Shown piece after piece: positions 1-64,000 of a stretch of 64,000 nt of DNA (position 1 is the first letter of the stretch; every line of letters starts with the position of its first letter). Source of the DNA: Podarcis pityusensis (taxonomy: Eukaryota); the NCBI GenBank assembly GCA_964106645.2, contig OZ078259.1; one strand, given 5' to 3'. A program made the translations under genes and the position numbers. The notes below the pieces were generated by a model. That model ran no database searches and was not told where the DNA came from. It saw only the letters and a list, made by a program, of their open reading frames with translations.

Positions 1-179
1 CCAACTCCTAGGGGCCGCAGGGGCTTTGGCCACCACAATAAAATATTTGAAGGAGCTGGGCATTTGAAGTTGATGGGCATTCCCATTCAAATGGTGTGTG
101 TGCACTGCATCATGTGACTGATTATGAGGGTGGTGCTTACCTGGGCCTCCACAATATGTTATTCAAGTTGGCACCCCTG
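1..179. mobile_element. hAT-type MITE cut by the window edge
   Basis: Ends ...agttggcacccctg and resembles the TSD-flanked copy at 12772-12938. Confidence 0.6.
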
Positions 180-1050
180 CTGGACTAGATGATCTTCAAA
201 CTATTTTTTTTTTTAATCCATGGGGAAAACCAAACCAGGGAGTGCTGCAGCACATAGCCCAGGGCTCAACTTTGTTAACTTCATGACCAGTGGTGCAGTT
301 GAACCCAAGTCTCTCCAGGCAAAAGACTTCCCCACTCTCAGCTACACCAAGCTGGAGGTAACATACTGGGAACAGTTTTGTCCAAGACAAAGAGAGCCCT
401 AAATACACACAATTCCACCTGTTACTCCCTCTCAGCTAGGACTTTGCTGACAATGCTCAAAAATAGAAAGAACTTTGCCGCCTGGCTGAACGTGCTTTTC
501 CATGACACTAAGCGTTCTGGCTCCCTTCTTCCCTATCGCTACATCTTGTGGTTTTGTGACTCTGTGCTTAATAACCCCTGAATTACTCGCTACAGAAGCT
601 CCAGCTTTCCTGGCCTGAAATTCCCAAGAACACCCCGAGCACCGTCCCATTCAAAGGCTCTTTTGCTGATCCACTCCTCCCCAGTGATCGTAAGATCAGT
701 CTCCACACCCAAAATCAGGTTTTAACCTTGCGGTTCTGCAATTAGGCAAATGCTCTCACCACCGAAACAAAGGGAAGCTTCTTCTTCTGATGCCTTCTTT
801 TCTTTTCCTTTCTTTTCTGTAGGCGTTGCTTTCGTTCTTGAAAGCACCTCAGGATGTCAGGCCAGCCTCGGCCCTGCCCACAGTACCTAAATCACCACAC
901 TGTGGGGCCCTGTAGAAACCGGCAGGTTTGGGATAGCTTTGGCAGGGCGCATAAGTCCTCCCAGCCAAAAGGAAGTGGTAAACAAAAATTACAGTCAAAA
1001 TGATTTTAGAGATTTCTTTTAAAATGCTTTGACGCAGGACTCCTCCAGAG

Positions 1051-1375
1051 TAGGGATGGGCAACGCTGTCAGCTTTGGGTTCTCTCAGGTTCAGTCTTGG
1101 CACTCTCAAACTCAGCTCTCCCCATTTCCACATAAATTTGTGAATTAAGTCCTCATGAAAACGCACCAGCATTTTAGTGTGAATTTCTCCTGATATTTGC
1201 ATGCAAATCTGCCTAATATTTTTGCATGCTGTTTTCGCTCATGTATGCATTTTAAATACATGCTTTAGCCTTGCAAAAGTAGGTGTGAATTTTGAAGAAT
1301 ATTCAGCGTGTATTGTTTCAGAAAGTGCAAATTTACATAGGTTTGCCTTTAAATATAAACCGAATTGGACATCCC

Positions 1376-1377
<2 letters not shown>
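1051..1377 (+). mobile_element. Old non-autonomous DNA element with TAGGGATG...CATCCCTA ends (hAT-Ac-like)
   Basis: 8-bp perfect terminal inverted repeat (TIR). Related degraded copies at about 17040-17410, 17530-18047, 21280-21610, 48290-48680 and 62157-62330. Confidence 0.6.

Positions 1378-1413
<36 letters not shown>
1377..1413. repeat. (AAT)n microsatellite
   Basis: Direct reading. Confidence 0.95.
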
Positions 1414-1414
<1 letters not shown>

Positions 1415-1607
1415 GTTGGGAAAGATGGAGGGCACAAGGAGAAGGGGACGACAGAGGACGAGATGGTTGGACAGTGTTCTCGAAGCTACCAGCGTGAGTT
1501 TGACCAAACTGCGGGAGGCAGTGGAAGACAGGAGTGCCTGGCGTGCTCTGGTCCAGGGGGTCACGAAGAGTCGGACACAACTCAACGACTCAAGAAGAAG
1601 ATGAAGA
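1414..1607 (+). mobile_element. Bov-B (RTE) LINE 3' fragment
   Basis: Encodes LGKMEGTRRRGRQRTRWLD...WRALVQGVTKSRTQLND, the Bov-B ORF C-terminus. (GAA)n-like tail. Near-identical to 16594-16907. Confidence 0.92.
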
Positions 1608-3339
1608 ATCCCTGCTCCAGGTGACCTGTTTTTCGAGAAACCATCCTTATTTGCTTGCACAAAGCTTATGCGGAAGTTAGATTACATCCAGCCTTTATCA
1701 TGTTCATTCTGATTTCTTTATTGGGTGGCTATACAACAATGAACATTTATCCCATATTAATCCCTGCCAGGTCCAAGGGGCACCAGTGGCCAGCCTCCAC
1801 TGATTGGATGGACCTGAATGCTAGTGTTACAAGAGGTTACATGAGCAAATGGTACCTGCAGCCCTGAACACTGGAACCAGAGGGAATGACTGAAAAGTGA
1901 AAACTGCACATGTGTTTATTTACATACGACTCCTCTTGTGTATCTGGAATAATCGGCCCTTGCATATCCCAGTGCTTGGTGCTGTGAACCTGTGCTCCAT
2001 CCGCCCCTTTGGAAAAACAAGTGTGGGAGAGGTCAGGTGAAGGGAAGGTTAATATAACCAGAGCAGCAAATGGTTTGCCTCTTTCCTTTGGCTGCAGTGT
2101 TTGTACAAGAGAGCCAAGGGCTGAGAGAGAAGCCTGGAGAGGTCTGAATTGGAAAGAAAAGAATATTTGTGCTGGGTGCATGAGGGTAAATGGTTAAAAG
2201 AACACTTAATCCTTGTGAAAACCTTGCCCTGTGGAGCCTGCCAGCATCTATGACAGTGTGGATTGTGTGTCGGACCTCAACTCAGGTGATGAGTATCCAG
2301 TGGCAAAGCAAGTCATGGGGGTCGTGCCTTGTCTGTACCATCAACCTTTTCATACCCAGGACCCAGTTCTAACCCAAACATGCATCTAGGAACTCATTTC
2401 TTAACCTTTTATCAAATCTATTTGCATGGTGTGTAGTGCTTCTGTTGCAGCTCGCTTTGGTTCAGGCCATGATCCACTAGTGGGTTCTGATCCACCAGCT
2501 GAAGACCAGTGAAATAGACATTCCATTCGCTTCCAAAAGCCTCAGAACAGTCAGCATGCAAAGCCCAGGGGCAAATAGCACTGTTGTGCATGTAGCCCCA
2601 CCACCAGATAAGCTCTACATAAAAGTAATATCTGGAGGAAGTGCTAGGGGTGTACACAGGCTCCAAAATTCATCTTGTACCTGTTCTTGTTTCTGAGTTG
2701 ATCTGCTTTGATCTGCAATGTGGATTCTGAGCTGCTTTGTATCTAATGCAGTTTTGTGTTCCCCAGTCACTCTTATGGGAGCAGAAATAACTTTTACCCT
2801 TTGGGGCCAAAGTGGACACAATTTGCAGGCACAGGGAATCCTCCCAGAGTATGTTAGGTTTAGGTTTGCCTAAGAGCAAATCCAGGCATTTTTGTTAAAA
2901 GGGATTCACTTTCCTCCGTAGTCCATATTTGGGAAAAACTTTTATTCAGTCAACTAAAACTCTGAAATCCACATATGCTTTATAGTTTTTGGTTCCATGA
3001 GAGGAGTGGAGTTTGTCTCTTGATATTTGTTACCTTAAGAGGTGCCCAAGTAGCATGCATTCTTGCTTGCACTTGAAAATAAAATAAAAAATAAACAGGT
3101 TCATATTGGCCAGTTAGCTTTGATGATGCTTGTTTATGTTTGGAAGGAATGTTCTCCAATAAGTGTTGCAGGGTGTAGGCTGTCCTTAATGCTGTCTGTA
3201 AACTACTGAAGAGCCCTGGATATTCCCCCGCCCCAAGCAGAGCAGTTTCCCCCCCAATTATTTATGTTAAATGAAACCCCAAAGCTTTAAAAGCAACAAA
3301 AAGCCTCTCTTCCCTGCTTTACTTTAACCACAACACATT

Positions 3340-3381
3340 ACAAACAAACAAACAAACAAACAAACAAACAAACAAACAAAA
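3340..3381. repeat. (AAAC)n microsatellite
   Basis: Direct reading. Confidence 0.95.
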
Positions 3382-4064
3382 TGTTTTATTGCTGTAATTT
3401 TATGGAAGTGTGGCCTATAAGAAAATAACAAAATATCAGAGACACAAATAAAACAAAGGGAAATATATGTCATGTTATTTAAAACTGAAGGACCTAATAA
3501 GATGCTCCCACAACCATCAGTACAAGAAAAATGTATTTATAGTGCTGGGGAACCTTCAGAAATAGTTCGTTGTTTTGATTCCTCTGAAAACAGTGGCTTA
3601 GTAGGGAGAAGGCTTTCTGAAGACAAGATGTCAAGCAAAGAGTGGGAACAGATCCAGACCAATAAACAAAGCATCCAATATCTGACAAGTCTAGGGAATC
3701 CAAAGGTGTCAATGTCTTGGATGTTAACACTGAGATTTGGGCCCCCTATTGCATAAACCCAAAATAATTCCATAAGGAGTAAGATGTTTACATCAGTCTG
3801 CACATGTTTCTGGAGAAACCGTTAAGGAACAAGAGCTGAAGGAAATGAGAAACACATAGCTAGGTCAGAAATGCAGTTTTGCTACTAAGACAATATCTTT
3901 CTCCCTGGTCAGCAACTCTTGTATAGCTGGCAAAATCTGGCCTATGCGTAGCCAGCAGCCAAATATTGACTTAAACAATAAAGGTTCTAAAGCATAGTGG
4001 AAGGGGCTCTTTGCCATCCAACATGGTCTGATGCCGTCACGTATGCTGGAAGATGCCACCTTGT

Positions 4065-4650
4065 TTGTGGTGGTTGTGTAAGGTAGCAAAAGCATTCTGG
4101 GAAATTATTTATAATGGATTAAAAAAATGTTAAAAATAACTTTTGTTATAAAACCAGAAGCTTTTCTTTTAGGTATAACTGGGGAAGAGGTACCCAAAGA
4201 TCAAAAAAACCTATTTATGTATACCACCATGGCTGCCCGAATTGTATATGCCCAAAGATGGAAAGAAGCAGTTCCAATGAAAGACAATTGGCAATTAAAA
4301 CTGATGGAATACGCAGAGCTGGCGAAACTTACCAGAAGAATAAGAGATTAAGATGAGAGACTCTGTTTAATAGAATGGGGGGAAATTACTGAATACATGA
4401 AGACAAATTGTAAAATTAAAAACATTAACAGGATTGACATTAACATGAGCAGTAAAAAATAACTTAAAGGGAGTAAAAAGGTTAAATTTGCAAATAGGCT
4501 GGAGTTGGCTATGGAGCAAGTTTATGATATAAAATAAGGAACTAACTGCAGAGACGGGGGGAAGTCAAATAAAATGTTGTTCAAAAAAAATTTGATTTAA
4601 TTTTTGTTGTTGAAATGTTGTAAAATGGAACGATAAAATGTTTTTAAAAA
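4065..4650 (+). mobile_element. 5'-truncated L1-clade LINE (ORF2 C-terminus and 3' UTR)
   Basis: LWWLCKVAKAFWE...KPEAFLLG...YAELAKLT. 16-bp TSD GAAG(A/G)TGCCACCTTGT at 4049-4064 and 4651-4666. Confidence 0.88.
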
Positions 4651-4902
4651 GAAGGTGCCACCTTGTCACTGATGCTGAAGTAAAAGATTCAACTTCCAAT
4701 CCACTTGACTTCTATACATGATGTGGGGGGGGGGGCAGAGGGTTATGTGGGCCATTCTGTCCCTCACCTCAGAAAGAGAAAGCTCATCTTGTGATGTCCC
4801 TGAACATAACAAATAATGCATGGCATATAATGCAATAGTATGCATCATTTCTCTTTGGCACCTGAATGGAGTTCTTCTGCACACGATCATCTCTCCCTCA
4901 AA

Positions 4903-5302
4903 CCATAGAACAGTAGAGTTGGAAGAGACCCTGAGGGTCTTCTGGTCCAACCTCTTGCAATGTGGCAATCACAAGTAGATCATACATGACAGGTGACCAT
5001 CCAACCTCTGCTTTAAAAACCTCCAAGGAAGGAGAGTCCACCAGCTCTCATAGGAGTCCATTCAACCATCAAACAGCTCTTACTGCTAGTAGTTCTTTGT
5101 GATGTTCAGTCGAAATCTTTTTTCTTCTAACTTGAATCCTCTGGAGCAGGAGAACATAGTGTGTTCTATCCTCTAAATGGCAGCCCTTTAGATATTTGAA
5201 GATGGCTATCATATCTCCTCTCAGTCTCCTCTTTTCCAGGTTCAACTCCCTCAGCCGTTTCTCATAAGCCTTTTTTTCCACACCCTTGATCATCTTGGTC
5301 AC
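4903..5302 (-). mobile_element. CR1 LINE 3' fragment
   Basis: [39 protein letters not shown], the classic CR1 ORF2 end, plus a TTCTATG-type tail. Confidence 0.9.
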
Positions 5303-5698
5303 AACACTGATCACAGTAACAATAAAATTGGAATAAATTAGTGGCACAACCAGAGTAAAATTGTTATGATAGGTAACCAGTCTCACTGAGTTGTTGTTGT
5401 TAAAAAAACTACCAAGAATTGAAATCTGCCACGCAGCCATTTAGCTGGCACCTGCACCCTGGGCTTTTTACAAATTTAGCCCTGGATCTGTTTCTGACTC
5501 TGAAATATTGGCTTCCATTTTAACTCTAGCAGTGAGAGAATCTTTCAGGTTGTCCCACAACCTGCTTGCAGTGACCTCATGGTACCTTATGACACTCTGC
5601 CAATAAAAATAGGGGCATGTTTTGAGAACACTCTAAACCTCACACCAAGGAACACACAGACATTCACACATTATTGCCCATGACTCTATGCTTCACTC

Positions 5699-5812
5699 CA
5701 GGAATGGGAGATCTGTGGCCCTCCAGATGCTACTGAACTCTGACCCACATGGCCAAGGATCAAGCATGGGGTGATGGAAGTTGTGATCAGGCAACATCTA
5801 AGTGGGCACATA
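5699..5812. mobile_element. Abundant ~130-bp palindromic hAT-type MITE (representative copy)
   Basis: tgtggccctccagatg...ctcccatca...tgatgggag...catctggagggc motif recurs at about 13138-13278, 25427-25540, 26545-26675, 26950-27090, 30590-30725 and 57515-57570. Confidence 0.75.
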
Positions 5813-6239
5813 TCATTGGCTAGCAGGGCTCTGAAGAGTGTGTGGCAGAGGCAGGGGACAAGGGGAGTGATCCAGAAGAGGGAATGAGTGCTTTTTAAAA
5901 AGTACTGTAATTTCGGGTTTTAATGCATCTTTGATCAGATAAGTTCTTGTACACCCTCCTGAGGTGTTTTGGTTTTTTTAATGAATGGTTGCAGCTAAAT
6001 GTTTTAAATAAAGTACCGCAAATAACCACTGGTTCAAAACCATTACAACAGGTGCACAGAGTAGGGGAGATAGCTATCTCCTTAAGAAGAGAATTCCAGA
6101 GAACACCACGAAAAAAGCCCTGCCTCTGTTGCCCACCATTCTAAGAGATCACAATAAACTCTAATTAGGACCCTAATTGTGGACTCTAATTCTGTGCATG
6201 CTTGCCGTGTATTCTTTACTTGTATTTCTAAAGAAGATA

Positions 6240-6483
6240 TAGTGGTACCTCGGGTTACATACATTCAGGTTACATGCGCTTCAGGTTACACACTCCGCTA
6301 ACCCAGAAATAGTATCTCGGGTTAAGAACTTTGCTTCAAGATGAGAACAGAAATTGTGCTCCGGCGGCAAGGCAGCAGCAGTGGGAGGCCCCATTAGCTA
6401 AAGTGGTGCTTCAGGTTAAGAACAGTTTCAGGTTAAGAACAGACCTCCAGAACGAATTAAGTACTTAACCCGAGGTACCACTG
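6240..6483 (+). mobile_element. Tigger/mariner-type MITE
   Basis: TIR (C)AGTGGTACCTCGGGTTA / TAACCCGAGGTACCACTG with TA TSD. Sister copies at 20128-20353 and 61270-61511. Confidence 0.9.
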
Positions 6484-7589
6484 TACAAAGAAAATCCACC
6501 CAGCTCACGCACACTTTCTGTGCAACAAACCTGTACCAGTTTTATTTTTTTACCACTTTAATAGACATGGCTTTCCACTTGAACCCTGGGAATTTAGGCT
6601 TTGATGGTTGTTGTTGTTGTTGTTGTTGTTTGTTAGTCACTTTTCTTACCAAGTAACTCAAAGTGATTACATTGAAATCAATTTAAAACAACAATAGAAA
6701 ACTAAAAACACATCAATACAAGGGTAAAAACAGCTATGCCAAAAGATCAACATAAGGTCTGCTGCCTGAGGTAATTGCCTGGAGGGCAGGGCAGCCATGA
6801 TGGTATTTTTTGTGGGGGGGGGGATCCCAGATATGCATGGAAACCTAAGATCCCCCCCCCTCATGCACACGTACATGCATGCACACACACACACTTTGAT
6901 ACTGATGATCTTTCAAAGCCAGAGTGGCTGGGGAAACTCAGCCAGATGGGCGGAGTATAACTACTACTACTACTAGTAGTAGTAGTAATCAGCTACACAC
7001 AGTTTTGTGTGTTTCTTTCCAAATGGATAGCTTCCCAGTAATATGTTTGGGATCAGAAATCATAGCCAAGTCTGTTGAAAGGAAGGAGAAGGAAGGGCCA
7101 GGATAGAATGCTGTGATCTAGGGGGTTGAGAAACCTGGGGCTGGAGGGGGCCGGGGCTGGGGGGAAAGCCCCAGATAGGATCCAAGCAAACAACATCCTC
7201 CAAAGTCACATAAGAACTGGGTGTGAAAAGTGAAAGTTGCCTGGGGCAGCTTTGCCGAACGCTACCAGTGCAGTCGATCACCCATGGTTTCACTTGGCAG
7301 CATGACAGAAATGTGTTTCCCGCAGGGACGGATGGTGTGCTGAAAGCATCTGACTTGTTGCCACAAAGGATTTCTCGCTTTCTTTTGCTCTGCCTTTGAC
7401 AATCAAAGAGCCGACACAGATACATATCACAGGAGTGGACACCTCTTTATGTGGGACACTGTGATGTAAGCCTGTGGCAGTGAGGGATAACTCCACTCTG
7501 CCTTACAGAAACATCGCAAAGTTTTGAGTGATGGAAGTATACAGCTGGGAGGGACCTCGGTGGTCATCTTGTCCACCCCTCCTGTTCAA

Positions 7590-7775
7590 CTAAGCACAAG
7601 AGCCCCCTCACATCCTGTGGTTTCCAGCAACAGGCATTCAGAAGCATACAGCCTTTGACCATGGATGCAGACCATAGCCACCATGGCTAGTAGTCACTTA
7701 TAGCAGTATTCTCAATAAATTTGTCTAATCCTCTTTTAAACCCATCCAAATTGGTGGCCATCACTGTCTCCTGTG
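7590..7775 (-). mobile_element. CR1/L3-type LINE 3' end (representative of a very abundant family)
   Basis: Same 3' sequence recurs at about 11630-11840(+), 12510-12985(+), 13480-13790(-), 36735-37300(-), 38085-38268(+), 38300-38510(-), 39730-40045(-), 45080-45290(-) and 56435-56900(-). The 37077-37334 ORF shows QKRATKMIKG..RLQHLGLFTLEKR. Confidence 0.8.
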
Positions 7776-8809
7776 TCCCAATGATGGAGAGACCCTGTAT
7801 TCAGAGATAGGCCATCCCACAGTTCTTCACACTAGGCAATGCCTTGAAATGTTCAGCCCAAATATGCTTCCCTGCTCTTTTCACCCACTGATTCTCTCTG
7901 GAGCAAGAGCGAATCTGTTCTGGGTTTATGCCTTCACATCTGCAGGTGCTGTTGACTTGATCCAATCTGGGACAATCTAGGGTTGTCCTCAGCCAGCTCA
8001 GCCAAAGCCCAGATCCCACCCACCCAAATCAGCCTGATTCAGTTATGGCTGTGGCCAAATTTGGTGCACAGCTTTAAATGAAACTCCTGAATGTGGTATG
8101 CCCTCCCAGGAGAGACTTGGTTGGAACCCTCTCTTATGATCATCATACACAGCATTAAGACATTCCTTTCAGGCTTTTGGTCTGTGCTGAATTGTTGCTC
8201 CTGCTTATTTGAAGGTGGTGCCTCTTGTTTTTAATGACTCTGCTCTATGCTTTCAGATTTTTATGATGTTAAGTGGGTTAATTGACATTTTCAGTAGAAG
8301 CTATCTCAGGAGCCCTTGTTTGGGCTAAAAACAAAAAGCTAGGTGCAAGTGGTTTTATCACAAAAGAAATGATACACATGAAAAAGGGGTTCCAGGAACA
8401 TAGTCATGAGCTGTTCATGAGTCAACAATGTGAAGTGGTAGCAAAAAAAGGCTAGTGTGATTATTTTTTTTGACAGTTGGTGAGTTCTACTCAGAATAGG
8501 CCTATTAAAATTATTAGCACTGAGTTAGGTGCATGGATTTCAACAAGCCTGCTCTGAGCATTGCTAACACTCTTAGTGGGGTAGGAGAGCTGAAAAGAAC
8601 TTCACATCTGGCAACCAATACACCCCTTTGGTTTCAGATAGTACATGGGAAGACGAGTCTAAAAAGCACAGGACACAAATTTTCACGGCCCTCTAGCAGC
8701 TATGGTGGCATAGTTAACAGAAGTAATGTATTTAGTGTTGACTCTGGAAGTGTATACATGATTCTCCTAGGAAGCTTAGTTTGATCAGAATCAAGATTCT
8801 ATCCAGATT

Positions 8810-8941
8810 CCTATGTCCAGTTCTGGGTGCTGCAGCAAAGAAGGATGTGGACAACTTGCAACAGGTTCAGAGGAGGGACAATGAAGATCATCAATGGTAT
8901 GGAGAGCAAGTTGTATGAGGAAAGGATGACAGAAGTAGGTA
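8810..8941 (+). mobile_element. CR1 fragment, left part (interrupted by L1)
   Basis: VQFW...QVQRR.MKIINGMESKLYEER; resumes in register at 10363. Confidence 0.8.
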
Positions 8942-9060
8942 GGTAGGTAGGTAGGTAGGTAGGTAGCTAGCTAGCTAGGTAGCAAGCTAGGTAGGTAGAT
9001 GATAGCTAGATGATAAGTAGATGATACATAGATGATAGATAGATAGATAGATATAGATAT
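8935..9060. repeat. Compound (AGGT)n(AGCT)n(AGAT)n microsatellite
   Basis: Direct reading. Confidence 0.92.
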
Positions 9061-9089
9061 CTACCTACTTCTTTCATCTTTTCCTCCTT

Positions 9090-10362
9090 CATGCATATCT
9101 ATGGTATGACAAAGTTAAAGTTCATAGAGGTTTTTTGAACCATGCTATAAGGAAACCACTTTATGAGGTTTGGACAAGGTACAAAGATCTATTAGAGCTG
9201 AAAACACCATGGTGGATAGCACCAATGGAAGCAATATCAGTTAAAAGATTAAACATGAAGGTAACTGGCCTACATATAGGGAGTTGCTAACAGAAATGGA
9301 TAATGAGTTAAAAATGAAGCCATATGATGAAACAAGTGATAAGTTAACAGGTTGCTTGCAATATCATCAAATAAATGATATATTTAAAAAAGATAAGAGG
9401 AAGAATGACTTTGAGACATAGATCAAAGCTAGAAACCAATCTGTTGGAAGGTAAAACAAAAATCTTATCAAAAATGTATGATTTACTTTTGGAATGGTAT
9501 ACAAAAGATGAAGAGGTTAAGGAAGTAATGATAAAATGGGCAAAAGATATTGTGCACAATGTTCAATTTGAAAACTGGTCAAAATTATGGAATGTCAGAA
9601 TGAAATTCACGGCATGTATTGCATTGAAAGAAAATATAATGAAAATGATGTATAGATGGTATTTGACACCAGCTAAATTAGCGAAAATGTGTATAATGAG
9701 AAATAAGAATTGTTGGAAATGTAATGTTAAAGAAGGATATTTTTTATCATATGTGGTGGACCTGTGATAAAGTTAAAGTATTTTGGGAAAGTATTTACAA
9801 TGAATAAAAAAAAATGTTTAGGTACACCTTCCCAAATAAACCAGAAGCTGGGAATGATAGGAGTGGAAATATCAAAAATAGATAAAAAACTGTTTATGTA
9901 TGCCACAACGGCACCTTGAACCTTAATAGGTCAAAAATGGAAACAACAGGAGTTACCAATGGTTGAAGAATGGCAGTCGAAGATGATGGACTATGCAGAA
10001 CTGGCAAAGCTGACTGGGAAAATCCGAAACCAGAGTGATCAAGCATTCCAGAGAGAGTGGAATAAATTTATACAATACATTAAGAATCATTGTACACATA
10101 TAAAGACACTAGCAGGACTGAGATAAAACTCATAACGTTTAAAAGAAGAGAGATTCTATTTGTGATTAAGACTGGTTAACAAGTTAAGATATATATAGAA
10201 TTGAGATGTTATAAATGTGTGGATATAATAATGTGTTATACAAAAACCAGAAGACGGGTGGAGGGAAGTCGAGAGCTCGGCAAAGCAAAAGATTTTATAA
10301 AAAGTGTTATGATGTTATAAAATTGTTAAAAATGGAAAATCAATAAAAATACTTTTTTTAAA
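9090..10362 (+). mobile_element. 5'-truncated L1-clade LINE, degraded ORF2 C-terminal region
   Basis: HAYLWYDK...RWYLTPAKLAK...CWKC...(H)MWWTC zinc knuckle with frameshifts, AATAAA and an A-rich tail. Homologous to 4065-4650. Confidence 0.88.
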
Positions 10363-10752
10363 AAAGGATGAAGGAAGTAGGTATGTTTAGCCTGTAGAAG
10401 AGAATACTATTGGGGGTGGGGGTGGGGAGATAGCGCTTTTTGAATTCCCAAAGAGCTGTTACATAAAGAGGGCAAATACTTGTTCTCTGCTGCCCCCAGA
10501 GGGTAGATCTAATGGACCCAAGTTACAGGATGGTAGATTTCAGTTTAGCATTAGGAGAAATGCCATGCAGGTGGGAACAGTTAAAAAAATGGAACCAATG
10601 ACAGAGGGTAGTGGTGGCTTCTTTCTTACTGGAAACCTTCAAGTCAAAGCTAGAGTGTCTTCTGCTGGAGGATGCTTTAATTATACATTTCCTGCATCAA
10701 GCCATGGGGTTGGACTACCTTACAATGGCCAATACAACTCTCTTATTCTATG
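10363..10752 (+). mobile_element. CR1 fragment, right part
   Basis: gtatgtttagcctgtagaagaga... through ...caactctcttattctatga tail. Confidence 0.8.
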
Positions 10753-11448
10753 ACGCATATCCTACTCAATAAACACAAGTCTTTTTTCTTAAACAATAAT
10801 GCCTCAGTCCAACTCCAGTTGAACTCCTAAATCAACTAATGGGTTGTAGCTACTAAGTCCTAATCAGAGAAGACCCACCGAGATGAATAGACCCATGTTA
10901 GTTTCATGGGCATTCATGAAGGTGCAAAAGGAGTGTTAACTTAAGAAAAGCCCTCCTGGATCAAGTTAATAACCTGGAATTTCATGTTGATCAGGAACAT
11001 TGAACACTTGCCATCATTGATCTTCTTACAATACAACTGCTTCTTACAATTACAACCATTCTTGCTAATAAACCATTTCCCTTTTGTGTGTGTTGGGGGT
11101 GGGTGGGAGGGGTGTGACAGTGTAGGCAGCCTTGGCCACACAGAGACCAATTTATTTATGCATTCCTTTGGCACACTCAAGAAGTCACCCAGAACACAGA
11201 CTTATTCTTCCCGGTTAATTAGAACGTACAACAAGCTTACAAATGTGCCTAAGATTGAGAACGCAGGGCATAATCTAATGAAAATATTGTCACTGAATTA
11301 ATTTCCTATTTGGTGCCAGAGCTGTGGAATTAAAAAAAGTACACTGGAAATCTTCAGGGAGTTGCGGTCAACAGTGCACCATTGCATGTTTGGAGGAAGG
11401 CGAGATGGGATTTCAAAAGTCTGCACTTCTTTGGGAAAGGATCTTAAA

Positions 11449-11449
<1 letters not shown>

Positions 11450-11514
<65 letters not shown>
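11450..11514. repeat. (GT)n(GA)n compound microsatellite
   Basis: Direct reading. Confidence 0.95.
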
Positions 11515-11518
<4 letters not shown>

Positions 11519-12771
11519 GGGTCCTTTTAGGTCTAAGTTAATACAATCTCCAATCTCTCTCAGAATGTAAGGGCTATGGGTCAATGGCAGACCACCTGTT
11601 TTGCATGAGGAAGGTCCCAGGTTTAACTTCTTTGTGCAGTGCACAGTTAAACTTTGGAACTCACTTCCACAGGAGGCAGTTATGGCCACCAACTTGGATG
11701 GCTCTAAAAGATGATTGGACAAATTCGTAGGCTGCTAGCCACAATGACTACGCTCTGGCTCCACACTTGGAGTCATTAATACTTCTGAATACTCATTGCT
11801 GGAAATCATGGGAATATAGAGTGCTCATGTGCTCAGGTCCTAGAGCAGGGGTGGAGAATCTTCTTTCAGCCTAAGGGCTACATTCCCTGCCAGTCAACCC
11901 TTTGGGGTCCACATGCCAGTGATGGGTAGAGTGGGGCCAAGGAGCAAGGTGGACGAAGCAACGAGTGCAGATTTTAACTTCATACATTAGGCTGATTTCT
12001 ACACACACACCCCTCTCCACCAGAAAGTAGCAAGCTGACCCCATTTCTGTGAATTGAAAGAGTTCTTGGGAGCACATGAGAACTACCCCTTAATTCTCAC
12101 ACACCTGCCTCTGAGCTTTTTCACTTTGTAAGAAAGCCAATTAGCCTGGCAAGGTCTTTTTTTAAAAAAACAAAACAAAAAACAAAAACACAACCTAGAG
12201 ATTAAAAGGTTATAATTGGGTGAAAACTCTCATTAGCGTCATTAGGAGGAGGAGGGTGGGGTATTTGGGCCTCATCTCTGCTGGCTTCCCATCATCTGGT
12301 CTATCTGTGCCTGAGGATCCCCTAGCAATCCTGTAATTTCCTCATTTCTCAGTACTCAGTATCTCATGGTGTTCAAGCAGGAATTCTGGTTATGCTTTTA
12401 AACCTCAACCCTATAAAGCAGATCTCTGTGTGCGTGTATAGAAAAGGTAAGAACAAGAAAGCAGGCCATCGTCCTGATGAGTTTACAATCTAAAACCTGA
12501 CACAGGGAAAGCCTGTGGAACTCCCTTCCTCAAGAAATCGTGATGATGACCACTAACGTGGATGGTTTTTTAAGAGGATTAGACAATTTCATGGACAATA
12601 AGGCTAATAATGGCTACTAGCCACAATGGCTAGGTTCTACCTCCATTGTTGGAGAATGTATTTATTTGAATACCAGCTGCTGGGAGTCACAAGTAGAGAG
12701 GAAGGGCTATTGGTGCTCAGGTCTTGCTTGCAGGCTTCCCATTGGGGCATCTGGTTGGCCATTGTGAGAAC

Positions 12772-12938
12772 CAGGTGCACCAACTCTAGGGGGCTCAAAG
12801 TGTCTTCAGCCCTCTGAATATTTGTTGGAAGGGTGCCAGACCCTCTCAATGTTGAAGGGGCCTGGTGCATGGCTTCAGTGGCCAGCTCCTCCAGAGCATT
12901 CGGCCTTCTCCAGTCTTGGGGGCAACTTGGCACCTCTG
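12772..12938. mobile_element. hAT MITE nested in a CR1 3' fragment
   Basis: Perfect 8-bp TSD GTGAGAAC (12764-12771 and 12939-12946); CAG...CTG ends. Confidence 0.85.
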
Positions 12939-13015
12939 GTGAGAACAGGATTCTGTACTAGATGGACCACTAGCCTGATCCAGAAGTCATTGTCCATCAG
13001 AGAAGACAATACATG

Positions 13016-13016
<1 letters not shown>

Positions 13017-13056
<40 letters not shown>
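13017..13056. repeat. (ATT)n microsatellite
   Basis: Direct reading. Confidence 0.95.
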
Positions 13057-13057
<1 letters not shown>

Positions 13058-15181
13058 ATGACTTTGTGAGCCAATGTTGTCTTTCAGGTCAAGGCTCAGG
13101 TCATATGCTCCCTGTAGCCACTATTAATTCTGTAATGCAGCTATGGGGGGGGATGTGTGGCCCTCCAGTTGATGCTGGACTACAAGTCCTATCATCCATG
13201 ACCATGAATTGTGCTTGCTGAGGCTGATAGGAGTTGGAGTCCAACAACATCAAGAGGGCCATTGCTTCCCCATTCCTGGTCTGGAATGAACACAAGATGC
13301 AGGGCATGTTTTCAACTGCAACATGAAGAATGGATTTCAAATCTTTGACATTCCTCTTCTGAACATGGGGAGCAAGGACTTTGAAGTTCAACAAAATCTG
13401 GAGGGACACTGATTTCACCAACCTGCTCTAATAAGTCACTCAGGCTATTAAACACTTTTGTCTGTAGGCAAACATATAAAATGTGCCTCCTGGATCAGGC
13501 AAAAAGCTCATCCAGTCCAGCATCCTGTTCTCCCATCTGGAAAGCAGCAAGCAGGACCTAAGCACAAGAGCTCTCTACTCTCCTGTGGTTTCCAGCAACT
13601 GATATTCAGAAGCATGGTTGCCTCTGAACTTGGAAGCAGAGCGAAGCCAATGTGGCTACCAGCCATTACTAACCTTGCCTTCATGAACTTGCCCAATCCT
13701 TTTTTAAAGCCATCCATCTGATGTCCATTACTGCATCCTGTGGCGGTGAGTTCCATAGTTTAACAATGCGCTATGTGAATAAGTCCTTTCCTATATCCAC
13801 CCTTTATGAAAGCATTTTAACATGCTATTTATTGATCTCTGTCATTATGCTTCATGTATATTGCATGTTGTAAGCCACCTTGATATACTTTATTAAAAGT
13901 GCAGATGCTAAATTTTTAAATAAACAAAGAAACAAATAAATAAAAGCCAGGCACATGACGGGCACATGCTTTTGTGTGCAAGGCAGCACTTGTTGTGAGG
14001 CCCTAATCTTCTCCTTTATTGATAGGGATCTGACAACACAGGTGTGAAAGAAGGTGTCAGATCCAGCACGTATCACTGAAGTAATCAGATGAACCATAAG
14101 TCATACCTTGACAATCAGGCAGCCGCTGGCTCGGCTGGTGACCATGGAGCCAAGTTAGCCCAGGCTTACTGAGTCTCATTGGTTCAGCACTGCGGATATC
14201 AAAGGGCCGAGCACTGGTGTCTGGCTTCTCAATATGTGCAGGGGAATGATAATCATTACCTGACTTGTACAGACACATAACCTAGAGGAATGGGAGAGGA
14301 GGGTGTATTGCATGCACACATCATGTTCCTCATGGTAATTACCCATGAATGCTGGGAACCTCTTCTTTTGGGAATCAAGGCTCTTGGATGATGCCCAGGT
14401 GTTGATCCTGCTTGCCCTAGAGGAAAAAGCAAACCCAGGTTGGGGGTTTGTACATTGGCATAAGCATGTGGCAACAGTGTGCTCTGGTTGCTGCACTGTG
14501 GCATTCTGGCAAGATTGCACACGCCAGTGGGCAGAGAGCAAATTAAGTGTGCAAAAGTGTGGAAACCAGGCTGAAGTTTCAGGCTGAATCGTGCATGCAT
14601 TCGAATCTGTAGAAGAGCTTTGGTCAGTTTTGCCAGGGATTTTTACAGGCCAGAGATGGGGGAACCTCAAACCTTGAGGACAAATGAGGGCTTGCTATTT
14701 GGCTTTTGGGACTCTCTCCAGGCCAAACCCCATCCCCCTGACAACACCCTCACTGAGTGCTTTCGCCTGGCTGCAATATGGCCTTGAACTGTGATGATGC
14801 GTCTGGTCGCCTGGAGTTGTGTGTGTGTCACAAACAAAACACCTCTGATTTTTGCATGGCTGGAATTGGAACGTAAGCACCTGCCTTATACTGAGGCAGA
14901 CTCATGGATCAATGTAGCTTAATATTGTTTACTCTGACTGGTATTTTAGGAAGAGGTCTTTCTCAGCTCTATCTGGAAACACCAGGGGTGTAACCTGGGA
15001 CCTTTTGCATGCTATGTCCCTTTGTAATAGTCCCATCCATTTCTTCCACTTACTTTCGTATCTAGTCCCATCCAGTATTGGTATCTGTTCCTCATGGGGT
15101 TGCCCACAAGGGAATGTGGCCCTTGGGCTGTAAAGGTTCCCCATTCCTGTCAGAGACCATCAAAGAAAGACCTTTTCATAA

Positions 15182-15509
15182 TAGGGTTGCGATACGCCTG
15201 GGGAAACCCAGATATGTCCTCTCTTGGGGGGCCAACATGCCCATCTGGATGGATTTTTTCATTTTTAATGGAAATGTCTGGGGTTTTCTTTGCTTGGGCT
15301 GCTCTGCATGCTGCAGGTGCTGCCAGCCTGAGCCTGGGAAAGAGGCATGTGGGCATTGCTGCAGGTGCTCTGCATACCATGGCTGCTGCCAGCCTGAGCT
15401 GGGGAAAGAGGCATGTGGGCGCAGCAGCAGCACCCGTGACCACACACTTCTTTCCCTAGCTTGGGCTGGCAGTGGCTCAGGTTGTCCTCTTCAAGATATG
15501 GCAACCCTA
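15182..15509. mobile_element. hAT-type MITE with internal ~55-bp tandem repeat
   Basis: TIR TAGGGTTGC(G)ATA / TATGGCAACCCTA; 8-bp TSD TTT(C/T)ATAA; internal GCTGCCAGCCTGAGC..AAAGAGGCATGTGGGC twice. Confidence 0.82.
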
Positions 15510-15567
15510 TTTTATAATAATACAAAGGGAATACCAGATGAAGCTTTAGGAGCCAGTGCATTCTAAG

Positions 15568-15696
15568 TAGGGCTTTTTCCCAGCTGGAACTCACTGGAAC
15601 TCAGTTCCAGCACCTCTCACGTGGGTGCCATTGCCATTCAAAGAGAATGAGGGAGGTGTGAGTTCTGGCACTTCTTTTTATAGAAAAATAGCACTG
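15568..15696. mobile_element. hAT MITE of the CAGTGC-terminus family
   Basis: Ends ...agaaaaatagcactg; shares the gttccagcacc subterminal motif with 39024-39161 and 60614-61262. Confidence 0.7.
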
Positions 15697-16593
15697 ATTA
15701 TCTCTGTTTTCAGGTGTAGAATGTAGTCTTCAACACACGCTGCAAATTGTTTCACTAAAGAACAAGTTACTTTTTCAAAAGGCTGTAAAAACATGTGAAC
15801 CATACTAGGAAAATGCTCAGAAGGCAGGACATTCTAAATCAAGATGTCGCACCTTTTTGGCTCCTACTCTGGCAGGTCAAATTTGACAAGTGGACACAAC
15901 TGCCCAGCTAGGCACTTGATGCTACAATGACTTCACATTGCCAATGCATATTAGGATCTCACTTTAAGGCTCACAAAGGTGCATTGGCAAACATGTTTCT
16001 ACCTGCCCTGCAGCTGAAGCAGATGGGGGTGTGGTTTGGGGATAATGGTCTCATGGGCCCAATTTGAACCCCCTCACAGGCCAGATTTGGCCCAGAGGCT
16101 GAATATTTTCTCACACGTGGTCAAAATAAATCTATCTGCATTCTGAAATAGTACTGCACATGCAAAATTGGTCTCAGTACATTGTATGATGTGCTGAAAG
16201 CCTTCGCTTTTTTTTATTACAAAGAAGAGCCCTTTGTCCTTAATGCTGTGAAGATTGGCCTGAAGGTATATGAGTTGTGCTAGGTAAAACTTATGAAGAC
16301 AGAGCATCCTAAGTTAGGTTTGGTACCTGGCACAGAATTCAATATGCAGAGGACCTTAGTTATTCATTACAACTGCCAACTAGATCTCTGGGCATGAAAA
16401 GGGGCTTGGGAGCATGCAAACAATCCAAGGAGAGATCAGATATGAGCGAAGAAGTGGGGGAAGTTTGAAAGGTATTTCTAGTAGTCAGCTGGGGAGACCT
16501 CACCCTGCACCCTCCCACCCAATGAACAGAGCTAATAATGCAAAATAGATGCCTTTTCAGTTGCATAATTTATACAGACCTAATTTTAATTCT

Positions 16594-16907
16594 TAAGGAA
16601 ATTCCATTCTTAAGGAAATCAGCCCTGAGTGCTCACTGGAAGGACAGATTGTGAAGCTGAGGCTCCAATACTTTGGCCACCTCATGAGAAGAGAAGACTC
16701 CCTGGAAAAGACCCTGATATTGGGAAAGATGGAGGGCACAAGGAGAAGGGGACGACAGAGGATGAGATGGTTGGGCAGTGTTCTCGAAGCTACCAGCCTG
16801 AGTTTGACCAAACTGCGGGAGGCAGTGGAAGACAGGAGTGCCTGCCGTGCTCTGGTCCATGGGGTCACGAAGAGTCGGACACGACTAAACGACTAAACAA
16901 CAACAAC
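16594..16907 (+). mobile_element. Bov-B (RTE) LINE 3' fragment
   Basis: KLRLQYFGHLMRREDSLEKTLILGKMEG...VTKSRTRLND*, (ACA)n tail, 12-bp TSD AATTTTAATTCT (16582-16593 and 16908-16919). Confidence 0.95.
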
Positions 16908-18929
16908 AATTTTAATTCTCCTTCATCCAGCTCATCCCTGACTACAATGCTATTTATTTAGTACATCGATATCCCGTCTTAGCTCTGTCATGGAGCTTAA
17001 GATGGAGAGAGAAACAGTTCACATTTAAAAGCATACCTAATATGCGCTTTATGAAACCAGTTTTGAATCAAAAGATGGCTGTCTTTTTTGAAATTTGCCT
17101 TCTCTGAAATTTGCAGTGCAGTTCTCCAGGCAAGTAATGTGTTCCAAAATGTACATGCTATGGTCAAGCGTGCATAAAAAACGTGCTGATTGATGCACTT
17201 AACATAGACTTATGCATTACATTAGGGAAAATGGTTTAGCAAAAATAGTGTATTGCATGCAAAAATGGTATATATTCAGATATTATTTGCAGCAAAATGA
17301 TGACTTTTTAAAATAAAAAAATTCCAAGCTGAGGTGGGAATGTGGAGAACTGAATTGAAGAATGGTAAAATGGAGAAAAACTGAAATTAACATTTCCATG
17401 CAGCCCTACATGAAATTCATGTAGATTTCCAACTGGTCTCTCATATGTCCAGGCACTGGGCAGACCCAGGCCAACTTAATTGCAGCAAATATGTCATTCA
17501 CACATGTTCCCAGGACAAGTAAGGCTTGTGTGTTTTCTGCTCAGCACAATCCATGCCAAATCTTGAAGAATGCAGTTTTGCAAACAGGGAGAATGGAGAA
17601 ATGTGATTCAGTTCACATTTAAAGGTGACCCAACTTTGTTTGCACTTTCCAGAATGAGACACTAACTGCAGCATAGCCATATTTCAAAATTTGCCTTGCT
17701 CCAAATGTAGCAATGCAGTTCTCAAGCCAAGGATCATGTACAAAGAAACATACAGACGTGTACAGAAACGTCTGTATTTGGGTAAAGTGTGTATAAGTTG
17801 TTTTAAACTATTTTTAATATTATATTTTAATGTAGTAACCTATCCTGGGACCTTAGGGTGAGGAATTTAAAATAATAATAATATGCATGAGATTAGGGGA
17901 AAGCACTGTGGGGGGGGGGAATTGTATATTAGGAATTAATAGATTAATTTTCAAGAAGACTGTTTCTTTTTGTAAACTGATATGGAAAAGCGAACTGACC
18001 TTAAGATTGGGGAAATGTACTGAAATTGTCAGATTTCACCATCCCTAGTTGCAAATTTACACTGGGCTCACATGCCTTTATATTAAGCTTGTGGGTGATG
18101 GGGTATACCTAGCTCCCTTTCAGACCTCTCACTCATGAAGATAGGGATTAAACAGACAATCAGGCTCACTGATCAAGTCTCTCCCTCACCCCCCCCTTTC
18201 ATTTCAGTGGGTCTAGCTTTGTTTTGTTTTTTGCTTAACCTTCCAGATGAACAAAATTGATTTTTCATCGTTATTTGGGGTGACAGCCCTTTTTGCCTCA
18301 GGCTGGTGTCCCTCTGAGCAGCAGCCTGGCTGATAAAAGGGGTGGAGGAAAATGAGTGGGCATCCTAGGAATTAAGATAAGGCACTAGCAATTAAGACAG
18401 ATCTTCTGAAAGGGTGATTCGACTCTGCATTCAAGGATAATCTGATTTCCCAAGATGCTCCCAGTGAAGAAGGGGAATAGAATACTCAGGTGCACCACCT
18501 TAGCCAGGGTATTTTTCCTCATCTCCAGACATTTTCTCCCATGTGTTTTGCTTTCAAACTACCCGTCCGTTTGTGCAGTACAGCTGTAGGGTGTGAATCA
18601 GTCTTCATTCCTAGCAAGTTGACACCGAAGAAATAAACACAACACCAACAACAGGATGCTGCTGATTAATCATTGTTGGAGCTCAGTCTCATTTATGTCT
18701 TCTCCTTCCCCTTTTTTCATACCACTAAGGTTGCCAACTGACCCAAGAAATAACCATCCTGGCCTGGTCTTGTGCCTTTCACAGAAACTAGTGGTGCTTC
18801 TCATGATGTGGAGAATGGATCCATGATCGCCTCCTATGGCACGATATGATAAAGTCAATAAATATATCATGCTTGTTGATCAATACACAGGAGCAGAGGT
18901 CTGTCATCCAGGTGGCAGCCTTGACATCA

Positions 18930-19205
18930 ATTGAGCTGGGTATGTTTAGCCTGGAGATGTCTGAGAGGTGATATGACAGCCATCTTCAAATATCTGAGAA
19001 GCTGCTACACAGGTGATGAAGCAAGCTTGTTTTCTGCTGCTTCAGATACCAATGGAATCAAATTACAAGAATGGAGATTCTGACTAAAAGTTAGGAAAAG
19101 GTTGGATGGTCACATGATAGAGGTCCGTCGGCTGTGATTCGTGAATTGCAGGGGTTTGGACAAGATGACACTTGAGGTCCTTTCCAACTCTACAGTTCCA
19201 TAAGT
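18930..19205 (+). mobile_element. CR1 LINE 3' fragment
   Basis: gagctgggtatgtttagcctggag...gtcctttccaactctacagttccat. Confidence 0.8.
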
Positions 19206-20127
19206 CCTTCAAGGTTCTCAATTGACCACCAAAAATGAGGTTCAGGCTCCCTGAGGCTCCCCAGATTTTGCACTATTGGCCTAATCTCAGCTTCTCCAAC
19301 TATCTGCCCAAACAATTTGAGGATTCTACCTTCCACCAAGTCAGTAGTCTGGGGAGAGGGCTGTGTGTCAGGAGCTGCCTGGTTCTCCTGACCTGGATTC
19401 CAGTTGCTTTGTTCCTGGGTCTGAATGGGGTGGGGAGTGCTTCCCAGAGAGAGTATGTTTACTGACACAGGGCTGATGCTCAGCCGCCATTTCTGATATT
19501 TTGAATCATAATGCCTTTGTATTAACTGTGTGATGAATTAGGTTTTTCAAAGCCTTATTTATAGGTTGTTGGGCTTTTGATCTGATTGTTTGCTAATTTG
19601 CAATGCTTTTGCTATTCTTGCGTGCTGCTTTGAGCTCAGCATTATTGCTGGGAAAGCAGAATGCAAATATTACTGTAAATCAAATCTAGAGCAAGGCAGC
19701 CAAAACTGCCGCTGACATGGACTATAAATGTGAAGAGCTGTTAAGCTGAATAACTTGTGCTTGAGCATGCCTTTTTCCCTCCTCCCTCTTATTCCTCATG
19801 TCAGGCCTTTCTAGATTCTCAGCCTTAGGACTAGAATCATGGATTTCTGTAAGTTTCTCTGTGAGATTACTCCATCCAAAGGCTAAGGTATAAATTCTGT
19901 CTGTAAACCTTGTTCTGGGCTCAGATCAGCTTGGGACACCTTTGCCTGGGGTGTGTAGCCTAGATGAGCTGCAATAGAGGGTATAGTTCTGCCCACATCA
20001 TAGGGATACAAGCATTTATAAGGCTCCTCCCCCCCCAAGTTTGGGGCCATTTGACCGCACAAGCTTCTGCTCACGCACCTTCAAATTAGAGCCTTTACCA
20101 TGAAATGTGGGTCACTGGTTGAAAATA

Positions 20128-20353
20128 CAGTGGTACCTCTGGTTATGAACTTAATTTGTTCCGGAGGTCCGCTCTTAACCTGAAACTGTTCTTAACTTGA
20201 GGTACCACTTTAACTAATAGGGCCTCCCGCTGCCGTCGCGCCACTGGTCTGCGATTTCTGTTCTCATCCTGAGGTAAAGTTCTTAAACCGAGGTACTACT
20301 TCCGGGTCAGCGGAGTCTGTAACCTGAAGTGTTTGTAACCTGAGGTACCACTG
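20128..20353 (-). mobile_element. Tigger/mariner-type MITE
   Basis: CAGTGGTACCTC TIRs, TA TSD; reverse orientation relative to 6240-6483. Confidence 0.9.
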
Positions 20354-20947
20354 TACCAGAAAGGATATTTTTCCTCCTCACCTGATTTGCAGTTGGTTGG
20401 AGTCCCCCCCCCCCCCGACCTTTCCTATAGTGAAAATTATGACTTTCTGTTGTTAGGCAAAAGAATGTTGTCTTTGTATACTGGTCAAAATGGCACTGAG
20501 CAGGATCAACATGGTAAAGAAGGGCTCCCCATAAGGGACCTGAGGAGGGGGGGAATTGACCATGGCACCCTCAAGCTCAGGTTGGTCTCTGCCAGGCTGG
20601 CATCCTCACCCCAGTCACCCAGCAAGAATTTGCCAGCTTGATTTGTAATATGATGAAGTTCATCTCTGGCCAACCCCAGCAGATCCCATTCCACCAGCAC
20701 TGGGTGAGTGGAACAATGAATTGTTCCTGGCCCTACTGCCATGCCAACCATTACCCTCCCTGCTGCCTGTTATTTTACATTCAAATACCTGGTGCTCTAT
20801 ATGCCTACCATAAGCAAGTAAAAGCCCTCTAAGCCATCTCAACTCATATGAGCATGTACCTGGTCAAACAACCTGTTGCTTTAAACATGCACCCAAATCA
20901 GCAGGTAAAAATGGTCATGGCAGGTAGGTAAATTTGATCATCTACTA

Positions 20948-21191
20948 CAGGGGTCAGCAAACTTTTTCAGTGGTCCACTGCCCCTCAGACCTTGTGGGGG
21001 GCTGGACTATATTTTTTTGGGGGGGGGGAGAATGAATTCCTATGCCCCACAAATAACCCAGAGATGCATTTTAAATAAAAGGACACATTCTATGCATGTA
21101 AAAACACGCTGATTCCTGGACCGTCCACAGGCCAGATTGAGAAGGCAATTGGGCTGGATCTGGCCCCCAGGCCTTAGCTTGCCTACCCATG
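20948..21191 (+). mobile_element. hAT (Charlie-like) MITE
   Basis: Ends CAGGGGTCAGCAAACT / ...TTGCCTACCCATG; perfect 8-bp TSD ATCTACTA. Sister copy at 52895-53134. Confidence 0.92.
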
Positions 21192-21883
21192 ATCTACTAG
21201 CTACTTTGACTCAAACTGGTGGTAAAGGAATAAGAGCTGGCATTGGGGTGGGAAGGGGTTTAGGGGGGAGCTGACAACTTCAGATGGGGAAAAAACCCAA
21301 GATCCTTCAAAATTTGCTCTTCCCAAAATTTTGCAATAATGTGTACCAAAAAAGTGCATATACTTGTGTAAATAAATCCATATATTTGTGAAAATAATAT
21401 ACCAAATGCATTATATTAGGGGGAATGGCTTTGCATATTAGGGGAAATTGCATACAAAAAACTGCAAACTAGGAGAAAATCACACTGAAATGCTGATGAA
21501 ATTTCCTGAAGACTTTAATTTTTTATTTTTCGCAAACTGATGTGGCAGTGTGGAGAACAAAGGCGAGGGAAATGAGAATCTGAAATCAACAAGTTTACTC
21601 ATTCATAGAGAAAACCTTAAATATAATATTTAAGAAGGATTTTTGTAGAACTTAGTGCCCCAATGGTTCAAATTCTACATGGAGGTTGGGGGGATGAGCC
21701 AACCTACACCCACTTACCTGCTTTGACTGGCCTACTGCTCTGTAAGGACTCGTGCAGATCCATAGCCCAAGCTGGAGTCCATTGTCACTAGAGATGTCAG
21801 GAATTGAACACAGAACTTCCTGCACACCAGTGAGTGATAGGTGTCTTTTTCATTGTGAAATGCAGTGAGTGGGTGGAGGGGAA

Positions 21884-21934
21884 TTCACTCCAAAAGCAAC
21901 ATCCCATTTCATTTACAGGTAGCTTTTATTTACA
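21884..21934 (-). terminator. Candidate distal polyadenylation signal
   Basis: Minus-strand AATAAA at 21925-21930, followed ~25 nt later by GGGATGTTGCTTTTGGAGTG (GU/U-rich downstream element). Confidence 0.55.
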
Positions 21935-23635
21935 AATATACTGAAGTGTTTCGTTCTCTTTCTCTTTTGTAGGAAAAACAAACACAAGGTCTAGTAATCA
22001 CATCATTTAACTGCCAGTTGACAGCGGCAGAGATGGGGGCGGAGTGTGAAAGTTGGAAGGGGGGGGGGACCAAAAAACCAAAATGAAGCCCAACAAAAAC
22101 ACTAATAAATAATTTAAGAAAGGGTAAGTCATTAAATAAAAAACAAAATGTCCAATCTGCAACCTTGATGTTGGTGGGAGAGAACCAACAGAGCTCGGAA
22201 GGGGTGCGGGTGGGGTTAGGAACTATGCCTGAAAGGGGAAATGGCCTAGGGATGGGAGACCATATTAAGAATCATTAGCATCAGCATCATTATCTTACAA
22301 GTTAAACAAACTGGAACAGCTACAAAATACTACATTTTGGTAACATAAATACAGAATATATAAATATACAAGTAATGCAGCCATATGAGCTAAAGAAAAT
22401 GTGTGGTGATGGTGGGGAGGTGTGTCCCCCCCCTTTTTTCTAAATTATCATTTATGATTCAAAGGTTGCTGTTCAAACTATTGATGAAAGGTGGAAACCC
22501 AGTTGGATCTCTGAGCTTGGTGACGTCATGGCCTGTCAAGGTTTCTCAGCAAATGCTTTCATTCTGTTAAAATCATAGAATCCTTGCAGAGATGCAAGAA
22601 ACCCCCAGGGTTGTCTAATCCAGCCCCCATGCAATGGAGAACCACAGCCAAAGTCCAGCAGAAAGGTGAGACTACTAGAGTCCAGCCTAAACTGTTTTGG
22701 TGCTTCTCCCATCCTGTTAATTCATATGGGTTCTACATAAGCTCCATTGAAATGAAGGGGAGCTGCACAGGAGCATGCACACACGTGTCCATTCATTTCA
22801 ATGGGACTTCTGTAGAAGAAAGCTTTAGGTGAATAATGTCCATGGATCAGAGTTGTCTGATGCCTTTAATAGCACCTAGGCAACTGCCTGACTTTGAACC
22901 ATTTCTGGTTCAACAAAGCAACTTCTATACAGGAATATCTCTGACAGTCCTCTTGTTTAAATTCATCCATGGATTTTTGGAGTTCTGGGATTCCCTGATC
23001 CTATTTCTAAAATGGAATGGATGCATTAGGAAACCTCCACTGATTCCTGTTTTCTTTTTGTTTCTGAATTTTGTACTTTGCATAAACCTGTTTCTGCAGC
23101 TTTCTAGGTCTTTCATCACCTTTCCCCATTCCCATACTTCCAAATTACATATTCACACTGATAAAACACTGCAAAAAAAGCGCAATCTTTTGTGATTCTA
23201 TACATGGATGCATCAAGGTGATTTTTGCGCAGTTTTACTTCTGTGCATTGATAAAAGATTGCAAAAATAGTAGAGACTGAGATGTGACTGTATGTATGCT
23301 TATATTCAGATCCTTTTCATGTAGTGTTTTACCAGTGCTCCATATTAGAGGGCTACATATACACAGTGATAAAACACTGCAAAACAAAAACACCCAACAC
23401 TTATCAAATAAAACATGCAATCAAATCCAGGTTGCTTTTTTGTATTTTTATCAATGCATACATGTGCATTGTGACATGGGCAGCGGAGACAGTGGTGCAG
23501 GACTTTCTGGCAGAATCCTATGGATCCACTCAGCAGGATGAACAGGAGGGTCCCCAGGGCTGGCTTACCACATTTTGAAATGTGTGAAGTCATGCACATT
23601 GCAGTCTAGAAGGATGCTCCTTGTAAGACCATTAA

Positions 23636-23800
23636 GGTTGCATCTACCCCATGCATTTAAAGCATGTTTATAGCACATGGCTTACCCTTAAGAATCCTGG
23701 GAATGATGAGTTTGTTAACAGTGCTGGGAATTGTACTTCTTTGAGGGGTAAACTACAATTCCCATTTAGGGGGCATGTAGTTTATTGGGTGGGTGTCACC
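23636..23800. mobile_element. Palindromic non-autonomous element (aagaatcctgggaa...gtgctgggaattgtag...ggtaaactac family)
   Basis: Recurs at about 29165-29449, 34550-34920, 42500-42666 and 63078-63352. Confidence 0.7.
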
Positions 23801-24166
23801 TATGTCCAGAGGTTAAAATTACCCTAACTCTCCCACTGAAGAAAAAGAAGCAAATTAACTGGACACAGCAGTAGAATGCACATTCTAATTCAGGATATAT
23901 AATTCTGAGTTAAGGCAGAATTTGGCTGAAGGAAGAACAACACAAACCCACAGAATGATAAAGGAACCAGGGGTTGCAGATGAGGGAGAGCTTTCTCTCT
24001 CTCTCCTATTTCTGAAGGTGGATACATTTTGGGAAGCAGTTATGTATATATTGAAATAAAGGTCTCCAAAGGCTAATAAGGGGCTCCACACACCTAGTCT
24101 TTAAACAAATTCTTGGAGACTGAAGACTATGTCAGGGTGGTGGTCTCAGAGAGACACATAGTACAT

Positions 24167-24217
24167 CATTCTATTCTATTCTATTCTATTCTATTCTATT
24201 CTATTCTATTCTATTCT
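24167..24217. repeat. (ATTCT)n pentanucleotide repeat
   Basis: Direct reading, about 10 units. Confidence 0.95.
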
Positions 24218-25294
24218 TTACATTGCTTCTTTGTGCTTCAGGGAGGGGGAACTTCAAATGGTGGAGCTTACCCCTGGAAAAAGAAAAAAAAAAAAAAGGA
24301 GAAAGAGAGAAGATATTTGTTTGTTGGGATTGAAAACGTGAGGGTTGGGTGTAGAGAACCCCAAGAGATTACAACATCTAGGAACTCTTGGAAGGTTCAT
24401 GAGGTGGTTTCAGTGCCTGAATGCCTTCTGACCTGCCACTATCCTCCTCTTTGACTGCTCAGATTTTCTGCTTGGAGAGGGATCCCTTTTGGTCTTAGCC
24501 CATGAACCAACCAGAGCTCCCTGCTATTATGGCAATGCTCAAAAATAAAAAGACACCTTGCCTTGCCGCAACAATGACAAACAAAGTCTGCATCACAAAA
24601 AAACATTTTAGGCTGGTCAGGTGTCCTAATCCACAGAGGACATATATCCATTTGCAGTGGCTCCCTGTTTGTGGAATGTTCTCCCCAGGGAGGCTTGCCT
24701 AGTACCCTCATTATACATATTTAGGTGCCAGACAATAATGCTCCTCTTCAACCAGGTCTTTGGATGATTAATATTCTATGTCTTTTTTAATGTGTTTGTG
24801 GGATGTGTTTGTTTGCTTTATTTTTGTTCTTGCTTTTATTATATATTTTGTCTTTTTATGCTGTGAGCCACCCTGAGAACTTCAGATGAAGAGCAGTATA
24901 AAGATTTAATCAATCATCATCATCATCATATTTAAAGGTTTCCTTTATTTGGAGGGATTCTCTGTCTAAATCTGAGATGAAGTGCCATCAGATGGGAGAG
25001 CATCAGGGGCCCATCAACAATGAACACCTAGACAGCTGACCAAGCAAGCACACAGATCACCTGGTCACAGTTTCCCCTGCTAGGGCGAGAGGTACCACAT
25101 TTCCATTTAAATTATAGCCCTTGTTTCTAAATTTGATTTATGCATATAAATTATGCCTATACAAATACTATGCAAATAGGTATCCTTTTTTATCCTTTTG
25201 AGGTGTGTGTGATTCCTCTTTTTTGGAAATACATAAAGGGACACTTTATTTGCCCTGCGTCCTCATTTTACAAGTTTTCCATCTCTAACCATGG

Positions 25295-25417
25295 GTTGTA
25301 CACCAAACTAATTTCTACTCAAGTAGAGTAGAGCTATAGAAATTAATAAACCTAAATTAGTCATGCCCATTAACTTCAATGGATCTACTCTATGTAGGAC
25401 TAGCATTGGATATAATA
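25295..25417. mobile_element. Palindromic hairpin element (gttgtatccaa...cagagtagaccc...gggtctactctg...ttggatacaac family)
   Basis: Recurs at about 8478-8560, 10842-10915, 33640-33720, 41725-41840, 48015-48283, 61590-61680 and 63222-63335. Confidence 0.7.
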
Positions 25418-26340
25418 CTAGAAGCCTGGTATGGGGAACCTGTGGCCTTCCAGATGCTGTTGAACTACAACTCCCATCAGCCCCGGCAAGCATGGCCAGT
25501 GGTGATGGGAGCTGTTGTCCAGCCACATCTGGAGGGGAGGGCCTGCTTATAACTTAAGGACTTTGCTAGGGGTTATCAATTCCAGTATTTAGGATGCCTC
25601 CAGCATCCTAAGTATAAGCTGCTTAAAACATTTCAACAAAGTGTACAATTGGATCTGTTTCAGTGAGTTCAAGTTTTTAGAAACAATATATATCTCAGAA
25701 ATGTAAGCAAAGCAAGATTCTTAGCCTCAAATTAAACATGGTGTCAGTGTCGCAAATGTAACTAGCATGCATGGGTTTGTTTTTTTATGTAAGTAGCAGC
25801 CATTGCAATGCCTGGGAAACATTGACACTTCAGGGGAATATCTTTCTATCCTTCCCACAATTCTGATGAAAACCATGTCTCTGAAGCTGCTGCTTGCGTT
25901 TCAAGGCAAGTCTCCATTGGCACCTTGTAAAGCAACTAGCAGTTACAGAGGGCAGGTTTTTGTGGGAGATGGTGCAGGGAGAGAAAGATTTAAACTCCCC
26001 TTCCCCATAGACCCACAGCGGCTGCTGAATACATAACAAAGGATATCTTTAACCTTATATATACTTTAGACCTTAGTTATGGTACTCACATTCTCTATAC
26101 TTCAGGATAAAGAGGGGAATTTAGCTGTATCATCAGAAGTAGTGGCAATGAGACTTTTCTGTGCCAGATCAGAAAACTGCATGATATGTGTTGGGGGCGT
26201 GTGTGTGCCTGCACATTCATGCACACACATGCAAAAAGCCTCCTCACCATTTGGTATACTGTTAAAACTGTCAGTGTATCAAGCCCATGCCATAGGAAGT
26301 TACTATGTGCTAGATGGTGTCCTCTGATAACCCTTTAGAT

Positions 26341-26451
26341 CAGCTTTTCTCAACCTATGGGTCCCCAGATGTTGTTGAACTACAACCCCCATCACTCCTA
26401 GCTAGGAAGCTCAGGGGACTCATCTGGGGACCCACAGGTTGAGAACCGCTG
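26341..26451. mobile_element. hAT MITE with SPIN-like termini
   Basis: Perfect 8-bp TSD CTTTAGAT; right end is the reverse complement of CAGCGGTTCTCAACCTGTGGGTC. Confidence 0.85.
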
Positions 26452-27267
26452 CTTTAGATGAATATTTGGCAAACAATGAATTCATTTTTGGCATAGTAGG
26501 CTCAAATGTTTGGGGGGAATATGGCTCCTAACATACCCTCAGACACAGGTGAGGAGAATGTGACCTTACAGATATTGTCAGTGAACAACTCCCTGACCAC
26601 TGGCCATGCTGGCTAGGGGGTGATGAGAGTTGAAGACAAACAGCAACCGTGAAGCCACTGGTTCCCTATCCCTGGTCTAGAATGAACACAAGAGGAAGAG
26701 CATTTTTTAGACATGACACTAAGAATGGCTTTCGCATCCCTGCTGCATTACTTGTGCTCTGGAACAGAGTGTTCTTTTAAAAAGGAAAACTCAAATATAC
26801 AATCCAATGGATGTGGCTCATTCCTTCCATTTACAAATGCAGGAAATTCAAAGTTCTCCACAAATAGAATTAGTGAGGGAGGTCCACATGGAAGAACGTC
26901 TGTTCAGTTGTGGACCAATCAAGCGACCGGATGCTGTTTACATAGAGCAAAACTGGGGAACCTGCTGCCCTCCAGATGTTGTCGAATGCCAACTCCCGTT
27001 AGCCCCAGCCACAATGGGCAGTGGTCAGAATGGGTAGCGGTCAGGAGTTGGAGTACAAATACCTAGGGGGCAACGTATTAGTCCCCACTGACATATGGGA
27101 ATACTGCATGTCAAATTTGTGACTGTTTTATCTGGCCTAATAGGTATGGCTTCCTACAAAATCCTGGGGTAGGTCTTCTGGATCTGTGGCCTCTCTGACA
27201 AAATACAATTTCCAGAGTTCTCTCAGTGGAATGACTATTAAGCTACTTGATGTATTATTAAACTAGT

Positions 27268-27440
27268 CAGTGGCAGAGCATCTGCTCTGCATTCATAAGG
27301 TCCCAGGTTCAATCCTCAGCATCTCCAGGGTATGCTGGGAATGTAACCCTGCCTGAAACGCTGCAGAGCTGCTACCAATCAGTGTAGACAATACTAAGCT
27401 AGATGGACCAGTCGTCTGACTCAGTATGAAGCACTTTCTG
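27268..27440 (+). mobile_element. tRNA-derived SINE (Squam2-like)
   Basis: A-box/B-box head (cagtggcagagc...ggttcaatcc) plus shared body. Other copies at about 14876-15030(-), 30913-31062(-), 57421-57512(+), 58643-58780(-) and 62667-62830(+). Confidence 0.8.
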
Positions 27441-27547
27441 TTGAACCTGTAGATACCAACCCTCAACAGAAATGTATCCATGAGTAGTGGGGAAGTTGAC
27501 ATAATGCTAATAAGCAACTTTCCTCCACTCCTGATTCTGAGTGCCAA

Positions 27548-28237
27548 GTGTCTGAGGACCAGGACATTTGCAAGAAAACCAGAATGCTTGTTTACAAAGC
27601 CATTGTACTACCAACCTTACTATATGCTTGTGAAACCTGGACCACTTACGAACACCATCTCCAACTCCTGGAAAGATCCCATCAATGGTGTCTCCGAAAA
27701 TTTTTACATATCACTTGGGAAGACAGATGAACTAATGGCAGTGTACAGTGTCGAAGCAATGATTCTTCAACATCAACTTCGTTGGACTGGTCATGTTGTG
27801 CAGATGCCTGGTTATCGTCTTCGAAAGCAACTATTCTATTCCAAACTCAAAAATGGAAATCATAATGCTGGTGTTCAACAAAAGAGGTTTAAAAACTCTT
27901 TCAATGCAAATCTAAAAAAAATGTAGTATAAACACCAACAATTGGGAAACACTGGCCTGCGAGTGCTCCAATTGGACAACAGCCTTTATCAAAGGTGCCG
28001 TGGACTTTGAAGATGCTTGAACTCAGGACGAAAGGGAGAAACGTGCTAAGAGGAAGGCATGCTTGGCAAACCCTCACTTTGATCAACTCCCGCCCGGAAA
28101 CCTATGTCCCCACTGTGGAAGGACGTGTGGATCCAGAATTGGCCTCCACAGTCACTTACGGACTCACTGTTAAGACAGTGTTCATTGAAGGCAATCTTAC
28201 TCAGCTATGAGTGATCGCCAAAGAAGAAAGAAGAAGC
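27548..28237 (+). mobile_element. RTE-clade LINE 3' fragment (not Bov-B)
   Basis: VYKAIVLPTLLYACETWT...QLRWTGHVVQM..RLRKQLFYS, C-terminal CPHC...HLRTH zinc finger, GAA-rich tail; frameshifted. Confidence 0.88.
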
Positions 28238-31200
28238 ATCCATTTTGTCAAGAATTTTGAGGGAAATCATGTTTTGATTCATTTTAAATGCTCTTCCTCA
28301 GCAACAACAAATCTCCCTTTCTCTCTCTCTTTTTTAAAGTGGACATTGAAACCCCATATTTTCAATGGGGGAAATTGCCAGTATGAATGGAGCTCAAATG
28401 GTTGACATGAGCCTTTTGCCCTTGGAATAGTATGTAAAGGTGAACAACCAGTTTTGTGCTTTCCCTTGGTCATGCAAGATGTTTTTCTTTTTATCTACTT
28501 CAGTGTGTTGTCAGATCGTCCTACCTGCTTCCTTTTTTTCTTTTCTTTTGATTTGGTGATCAGCATTTTGCTTTGATGCTACAATAATAAATCCCAAATC
28601 AAGAAGAGGTCAAAGGTCTGCTATAGAACCTTTGACCATAAGTCCCCAGATTAAAACCGTACAAAGATCACATTCCTGGGGGAGATAACTCCTGCCACAA
28701 AATAAAAGGGGAAATGATTTTTGCCTATAAATACTGTAGGTGTGGAAGGGCAATACAGAACTGGCTTGGCTCCATATTGACACTTAGTTGGAAGGAAAGT
28801 GTCTCCCTTCATAGAAGAGTCAGTTACATTCCATGTTCTCTGTGATATTTTTGTGTTACCAAGAGACAGAACTCAGGGCTGCTTCATTCTCAGTGACTTC
28901 CATAGAAAGCTTAAGAGGGCAGAGGACAGGACAATGTTTGATGAAGTGCAGGCTGGAATGGGATGGGACACTGCCACACCCACCTCTGCCTGCCCTTAGC
29001 CAGCCCCTCCACCTGCCTGCCCTCCATTGGCATTGCTTGTCAATTTCCTCCTCTTCCTTTGTCTCAAGGTTGCCCTTGTGGAACTCACCAGGGAGTTTTG
29101 TGGCAACAAAACTAGAATTAATTGGCTCCACCTGCCATTGGTTCTTCCTTGTTATTGGCTCTGGCTCTGCTGTTCATGCATTCTGCCTTCACCTAAAGAA
29201 TTCTGGGAGCTGTAGTTTGCCCAGGATGCTGACAGTTTGGAGACCTGCCCCCACTCCCCTCACAGAATGACAGTGCCCAGAGTGGTTTAAGAGTCAATCT
29301 CTCTTTGGGCAAAACTGGGAATTGGAGCTTTGGGAGGGGAATAGTGGTGAGCACCATTAATGAGCTACAGCTCTCAGAATTCATTCTGGGAAGCTGTGAC
29401 TGTTTAAAATTGTATCATAGTGTTTTAAATGTATGATGCGAATACAGCCTTTGTAGGCCTTCTGTCCGTTTGCATGTAGGGATAGCTAACATGAGGGCTC
29501 CTATGTTGTTGGGTTCTTGAATGAGTAAGAGGTGTGTGTGGCAGTCCCTGTAACTCCCCTCTCCTTCGACTCCTGCCCATGCTCATGACATTTTCATGCC
29601 ACAATACAATAAAGGTGTGGGAAGGTTTTTTTGCTGCAAGATACCAACACAGCCACTCTCTGAGCATGTATGTCCATGGATAACCTGGTTCCACCATCCA
29701 CAGTCCATTTTAAATTCCTATTCCTGATGCAACATTGCTTCGGTGGCATTGCAGAAAAATGTAAATGGTTGTCTTGCCACCACCAGATAATCCAACAGCT
29801 TGGGGCCCAGTAGAGGCTGGTTTATTTGGGCAAAAGGGGTGCTGCCCCATTAACCCGAGTCTGCCCTTGGGCAGTCCCCACTGGCCTGATTCCTGACTTA
29901 CAGCCTGTCAGGAGGCGATTCTCTTTGCCATTGGTTCTAGATCTACCTCCTGTTGGGTGTCCTACTTTCCACACCACTGCCGGAAAACACTAACTGGTCT
30001 TCATCAGTGAGCCCATTCTCATGTTCTTTCTCATTATAGCAACAACTAAAGGATAGCTTTCATTGCTGTTTTCAGATTCATTTAAAAGTGCTACGATTAA
30101 AGGGGAATCGGTCAAGACCACAGTAACATTTGGGACCCTTCCTCCATTCTGTGTAGGGTTTGAATTGGTTCATTTGTTTTTGGCTCTACCAAGTCCTCTT
30201 TCAGTAGGCAGCATTCAACTAGGGCTGTAGTCCAGTAAGAGAAATATTAGTCAATGAATGGTAGCAGCTAAAGAATCAATTAATAAATAAAATATGCAGA
30301 AATATGCATATGAGGAAAAACGTTGATTGGTTCAAGAAGGAAACACCCTTTGGTGTTTTTTTTCATAACTCACACATCCAGCAAAGCAGACACCACATCT
30401 GAGAAGAAGTATTCTTTCCTCTCTGATATACATGGAAGGAATGCTTCCAATAAGATACCACATTACCTGCTGGGTGGTTGTTTTTTTGTTAACTTATTAA
30501 AAATAATTTAACAAATTAAAGACCTGTTACCTGCAACCTGATTAATCAAGGGTGCATTTTTCATTGATCCAACCAGTTTTAATAGATTCAGGGATGGGGG
30601 ACCTGTGGTCCTCCAGATGTTGCTGGACTCCAACTCTCATCAGCCCCTAGCTCACAGGGTCAGTGCTCAGGAATGATGGGAACTGTAGTCCAACAAACAG
30701 AGGGCCATAGGTTTCCCCATCCCCTATCTAACCAATGAATCAAATATAGTAGTGGGACTGATTTCTGAGCGAACATGATAAGCTTGTATTGCAGGTGCTG
30801 AAGCCCGAGTTTCAGCTATCTATAGGTCCATGTGAATCTGGAGTAACTGAACGATTGGAGTTCATTAAGGCTGAGTAAGGGCTTGGGGAAAAGCCATAGG
30901 AACAAAGATGAGGACATAGGAAGCTGCTATTGGCCCATCTAACTCAGTACCATCCAGTCTGATTGGTCACTGATCTCCAGGAGCTTTTCCCAGCTGTCTA
31001 GAGATGCCAGGGAACCTGAGACCTTCTGCATGCAAAGCAGATGCTCTGACACTGAACTACAACCCCCCCCCCCCAGCATTGCTTTTTCTACAGTGACTCG
31101 ACTGACATTTCAGGAGGGTCCCAAGGGACATGACAGATTTCTCTCTCTCTCTCAGACCTTCCTAATTAACCCAGATTGGGACAACGGAGCGCTGCATATA

Positions 31201-31477
31201 TCTGTCAAGTAGATATAAACATAAGGAACACCCAACAGATGCCTGCCAATCACATGAGTGGGGGGGGGGAGGAAAGTGGAGAATTTGAGAATGAGTTATA
31301 TTACATTTTTTAAAAATAAAGAACACCCACCCTAATGTTTTGTGCTCATATCAGTAAATGAAGTTAAATGAAACTGTGTGTCTCGTAAGAACCTTTTGCT
31401 CATTTTTGTTAAAAAACAAAATGTTACTACTAATCTAAATGAAACCCTCCCCACTAACTCATGCATCTACTTCGTCA

Positions 31478-31983
31478 TTTATTTAAAATACTATCATTAT
31501 GACATGAGCCTTCGCTCTTTGTCTCTCTCCACAGTCTTACTTTTCACCAGCTACTCATCTCCCCCCTGCCCTTTCTCTCGCCCAGTTTCATACAGTACAA
31601 AGGCTATAAACTAATGTACCAGTCTATGGGCTTTTATGGGGCGGGGAAGGAAAAGGGGGCGTGGAACGCAGGAAAGAGGAACTATTTGCTTGGGAGCCAC
31701 TGTTACAGGAAAAGGTCTCACAGTCCGGTTGGCTGTTGGTCCACAACTAACATGTTTCTCCGACCTTTTTTGCTGCATGGGTCAATACCCCCCCTCAAAA
31801 TGGCGGTGATGTTGGTGGCTCCAGGCATCTAAGAGAGGCTCCAAAAGGTTAATAGGTTTCATGGTGTTCATCTTGCTTTCCTTTGCGATGGCGGAATCAA
31901 AATGGAGGGCTGTTGATGCCATGTTGTTGGGCGTTGCCATGTTCCTCCTGAGCTCAATGCTAGTGCCATGATATTTATTTATT
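31478..31983 (-). terminator. Candidate proximal poly(A) hexamers
   Basis: Minus-strand AATAAA at 31974-31983 (two overlapping) and 31478-31483. Usage unknown. Confidence 0.3.
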
Positions 31984-32219
31984 TTTTCTGTGGATGATCT
32001 GGCAGCAGCCTTGAAATTTCATTTTTTTTAAAAAAAATGAAAGTCTCTTAATTTAACACTCCTGTTGTCACAGAGCCTGAAGTCAGCATGAAGGTAGAGC
32101 TGAGGAAAATATGGCTGTAAGAGTCTGAGCTGAGAAATCAGGGGGCACGTGAGGGTTTGGGGAGTCATCTGTGAAGATGGGCATTCTTTTCAGGGTTCCC
32201 CCTTGTTTTCCCTTGAATT

Positions 32220-32377
32220 TCATGAGGCAAAATAAGAACTCTGCATAGAGTACAGCCTGTCAATTGGGTTTCCAACCCTGGCCTGCATGGAGTTTACTTC
32301 TGAGGAGGCCAGGAAACAGTCGCTCAAGCTAGTTAGAGAGGTATCGCTGTCGATGTCGTGGAAAATCGAGTCATTCC
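32220..32377 (-). CDS. LMX1B: LMX1B last coding exon 8, to the stop codon
   Basis: (G)[51 protein letters not shown] then TGA (32220-32222). Acceptor ctcacag. The six exons total 877 nt; with 2 nt from exon 2 this gives 293 whole codons. Confidence 0.98.
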
Positions 32378-32988
32378 CTGTGAGGCACAAAAAACAGCAA
32401 CACAAGCACATTAGTACACGCTGAATTGCTCACTCAGAGAAAGAGACCTGGGGTTCCCTTATCACCTCATGCAATGGAAGCCCATCTGCACACACAGCAG
32501 AATAATGTGATATGGATTTTCTTGAGTCATGCCACTTCACACTGCATTTGGAGGGAAATCTCATGCTTGATTGCTGCCCCTACATGAAAAATACCCCTTT
32601 TGCAGAACATGAGTATGCCAAGGGCAGCCTGACATGCTAATTCCCCTCCTCTCTCCCTTTCTCCTTCTCATTGCTATTTTCCCATGGGCGTGGTTGGGGG
32701 CATCTGCAGGAATTTTTGGTGGACAGGGAGAGTAAAAGTTCTAAAAATGCTAGAAACTTTGGCTGAATTCACAGGGCAGTTTAATCTGACATTCCCCTAA
32801 CAGTTTCCCACCTTGGATTTGAGCTTTCATGAAATGTAAGAAGTACTTCTGGCGCTGCCACATAATATGGCAAGTTTAGCACTCATTCCCAGTGTTATTT
32901 GCAAATAACATGGAAATGAGTGCTAAACTTGTGCTACGTTCCACTGTATTTTGAGAAGTGTCTTTTATGTTGTACGAAAGCTCAAATA

Positions 32989-33172
32989 CCGTATTTACTC
33001 AAACCTAGTGCTCACCTTTTTTGGCCAAATTATTTTTTTGCAAAAATGAAGGTGTGCATTAGATTCGATGGCACATTTACATTTGCCAGCAAATACTTTT
33101 TTTTTGTTTCAAGGTTCTGAAAATTGAGCTGTGCATTAGATTCGATGGCACATTAGACTCGAGTAAATACGG
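32989..33172. mobile_element. Tc1/mariner (pogo/Tc2-like) MITE in intron 7
   Basis: TIR CCGTATTTACTC / GAGTAAATACGG, TA TSD, internal direct repeat tgtgcattagattcgatggcacatt. Confidence 0.88.
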
Positions 33173-34622
33173 TATAATGTGGAAATTGACAATTATTGAA
33201 ACATCCGGGAAACAGAATAAACTGCTATGTGAATTCAGGCTAACTCATTAAAAACAAAATGAAAGCCAAGTGTCTGGAGATTATGGTTCATCCACCGTAA
33301 AGGGGGAGGCAGCTGCCCCTCTTGTGGAAACCAGTGTAACCAGTGTTATTATTCATGTGCTGTATCACTGTAGGTGGAGAAAATCTCATGTCTGAGCAAA
33401 CACAGTGAAAATTCTCCCTGTATGCAGCAATTGAGCCCATTAGGGAGAAAGCTAGCCTAAAACCCTGCTCCCTCTCAGGCTAATTTTCTACAGCATTCCA
33501 GCCAAGCAGTCTGGAGTGGTATAGTCCTGGCAAAGGATTTAGGGGAGGTGCGGGGGGACACTGTGGGAGAGGTGGGGAAAGGGATATTGCACTAGTGTGA
33601 GTACTTGCACTGGCTTCCGCTAGTGTACTGGATTAATTAAACCCAGCCCGGTGAGTCTAAGTTAGTCCCATCCATTATTTTCAATAGGTTGGCTCTGAGT
33701 GGGACTAACATTTGCCTGCAAATCCAAAGCTTTATTTCTCTGGGCTCCTAATCATTGCAGAGTTTAGTGACTGCATTGCGAGGGTGGAGAAGAGGTGAGG
33801 ATTTGCCAAGGACTTGTTTGCATTGCAGTCTGCAGCATTTAGGAAGGGCTTTAAAAAGAAAAGAAAAATCAAAAAGAGAAAGTTCCTTTTCTAACTGACA
33901 TGAGTAAGTGATCTGTGGGAAGCTGTTTGGTCATAGAGAAGAGATTCTGCATTCCATCCCAGGAAACTGTGGCTCCCAGGAATGGCGGTATCAAATGGTG
34001 TCAGTGGCAAATATGGAACTGGGAGAAGAGCAAAGCTTTTGCTCACTCGCTCCATTAACGGAAGCTGCCCACTCTTCAGTCCACCCTGTGACCTCCCCTA
34101 CCAGTTTAACACACAGTTCCTCCACTGTGGCAGGAGATAGCTTTCTGGACTAGATGAGCCTTTAGTCTGATCCATCAAGGCAAGAGTCATTATTTTACCA
34201 GCATTATGTGGCCTGGTGGACTCAGTGTGGAATATAGAACAGCAGGTGCCTGCTCAGTCCCACAGACTGACTAGGTGGCCTCGGATCTGTCGTGATCTTC
34301 CAACCACAAATCCTTCATCTTCTGATTGGGAATCTTAAATGTTACACCCCACACACTGTTGTTGTGTGACGATTGAGGAGATAAGGTCTGCACATCAATT
34401 TGCATTGCTAAGGAATTGTATAAGCAAGGTGATAACTCAGCCTTCTGCCAAAACCACATCTGACTTTGCATTCCTCATGATGAGGTAGTGGAGAGACAGG
34501 TTATTGAGGGTGCTGGATTCTTTTCTGCCTCCTTAGAATATGAAGCAAGCATCTAGACTACATACTTTGGTTGGCTTCATACCAGTTTAGCTGCCATGGC
34601 TTCATTGTCTCCTTCCCATGAA

Positions 34623-34796
34623 CAGAGGCAGATTTAGGGGAGTGAGACTGGTTTGGTTGCACTGGGTGAAGAGGCTTGGGGGTGCTACCAGGGACACCTC
34701 AACTAATATTTAGAAGAAAGCATGAGAAGTGGGGAGGGCTGAATTCTGACATCAAACAGGGCACCACGGAATTTGAGACCCCAAAGTCTGCCACTG
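34623..34796. mobile_element. hAT-type MITE nested in a palindromic element
   Basis: CAGAGGCAGA / TCTGCCACTG ends flanked by duplicated CCATGAA. Confidence 0.7.
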
Positions 34797-35793
34797 CCAT
34801 GAATCCTGGGAAGCAGAGTTTGGGGAAGGTGAAAAGAATTCTCTGGAGAATATCCCATGATCCCCTCCCTCACAGAGCTGAAGATCCCAAGGCCTCCATC
34901 AGAGAGTTATAGTTTAAGCAATTATTATAGGCATGCCCCAAATCCCCATGAGACCTACTAGGAATGCTGGATTGACAATATATCACATAAGTAGGGCATT
35001 GTGATGTCAAAGGTAAAACAGCTAATAGTTCAAGTCTGGACCATCTCCAGAAGCAAATGGTCAGCTTTTGAACCATTTTGCAAGCTGCTGGGCTAGTTTT
35101 AAAAACCAGTTAATACAGGCACAAGGGCTGTGGTGACAGCAGGAAGATTCCTCCTGCTTCCCTTGGTTTTTTGTTTTTCCTTCCAGAAGAAATTACATTT
35201 CCCAAGATCCCTGACATTTAGATCGCTATCATAGTGGCAACCCAAAAACCTGAGCTAGAGAGGGCCCTGGTATCTTTGTGTGGCTTCTGCCGGCCAGCTA
35301 AGAAGATTTAGGGGGATTTTGGGTGAGAAGGGTAAGGGCTGGTGGGAAGTTAAGGGAAGAATTCAGAGCCTGCTACATTTCCAGTGGCATTACTAGAAGT
35401 ATGATGGCGCTTGAAAGGGCTCATAATTCTTCATTCAGAAATGCCATTGCTTTGAACTACTATATAAAGGAGCAGAAGTCTTTCTGGTAGAGTCCAGCAC
35501 AAGCAGAACAGAAAGGAGAGGCTTCCAGAGGCTCAATGGAGACTCATCTTCCCTCTTTGCTTGTTTTGGACCCTGGTGGAAGGAACTCTATTTCCTCCAG
35601 AAGATGACCAAAACAATGCCTTGGATACAAACAGCATCTAATCTTAGCATTTGAATCAAGTTGCTCCCAGGGCTTTCCACCCTGTAGAATGACAGGGAGA
35701 CCTCTCAAGAGTGTGGGCTTGGGAATCCTAGACCGAAGCTTCCATGTTCTACCTTGGACATGCCAACAGCAGCTGGTTCCCAGTGAGTCTTAC

Positions 35794-35955
35794 CATAGGG
35801 GTTCATGTGGTCACCTGGCATTTGTGGTGGTGTGAGACCTTGCTGGAAGGGGTCAGTGGCATAGCTGCTCTGATCCATCGCTACAATCTGCTGCTGTGGC
35901 GGTGCAAGCGGCGTATAAGAGGTCATCATCCCCTCCATTCGGTTGGACATCACTT
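35794..35955 (-). CDS. LMX1B: LMX1B coding exon 7, 162 bp (141 bp with the internal donor, ending at 35815)
   Basis: (E)[53 protein letters not shown](G). Acceptor tttgcag; two in-frame donors, CCAG|gtgacc and TATG|gtaaga. Confidence 0.96.
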
Positions 35956-36198
35956 CTGCAAAGAAAGACAATTGACTTCATCTAAAGCTCCTCCTATGAG
36001 ATTGCTGAAATTACAGTGCTCTCGGCCTTTGAAGTTGCCCCTGTTTTCTTTCCATTTGGGGCTGAGTTTAAAAAGGGGGGAGGGGGCAAGCACCACAAAC
36101 ATTTTCATCACCATGAAGCACCGCCCTCCCCAGTCCAGTGATTGGAAGGGACTGACTGCAGGGAAAGGGGATAACAGTGTTCACATTTTCAGGAAATA

Positions 36199-36726
36199 CC
36201 GGATTTTTCACTCTATAGGACGCACTTTTCCCCCTCCAAAAATTAAGGGGAAATGTTTGTGCGTCCTATGGAGCGAATGCAGGCTCCTTGGCTTCAGCGA
36301 TAGCAATGCAAAGCCTCCGAAGCGCAGAGGGAGCGCTCCCTCCGCGCTCCTTGGCTTCGGGTTGCTTTTGCTGAAGCCTGGAGAGCGAGAGGGGTCGGTG
36401 CGCACTGACCCCTCTCGCTCTCCAGGCTTCAGGGATAGCCACCTGAAGCCTTCAGAGCGCAGTGCGAGTTTCTGCTGCACTCCACAGGCTTCGGGTTCCT
36501 TTTGCTGAAGCCGGGAGAGCAAGACTCTCCTGGCTTCAGCAGAGAGGGAGAGCTGCGCAGCACCCCTTCAGCCAAGCGGGAGGAGAAATGGAAGGGGCTC
36601 CGTTTCTCCTGCCGCTTCGCTGAAGGGGCACTGAGCAGAGAGGGGGATAATTTTTTTTCTTGTTCTCCCCCTCTAAAACAAGGTGCGTCCTATGGTCCGG
36701 TGCGTCCTATAGAGCGAAAAATACGG
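36199..36726. mobile_element. Young GC-rich Tc1/mariner (pogo/Tc2-like) MITE in intron 6
   Basis: 27-bp TIR CCG(G/T)ATTTTTC(A/G)CTCTATAGGACGCAC, TA TSD, retained CpGs, internal palindromes. Confidence 0.92.
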
Positions 36727-37434
36727 TACACTGCCATCTAGTTCAGCATCCTGTTCTCACAGGGCCCATCCAGATGCCTGGGGGGAACCTACATGTAGGA
36801 CCCAAAGACAAGACCACTTTCTCCTCCTGTGGCTTCATGAAACTGGCATTCAGAAGCATTAATGCCTCTGATCATGGAGGCACAGAACTAGCCTTGTCCT
36901 CCATGAATGTATCCAATCCTCTTTTAAAGCCATCCAAGGTAGTGGATATTATTGCCTCCTGTGGGAGTGAGTTCCATAGTTTAACTATGTACTGCTGGAT
37001 CTTCCAACACTCAGCTTCAGTAGATGCCTATGATGAGTTCTAGTGCTGGGGGGGGGGAGGATCTTCTCTCTCTCTCTTATTTTTTCCATGGCATGCATAA
37101 TCTACAAACTTCTGTCATTTCATCTCTAACTTGCCTTTTCTCTAAAGTAAAAAGTCCCAAATGTTGCAACCTTTCCTTCTCCGCCCCCTTGATCATTTTG
37201 GTTGCCCTTTTCTGAACTTTTCCAACTCTACAGTACACTATCCTATTTGAGCTGGGGCGACCAAAAAAATCACACCCTATTCCAATTGTGATCACACCAT
37301 AGATTTGCAATACAATTCTCAGGATCTTCTCCAAACTCCAGCTACTAAGATTCTTTGGGGGAAGCTATCCCTATTAAATTGTTATCAAACCAATGTGCAG
37401 CATAAGTGAGCCCTAAATCTTTTGCGGCTGCATT

Positions 37435-37435
<1 letters not shown>

Positions 37436-37470
<35 letters not shown>
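37436..37470. repeat. (CA)n microsatellite
   Basis: Direct reading. Confidence 0.95.
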
Positions 37471-37472
<2 letters not shown>

Positions 37473-39023
37473 TATTTTCGAACAGTCTAGAATCTGGATT
37501 TGATTTGACACCTGCTGCAGAATAGTCCTGACTCACAGCCCCTTCTCCTCATCTTCCCCAACCACAAGCCCAGAGTTCCTTCATTTCCATCAGGAGCTAT
37601 TTGTTTCTGCCAGGGTGGAACGAGAAGTAGCTAATTGTTTCCTTGAAATTCACTCCCACGATCCCAGGCTGTCTACTCCGACATGATGCAATGCCAGACA
37701 GGTGATGAAGAGTGTTGCATCGCTCATCCATATGCAGTGCTTTGGGGTTGCACATCCTATCCTGAGTGTTGCAAGTGGTTTGGGGTGGAGACTCCTGTTT
37801 TGTCCAGTCCTTGCCACAGCAGTGTGCCAGCCCGAACTGGCGCCACTGGGTGCCAGAGCGGCAAGAACAGATAAGAACACCGTGCTAATGGGATGGCGAA
37901 GGAGCAGCAATGTGGGGGTGTAATTGCCAAGAGGTCTAGCCGGTTGGGGCCCTTCTTCTCCTCATTTCAAAGTCCAGCTTGGAAACTAGCCATCATTGCT
38001 TTGAGTTGTTGTTGGGTTTTCTTCTGGTCGTTGTTTGTTTGTTTTATAATCAAGCAATGTATAGATTTATGGCTGTGCTCTGCCTCCATAGTCAGAGGCT
38101 GTATGCTTCTAAATATCAATTGCTGGAAGCAACAGGAGAGGAGAGTGCTCTTGTGATATGGTCCTGCTTGCTGATTTCCCCCAGGAATCTGGTTGGCCAC
38201 TGGGAGAACAGGAAACAGGACTAGATGAACTATTGGCTTGATACAGCAGGGTTCTCCTTATGTTCTTAACTAGCTTTTAACAAGAGCCATATTTTGAACA
38301 TTATAAGAGCCTGGCTGCTGTTTCAGGCCAGAGGCCCAATCTAGTCTGGTGTCCTGTTCTCCCAGTGGCCAACCAGATGGCTGTGGCCAACCACATGCCA
38401 ATGGCAAGCTCAAGAGTTCTCTCCCCAAATAATTCCCAGCAACTGATATTCCTATTGCCTCTGACAGTGGAGGCAGAAGATAGTCGTGGTTGCTAGAAGG
38501 TTTATCTTCCACGAGGATAAATAAATACCTATAAACGTGAAGTTCAAGTCTGATTCAAATCTTGTCTCTGCTAGGAACTTACTATTTTATTTTATTTCAC
38601 TTAGAAGCATGCTTAATATTTCAAAAAGTGGTGTCAATCAGTAGGGAGCATCAGACATGTATCAGCCATCCCCTGCCTCCAGTATTCAATATGGGGCTAA
38701 GGTGCAGAGGACTACGTTACATGGGTGGTATAAGGATTAAAACAATGTATATGGGATGCTTTGAACATGCACATATGCGAAGCATGATTAGTAATCCAAG
38801 GGAAGGGTGAGAAAGGTGCTTATTTCACCTGCCAATTATTCCTCAGAAATATCCTCCAGGCGGTTTTTAACCTGGGTCCCCCTGCCAAGCTGGGCTCCGA
38901 GCCCAATGATCAGCCTGACTTTGGGAAACTATGGGTGGAGGAAACATTCACAGGGGAGAATCAACTCAGCAGCGCAGGGTAGGGGTGGGGAGTGGGGCAT
39001 AGGCAAAATCCTCTTATGCTCAC

Positions 39024-39161
39024 CAGTGCTTTTTTTTTTTTTAAGAAAAAAGGTGCCAGTACTCACCATGAAGTTGTTACAGTAAGAGCCACACTTTTAA
39101 CATGTGGGGGGAGGTGCCGGTACTGCGTACCCTTGGGTACCCCCAGAAAAAAACAGTGCTG
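39024..39161. mobile_element. hAT MITE of the CAGTGC-terminus family
   Basis: Perfect 8-bp TSD ATGCTCAC (39016-39023 and 39162-39169). Confidence 0.85.
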
Positions 39162-39323
39162 ATGCTCACTGAGTCTTTTCTGTAAATGTATTCCCCTCTT
39201 TCCCTATGTTTAGAGGGTTTAAAAACAAGACACAACATGGCAGAGCATTCAGCTTAGGTAATCCTCCCTCTGCATTCCAGAATGGTACTGTCCTCCTAGG
39301 AATAGTACAATTCTACCTATGTC

Positions 39324-39324
<1 letters not shown>

Positions 39325-39367
<43 letters not shown>

Positions 39368-39368
39368 T
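39325..39368. repeat. (TTTC)n microsatellite
   Basis: Direct reading. Confidence 0.95.
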
Positions 39369-39595
39369 GGCTGCAACTTGCAGGGTATATACCCAATACT
39401 CAAGCTTCTGTGGTTAAAAGCCTTTCACTCTTTCTGTTGGTGTGTAAGCATATCCTGGGTTCACACCTTGAATATTCTGCATTGGGCTGGCCACCCAAAT
39501 CAGAAATGATGCAATGGAACTGGAAAAAAGGCCATAACCCCCAAATGCCATCATCAACCCCAAGGGTCCCATCCACGTCACCACTGTGGTTTCAC

Positions 39596-39662
39596 CTTGA
39601 CCTAGTCGCTGTGAATTCTGCTGCTCCTGCTGCTGTTGATGCCTTCGGGCCAATTTCTTCAT
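39596..39662 (-). CDS. LMX1B: LMX1B coding exon 6, 67 bp
   Basis: MKKLARRHQQQQEQQNSQRLGQ(E). Acceptor ...cttcctcag, donor CAAG|gtgaaa. Confidence 0.97.
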
Positions 39663-40789
39663 CTGAGGAAGAAAGGAAAATCAGGACTAAACAGGGGCAC
39701 ATCAATCAAATTCTCACACTGGCTGACTAGATGACTGTGGGAAGCCTGCAAGAAGGACCTGAGTGCAACAACACTCTCCCCTCCTGCTGTTTCCAGCAAC
39801 GGGCATACAGAGGCATACTACTCTGACAGTGAAGGTAGAACATAAGAAGAGCCCTGCTAGGTCAGGCCAATGGCCTTTTAGTCCATCACCCTGTTCTCAT
39901 AGTGGCTGACCAGGTGCCTGTGGGAAGCCTGAAAGAAGGACCTGAGCACAACTGCACTCTGCTCACTTGCAATTCCCAGCTACTGGTATTCAGAGGCATA
40001 ATGCCTCTGACAGTGGAGGTAGAACATAGCCACCATCTCTAGTAGTGCAAGAGTGTCCTTCTAGCAGGCAGTAATGCAGTGACATTGGGGAAGCATTGCA
40101 CAACAACAAATAAAGTGGAATTGTGTGTGGACTAATGTAAAATTGTGGTGTCAATTGTATTTTGCAGAATTCCCCCTTAAAAAAAAAACCAGCACACCAG
40201 TCTGGGGCGGTCCTAGGAGAGGCAATAGATGTGATTCACTGTTCCTCTTCCTATGTATCCACTGTTACTCCTACCCATAGTAGACCAATTAAAATAAATA
40301 AATATGGCCAAAGTAGCATCTTGACTTGAATTCACATATTTCCCTACCTCCCCACTCTGACTACCAACCCCTGAACTATTTCTACTTCTGGAGCTTTTGC
40401 TTCTCACTTTGGGAAAAGTTAAGCAGGGACTGCTCAGGGTATGACACAGGAAGTACAACAAAGAAGGATGCACAAGTCACTTGTACTTCCTGTCCTCCAC
40501 TTCTCCCCCCCCCCCCAATCCTGTAATATCTATTATGCTTGATCGCCATATTCCATACCCCTCAACCGTCCCAATTTTCTCGGGACATCCTGAAATTACA
40601 GAAGCTATCTCAGCTTCTAACTGGATTCTGGAATGTCCCATTTTTTGGTGCTGTGGCTCCTGCGAGAGCACAGCACCAAAAGAGGCAGTGAAGGACCCTG
40701 TGATGATGACAAGAAGGAAGGGTGAAAAGAGCATGTGTGTGAACTTGCATTTCTCAAGGTGTGAGGGGAGAGGGAGAGGGGAGGGGGAG

Positions 40790-40866
40790 AGAAATCCGGG
40801 CGATGGTCACGTGGTTGCACAGTAGAGTCGTGCATCTCTGGGCGGAAGGAGGAGGTGGCAGCAACA

Positions 40867-40897
<31 letters not shown>

Positions 40898-41250
40898 CAA
40901 CAGCAGAATTAGTAGTCGAGCCAGCTTGCTGAGGTCACATATGGCAGTGTTACCCACTACCGTGAGTGCTTCCTTCCTCACACGCCGCTGTGTCGGCCCC
41001 TCCCTCCCCCCCTGCACGGGAGGGGAAGGTGGTGAGTTAGAAAGCGGCTGAGGCATCAAGAAGGGAGAGGAGCACGGCGGAAAGAATCCCAGCGTCGCTC
41101 CAGAAAGGCGGCCATTTTGAGTCCCTCCTACCCTGCGCCTCCTGTTGTGGTTTTGTTTTCTTTCGGGGGGGTGTCTTCTGCCGCGGCCCCCCATTCTCTC
41201 TCTCTCTCTCGTAAGTTTGCTGTAGGAAAGGAAGAAGCGTCCCCCCCGCC
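40790..41250 (+). promoter_or_regulatory. CpG-rich promoter/first-exon-like block
   Basis: About two dozen CpGs in ~460 bp; E-box GGTCACGTGG, GGGCGGAAG, YY1-type GGCGGCCATTTTG, and three plus-strand GTRAGT donors. Confidence 0.45.
40858..40906. repeat. (CAG)n(CAA)n trinucleotide repeat
   Basis: Direct reading. Confidence 0.92.
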
Positions 41251-41869
41251 TTCCCCACATGTACCTTCACTCTTGGACCCCCTAACTCTAACCCACACAG
41301 GGGAATGTCTTCTTTCCCTCCCCTCAGCATGCTGCAGCCTGGCTTAATAACAATACCATGCAGAGTGCTTAAGTTCTCTGTTGAATTGGGGGGGGGGCTC
41401 TTTCTTTTCTCACCCCTTCAGGTTGTGACTAAGCATAATTTGCCCCACATAACATAACACACCCCCTGATTTTATTTGGCAGAATGCTGGAGGGTTTGCG
41501 TAGTCTATGTGCTCCCCTCCTTCTGATGAAAAGCCAAATCTCTTCACCACAGTTAGGGTTGTCAACAAACCATGACCCAAAATGAAATTAGATGCAAATG
41601 TGTGACAGATCTTCAGAGGGATCCATGGGAAACCTAAAGTGGTTGAATAAGATTGGCAAAATGTTCTATCTTGAATAAAAAATAAATTAAAGAGAGCATT
41701 TCTGAGCTCCACTTCAGCTCCTGGGTTGTAGCCAATATTAATCCTAGTCAGAGCAGGCCCACTTAAGTTAATAGATATGACCAGGGTAGGTCCATTAATT
41801 TTAAGTGGGTCTACACTGAGTTGGACTTGGTTAGAACCCGTTCTGTCTTATTGGTAGGCAGGACCTTAC

Positions 41870-41947
41870 CTTTGCTCTTTGATTCTGAAACCACACCTGG
41901 ACAACTCTGACACTGAGGCCTGTTTCAGCTGCTAGTGTCTCCCTAAC
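41870..41947 (-). CDS. LMX1B: LMX1B coding exon 5 (homeodomain helices 2-3), 78 bp
   Basis: Not in the ORF track; read by hand as [26 protein letters not shown] (WFQN motif, Q50). Acceptor ttgcag, donor AAG|gtaagg. Confidence 0.98.
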
Positions 41948-42900
41948 CTGCAACAAAGGTAAAAAGGTGAAATAAGTTGTGGAGCTGAAATGGAAAGTTG
42001 CTGCAATCAAACAAAATGCCTAAGTTCTCTCAACTCTGAGCCCTGCATTTCCAAGAAACTGCAGGGACATCCAGAAGAATAAATAACAGGTTCAATGCTA
42101 AGATTGTAGAGATGGTGAAGTTAATGAGACAGAAGAGATGAGAGTTCAATGAGTCAAATAATGCAGAATCAATTTTATTTTTCTCTGTGTGTGTCCACAG
42201 TCTTTGGACCTACAAAGAATTTGCAGTGCTAAATTCACCATGTCAATGTCTATATTGTATTGTGCTTTTTGGTAGAGAGGTCCCTGGCACGGATTGGCTG
42301 AGTGAGTGTGATGTAATGGAATGTTCACAAACATTCTTCCTGGAAATTGATTTCTTAAAAAAATGAACTGTCAAAAAGTTTGGCTTCTGCAGAAAATGGG
42401 GAAGTTGTCCATTTGGAAGCTATCCAAAGTCACAAAGGACCTAGAGGCAGGAATAGTTTTATATTTGCAGACTTCGAAGTGGAAATAAGTCTACAACATG
42501 TACAGACCACAAATTTAAAGTACACAGTTTCCCTCAAATAATCCTGGGAACTGTGGTTTGATATGAGTGCTGGGAATTGTAGCTCTGTGAGCGGTAAACT
42601 ATAGCTTTTTTGTAGTGTAGAGCCATATGCTTTGCATGTGCCTTCAATGCATGGTGTGTAAGCAGCCATAATCACTGCCAATGGGCAGCATCCTGCCCTG
42701 TATCAGAGGGCAGCAAGCTCAGTTAGGGAACACTTGCACCTGCTGCCTTACACAGCATTATCCGCCTCATTCTACATGGTTGGGCTAACCCTAAACGTAC
42801 GATTCTTTTAGCTAAAGATGCCAGTTGAGGTGTATGTTTTGCTACAACCATGATACAGAATCAGATTGTGAATGGTGGTGTTTGAACAATGACAGCCTAC

Positions 42901-43079
42901 CTTCCTACAAGGCTTGGAAGATACTTCAAATGAAGCTTTGAAAGCTCTCCTCTGCTGTGTTGTGAGTATCGTCCGCGGCCGCTTTGGTCTCCTTGGGTCC
43001 TTTCCGTCGTCTCCACCCTTCCCTGGGTTTGCTTGTCCTTTGGTCGGTTTCACATCCCCATCCTCATCATCACTTTTAA
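42901..43079 (-). CDS. LMX1B: LMX1B coding exon 4 (linker and homeodomain N-terminal half), 179 bp
   Basis: (V)[59 protein letters not shown]. Acceptor ...ccaatag, donor AAG|gtaggc. Phase matches exon 3. Confidence 0.98.
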
Positions 43080-44028
43080 CTATTGGTCAATTGCAAATGG
43101 AACAAATTAAAATACATGACCGCTCAGCCCACGCAGGACCACCACAGGTCCATCCAGTTAGCATCAGGTTTCTCCTAGTGACCAGCCAGGTGCTCCAAGG
43201 CATTGGTGAAGAACCTCAGGACCAGGGATCAAATGGAGCCCTCTACCTGGCCCTCAGAACTCTCCTTACACTATGCCACTCACTTGCCCTCCATCACATC
43301 CTCAATACTTTTGCCTGGCTTGAATGTTGTCTATGAACTCTGATAATTCCTCCTGCTTGTAAAGAAAGGGGATTGTGAAGAAACTAGCATGACATATAAC
43401 GATAGCATCTACATTTGTTTCTCCACCCACTTTTGTCTCTGTCTCCTCCCACCACTGGAATGTGGCCCTGGTAAGGGGAATGTGGGCCTCAGGCTGAAAA
43501 AAAACACCTCCACCCCTACCCCAAGAGAAGACTAGGAATAAGGCTTGCAGGCAATAGGAACTTTAGTTGTTTCTTACCCTGTTCTGAAGGAGAGTTGTAT
43601 GTATGTCTCATATGTCTCCCTTTCAGATTTAACTATTAATAATCTAGTAATAACTTTTGGCTCCAGGTGCCATATACCAGCTTTCTGAGTGGCAGGAAAG
43701 TACTTCAGCTATTGTGTGACACACTTCATTTACCCACTGAGGAACAGTTATAATCTGTGGCACCATTAACATAGAACTTTGGGGCAGTTGTCTGGAACCC
43801 TACTCAGCAGCATAAACAGGAAGGCTCCCCAATTTAAGCATTTCTAACTCATCAAATTTTGAAGTAATACACATTGCCACAGGGGAACCTTTTTTAGCCT
43901 GGGGCCGCATTCTCTCATGAGCAACATTCGGGGGGGGGGTTTCATACCAATGGTGGGTGTGGCCAGAGGGGGGAAGTGGGCAGAGAGAGAGATGTGCCTT
44001 TGACTTTTGTACAGCAGACAACGGTCAA

Positions 44029-44273
44029 GAGAGCCAGTGTGGTGTAGTGGTTAAGAGCGGTAGACTCGTAATCTGGTGAACCGGGTTCGCACCTCCGATC
44101 CTCCACATGCTGCTGCTGGGTGACCTTGGGCCAGTCACACTTCTCTGAAGTCTCTCAGCCCCACTCACCTCACAGAATGTTTGTTGTGGGCGAGGAAGGG
44201 AAAGGAGAATGTTAGCCGCTTTGAGACTCCTTTGGGTAGTGATAAAGCGGGGTATCAAATCCAAACTCTTCTT
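44029..44273 (+). mobile_element. Full-length young tRNA-derived SINE (Squam3-like)
   Basis: GAGAGCCAGTGTGGTGTAGTGGTT A-box, GGTTCGCACCT B-box, (CTT)n tail, TCAA duplicated on both sides. Confidence 0.88.
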
Positions 44274-44461
44274 TCAAAGGTACATCAATCTAGCTGGTCA
44301 TTTAAGATACATAATCACAGTTCAAAGAACATATTCCAGCCTAGTCAAAGCACTCAAGTATAGGGTGGAGAAAATCTAGTGAGGTGGCTGGGGAAAAGTC
44401 TTGGCCTGGGCAGACTCCCAGAGACATTTGTCTCTCTGGCTTGAGGCTCCCAGACTCTACA

Positions 44462-44669
44462 TTATTTATTTATTTCATTTATATACCACTTTTTCCTCCA
44501 AGGAGCTCAAGGTGGTGGGCATTGCTTCTCCTCCTGCCTCACAACAATACGGTGAGGTAAATCAGGCCGAGATACAGGTATTGGCCCCGAATCATCAAGT
44601 GAGCTTCCTGGTAGCATGCGGATTCAAACCCAGGTCTGGCACTCTATCAGTTACACTGCACTGGCTCTC
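44462..44669 (-). mobile_element. Older Squam3/MIR-like SINE
   Basis: Reverse strand begins GAGAGCCAGTG, has a GGTTTGAATCC B-box and a (TAAA)n tail. Confidence 0.75.
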
Positions 44670-44731
44670 ATTATCATCCAAAGGGGAAGAAAGGGAGGAG
44701 CTATGCTTGTTCGTTCCAGAGATTGAAATTA

Positions 44732-45028
<297 letters not shown>

Positions 45029-45478
45029 TCAGGTCATGAGGCCGAGGCTCCTAGCAGGATCCCAATCTGGAATTCCAGAACATATGAAGAGCCCTGCTGG
45101 ATTGGGCCAAACATCTTGTTTCTCCCAATCAGACGACTGTGTGAAACCCAGAAACAGGACCCGATCCTAAGAACCCTCTCCCCTCCTGTAGGCTCCAGCA
45201 ACTGGTATTCAGAAACGTTTCTGCCTCTGACCATGGAAGATGAGCACAGCCATTGTGGCTAGTAGCCACTAACAGGCTTACCCTCCAAGAGAGGAGAAGA
45301 CCTGGAATGAAAATCTCCTGGCATGAATTTCCTTGTAGAAGAGTATATGACACCCTGCATGGGCATTCTGCAGTGCTCACATACATTTTATACATTGCAA
45401 TTATTTTTGTTGAGAACAGAACCGCCCCCCCCCCCAAGCTGCAATCTAAGTCATGTGTAGGATTTGAAATACATTTTT

Positions 45479-45966
45479 AGAGACCAGGGAGAAGAGTCGG
45501 TGGAAGAAGATTGGAAGAAATTTAAAGACTATCTACAGAAATATTGCAAAATTAATGAATGTTAGAATGATGTTAGAATGAAATTAGGTGGTTTAAGCAG
45601 TAATGCTATAAAGGTGTATGTGAAAAAGGATTGATAACAGGTGAAAATTTAAAGTCATAGTATATTAAGTTAAAGGATCATGAGAAACTAAAGAGGGAAA
45701 GAAATTGCTGAATTAACGAATTGAACTGGAATACAAGAAAGGGAGGTATGAGGAGGTCAGGGAAACAAGGATATGAATGTAAGGTATGGAAAAATTGATC
45801 TATTTTTCTTTTCTTCTTCTTTAAGTGTTTTTTATTCTTTTATTCTGTACTTTGTATTTTGTATTTTTCTTGTATTTTTACTTCTGTTTTTTGTTTTTGT
45901 TTTTCTTGTTTTTGTGTAATTCTTTTTTTCTGAAATTTTAATAAATATCATTTTTTTTAAAAAAAA
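45479..45966 (+). mobile_element. L1-clade LINE 3' end
   Basis: RDQGEESVEEDWKKFKDYLQKYC then a T-rich 3' UTR, AATAAA and an A tail. 14-bp TSD TGAAATACATTTTT (45465-45478 and 45967-45980). Confidence 0.88.
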
Positions 45967-48900
45967 TGAAATACATTTTTTAAAAAATGTATTGCATTTA
46001 TGCCTTGCTCTTCCTCCAAAGAGGTCATCAAAATATATGGAGGGTACTCAGCAAAATCAAGGGAAAACCAGGAGTAGAATGGCTTTGAACCTCAATTCCA
46101 AGAGACAGGCCTAAGACACTGTGTTGGATACACAGCACTGAATTACCCAAGAGGCTTTGGGCACCAGCAAAGCAAGGGCACAAAAAATGAGATTTTTTTT
46201 AATTTTTTTTTTAAATTGATATATTTTTTTTAAATCATCTACTAACATAGATTGGAATAATACAAGGAATTTAGATTCTGTTATGTGCTGCAATAAATCT
46301 ATGCTTTATTAATTATATGTTCTTCTGACTTATATGAACTTTGTTTTTTTTCTTATCTGCATATGCATATAAACATAAAAGACATTGTGCATTGCATAAT
46401 TTGTTTTTCTGTTTTTATTTCTGATCACTGAGATAAGAGGCAGGATGAAATGTAACCAATAAAATATTATTTTGTGGCTTTGTGTTGTTTATATTTTGAA
46501 TTACACAATCTTTTCAGGGCATAGGGCCTCTAAAGGTCTTAATCTGGCCCTGTGCATACAGTTTGTTTTCTCCCACTGTATAGGAACTCCTTGGTGAAGC
46601 CCCTCATAAAACTATCTTGATGCAACCATAGAATCAGTAGTGTCTGGTGCCCACTGAGGCTATTGGAGTGGAATGAAATGATAGGTAAAATGATAGGCAG
46701 AGTCTCAGCCAATGAGAGGCAGAGCCAACAAATTATACTTTTGCTTCCATCCTCCCTCCCCACTGAATTCGACAAGGGCAACTGTGAGACTAAGCATGAG
46801 GAAGAAGCTGACAGGTAGCGCCGCCACCCCCCGGACTGGTTTCCAACAAGAAGGCATACAGCTGTGGGCTGTCTGAGGGCAGATTGAGATTGGGGTGGGG
46901 CTACTAACCCTCTTGCCCTAGTGGACCAGCCTCCATTGCTTGCCCCAGGACATACTGAGAGGGAGAGGAAGCATCTTCCAGCTTTTGGTAGCATCCAAGC
47001 ATGCTGGGACCCCATTCTTTTCTCCTTTCCTTGCATATGCAACCAAGGAAGTACTTAAAAGGATTAAAAGCGTGCACAGATCTCCCCTGCCCTGGCTCCC
47101 TAAACCGATTGGGCTCTGTTTAATGAAGCTTGCCCCTTGAACTCAAAAGGGGCGTGGGGAAGACAGGATGCCTTCAAAGGGTTTCAAGAGGATCAGCGCT
47201 AATGTAAAGGCATCTGCAGATGGGCAGTCCATTCAGACCGTTGCAAAACCGATTGCGCTTCAGTAACATTCAATGGGGTGAAGGTAATGAGGGGTGGAAG
47301 CAGGCTGATGTTTGGCAAAAGCATTTGGGAAGGGGAGAGAAGCTTTCAGGTGGGGTGGGGGATTCATCACGCTGGGGGGAGGGGGAGGAAGGGGGAACAT
47401 TGTTGCTCCGATAAGCTTTCTGTTGTTTTTATGGCATTTTGTCCTTTCCACGGATGATCGTCCAAATGTAAAGTAGGAATGCTTTCAAGCAAAAGGCATT
47501 TATTTAACCCCTACTCCCGAATGTAGGACCCAGGGACATGACCCAGCCAAACCTGATTGCTTTTACTGTCCCAGTGAGTCCTTGATATTGCAGAGCAAAG
47601 GAGGAAATCCATAGAGGGATGGAACAAACAGTCTATAGCCAGGCTGTTTTGCACATGTTCATAAATGTGTTCCAGTCCATTTAAAATAATAATCATCATC
47701 ATCTGCATGAAAATTCATATTTGCATACCTCTTCATATTTAACTTCACATTTAAATACAAAATGTACATTTCTAAATGTATTTTATCCTTAAAAATAAGC
47801 TTTTTACACACACTTGAGTACTTTTTAAAGCAAAAAACTGCTTGACAAATTTCAGTGATGTGTGAATTCTGAAAGATAAAAGTGTTCTAATGTAAGTATT
47901 AATTTGTAAAGGGTCTGGTCTGTTCCATACTGGAATTTGCAAAGAATTAATTTCTCAGGCATCCATTCAGGAAACAAATTTCATTTCAGCCTGAACAGGT
48001 GCAAAGAGGAATAGGGTTGTATCCAACTAACTTCAACTCAAGAGTAGGCCCATGAAAATTAATAGACTTAAATCCATCATGCCCCTCTGTTTCAACACTA
48101 ACACTGTTGAAGGCTAGTCCTAGTCTAGACTAACACTTGATGCTGCCTATACTTGCCACAAAGACAAAGGATTGTAGCCAATGCTAGTCCTCCTCAGAGT
48201 AGACCCACTGAACTCAATGGACATGAGTAACTTAAGTACATTCATTCCAATGGATCCTCTCTGAATAGGACATGCATTGGATGAAACTAGAGAAGGGAAA
48301 ATCTGTCAATTTTGATTTCTCTCATTCTTCCAACCCTTGATTCTCCATATTTCCACATGAGTTTGCAATTAAGATATAATAAAAGTCCTCACGAAAATTC
48401 ACATTTTTATTAATATTTTTCCTAATATTAAACACTTTTTAATGCAGTTTTAACTGGTATACTCTTTCTTTGCAGAGCAGTCTTGATGCTACTTTAATAA
48501 ATGTATGCATATTTATACACACTTCACTCTAGAATATGATTTTTTGCACCTATTTGGCTGGAGAACTGCACTGCAAAATTCAGAGATGTGCGAATTTTGA
48601 AGGACTTTTGCGTTTCAGTTCATGTATTGTTTTGGAAAGTGCAAATTACATCTGTTCACCTAGAAAGATGAACTGAATTGACTCTCTCCCTCCTCCTAAG
48701 GTACAACCCATTACACCCAACTTTTGGTTTCTTGTGGATATAGAAAACAAGGGTCTGTGATAGTCTAGGAAACCTCCCGCTTTTAAAAATACAAGCAGAT
48801 CACCAGGAGCATCTTTCAGCCCACCCACATCTGCTCCCTTGTTGAAAAAGAGTGGGGCAGCCCTACATAAGGAAAGGGATATTTAATTCAGTTCAGCCAG

Positions 48901-51900
48901 AGGAAAATACTTTTGGGGGGCCTTTTTTAGGACATCAAAAACACACACAACAGGAAACTGAGCTTGACAAATGACCTGACTTTGATATCTCTTGATCAAA
49001 CCCACAGCTCATTAGATGGCTTAGCATTATAAACACAAGGCAGTAAACCTGTTGAAGGCTTAGGATGGAAGTTGAGCAGATGACCCATGTACAGTTTTTG
49101 AATCAAAGCAATAAATCTGAGAGCAGCAGAGCAAATGGTCTGATCAGACACAACAGTGTTCTCCCTACCCCACTCTGCTTGCAGATTCCTCCCCCATAAG
49201 AAGTGTCTGGCTGGATCAGATCAATGTTTCAGTGTCAAGAGTTGAAAAATGAATTGCTTCGTTGCGTCTTGATTATGAGAAGTAATGTTCCTTATCGTAG
49301 GCTTTGCAGATAAGCTAGCATCTTGACTACTGCATCTGGTTCTTGGTGCCAAATTTTTAGAAAGATGATAAGCTTCTGGGCAAACTTCTGGGGATCACAC
49401 AACTGGTGGGGCAAACGGCAAATGTAGGCAGGGCAACACATGCAAATTTAATGTTTGTACAGCTGCAAGGTGTCTGTCTCAGGTTCTGGGCACTCAAAAT
49501 GTGGAGCTTCCATTTAGTTTTCATGCCTAATGGTCATTGGCAGATAAAATTGGACCCACCCCTTTTACAAGGTATAGAAATGCAAAAGTGAGTTGGGGGT
49601 GGTGCAGAGCACCCAAGAACTGCAGTGGAGTCTGTGCATTAGACTGACTCACCAACCTCACACTGCCCTTAGCTAACCCCTGCTTGCCTTCTTACATTCA
49701 TCCTGTCCAGGGGATGGCCCTGACTCCTCTTTAGTGCCAGTGCTGCCCTTGCAGAACTCAGCAAAGAGGAGGAGAAGCAATAAAATTAGTTAGCTCTGCT
49801 TATCATTGGCTCAGGCTCCATCCATGGTTGGTCTCTCTGCCCTAGCTAGCTTACTAAGCAACAGTCATGGCTGGTAAAGAGTAAAGGGAGATCAGTGGAG
49901 GATGCTACAGAAATATGATGTGCTTTTGAATGTTCCTAGGATGCCTGACAGCATGAAAAAGAAGCCTCTGCAGTCTGTGTGGCTACAGGTGGATTGAGGC
50001 CACTACACCTTCCTGCACCAGGGTACAGCCATCTGGCATTTTGTACAGGACAGCTGATTTATTGCCTCCCTAGCTTGTTATCTCACATTTAAATTCGACC
50101 CCGTTCTGCTTCCCTCAAATCACCGTTCTGCTCTGTTTACTCTTACAATAATGTCCAAACAACCTAACTTTTACCTTTTCAATCACCTCGGCTGGGTCTT
50201 TAATTTCCTCCTGTTTGTGGGGCAAATAGATTGTAATGGTTTTCTTATAACTCATTTACTATGCAGAGAGAGATAACCAGCCGTACTGTGTCAGGTTTGC
50301 TGTTCACATTAAGTGCGGTTCAAGAGGTTCACCAAACATCGCAGAGCCGTAACAAGGAAACAATTCAATGCATCGTTTGGCCATTTCTGCAGGCAATATT
50401 ACAGAAACTATGATGAAACCAGATTTCGTTCCTGCTTGGCCCACCGATTGCAACCTGTCAAATTATCCAGGATTTTAAATCATGTTTCCTTGATTTAATT
50501 TTTTTGAGTTTCTTTTTATATCACTGGCCAAAGGTAATACTTACATTCATTCAGGGCCAGATTAAGATACACTGAGAGCCTAAATGAGGTCAGGTTTAAG
50601 AGGCCCCATAGCATTAACTCCCCCAAATGTGCATCATTCTACAATTTTTTACCCAATTAGGTAAATCCTGAAGTATTTAGAGCTCCACTCATTATCTGAG
50701 GCCGTAAATTGTAGCATAACTTGTGTGTAAATCCAGCACTGCATTCATTGCCCCATCCAGTTTTGCCTCTGGCTCTGCCCACCACTGGGCATGTGGGACA
50801 TAAATGTGATAATAAACAAAGAAACATATCCTCAAGGATGAAACCTTCCTGATCTTGCTACCCTTCCACTAGCTGGTATTTTCTCCTAACATCAAATGTT
50901 CCTTTAATACAAAATAAAAGGCTGTATTTAGGACCAATCCAGACCACCGGTTCCTCTTCCCTCAAGATTGTCTAATCTGACACTTTTTTCAGGGCCTCTC
51001 AGAGAGAGAAGGGTTTTCCTCATCACTTCCAACTTAGTTTTTTTTTTAAATGAAGATGCTAAGGCCCAGCCTGGGACTCTCCACCTGAAGCCATGTGCTC
51101 TACCACTGACTGAGCTGTGCTTTAAATAATATTTTTTCTTGCCATACCTGTTCACATTTACAGGTAGAATTTACATTCATTGCTCTGCCCACTTGTGCCT
51201 CTGGCTCCGCCCGCTACTGGGCATGTGGCCCTCAGAAGGTTTCTCAGAAGGCAATGTGGCCCCCAGTCTGAAGAAGTTCCCCACCTCTGGTCTATAGAGC
51301 AAACTGGCCTGTAGCCTTACAGTAGGAAAACCCTGGCAGGACTCAGTAGCTGGATCACAGCCTGGCTTTAAAGGGGGCGGTGTGGTGGGGGAAGAATGTT
51401 TTCCAAAGGATCCAGAGTTTCTTGTAGTGAAGTAAACATTGACTGAAGGGATGCGTCCTCTGCTTAATAATCACCCTGTAATTGACAGTGGCCCGTTCCA
51501 TCACTGTCGCCCTCACAGATTCAATGGCATTGCTCCCTCCCAGCGCTTTGATGGCAGAATTTATGGGGAATCAAATTATTGCCGCAAGAAGAGAATTAAA
51601 ACGATCCTTCATTTGCAAAAAGTCCCTGAGATTGCCTCAGCGTTGCTCCACCTTTGGGAGTCTAAATGCGTCTCCCCCTCCCGCAACACCCATTGCTCTT
51701 TACAAGCTCGGCAATTGCACGCTACAGATTATAGCTGCAATTTTCTTCTAATCTGCTCTGGAGCCGAGAAACTATTTTATATAGAGAGATTAAAAATAAA
51801 AAATAAAGTTCAGGGCGCCGGTTGAACTCATTAAAAAAAAAGAGAGAGAGCAGCACAGGCAATTAAAAAAAGCTGAATGGATTAACGAGCGGCAATTATT

Positions 51901-52522
51901 TGGGGGAGAACTGTAGTTTCAGGCTATATGCTGCAAAGGGTTGTGGGGAAAGGCTAAGCTGGAGTTATGTGTGTGGCGTTTGGCTCTGCATCCATAGGAA
52001 ACATGCCACAACAGCCACAAGAACATCAAATGGTATTAGGTGCATAGAGATTCATCCACGCACACCTGTAGGAACTTAACAGACTCAGCAAGATTGATTC
52101 CACCTCAACAGGTGAATCAAACCTAAATATTGTTACACAGCACCCCAATCTCTGAGCAATGAGGAATCCCAGAGGTTCCAGGGGCTTACTCAGGGTTCAT
52201 GTTTCTTTCGGGAATGAGGCACAGTGGAGACTGCAGTGTTCACTCTCTCACACAGATTTTAATTGTAGTTTAAGGTATTTTTGTATTTTGAATCTTTATG
52301 TAAATTCAGCAAGTGCCGGAGGGCAGCCTCGCGCTCCTTCCCGTGGCCGCGGTGTCCCGGAAGCTCACCAGCTATGCTTTCTTGCTTGCTCCACAATGGC
52401 AGCCATCTTTATATTTTTATTTTTTTTAAAGCGAGTTACAGTACTAGCACTCATGGTGGCAGTGACAGAAATAAATGAGGACAATGTAGATTGAATAGGG
52501 AAGCTCGTGGGCTTTAAGTACA

Positions 52523-52523
<1 letters not shown>

Positions 52524-52555
<32 letters not shown>
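52524..52555. repeat. (CA)n microsatellite
   Basis: Direct reading. Confidence 0.95.
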
Positions 52556-52556
<1 letters not shown>

Positions 52557-52894
52557 CTTCCTGCTGCAGAGTCAGAATGGTGGTGGCATAATTAGGAAGA
52601 TTTGAAGTGGAAGAGGCATTACTGTGGGGAAGGGAAGACTTTGTAAGGTTTAAAGGCCCACACCTTAGGATTACATAGCAAAAGTAGCCCATACACGTCA
52701 ATAGCATTTGCTCCTCTTTTTTTTAATGTTGCTATGGCAGGTTCCTTGTGAAAGGGTTATTGTCTATGTATCAGAATGATGGGCCTCTTTATGAAATAAA
52801 AATACCTTTTGCATTCTACTGCACAAAACTATCAATTATTGTTTTAGCACTGGTTCTTTTAGGTAACTAGCTTGTGACAAACAAGTCTTAAGAA

Positions 52895-53134
52895 CATGGG
52901 TAGGCAAACTAAGGCCCAGGGCCTGGATCCGGCCCAATCGCCTTCTAAATCTGCCCCCTGCCTGGTGTTTTTACATGAGTAGAATGTGAGCTTTTATTTA
53001 AAATGCATCTCTGGGTTATTTGTGCGGCATAGAAATTTGTTCATTTATTTATTTTTTCAAAATATAGTCCGGCCCCCCACAAGGTCTGAGGGACAGTGGA
53101 CCGGCCCCCTGCTGAAAAAGTTTGCTGACCCCTG
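52895..53134 (-). mobile_element. hAT (Charlie-like) MITE
   Basis: Reverse copy of 20948-21191; perfect 8-bp TSD CTTAAGAA. Confidence 0.92.
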
Positions 53135-54059
53135 CTTAAGAACATGAGGAGATTATATTATTACTAATTGAATGTTATCCATTACCTACCCACCCTTCAC
53201 CGAGAGGTCCCATGGTATGTTACAATATTGTATTGACTAGATAGGTTATGTTCTCTCTGGGTGACACTACTGTTGCCCTGTCTAGTCATTTGCTATACAG
53301 ACTAAGGAGAATGATTGTGGCAGCAGGGTGGTTTGCAAAAGGAGGATGTCAAATAAGAGAATACTCAGTATTCATAACTACTCAGTAATGGTCAGCGTCT
53401 CTGCTCTTCTACTGTGTGATTAGCTACTGCTATTTCCTATTCTGTTTCAACTTTTAAACGCCTGCTGAAAACTTTTCCATTCCATCAGGCTTATGCAGAC
53501 AATTAATAATACATCTTTCCATAATACTTAGCTGATTTCTGATTTTAACGTTTTGAAAACATTTAACATTTTTCTATGTTTTGCATTGCATGAGTCTACA
53601 TATAATTGCTGTGAAGCACTTTGGTTCTTTTTATATGAAAAGTGGTGCATAAATGTTTTTATAAATAAAGTAAATAAAATTTATTTACTTAGGAAGGTTT
53701 GTATACTACTGCTTAATAATAACAATTTCTAAAAATAAAAAAAAACTGTAAGCAACTTACATAAAATGATTTAGTAAGAAAATACCATTAAAATCAACAG
53801 ATTGTTATAAAACAAGTAGGCATAATACGATTCTCAATATATAGATAAAACCAATAGTTAAATAAAAAACAATATCGATAAAACTAACAGAATTAGTACA
53901 AGCCCCTTCTAAAAACCCAGCAGGGTTGGTTTGCCATGTTTTAAAGGAACTGAAGCAATAAGCATTATCAAGAAATCTAAATTAAACAACAACACTGACT
54001 TCACAAAACTAAAGTTCCCAGCACCATTGATGAATTATAGTTCTTCACAAGTGTTAAAG

Positions 54060-54770
54060 GGGTGGAATAATGCTATCTTTCTAAGGAAAAATATCAAATC
54101 TCACAGGGCCCTAGTCTCTTGTGAGAGTGTTCCACCAGGCCAGAGCCATGGCCGAAAGGCCCTGGCTCTGGTCGAGGCCAGTCTGATCTCCCTGGGGCCC
54201 AGAATCTTCAGGGTGTTGTTATTTGCAGACTGTAAGATCCTTCATGGGACATACCAGGAGAGGGGGTCCCATAGGTACAATGGTTCTAGGTCGTATAGGG
54301 CTTTAAAGATTAAAACCAGCACCTTAAACCTGACCCTGTACTCCACTGTGAGCCAGTGCAGCTGGTATAGCACTGGATGAATGTGGACCCGCGGCACGGA
54401 CCCTGTAACGAGCCTCACAGCGGCATTCTGTACCTGCTGGAGTTTCTGGGTCAGTTTCAAGGGTAGCCCCATGTGGAGTGAGTTACAATATCAAGCCTGG
54501 AAGTGACCGTCGCATGGATCACAGTGGCGAAGTCGGGATGAGAGAGGTAGAGGACCAACTGCTTAGCTTGGCGGAGATGAAAAAATGCCACCTTTATAAT
54601 AGCTGTAACCTGCGCCTCCATAGAAAGGAAGGTGTTGAAGATTACACCCAAACTCCTGACGGAAGGCGCCAGCACTAATTGCACCCCTGCAAGGGATGGG
54701 AGTTGGCCCCCCAACCCCATATCATCTCGACCCAGCCCAAGGACTTCTGTCTTCAAAGGATTTAACTTCT
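54060..54770 (-). mobile_element. L2 LINE ORF2 fragment
   Basis: KTEVL...VRSLGVIF...HATVTSRLD(YCN) / GLPLKLTQKLQQVQNAAVRLVTG...HPVLYQLHWL, the typical L2 post-RT region; frameshifted. A smaller L2 piece lies at about 58820-59120(-). Confidence 0.9.
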
Positions 54771-55248
54771 ACCAGCTCCCATGTAGACATCTAGCCACAG
54801 TTTCACCTTGCTCTTTGGTTAGATGCCTGGGCTCAACCCTGCTAGGATCCCAAGCCTCCCTGTCTCTTTCCTCTGAGCAGAACTGAGTATTCCAGAGTAT
54901 GGTGTCAGACCCCACCAATGCATATAATCTACAAAGTTTCTACATGAAGGCACTTACATGAAGGAGAGAAGGCAAGGCTTTGCTCACTGCATTCTCCAAC
55001 AATCACATGCAGAGAGGTTTCTTAAAAAATATTATAATCATGCAATTGTTTCTGTTGAGAACATAATCCTCAAAAAGCTGCAGTCAAATTAAAGTGTGAG
55101 ATTTGGGGTGCAGTATTCTATTTATGACTCCTTCTTTCAAAGAAGCCACAGAAGTTTATGGAGGTTTCTCAGCTAATTCAAGGCAAAACCAGTAGTAGAA
55201 TTGCTTGGGACTCAATTCCATGGCTGGCGTAAAACATTTTGCTGCATA

Positions 55249-55347
55249 CAATGGGAGCTCACCTCGTCACAGGGATTCGAACCGCCGACCTTCTGATCGG
55301 CAAGCCCTAGGCTCTGTGGTTTTAGACCACAGCGCCACCCGCGTCCC
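55249..55347 (-). mobile_element. Sauria SINE (Squam1) 5' head only
   Basis: Reverse strand GGGACGCGGGTGGCGCTGTGGTCTAAA...GGCGGTTCGAATCCC...GGTGAGCTCCC; body and tail are missing. Confidence 0.88.
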
Positions 55348-58300
55348 TTGGTAATCTAAAGCTGTAATCTTGTGCCCACCTACCTGGGAGTAAACCCCAT
55401 TGAACTCAAGGGGACTTACTTCTGATTTCTATGAATAGGATTGCACTGTAGGTGAGTTGCACTTAGACCCTGTGGGAATCAGTTAGACTTAATTCATTCC
55501 TAACTTATGAGACCTAACTGCAACTGTCTTAGTCTGGATCTAACTCCCTGCACATACAATAAAAAGATCACCATGAGCCTCAGATGCTATTTCCAACCTA
55601 CGCAGGGGAATCACCAAAGTGCGATGCAGCCTTTGGAAGCGTGACCCTGCCCACAATAGCCTACTTTGCCTTACACCAAAATAACCTCAGTGCAATTCTA
55701 ACATAATTAATAACTCCTTAATGTTTTTGTTTTGTCTTGAAGGATGGTGGGGGTGGCGGGAATGACTTATGGACAGGATTTATAATAGCCCTTTCTTCTC
55801 AAATGGGAACATTAAAAAGAGGAGTGTGAGAGAGGGAGAGGGGAGAGTTGGAGCTTGAATAAAACAAAATAACTTCATATGTTGGTTTTCAGAGACACAG
55901 TACAGGAGTTTCTCATGCCCAGAGCCCATCAAGGAAGCCATTTAGTTGCTGATTTGCAAGGGAGGGACTCCTTAGTCCTGCGGTGTTAATGTCTTTCCAG
56001 TGGGGGGTCTATTGCCAAATTCCAAACTCATCAACACAATCTATTATTAATAACCCCTCGAAAGGCTGTTGTGGCAGCATTATTGCGGAAGGCACTGAAA
56101 GCTTGGTGGTGTCATCCGTTATCTAGATTGCGGGTGGGGGGTATGGAGGGAGGGGGGAAACATAGGGAAATAAAACACAAGCGTCGACATTTTATAAACA
56201 AAATGTTTCATGTGCTACATCTCCTCGCCTTCCCTCCGTATAAAAACAGTGGGGTGCAGGAAGAAGATACTGGCAGAGATTTGCTATTGTGGGGCGGGGA
56301 GAGGAGCTGACATTTGGCTGCAAACTTTGCTTCCTTGATTTGTTGCTTGGGAGAGCGAAGAAGCATTTTTCTATTCCTCCCGCCCCCAACCTTGCAAAAT
56401 AATGAGCTCCCACTTCATAATAACATTAGAAGATAAGAAGAGTCTGCTAGATCACATTCAAGGCCCATCTAGTCCAGCATCCTGTTCTCATCATGACCAA
56501 CCAAATGCCTCTTGGAAAGCTCACAAGCAGGACCCAATCATTGCAAAAGCACTCTCCCTTCCTGCAGTCTCCAGCAACTGGTATTTGAAGGCATGCTATA
56601 GCATGGCCTCCATCATGGGTAACATCTGTTGATAGCCTTGTCCTCCATAAACTTGTCTGATCCTCTTTTAAAGCCATCCAAGGTGGTCACCATCACAGCC
56701 TCCAGTGAGAGCAAGTTCCATAGTCTAACAACTATGTGGAGTCCTTTCTTTTATCTTTCCTGAATTTTCCAACATTCAGCTTCATAAGATGTCCACAAGT
56801 TCTAGTGTTAAGAGAGAGCGAGAAAAACCTTTCTCTACTCACTTTCTCCATGCCTTGCGAAGTTTTGTATCATGTCACATCTTACTCGCCTTTTCTTTCA
56901 ACTAAGTAGTTCCAACATGTCTGGACATGTTGAGGTGGGCAGGAGTTCTGGGGTTCAGAAAAATGGCTTTTACCTGGGAGACATAGGGCTGAAATCCCTT
57001 ACTTTTGATGCCCATTGGTTGTACACGACCACTTTTTTTTTAGTAAACCCATGCAAATTAACGGGCCTAAAGTACTCTCCAGCTTATGAATCTATGCCTC
57101 GTGGCAGGTATGAATGCAGAACGTATTGGTGTAGGCTCTGTGTGGGCACCTGTCCTAATCAGATGTGTGACCAGCAAGCACATCCTCCCATCTTGGGGCA
57201 CCTCAAGCCGGGGATCCAATATGGCCCTCAATCCCAATCTGTCCTCAGGACTCTCCATGGGCCATATACCCTTCTGAGCCACATTGCTCACCAGCCCTGA
57301 TTTGTACCCTCAATGAGTGTTCTTGCCTGGCTGGAATATGCCCTTGTATAAAAGGCATAAACCTTGTATTAGGTTCTTCTTTGCCACTGACTGGTCTAGA
57401 GACAAGAACTACAGAAGGGGGAGGGCCCTCCTGGCTCAGTGGTAGAGCATCCACTTTGCATGCAGAAGATTCCAGGTTCAATCCCCAGCATATACAGGTA
57501 GGGCTGGGAATGAATGCTTCTTAACATTGGGTCCCCAGATGTTGTTGGACTACACCTCCCATCATCCTACCTAGCTTATTGTTTATTTTAGTGTTTTCCC
57601 CCCACAGGTTTTTAATTTGTTGGTTTTAACTTTTTTTCACTGAAAATTTCATTGTTTTTGTAAAGAGCTTCGAGGGGACTTCTTCCTTTTTTTGTTACAG
57701 TCAAGTGGCCTATAAATTTGAAGAAATAAATAAATAAAACAATGCCCTTTATTACCAGCGAGTTTGCTCTGAGTAGGAGTAGCGCTGGATCCAACTCCCT
57801 GTAGATGTGGGCGTTTTTAAAATCCTTTTTATATGCCCTGATGGAAATTCATGGGTTAAATTGCTCTCTTTCCGAACCCTCAGCTCAGAAAGATATTAAA
57901 GTGGAATTAAAGCTTTTCACACTCCCCTTCCTTGGGTCTCACAGGAGTTTTTATTTTATTTTATCCGCTGTGTTTAATTGTACATAGCAGCAGGGTTCTG
58001 AGTGACAGGTACACCAAAGAAACATGGGGGTAGAGTTAAGTCGGCAACCTCCCGGTCCTTGCTAATCCGCCTTGTTCCTTCAAGGCAGATTTGATTTTGC
58101 AACCAGCTTGTGAAAAGATTGTTCACCCCTCCTTACCTTCGCTCCCTTCCAAAGAGATTGTTGTGGCTTTCTCTTTTCTTTCCTGGAAAAGTGGGGTTGC
58201 TCTAGCAGAGTCACTCCACACTCACAAACCCTTAGAGAGAATGGGATGCAGGGGTGTGTAGCAAGCCCCCCCCCCCAAATTTGGGATTAGCTAAAGGGGG

Positions 58301-59575
58301 GGAACAAAAGTCAACAGGAAGACAGGAGTCAGAACAAATAGGAATTACCACCCCCTAAATAATGCAATGTGACAAGGTGGGGTGGGGGAGGAAATAAGAT
58401 GTGGGGAAGGAGGAGAAAACTGAGCAGCAAAATGGTGAGCAATTTATTTTCTGGGGGTGGGGAGAACACCAGAAGCTTCTTTATACTGAACCAGACCCTG
58501 GCTGGCAGCAGCTCTCCAAGGTTTCAGATTGGTCAGTCTCCAAGCCATACCTTGATTGAACCTGCACATGCAAAGTGTGTGCTATACCACTCAGCTATCA
58601 TCCTTCCCCTAACGATAAAGTAAGATTCTAGTCCTTTGAGGAAACTGCCTTACACTAAGAGGACCATTGGTCCACCTAGCTCAGCATTGATCCCTCCCAG
58701 CCACACCTGGAGATAGCAGCAGAGATTGAACCTGGGACCTTCTGAATGCAAAATCAGATGCTCTGCTGCTGAGCTATGGTCCTTCACTATCCTGTGTTGG
58801 ACAGTTCTAATACAGATGCAGACTTGGAAAGATTTCAACTTAAAAAGCTTTTGGAAGAGGAAGGTCTTCAGCAGGTGCCAAAAAGGCAGCAGAGATGGTG
58901 CCTAACATGTAAGGGAAGGGCATTCCAAAGGGTTGGTACCACCATACTAAACGCCTGATTTCTTAATTGTGCAGAATAGACTTCTGGGTAAGATGGTATC
59001 TACAGGAGGCCCTCACCTGTAGAGTGCAGTCATGAACTGGGTCTATATAGGGATGAGATAATCTTTCAGGCATCCTGTTCCCAAGGTGTGGGGTTTTATG
59101 CACCAAAACCAGCACCTTTAATCTGGAAGGAATCTCAGAGGTCATTTAGTCTTCCCGCTTAATGCAGGTTCTACAATGCTGGATGTAACTCCAGCATCTG
59201 GCAAATGTCCATCCAACCTCTTTTTAAAGATGTCTGGTGAAGGAGATCTGATCTCCTCCCAAGGAAGGCTGTTCCACAGTCAAGCAGCTGTTATTGTTAG
59301 GGAGCTTCTCCTAATATTTAATAAATATCTGCTTCGTGCTCCTACTAATCCTGTCTTCTGTAACAACCAGGATGGCAATGCCTCCTACCTGACAGAGGGC
59401 AGTCCTCTATTTCATTGCTTGTCAGAGGACACCCCTCCTCTCATGATATGCCATCATACAGGTGTCCAAACCAGGCCTGAACAGTGATTGTTTGATTTTA
59501 TACCAATGTTATATATTTGATGTTAGCTGCCCTGAGCCCGGTTTCAGCTGGGGAGGGCGGGATACAAATAAAAGT

Positions 59576-59604
59576 TTATTATTATTATTATTATTATTAT
59601 TATT
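59576..59604. repeat. (ATT)n microsatellite at a LINE-type tail
   Basis: Follows ...ggagggcgggatacaaataaaag. Confidence 0.9.
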
Positions 59605-60613
59605 GAAATGGGTCTGGAAAATCAGTCTAATGAAATAATGCCTGCAAGTGGCCAGTGGCCACTTAAGGAGTGGCCTCACTGCTACATTTTTCAGGTGGCC
59701 TGAGACCACTCCTGCTCTCTCAAAAGGGCATTAATTATTACGTTGTCCCAGTTTGCAGGCTCCTCCTTGCAAAGTGTTATCAGTCACAAGGGGCAAGAAG
59801 GCAGGTAGTAGCTCACACCTATCTGAGCACCTGGACTGCATCCTCAGACCTTAGCAGCTAAAATTCATCCACTAATCCAGACATCACTCTGGACAGCCCT
59901 GGAAACTGACCAGTCAGAATAGTGGAATCTAGGTCTTTGCAGATACAAGCAATTTTACCCTCAAAATGCCTCACAAGGTAAGTCACAGTGGCTACTTGGG
60001 TCCCACCACTTCCTTGGGGCCAGCATATAAAAGGCTCCATATCAACTTGCAAACTCTACTGCATTTACTGTCACAGAGTAAACTCAGTAAGGATGACACA
60101 CTTGTGTTCAGATGTATTCACTTGGAGCCTCAAAATGTCTGACAGTATGGGGATCTCATGGTGGTTGTGGGGCTGGGGGGGTGTCCCGCTATCCCTGCTC
60201 CTCCACTGAAATCCCAAGGTTTGTGATCCTTTACCTTTGCACCTTCAACATAGGGATGGACGCAAAAGAGAAACAGAAGAGGATCACAAAAGGTTGAAAG
60301 GGTCGACACAGGGTGGGCTTTGCCAGCCTTTCTGCACTCCCTGTTTCAGCTTCTGATGTTGGGATGCCCTACCTGCCTGTCAAAGTTGGCCCATAAGGTA
60401 GGAGCAAAAAGTTTCCAAATCCTGATCTAAAAAGTTAGTGTAGGGTGGCTTAGGGGGCTAGTTAGGGATGAGGGGTAGGCAGGACTGACAAGCAACATTA
60501 TCAGGAACACAGTTTCTAGTACTATTGCTAATTATGCATGGACACAAAATGCTTGTGTGTGCCTTACTTTATCCTTGCCAACCCAATAACTGCCTGGGCA
60601 AGATAGTTAATAC

Positions 60614-61262
60614 CAGTACTTTTTTTCTGGTGGTAGTCAATGGTACACGGTACCAGCACCTTTTTCTTTTTTTCCAGAGTTGGAGATGGTCCAACTTTCC
60701 ACCCCGTCCCACAGGCATGACCTGCTGGGCCCTGAGCCTGGACCTGGAGAGGGCAGGAAACCAGAGGCTGAGCTGCTGCCCCTTCCTTGCCCTGAGTTGA
60801 TGTGGATGGAGGCCCCAAGAGGAGCCACCGAAAGGGGCAGGAGGAGCCTCTCTCCTCAGCCTGGAGCACACCCAGTACTGGCTTGGGCCGCCCCAGAGGC
60901 TTCCAACCTCCAGCACAGCTCCTGGCCTCCTCTCCATCCTCTTGGCGGCAGAGTGGAAGGAGAGGAAAGCCTCAGGAGCGCTGAGCACGACCCCCTTTCC
61001 CAGCCCACACCACACTCCTTGTTGGACTGGTGGCAGCAAGGCGAGCAAGGAGAGGCAAGACAGGACAGTGGCATCAGAGTTGCCTTCCCCACCCCAGACA
61101 AATCTTCTCCTTTCTGCTTCACTATGCCCAGCCTTGCTGGTGCCCAAGGTTCAAGGTATGCCCCGCTCTCCCTCCCTCCCTCCCCTCCTCTTTCTTCATC
61201 CCCCACCTTGCTAGAAATTCCCTGGGCAGCGTGAGTACCAGCACCCTTTTCCCTAGAAAATA
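60614..61262. mobile_element. CAGTGC-family hAT element with ~550 bp GC-rich internal cargo
   Basis: Ends match the short 39024-39161 family (gtaccagcaccttttt motifs). TSD GTTAATAC; the right copy is split by the next element. Confidence 0.7.
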
Positions 61263-61269
61263 GTTAATA

Positions 61270-61511
61270 CAGTGGTGCCTCGGGTTAAGTACTTAATTCG
61301 TTCCGGAGGTCCGTTCTTAACCTGGAACTGTTCTTAACCTGAAGCACCACTTTAGCTAATGGGGCCTCCTGCTGCCGCCGTGCCACCGGAGCATGATTTC
61401 TGTTCTCATCCTGAAGCAAAGTTCTTAACCTGAAGCACTATTTCTGGGTTAGCGGAGTCTGCAACCTGAAGTGTATGTAACCTGAAGCGTACGTAACCCA
61501 AGGTACCACTG
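61270..61511 (-). mobile_element. Tigger/mariner-type MITE
   Basis: CAGTGGT(G/A)CCT TIRs, TA TSD. Confidence 0.9.
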
Positions 61512-64000
61512 TACAATAAATGCATTTGATAGCTTTTCTATTGCAAGTATGACCAATTGCTATTGTGAGCTGAAGTAGACCTTCTGAGTTTCAGCCCACT
61601 GTGTTTCTCTCAGAGCAGACCCATATCCATAAATTTCAATGGGTCCTCCACTCTGCGTATGGCTAACAGCATATACAACTCACAGTTCTGAAACAAGGAA
61701 ACTGCTAGGCTTCATTTACTAACACCCCAGTCAGTGCCAGATAGGTTCTTAAAGAGTGAATTAATGCAATGAACTGCTGGTGCGATGGGGGTCAAGAAAG
61801 AGTTGGTGCTTAAGCAGCTATCCCTGGGGTGCGAAGACGGTGCTACAAGAATGCCTTCAAATGTGAAACAGTGAAGGATCTGCCCCCTGGTTCCTCTGCC
61901 GGATGTATGAGAACCGCATACCTTCTCTTAACAACCTCCTTGTTACAAAGGAAAGTGTTTTCTTTTACCATCACAACCCACCACCACCAAAAAAAGCAAA
62001 CAGCAGAAAGATTAGTCCATAGGCTTGAGCTGAGAATGTTGAGCAGGCCTACATTTTCTCTCCCATACTTCCCCAGCAACAACTTTCTCTCATTCTTTGC
62101 ATCCTTAAGCATCCTCTAAATATGAACTGGACTCGAAACTAATGAGAACCCAGAGCTAGGGAACAGGGAAATCTGTCCGTTTTGGTTTCTTTCAGTTTCT
62201 CATGCCCTCCCCAAACTTAAACCCAGTTCTCCACCAAGTTCACATCAGTTTATAAGCCTATTTGTTGTTTAAAAAGGCTTTGTGAAAATCCACCAGTATT
62301 TCAGTTTGGGTTTCCCCTAAAATACACATTAATACAAGATTAATGGACTTACATTAGCTATGTGCACTGGGCCTACTTTGTGAAAGACTAGCATTGGACA
62401 CAACCCATGTGATAGATAGATGATAGATAGATGCGCTATCTATCTATTTTTAATAGTAATGCCCTACCTTTCATCAGGGTGCATCTATGCCCTTTCTATT
62501 CAATCATGCTCAAGGCAGCTACATTTGGCCTCAGCTCTGCCCAGTTTTGCTTGTTTTGCAGTAGCCTGTCCTGGCCTACTTTAATTGCTTTTTCTGAGTT
62601 GGATCTGTGGAATGGCAGCATATAAAGTGGCCCCTTCTTCTAAATGGTAACAGCTGTTTGGAGAAGGGCCACAGCTTAGTGAAAGGGCATCTGCTTTGCA
62701 TGCAGAAGGTCCCAGTTCAATCCTTGGCATCTTCAGGTAGGGCTGGGAAAGAACCTTGTCTGAAACCCAGGAAAACTGCTGCAGTCAGTGTAGGCAATGC
62801 TGAGATGGACCAGTGAGCCTATGGTCCTGTGACCATGGAGCAGATGGATCAGGAAGTGGCAGGTTTTCCATCACTGGAAGTTGTTTAAACCAGGCCTGGA
62901 CATTCCTCCTTCAGGGACATGGATTGTGTTCTGCATGGAAGATCTTGACTGAACAGGGAACTTAAGCTAGATGACTTTCAGGGTCAGACTCAATGTGCCA
63001 ATGTTCATTCTGACTATAAATTCATGTACAAAATACATCCACTCACCAACCTAGATTTTTCCTTACCCAGAGATGTGGGCTGAATACACATCATATATTT
63101 AAAGCTCATTATTTTCTGGGAACTATCATTTTGTTAAGGCTGCTGGGACTTGGAGCACTGTGGTGGGGTAAATTTCTGATTCCAGGATTCTCTATGGAAA
63201 GCCATAAGCTTTAAATGTGCAGTTGTCTCCAACTAAGTTCTCAGAGTAGACTCGCTGAAATTAGCGAACATCAGTTAGTCACATCCATCTGTTTCAATGG
63301 GTCTACTCTGAGCACGCCTGACATTGGATACACCTTCACGGTGTGTTTGCAGCAAGGAAGGATCAGATTCTGAAGAATGGCAAATCCAGGAACTCACTCT
63401 AAACAAACATTTTAATATAAGCCATCCATAAAAAGGGGGACAGTAATTTCTTGGAGACCAGGAACCAGGGATTGTCCCTCATAAACAGGGAGAGCTGAAG
63501 CGTGTGATATGTCAACTTCAATACCTGTAGTTATCGAGAATAAAAGACCAGGAGATGGGCCAGGCGTCTCTCTACATTGCAGCATCTGTGTTTGCTCTGG
63601 AGATTTAGCAAATTGGACAGTCCACACCTGTATTTACAGATTTGCCGATAAGCCAAGAACCGTAAGCCAGCCGGTGCACCTTTCACCAAAAACATCAATA
63701 TTGGCTTAGAAGTTTTTTTCCACTGGTTGATTGCACACGCTGAGAACAACCCCATGGAGAAACCTGCATGTGAAATCCAAATGCATACTAAAGCCGCTGT
63801 TATTCCTGCCTCATTTTGTCCAAATAATCACAACTAATCCTGCCTAAAAAAAAGGAAAAAGCTCCTGAAGTATGCAAGAAGGAGGTCATTATTATCTCCA
63901 AAAGGTCTGACCCAGTTTCAGGCATGAAATGTGAACTCAAATTCATGAAATTAGTTATTTAACATGTTCATACAGTCCTTATTGTATTAGTCATCCAGGA

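Follow-up and report, generated by a model that had tools for sequence, protein, structure and literature searches.

What is a promoter-like, CpG-rich block doing in an intron of a developmental gene, and where did it come from? The window is the whole 64,000-nucleotide stretch of DNA analyzed here. The preliminary description had reported about two dozen CpGs between 40790 and 41250. We counted 24, with a GC content of 0.59 and a CpG observed/expected ratio (o/e) of 0.60, compared to 0.20 for the whole window. At least 24 CpGs occur in only 6 of 3177 sliding windows of 461 bp. The block is modest in CpG richness, and a comparable patch (36201–36731; 28 CpGs, o/e 0.66) is located just upstream of an exon at 35947 in the same gene. 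The preliminary description had read the block as the promoter and first exon of a host gene packaged between the ends of a hAT MITE, and every motif that it named was found at its position.

The block is bordered by two exons of the host gene.
41870–41947, minus strand: host homeodomain exon (PF00046, E 2e-10; RNA depth 9–19), upstream of the intron and presumably LMX1B exon 5.
39596–39662, minus strand: host exon identified by its translation and the RNA joint 39662–41870, with loose ends at 39596, downstream of the intron and presumably LMX1B exon 6.
RNA contigs from two organisms join 41870 to 39662 and define a minus-strand GT..AG intron of 2207 nt. The homeodomain exon and this joint therefore place the CpG block within an intron and antisense to the host gene. 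This part of the proposed placement in LMX1B intron 5 stands on the Pfam match and the RNA joint; the gene name and the intron and exon numbers are presumptive, taken from the peptide and exon structure of LMX1B as matched in the window translations. LMX1B is a limb, kidney and skin developmental gene. An Rfam search of the window returned only a tRNA-like match at 30999–31066 on the minus strand (44 bits), probably a SINE head, and nothing within the CpG block. Five reads of RNA run X22 leave the homeodomain exon at 41870 with letters that resemble the sequence beyond the next exon, with an agreement of only 0.86. They may represent skipping of the 67-nt exon 39596–39662, which would shift the frame.

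The block lies inside a transposon with the following parts.
40554–41498, plus strand: the complete Pack-type non-autonomous DNA transposon of 945 bp, with a match to a high-copy MITE family at each end; copies L003 and L004 elsewhere in the genome have the same architecture.
40547–40553, no strand: left flank with an eroded target-site duplication; 0/6 matches in exact register at 6 bp, 5/7 at 7 bp, and 4/6 by eye if one base is inserted at the right end.
40554–40686, plus strand: left arm, consisting of a 13-bp terminal inverted repeat (TIR) and subterminal MITE sequence; 74–89% identical to the best-scoring loci among 446 candidates, with the right limit taken from alignment A1.
40687–41459, plus strand: captured cargo, a decayed copy of C16:38377353–38378130, the 3' half of the SBNO1 5' CpG island (66% identity, E 7.7e-73).
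40805–40814, plus strand: E-box, 10/10 bases as in the donor, inherited unchanged.
40857–40906, plus strand: (CAG)n/(CAA)n microsatellite that grew after the capture; the donor has 2–3 units only, and copy L005 has a shorter expansion.
41460–41498, plus strand: right arm and terminal inverted repeat, a variant common to L003 and L004.
41499–41505, no strand: right flank with an eroded target-site duplication, from the same flank comparison as the left flank.

The imperfect inverted ends at 40554 and 41498 are real transposon ends that match the arms of the MITE family. A search of the same genome with the whole element gave the 446 candidates. Among the 40 that were scored, 36 lie outside the window and its cargo relatives and match the left arm, and 35 of the 40 match only the first 100–150 bases. 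The family members that were read are mostly 175–320 bp long, share the left arm, and have a right end that is the inverted repeat of the left. A second sample of 29 loci contains related subfamilies of 138 and about 350 bp. Repeats resembling Sauria SINEs in the loci suggest that the animal is a lizard. Most members read carry no host cargo, and no coding element was found among 58 family loci read with 1.5-kb flanks. The family may already be named in repeat libraries.

The target-site duplication of the family was measured at 17 of 29 loci, those with both ends intact, leaving out eight without a right end, three with an incomplete right end, and one duplicate. At 6 bp, 68 of 102 flank positions match (0.67) compared to 0.29 for mismatched pairs, and every other length from 2 to 10 gave 0.18–0.29, which is chance. 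These data show that the family duplicates 6 bp. A 7-bp family rule was rejected (35/119 positions, control 0.26), as was the canonical 8-bp hAT duplication (30/136 positions, 0.22, control 0.25). The DNA-transposon shell of the proposed hAT MITE is retained, but not its canonical 8-bp or 7-bp duplication. The 5/7 duplication described earlier is present at the window copy and is probably not the true one, since the family makes 6 bp and the exact register gives 0/6. The hAT families with a 6-bp duplication are grouped as hAT6 inside the Blackjack lineage in the cited part of PMC12730594, and the MITE family resembles them in its 6-bp duplication and a short TIR beginning CA. By these two sequence features the family may be called hAT6-like, a putative member of that group. 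IS3EU elements, in the portion of their description used here, also duplicate 6 bp, but they end in TAYGG and have longer TIRs than this family.

The origin of the interior was traced by its best match, about 770 bp on another contig, C16. The matched segment belongs to a CpG island at C16:38376681–38378021 (about 1340 bp, GC 0.66, o/e 0.99) that lies 3.3 kb upstream of the SBNO1 start codon. The SBNO1 start exon at 38381449 is on the same strand and encodes a peptide 82–93% identical to proteins named strawberry notch homolog 1, and AAA_34 exons follow from 38388659, also on the strand of the island. These data show that the donor is the 5' end of SBNO1. The cargo likely takes in part of the non-coding first exon of SBNO1 and the beginning of its intron 1; our guess from the sequence is that the donor first exon ends at GTGAGT near C16:38377757. 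The proposed capture of a host gene 5' end is borne out, the best match being the 5' island of an unrelated gene, an island without transposon ends. The genome search suggested in the preliminary description returned this match and also more than one copy flanked by the shared ends.

The alternative named in the preliminary description was an endogenous intragenic island; it would be a CpG island of LMX1B itself that lies by chance between two separate MITE fragments. The poor target duplication of the window copy is what such an island would have in its favor, but the interior matches a distant locus with E 7.7e-73, and three other loci also have it between these ends. We reject this alternative as almost certainly wrong.

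The direction of copying is recorded in the CpGs. The donor segment has 79 CpGs compared to 24 in the LMX1B-intron copy. Among 141 aligned donor CpG bases, 58 are changed, 44 of them as C>T or G>A; the reverse comparison gave 2 of 11 CpG bases present only in the copy. These counts show that the sequence was copied from the donor to the element. The opposite view holds that the interior is the transposon's own and that the C16 sequence is an insertion whose ends are gone and whose CpGs were retained because of its place in the SBNO1 island. It can point to a segment common to three copies that the donor lacks, and to the donor's own branch of 0.12 substitutions per site. Against it, no arm remnant was detected at either donor junction or in the 10-kb stretches around them, and the nearest left arm is about 46 kb away. 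The island continues seamlessly for about 670 bp upstream of the copied segment, and nothing else in the genome matches this 5' half. Most family members are 140–400 bp long without an SBNO1-like interior, and L003 carries a second, unrelated island from REV3L. We consider the opposite view very improbable.

Comparison to the donor sorts the motifs into inherited and acquired ones. Of the motifs in the preliminary description, the E-box at 40805 alone is unchanged between donor and copy. The ATG at 40941 replaces a decayed second E-box of the donor. The GTGAGT sites at 40962 and 41032 read GCGAGC and GCGAGT in the donor, and the GTAAGT at 41211 reads GTAGCT. The donor has no counterpart of the YY1-like site at 41107; it has a YY1-type site of its own, which the copy has lost by deletion. 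The housekeeping first-exon grammar is not upheld, because the donor lacks the ATG, all three splice donors, and the YY1-like site, and the (CAG)n leader is an expansion. The promoter look was inherited, and most of the exon-like features come from decay. The case is a warning that decay can create promoter-like motifs in such copies.

Four copies of the cargo were found: the window copy on C20, L003 on C3, L004 on C9, and L005 on C1. L004 is broken up by later insertions, and L005 is 3'-truncated and lacks the right end. The window copy, L003, and L004 have the right junction and the right-arm variant in common; the window copy, L004, and L005 have the same cargo left start; and the window copy, L003, and L005 share a segment of about 19 nt not present in the donor. 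In 39 of 529 non-CpG columns, the copies all have one base and the donor another. The shared junctions, right-arm variant, donor-less segment, and 39 columns fit a single capture followed by spread, and their pattern makes one capture with spread to four loci likely. Part of the differences between the copies and the donor may be later changes in the donor. By eye in alignment A1, the donor has G/C and the copies A/T in about 23 of the 39 columns and the reverse holds in about 10; GC-biased conversion in the island after capture may account for the G/C excess in the donor row. Non-CpG distances are 0.14–0.23 between copy and donor and 0.18–0.29 between copies, and the tree of the five sequences is star-like and unresolved (supports of 45 and 70; branches of 0.09–0.14). 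Squamates accumulate about 2 substitutions per 10^9 sites per year. At this rate the element would be some tens of millions of years old.

The flanks differ between the copies, and register matches at 6 bp are 3/6 for L003 and 2/6 for L004. L003 reaches 5/6 with one gap when a younger nested element is set aside. That younger element is inserted in the right flank of L003 and has an 8-bp duplication. The duplications of the three complete copies are poor, so transposition of each is deduced from the shared ends. The insertion is seen in organism A at both junctions and in organism C at the right junction, and RNA contigs of organism B contain interior pieces; no empty orthologous site was found among these three organisms. 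A search with the donor segment returned three copies, all of them among the four already known. This search missed one known copy, so the copy numbers are lower bounds.

One sister is a chimera. L003 (C3:36169183–36170558, L003:627–2002) joins a fragment of the REV3L island to a fragment of the SBNO1 island within one pair of ends. The 5' part of its interior aligns with another CpG island on C3, at a distance of 15 Mb (401 of 591 columns), and this island lies just upstream of a first coding exon matching REV3_N (Pfam) and REV3L proteins in a protein search. A PDB sequence search with the 46-aa REV3L-like exon gave no match. In the REV3L part of L003, 32 of 38 changes are CpG decay in the copy, and a genome search with the REV3L island returned only L003 and three simple-repeat matches. 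A second cargo subfamily with a GC-rich, decayed interior is represented by L010:964–1613, L068:1143–2605, and L070:about 1290–2015 on C9, C8, and C15. A genome search for its donor with the L010 interior gave only two more end-flanked copies, and the L025 interior matched only itself in the genome.

We consider it highly probable that the locus is an old multicopy Pack-type DNA transposon with 6-bp MITE ends around a decayed SBNO1 island, which was likely captured once and then likely spread; the copy that landed antisense here is probably inert. We infer a route of template-switch capture, mobilization in trans, and CpG loss through germline methylation. A MITE would have broken or stalled a replication fork, and the repair template would have switched to the open SBNO1 island and back. 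Either gap filling or FoSTeST, the models of Tan et al. 2021, could have produced the capture; the decayed junctions do not decide between the two, and microhomology at the cargo junctions is too decayed to call. The lengthened element would then have moved by cut-and-paste, mobilized in trans by a putative hAT6-like transposase. A later switch or recombination would have added REV3L sequence to one descendant, and one jump would have landed antisense in the LMX1B intron. Germline methylation of the cargo after insertion would have eroded the CpGs by C>T and G>A changes.

The activity of the copy was assessed with RNA runs from the related organism A, about 12–13% of each run being read at low depth. 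Stranded runs X22 and X24, at 90% likeness, have no plus-strand reads over 40037–42100, all reads being in the host-exon orientation. Depth in these two runs is 0–6 in the intron compared to 6–19 in the exons; no joint leads into the block, and read starts do not cluster. Run X23, at 85% likeness, gave opposite-strand depths of 1.03 (40765–40855), 0.13, and 1.75 (41038–41128) in three block bins. In stretches within the two main bins the donor is 84–88% like the copy, which lets SBNO1 reads map there at an 85% cut-off. An SBNO1 source is likelier for these reads than true low-level antisense RNA. Constraint on the core was not detected relative to the flanks in organism A (2/266 vs 47/1935, p 0.12) or organism C (13/266 vs 46/1121, p 0.61). 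The LMX1B-intron copy keeps 17 of 72 donor CpGs compared to 17 of 160 in the three sisters (Fisher p 0.015 pooled; 0.07–0.17 pairwise), a contrast inflated because this copy was picked as CpG-rich. The higher retention could reflect partial protection from methylation.

These results bear on an alternative of the same origin, in which the LMX1B-intron copy has stayed partly unmethylated and acts as a weak antisense promoter or an LMX1B intronic enhancer in some tissue. The CpG retention, the intact E-box, the X23 plus-strand depth, and the fixation of the insertion in several organisms would all suit such a role. The zero plus-strand depth in X22 and X24, the possible cross-mapping in X23, and the absence of constraint on the core speak against it, as do the selection of this copy for CpG richness, the deleted YY1-type site, and the 5' half of the island, which was not captured. 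We regard a regulatory role as unlikely. The portable antisense promoter proposed earlier is not supported by these reads: X22 and X24 have no plus-strand reads and no joints, and the X23 reads are few and appear at 85% only. The LMX1B-intron copy is probably an inert passenger that is silent today. A regulatory role at LMX1B, if true, would raise the value of the locus; the evidence leans against it.

The element has a host interior with an identifiable parent and is flanked on both sides by one TIR family in the correct orientation, which makes it a Pack-TIR by definition. It is a multicopy Pack-TIR structure at distant loci on C20, C3, C9, and C1. Tan et al. 2021 (PMC8277862), in the part of that survey cited here, report 370 Pack-TIRs in 100 animals, with 281 unique cases of which 4 are multicopy. 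The same part gives the anole zero Pack-TIRs, with no hAT consensus in its annotation, and describes Pack-hAT-N8_XT, a frog hAT with the CAPSL 5' UTR on three chromosomes. Like those animal multicopy cases, the SBNO1-cargo element holds host sequence in non-autonomous TIR ends, has copies off the parent chromosome, and carries a 5' gene cargo. Unlike that set, which was young as described there, it is old, with about 0.2 substitutions per non-CpG site, one copy joins the islands of two genes, and its family duplicates 6 bp. The term "CpG" is absent from the main text of PMC8277862.

Other captures share parts of this design. The bat Helitrons HelibatN3-NUBPL and HelibatN217-TMBIM4 took up promoter, 5' UTR and first-exon sequence together with a piece of intron 1, and captures also followed one another, according to the cited sections of Thomas et al. 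2014 (PMC4224331). They are rolling-circle elements without TIRs in thousands of copies, whereas the SBNO1-cargo element has cut-and-paste ends and four detected copies. Rice Pack-MULEs, as covered in the relevant sections of PMC5861414, are TIR elements derived from GC-rich parental genes with low methylation and open chromatin. They belong to the Mutator superfamily, number thousands, and are 40% expressed, in contrast to a short-TIR element with 6-bp duplications and without clear expression. Anolis hobo_AC elements took up genomic DNA (PMC3014272), a likeness in lizard hAT uptake, but the Anolis hAT families in the table rows consulted from that paper have 8-bp duplications and TIRs other than those of the SBNO1-cargo MITE. 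Literature searches with the TIR sequence and on squamate MITE or CpG-island capture, hAT6 in lizards, and SBNO1 with transposons listed no publication on this element.

Multicopy Pack-TIRs are rare in animals, and the SBNO1-cargo element has a parent that can be traced, a chimeric sister drawing on two genes, and an unusual duplication length. Its copies show that CpG-island sequence has travelled between chromosomes in cut-and-paste transposons of reptiles. They also form a natural experiment in which one island was copied to four sites and CpG loss can be measured at each. Both traced donors, SBNO1 and REV3L, are CpG-island gene starts (2/2). It is a doubtful extension that this abundant MITE family plays in reptiles the part of Pack-MULEs in plants, prefers CpG-island gene starts, recombines and scatters them genome-wide, and left a weak antisense promoter or enhancer in LMX1B.

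Two further observations concern the MITE family. L026 and L027 (C6:88240684 and 88246837) lie 6 kb from each other and do not differ in their ends or flanks; they are a local tandem duplication. In the subfamily of about 350 bp, L087–L092, L096, and L098 have extra DNA between inner and outer right ends that looks like a LINE 3' tail. This subfamily looks like another uptake of neighboring DNA.
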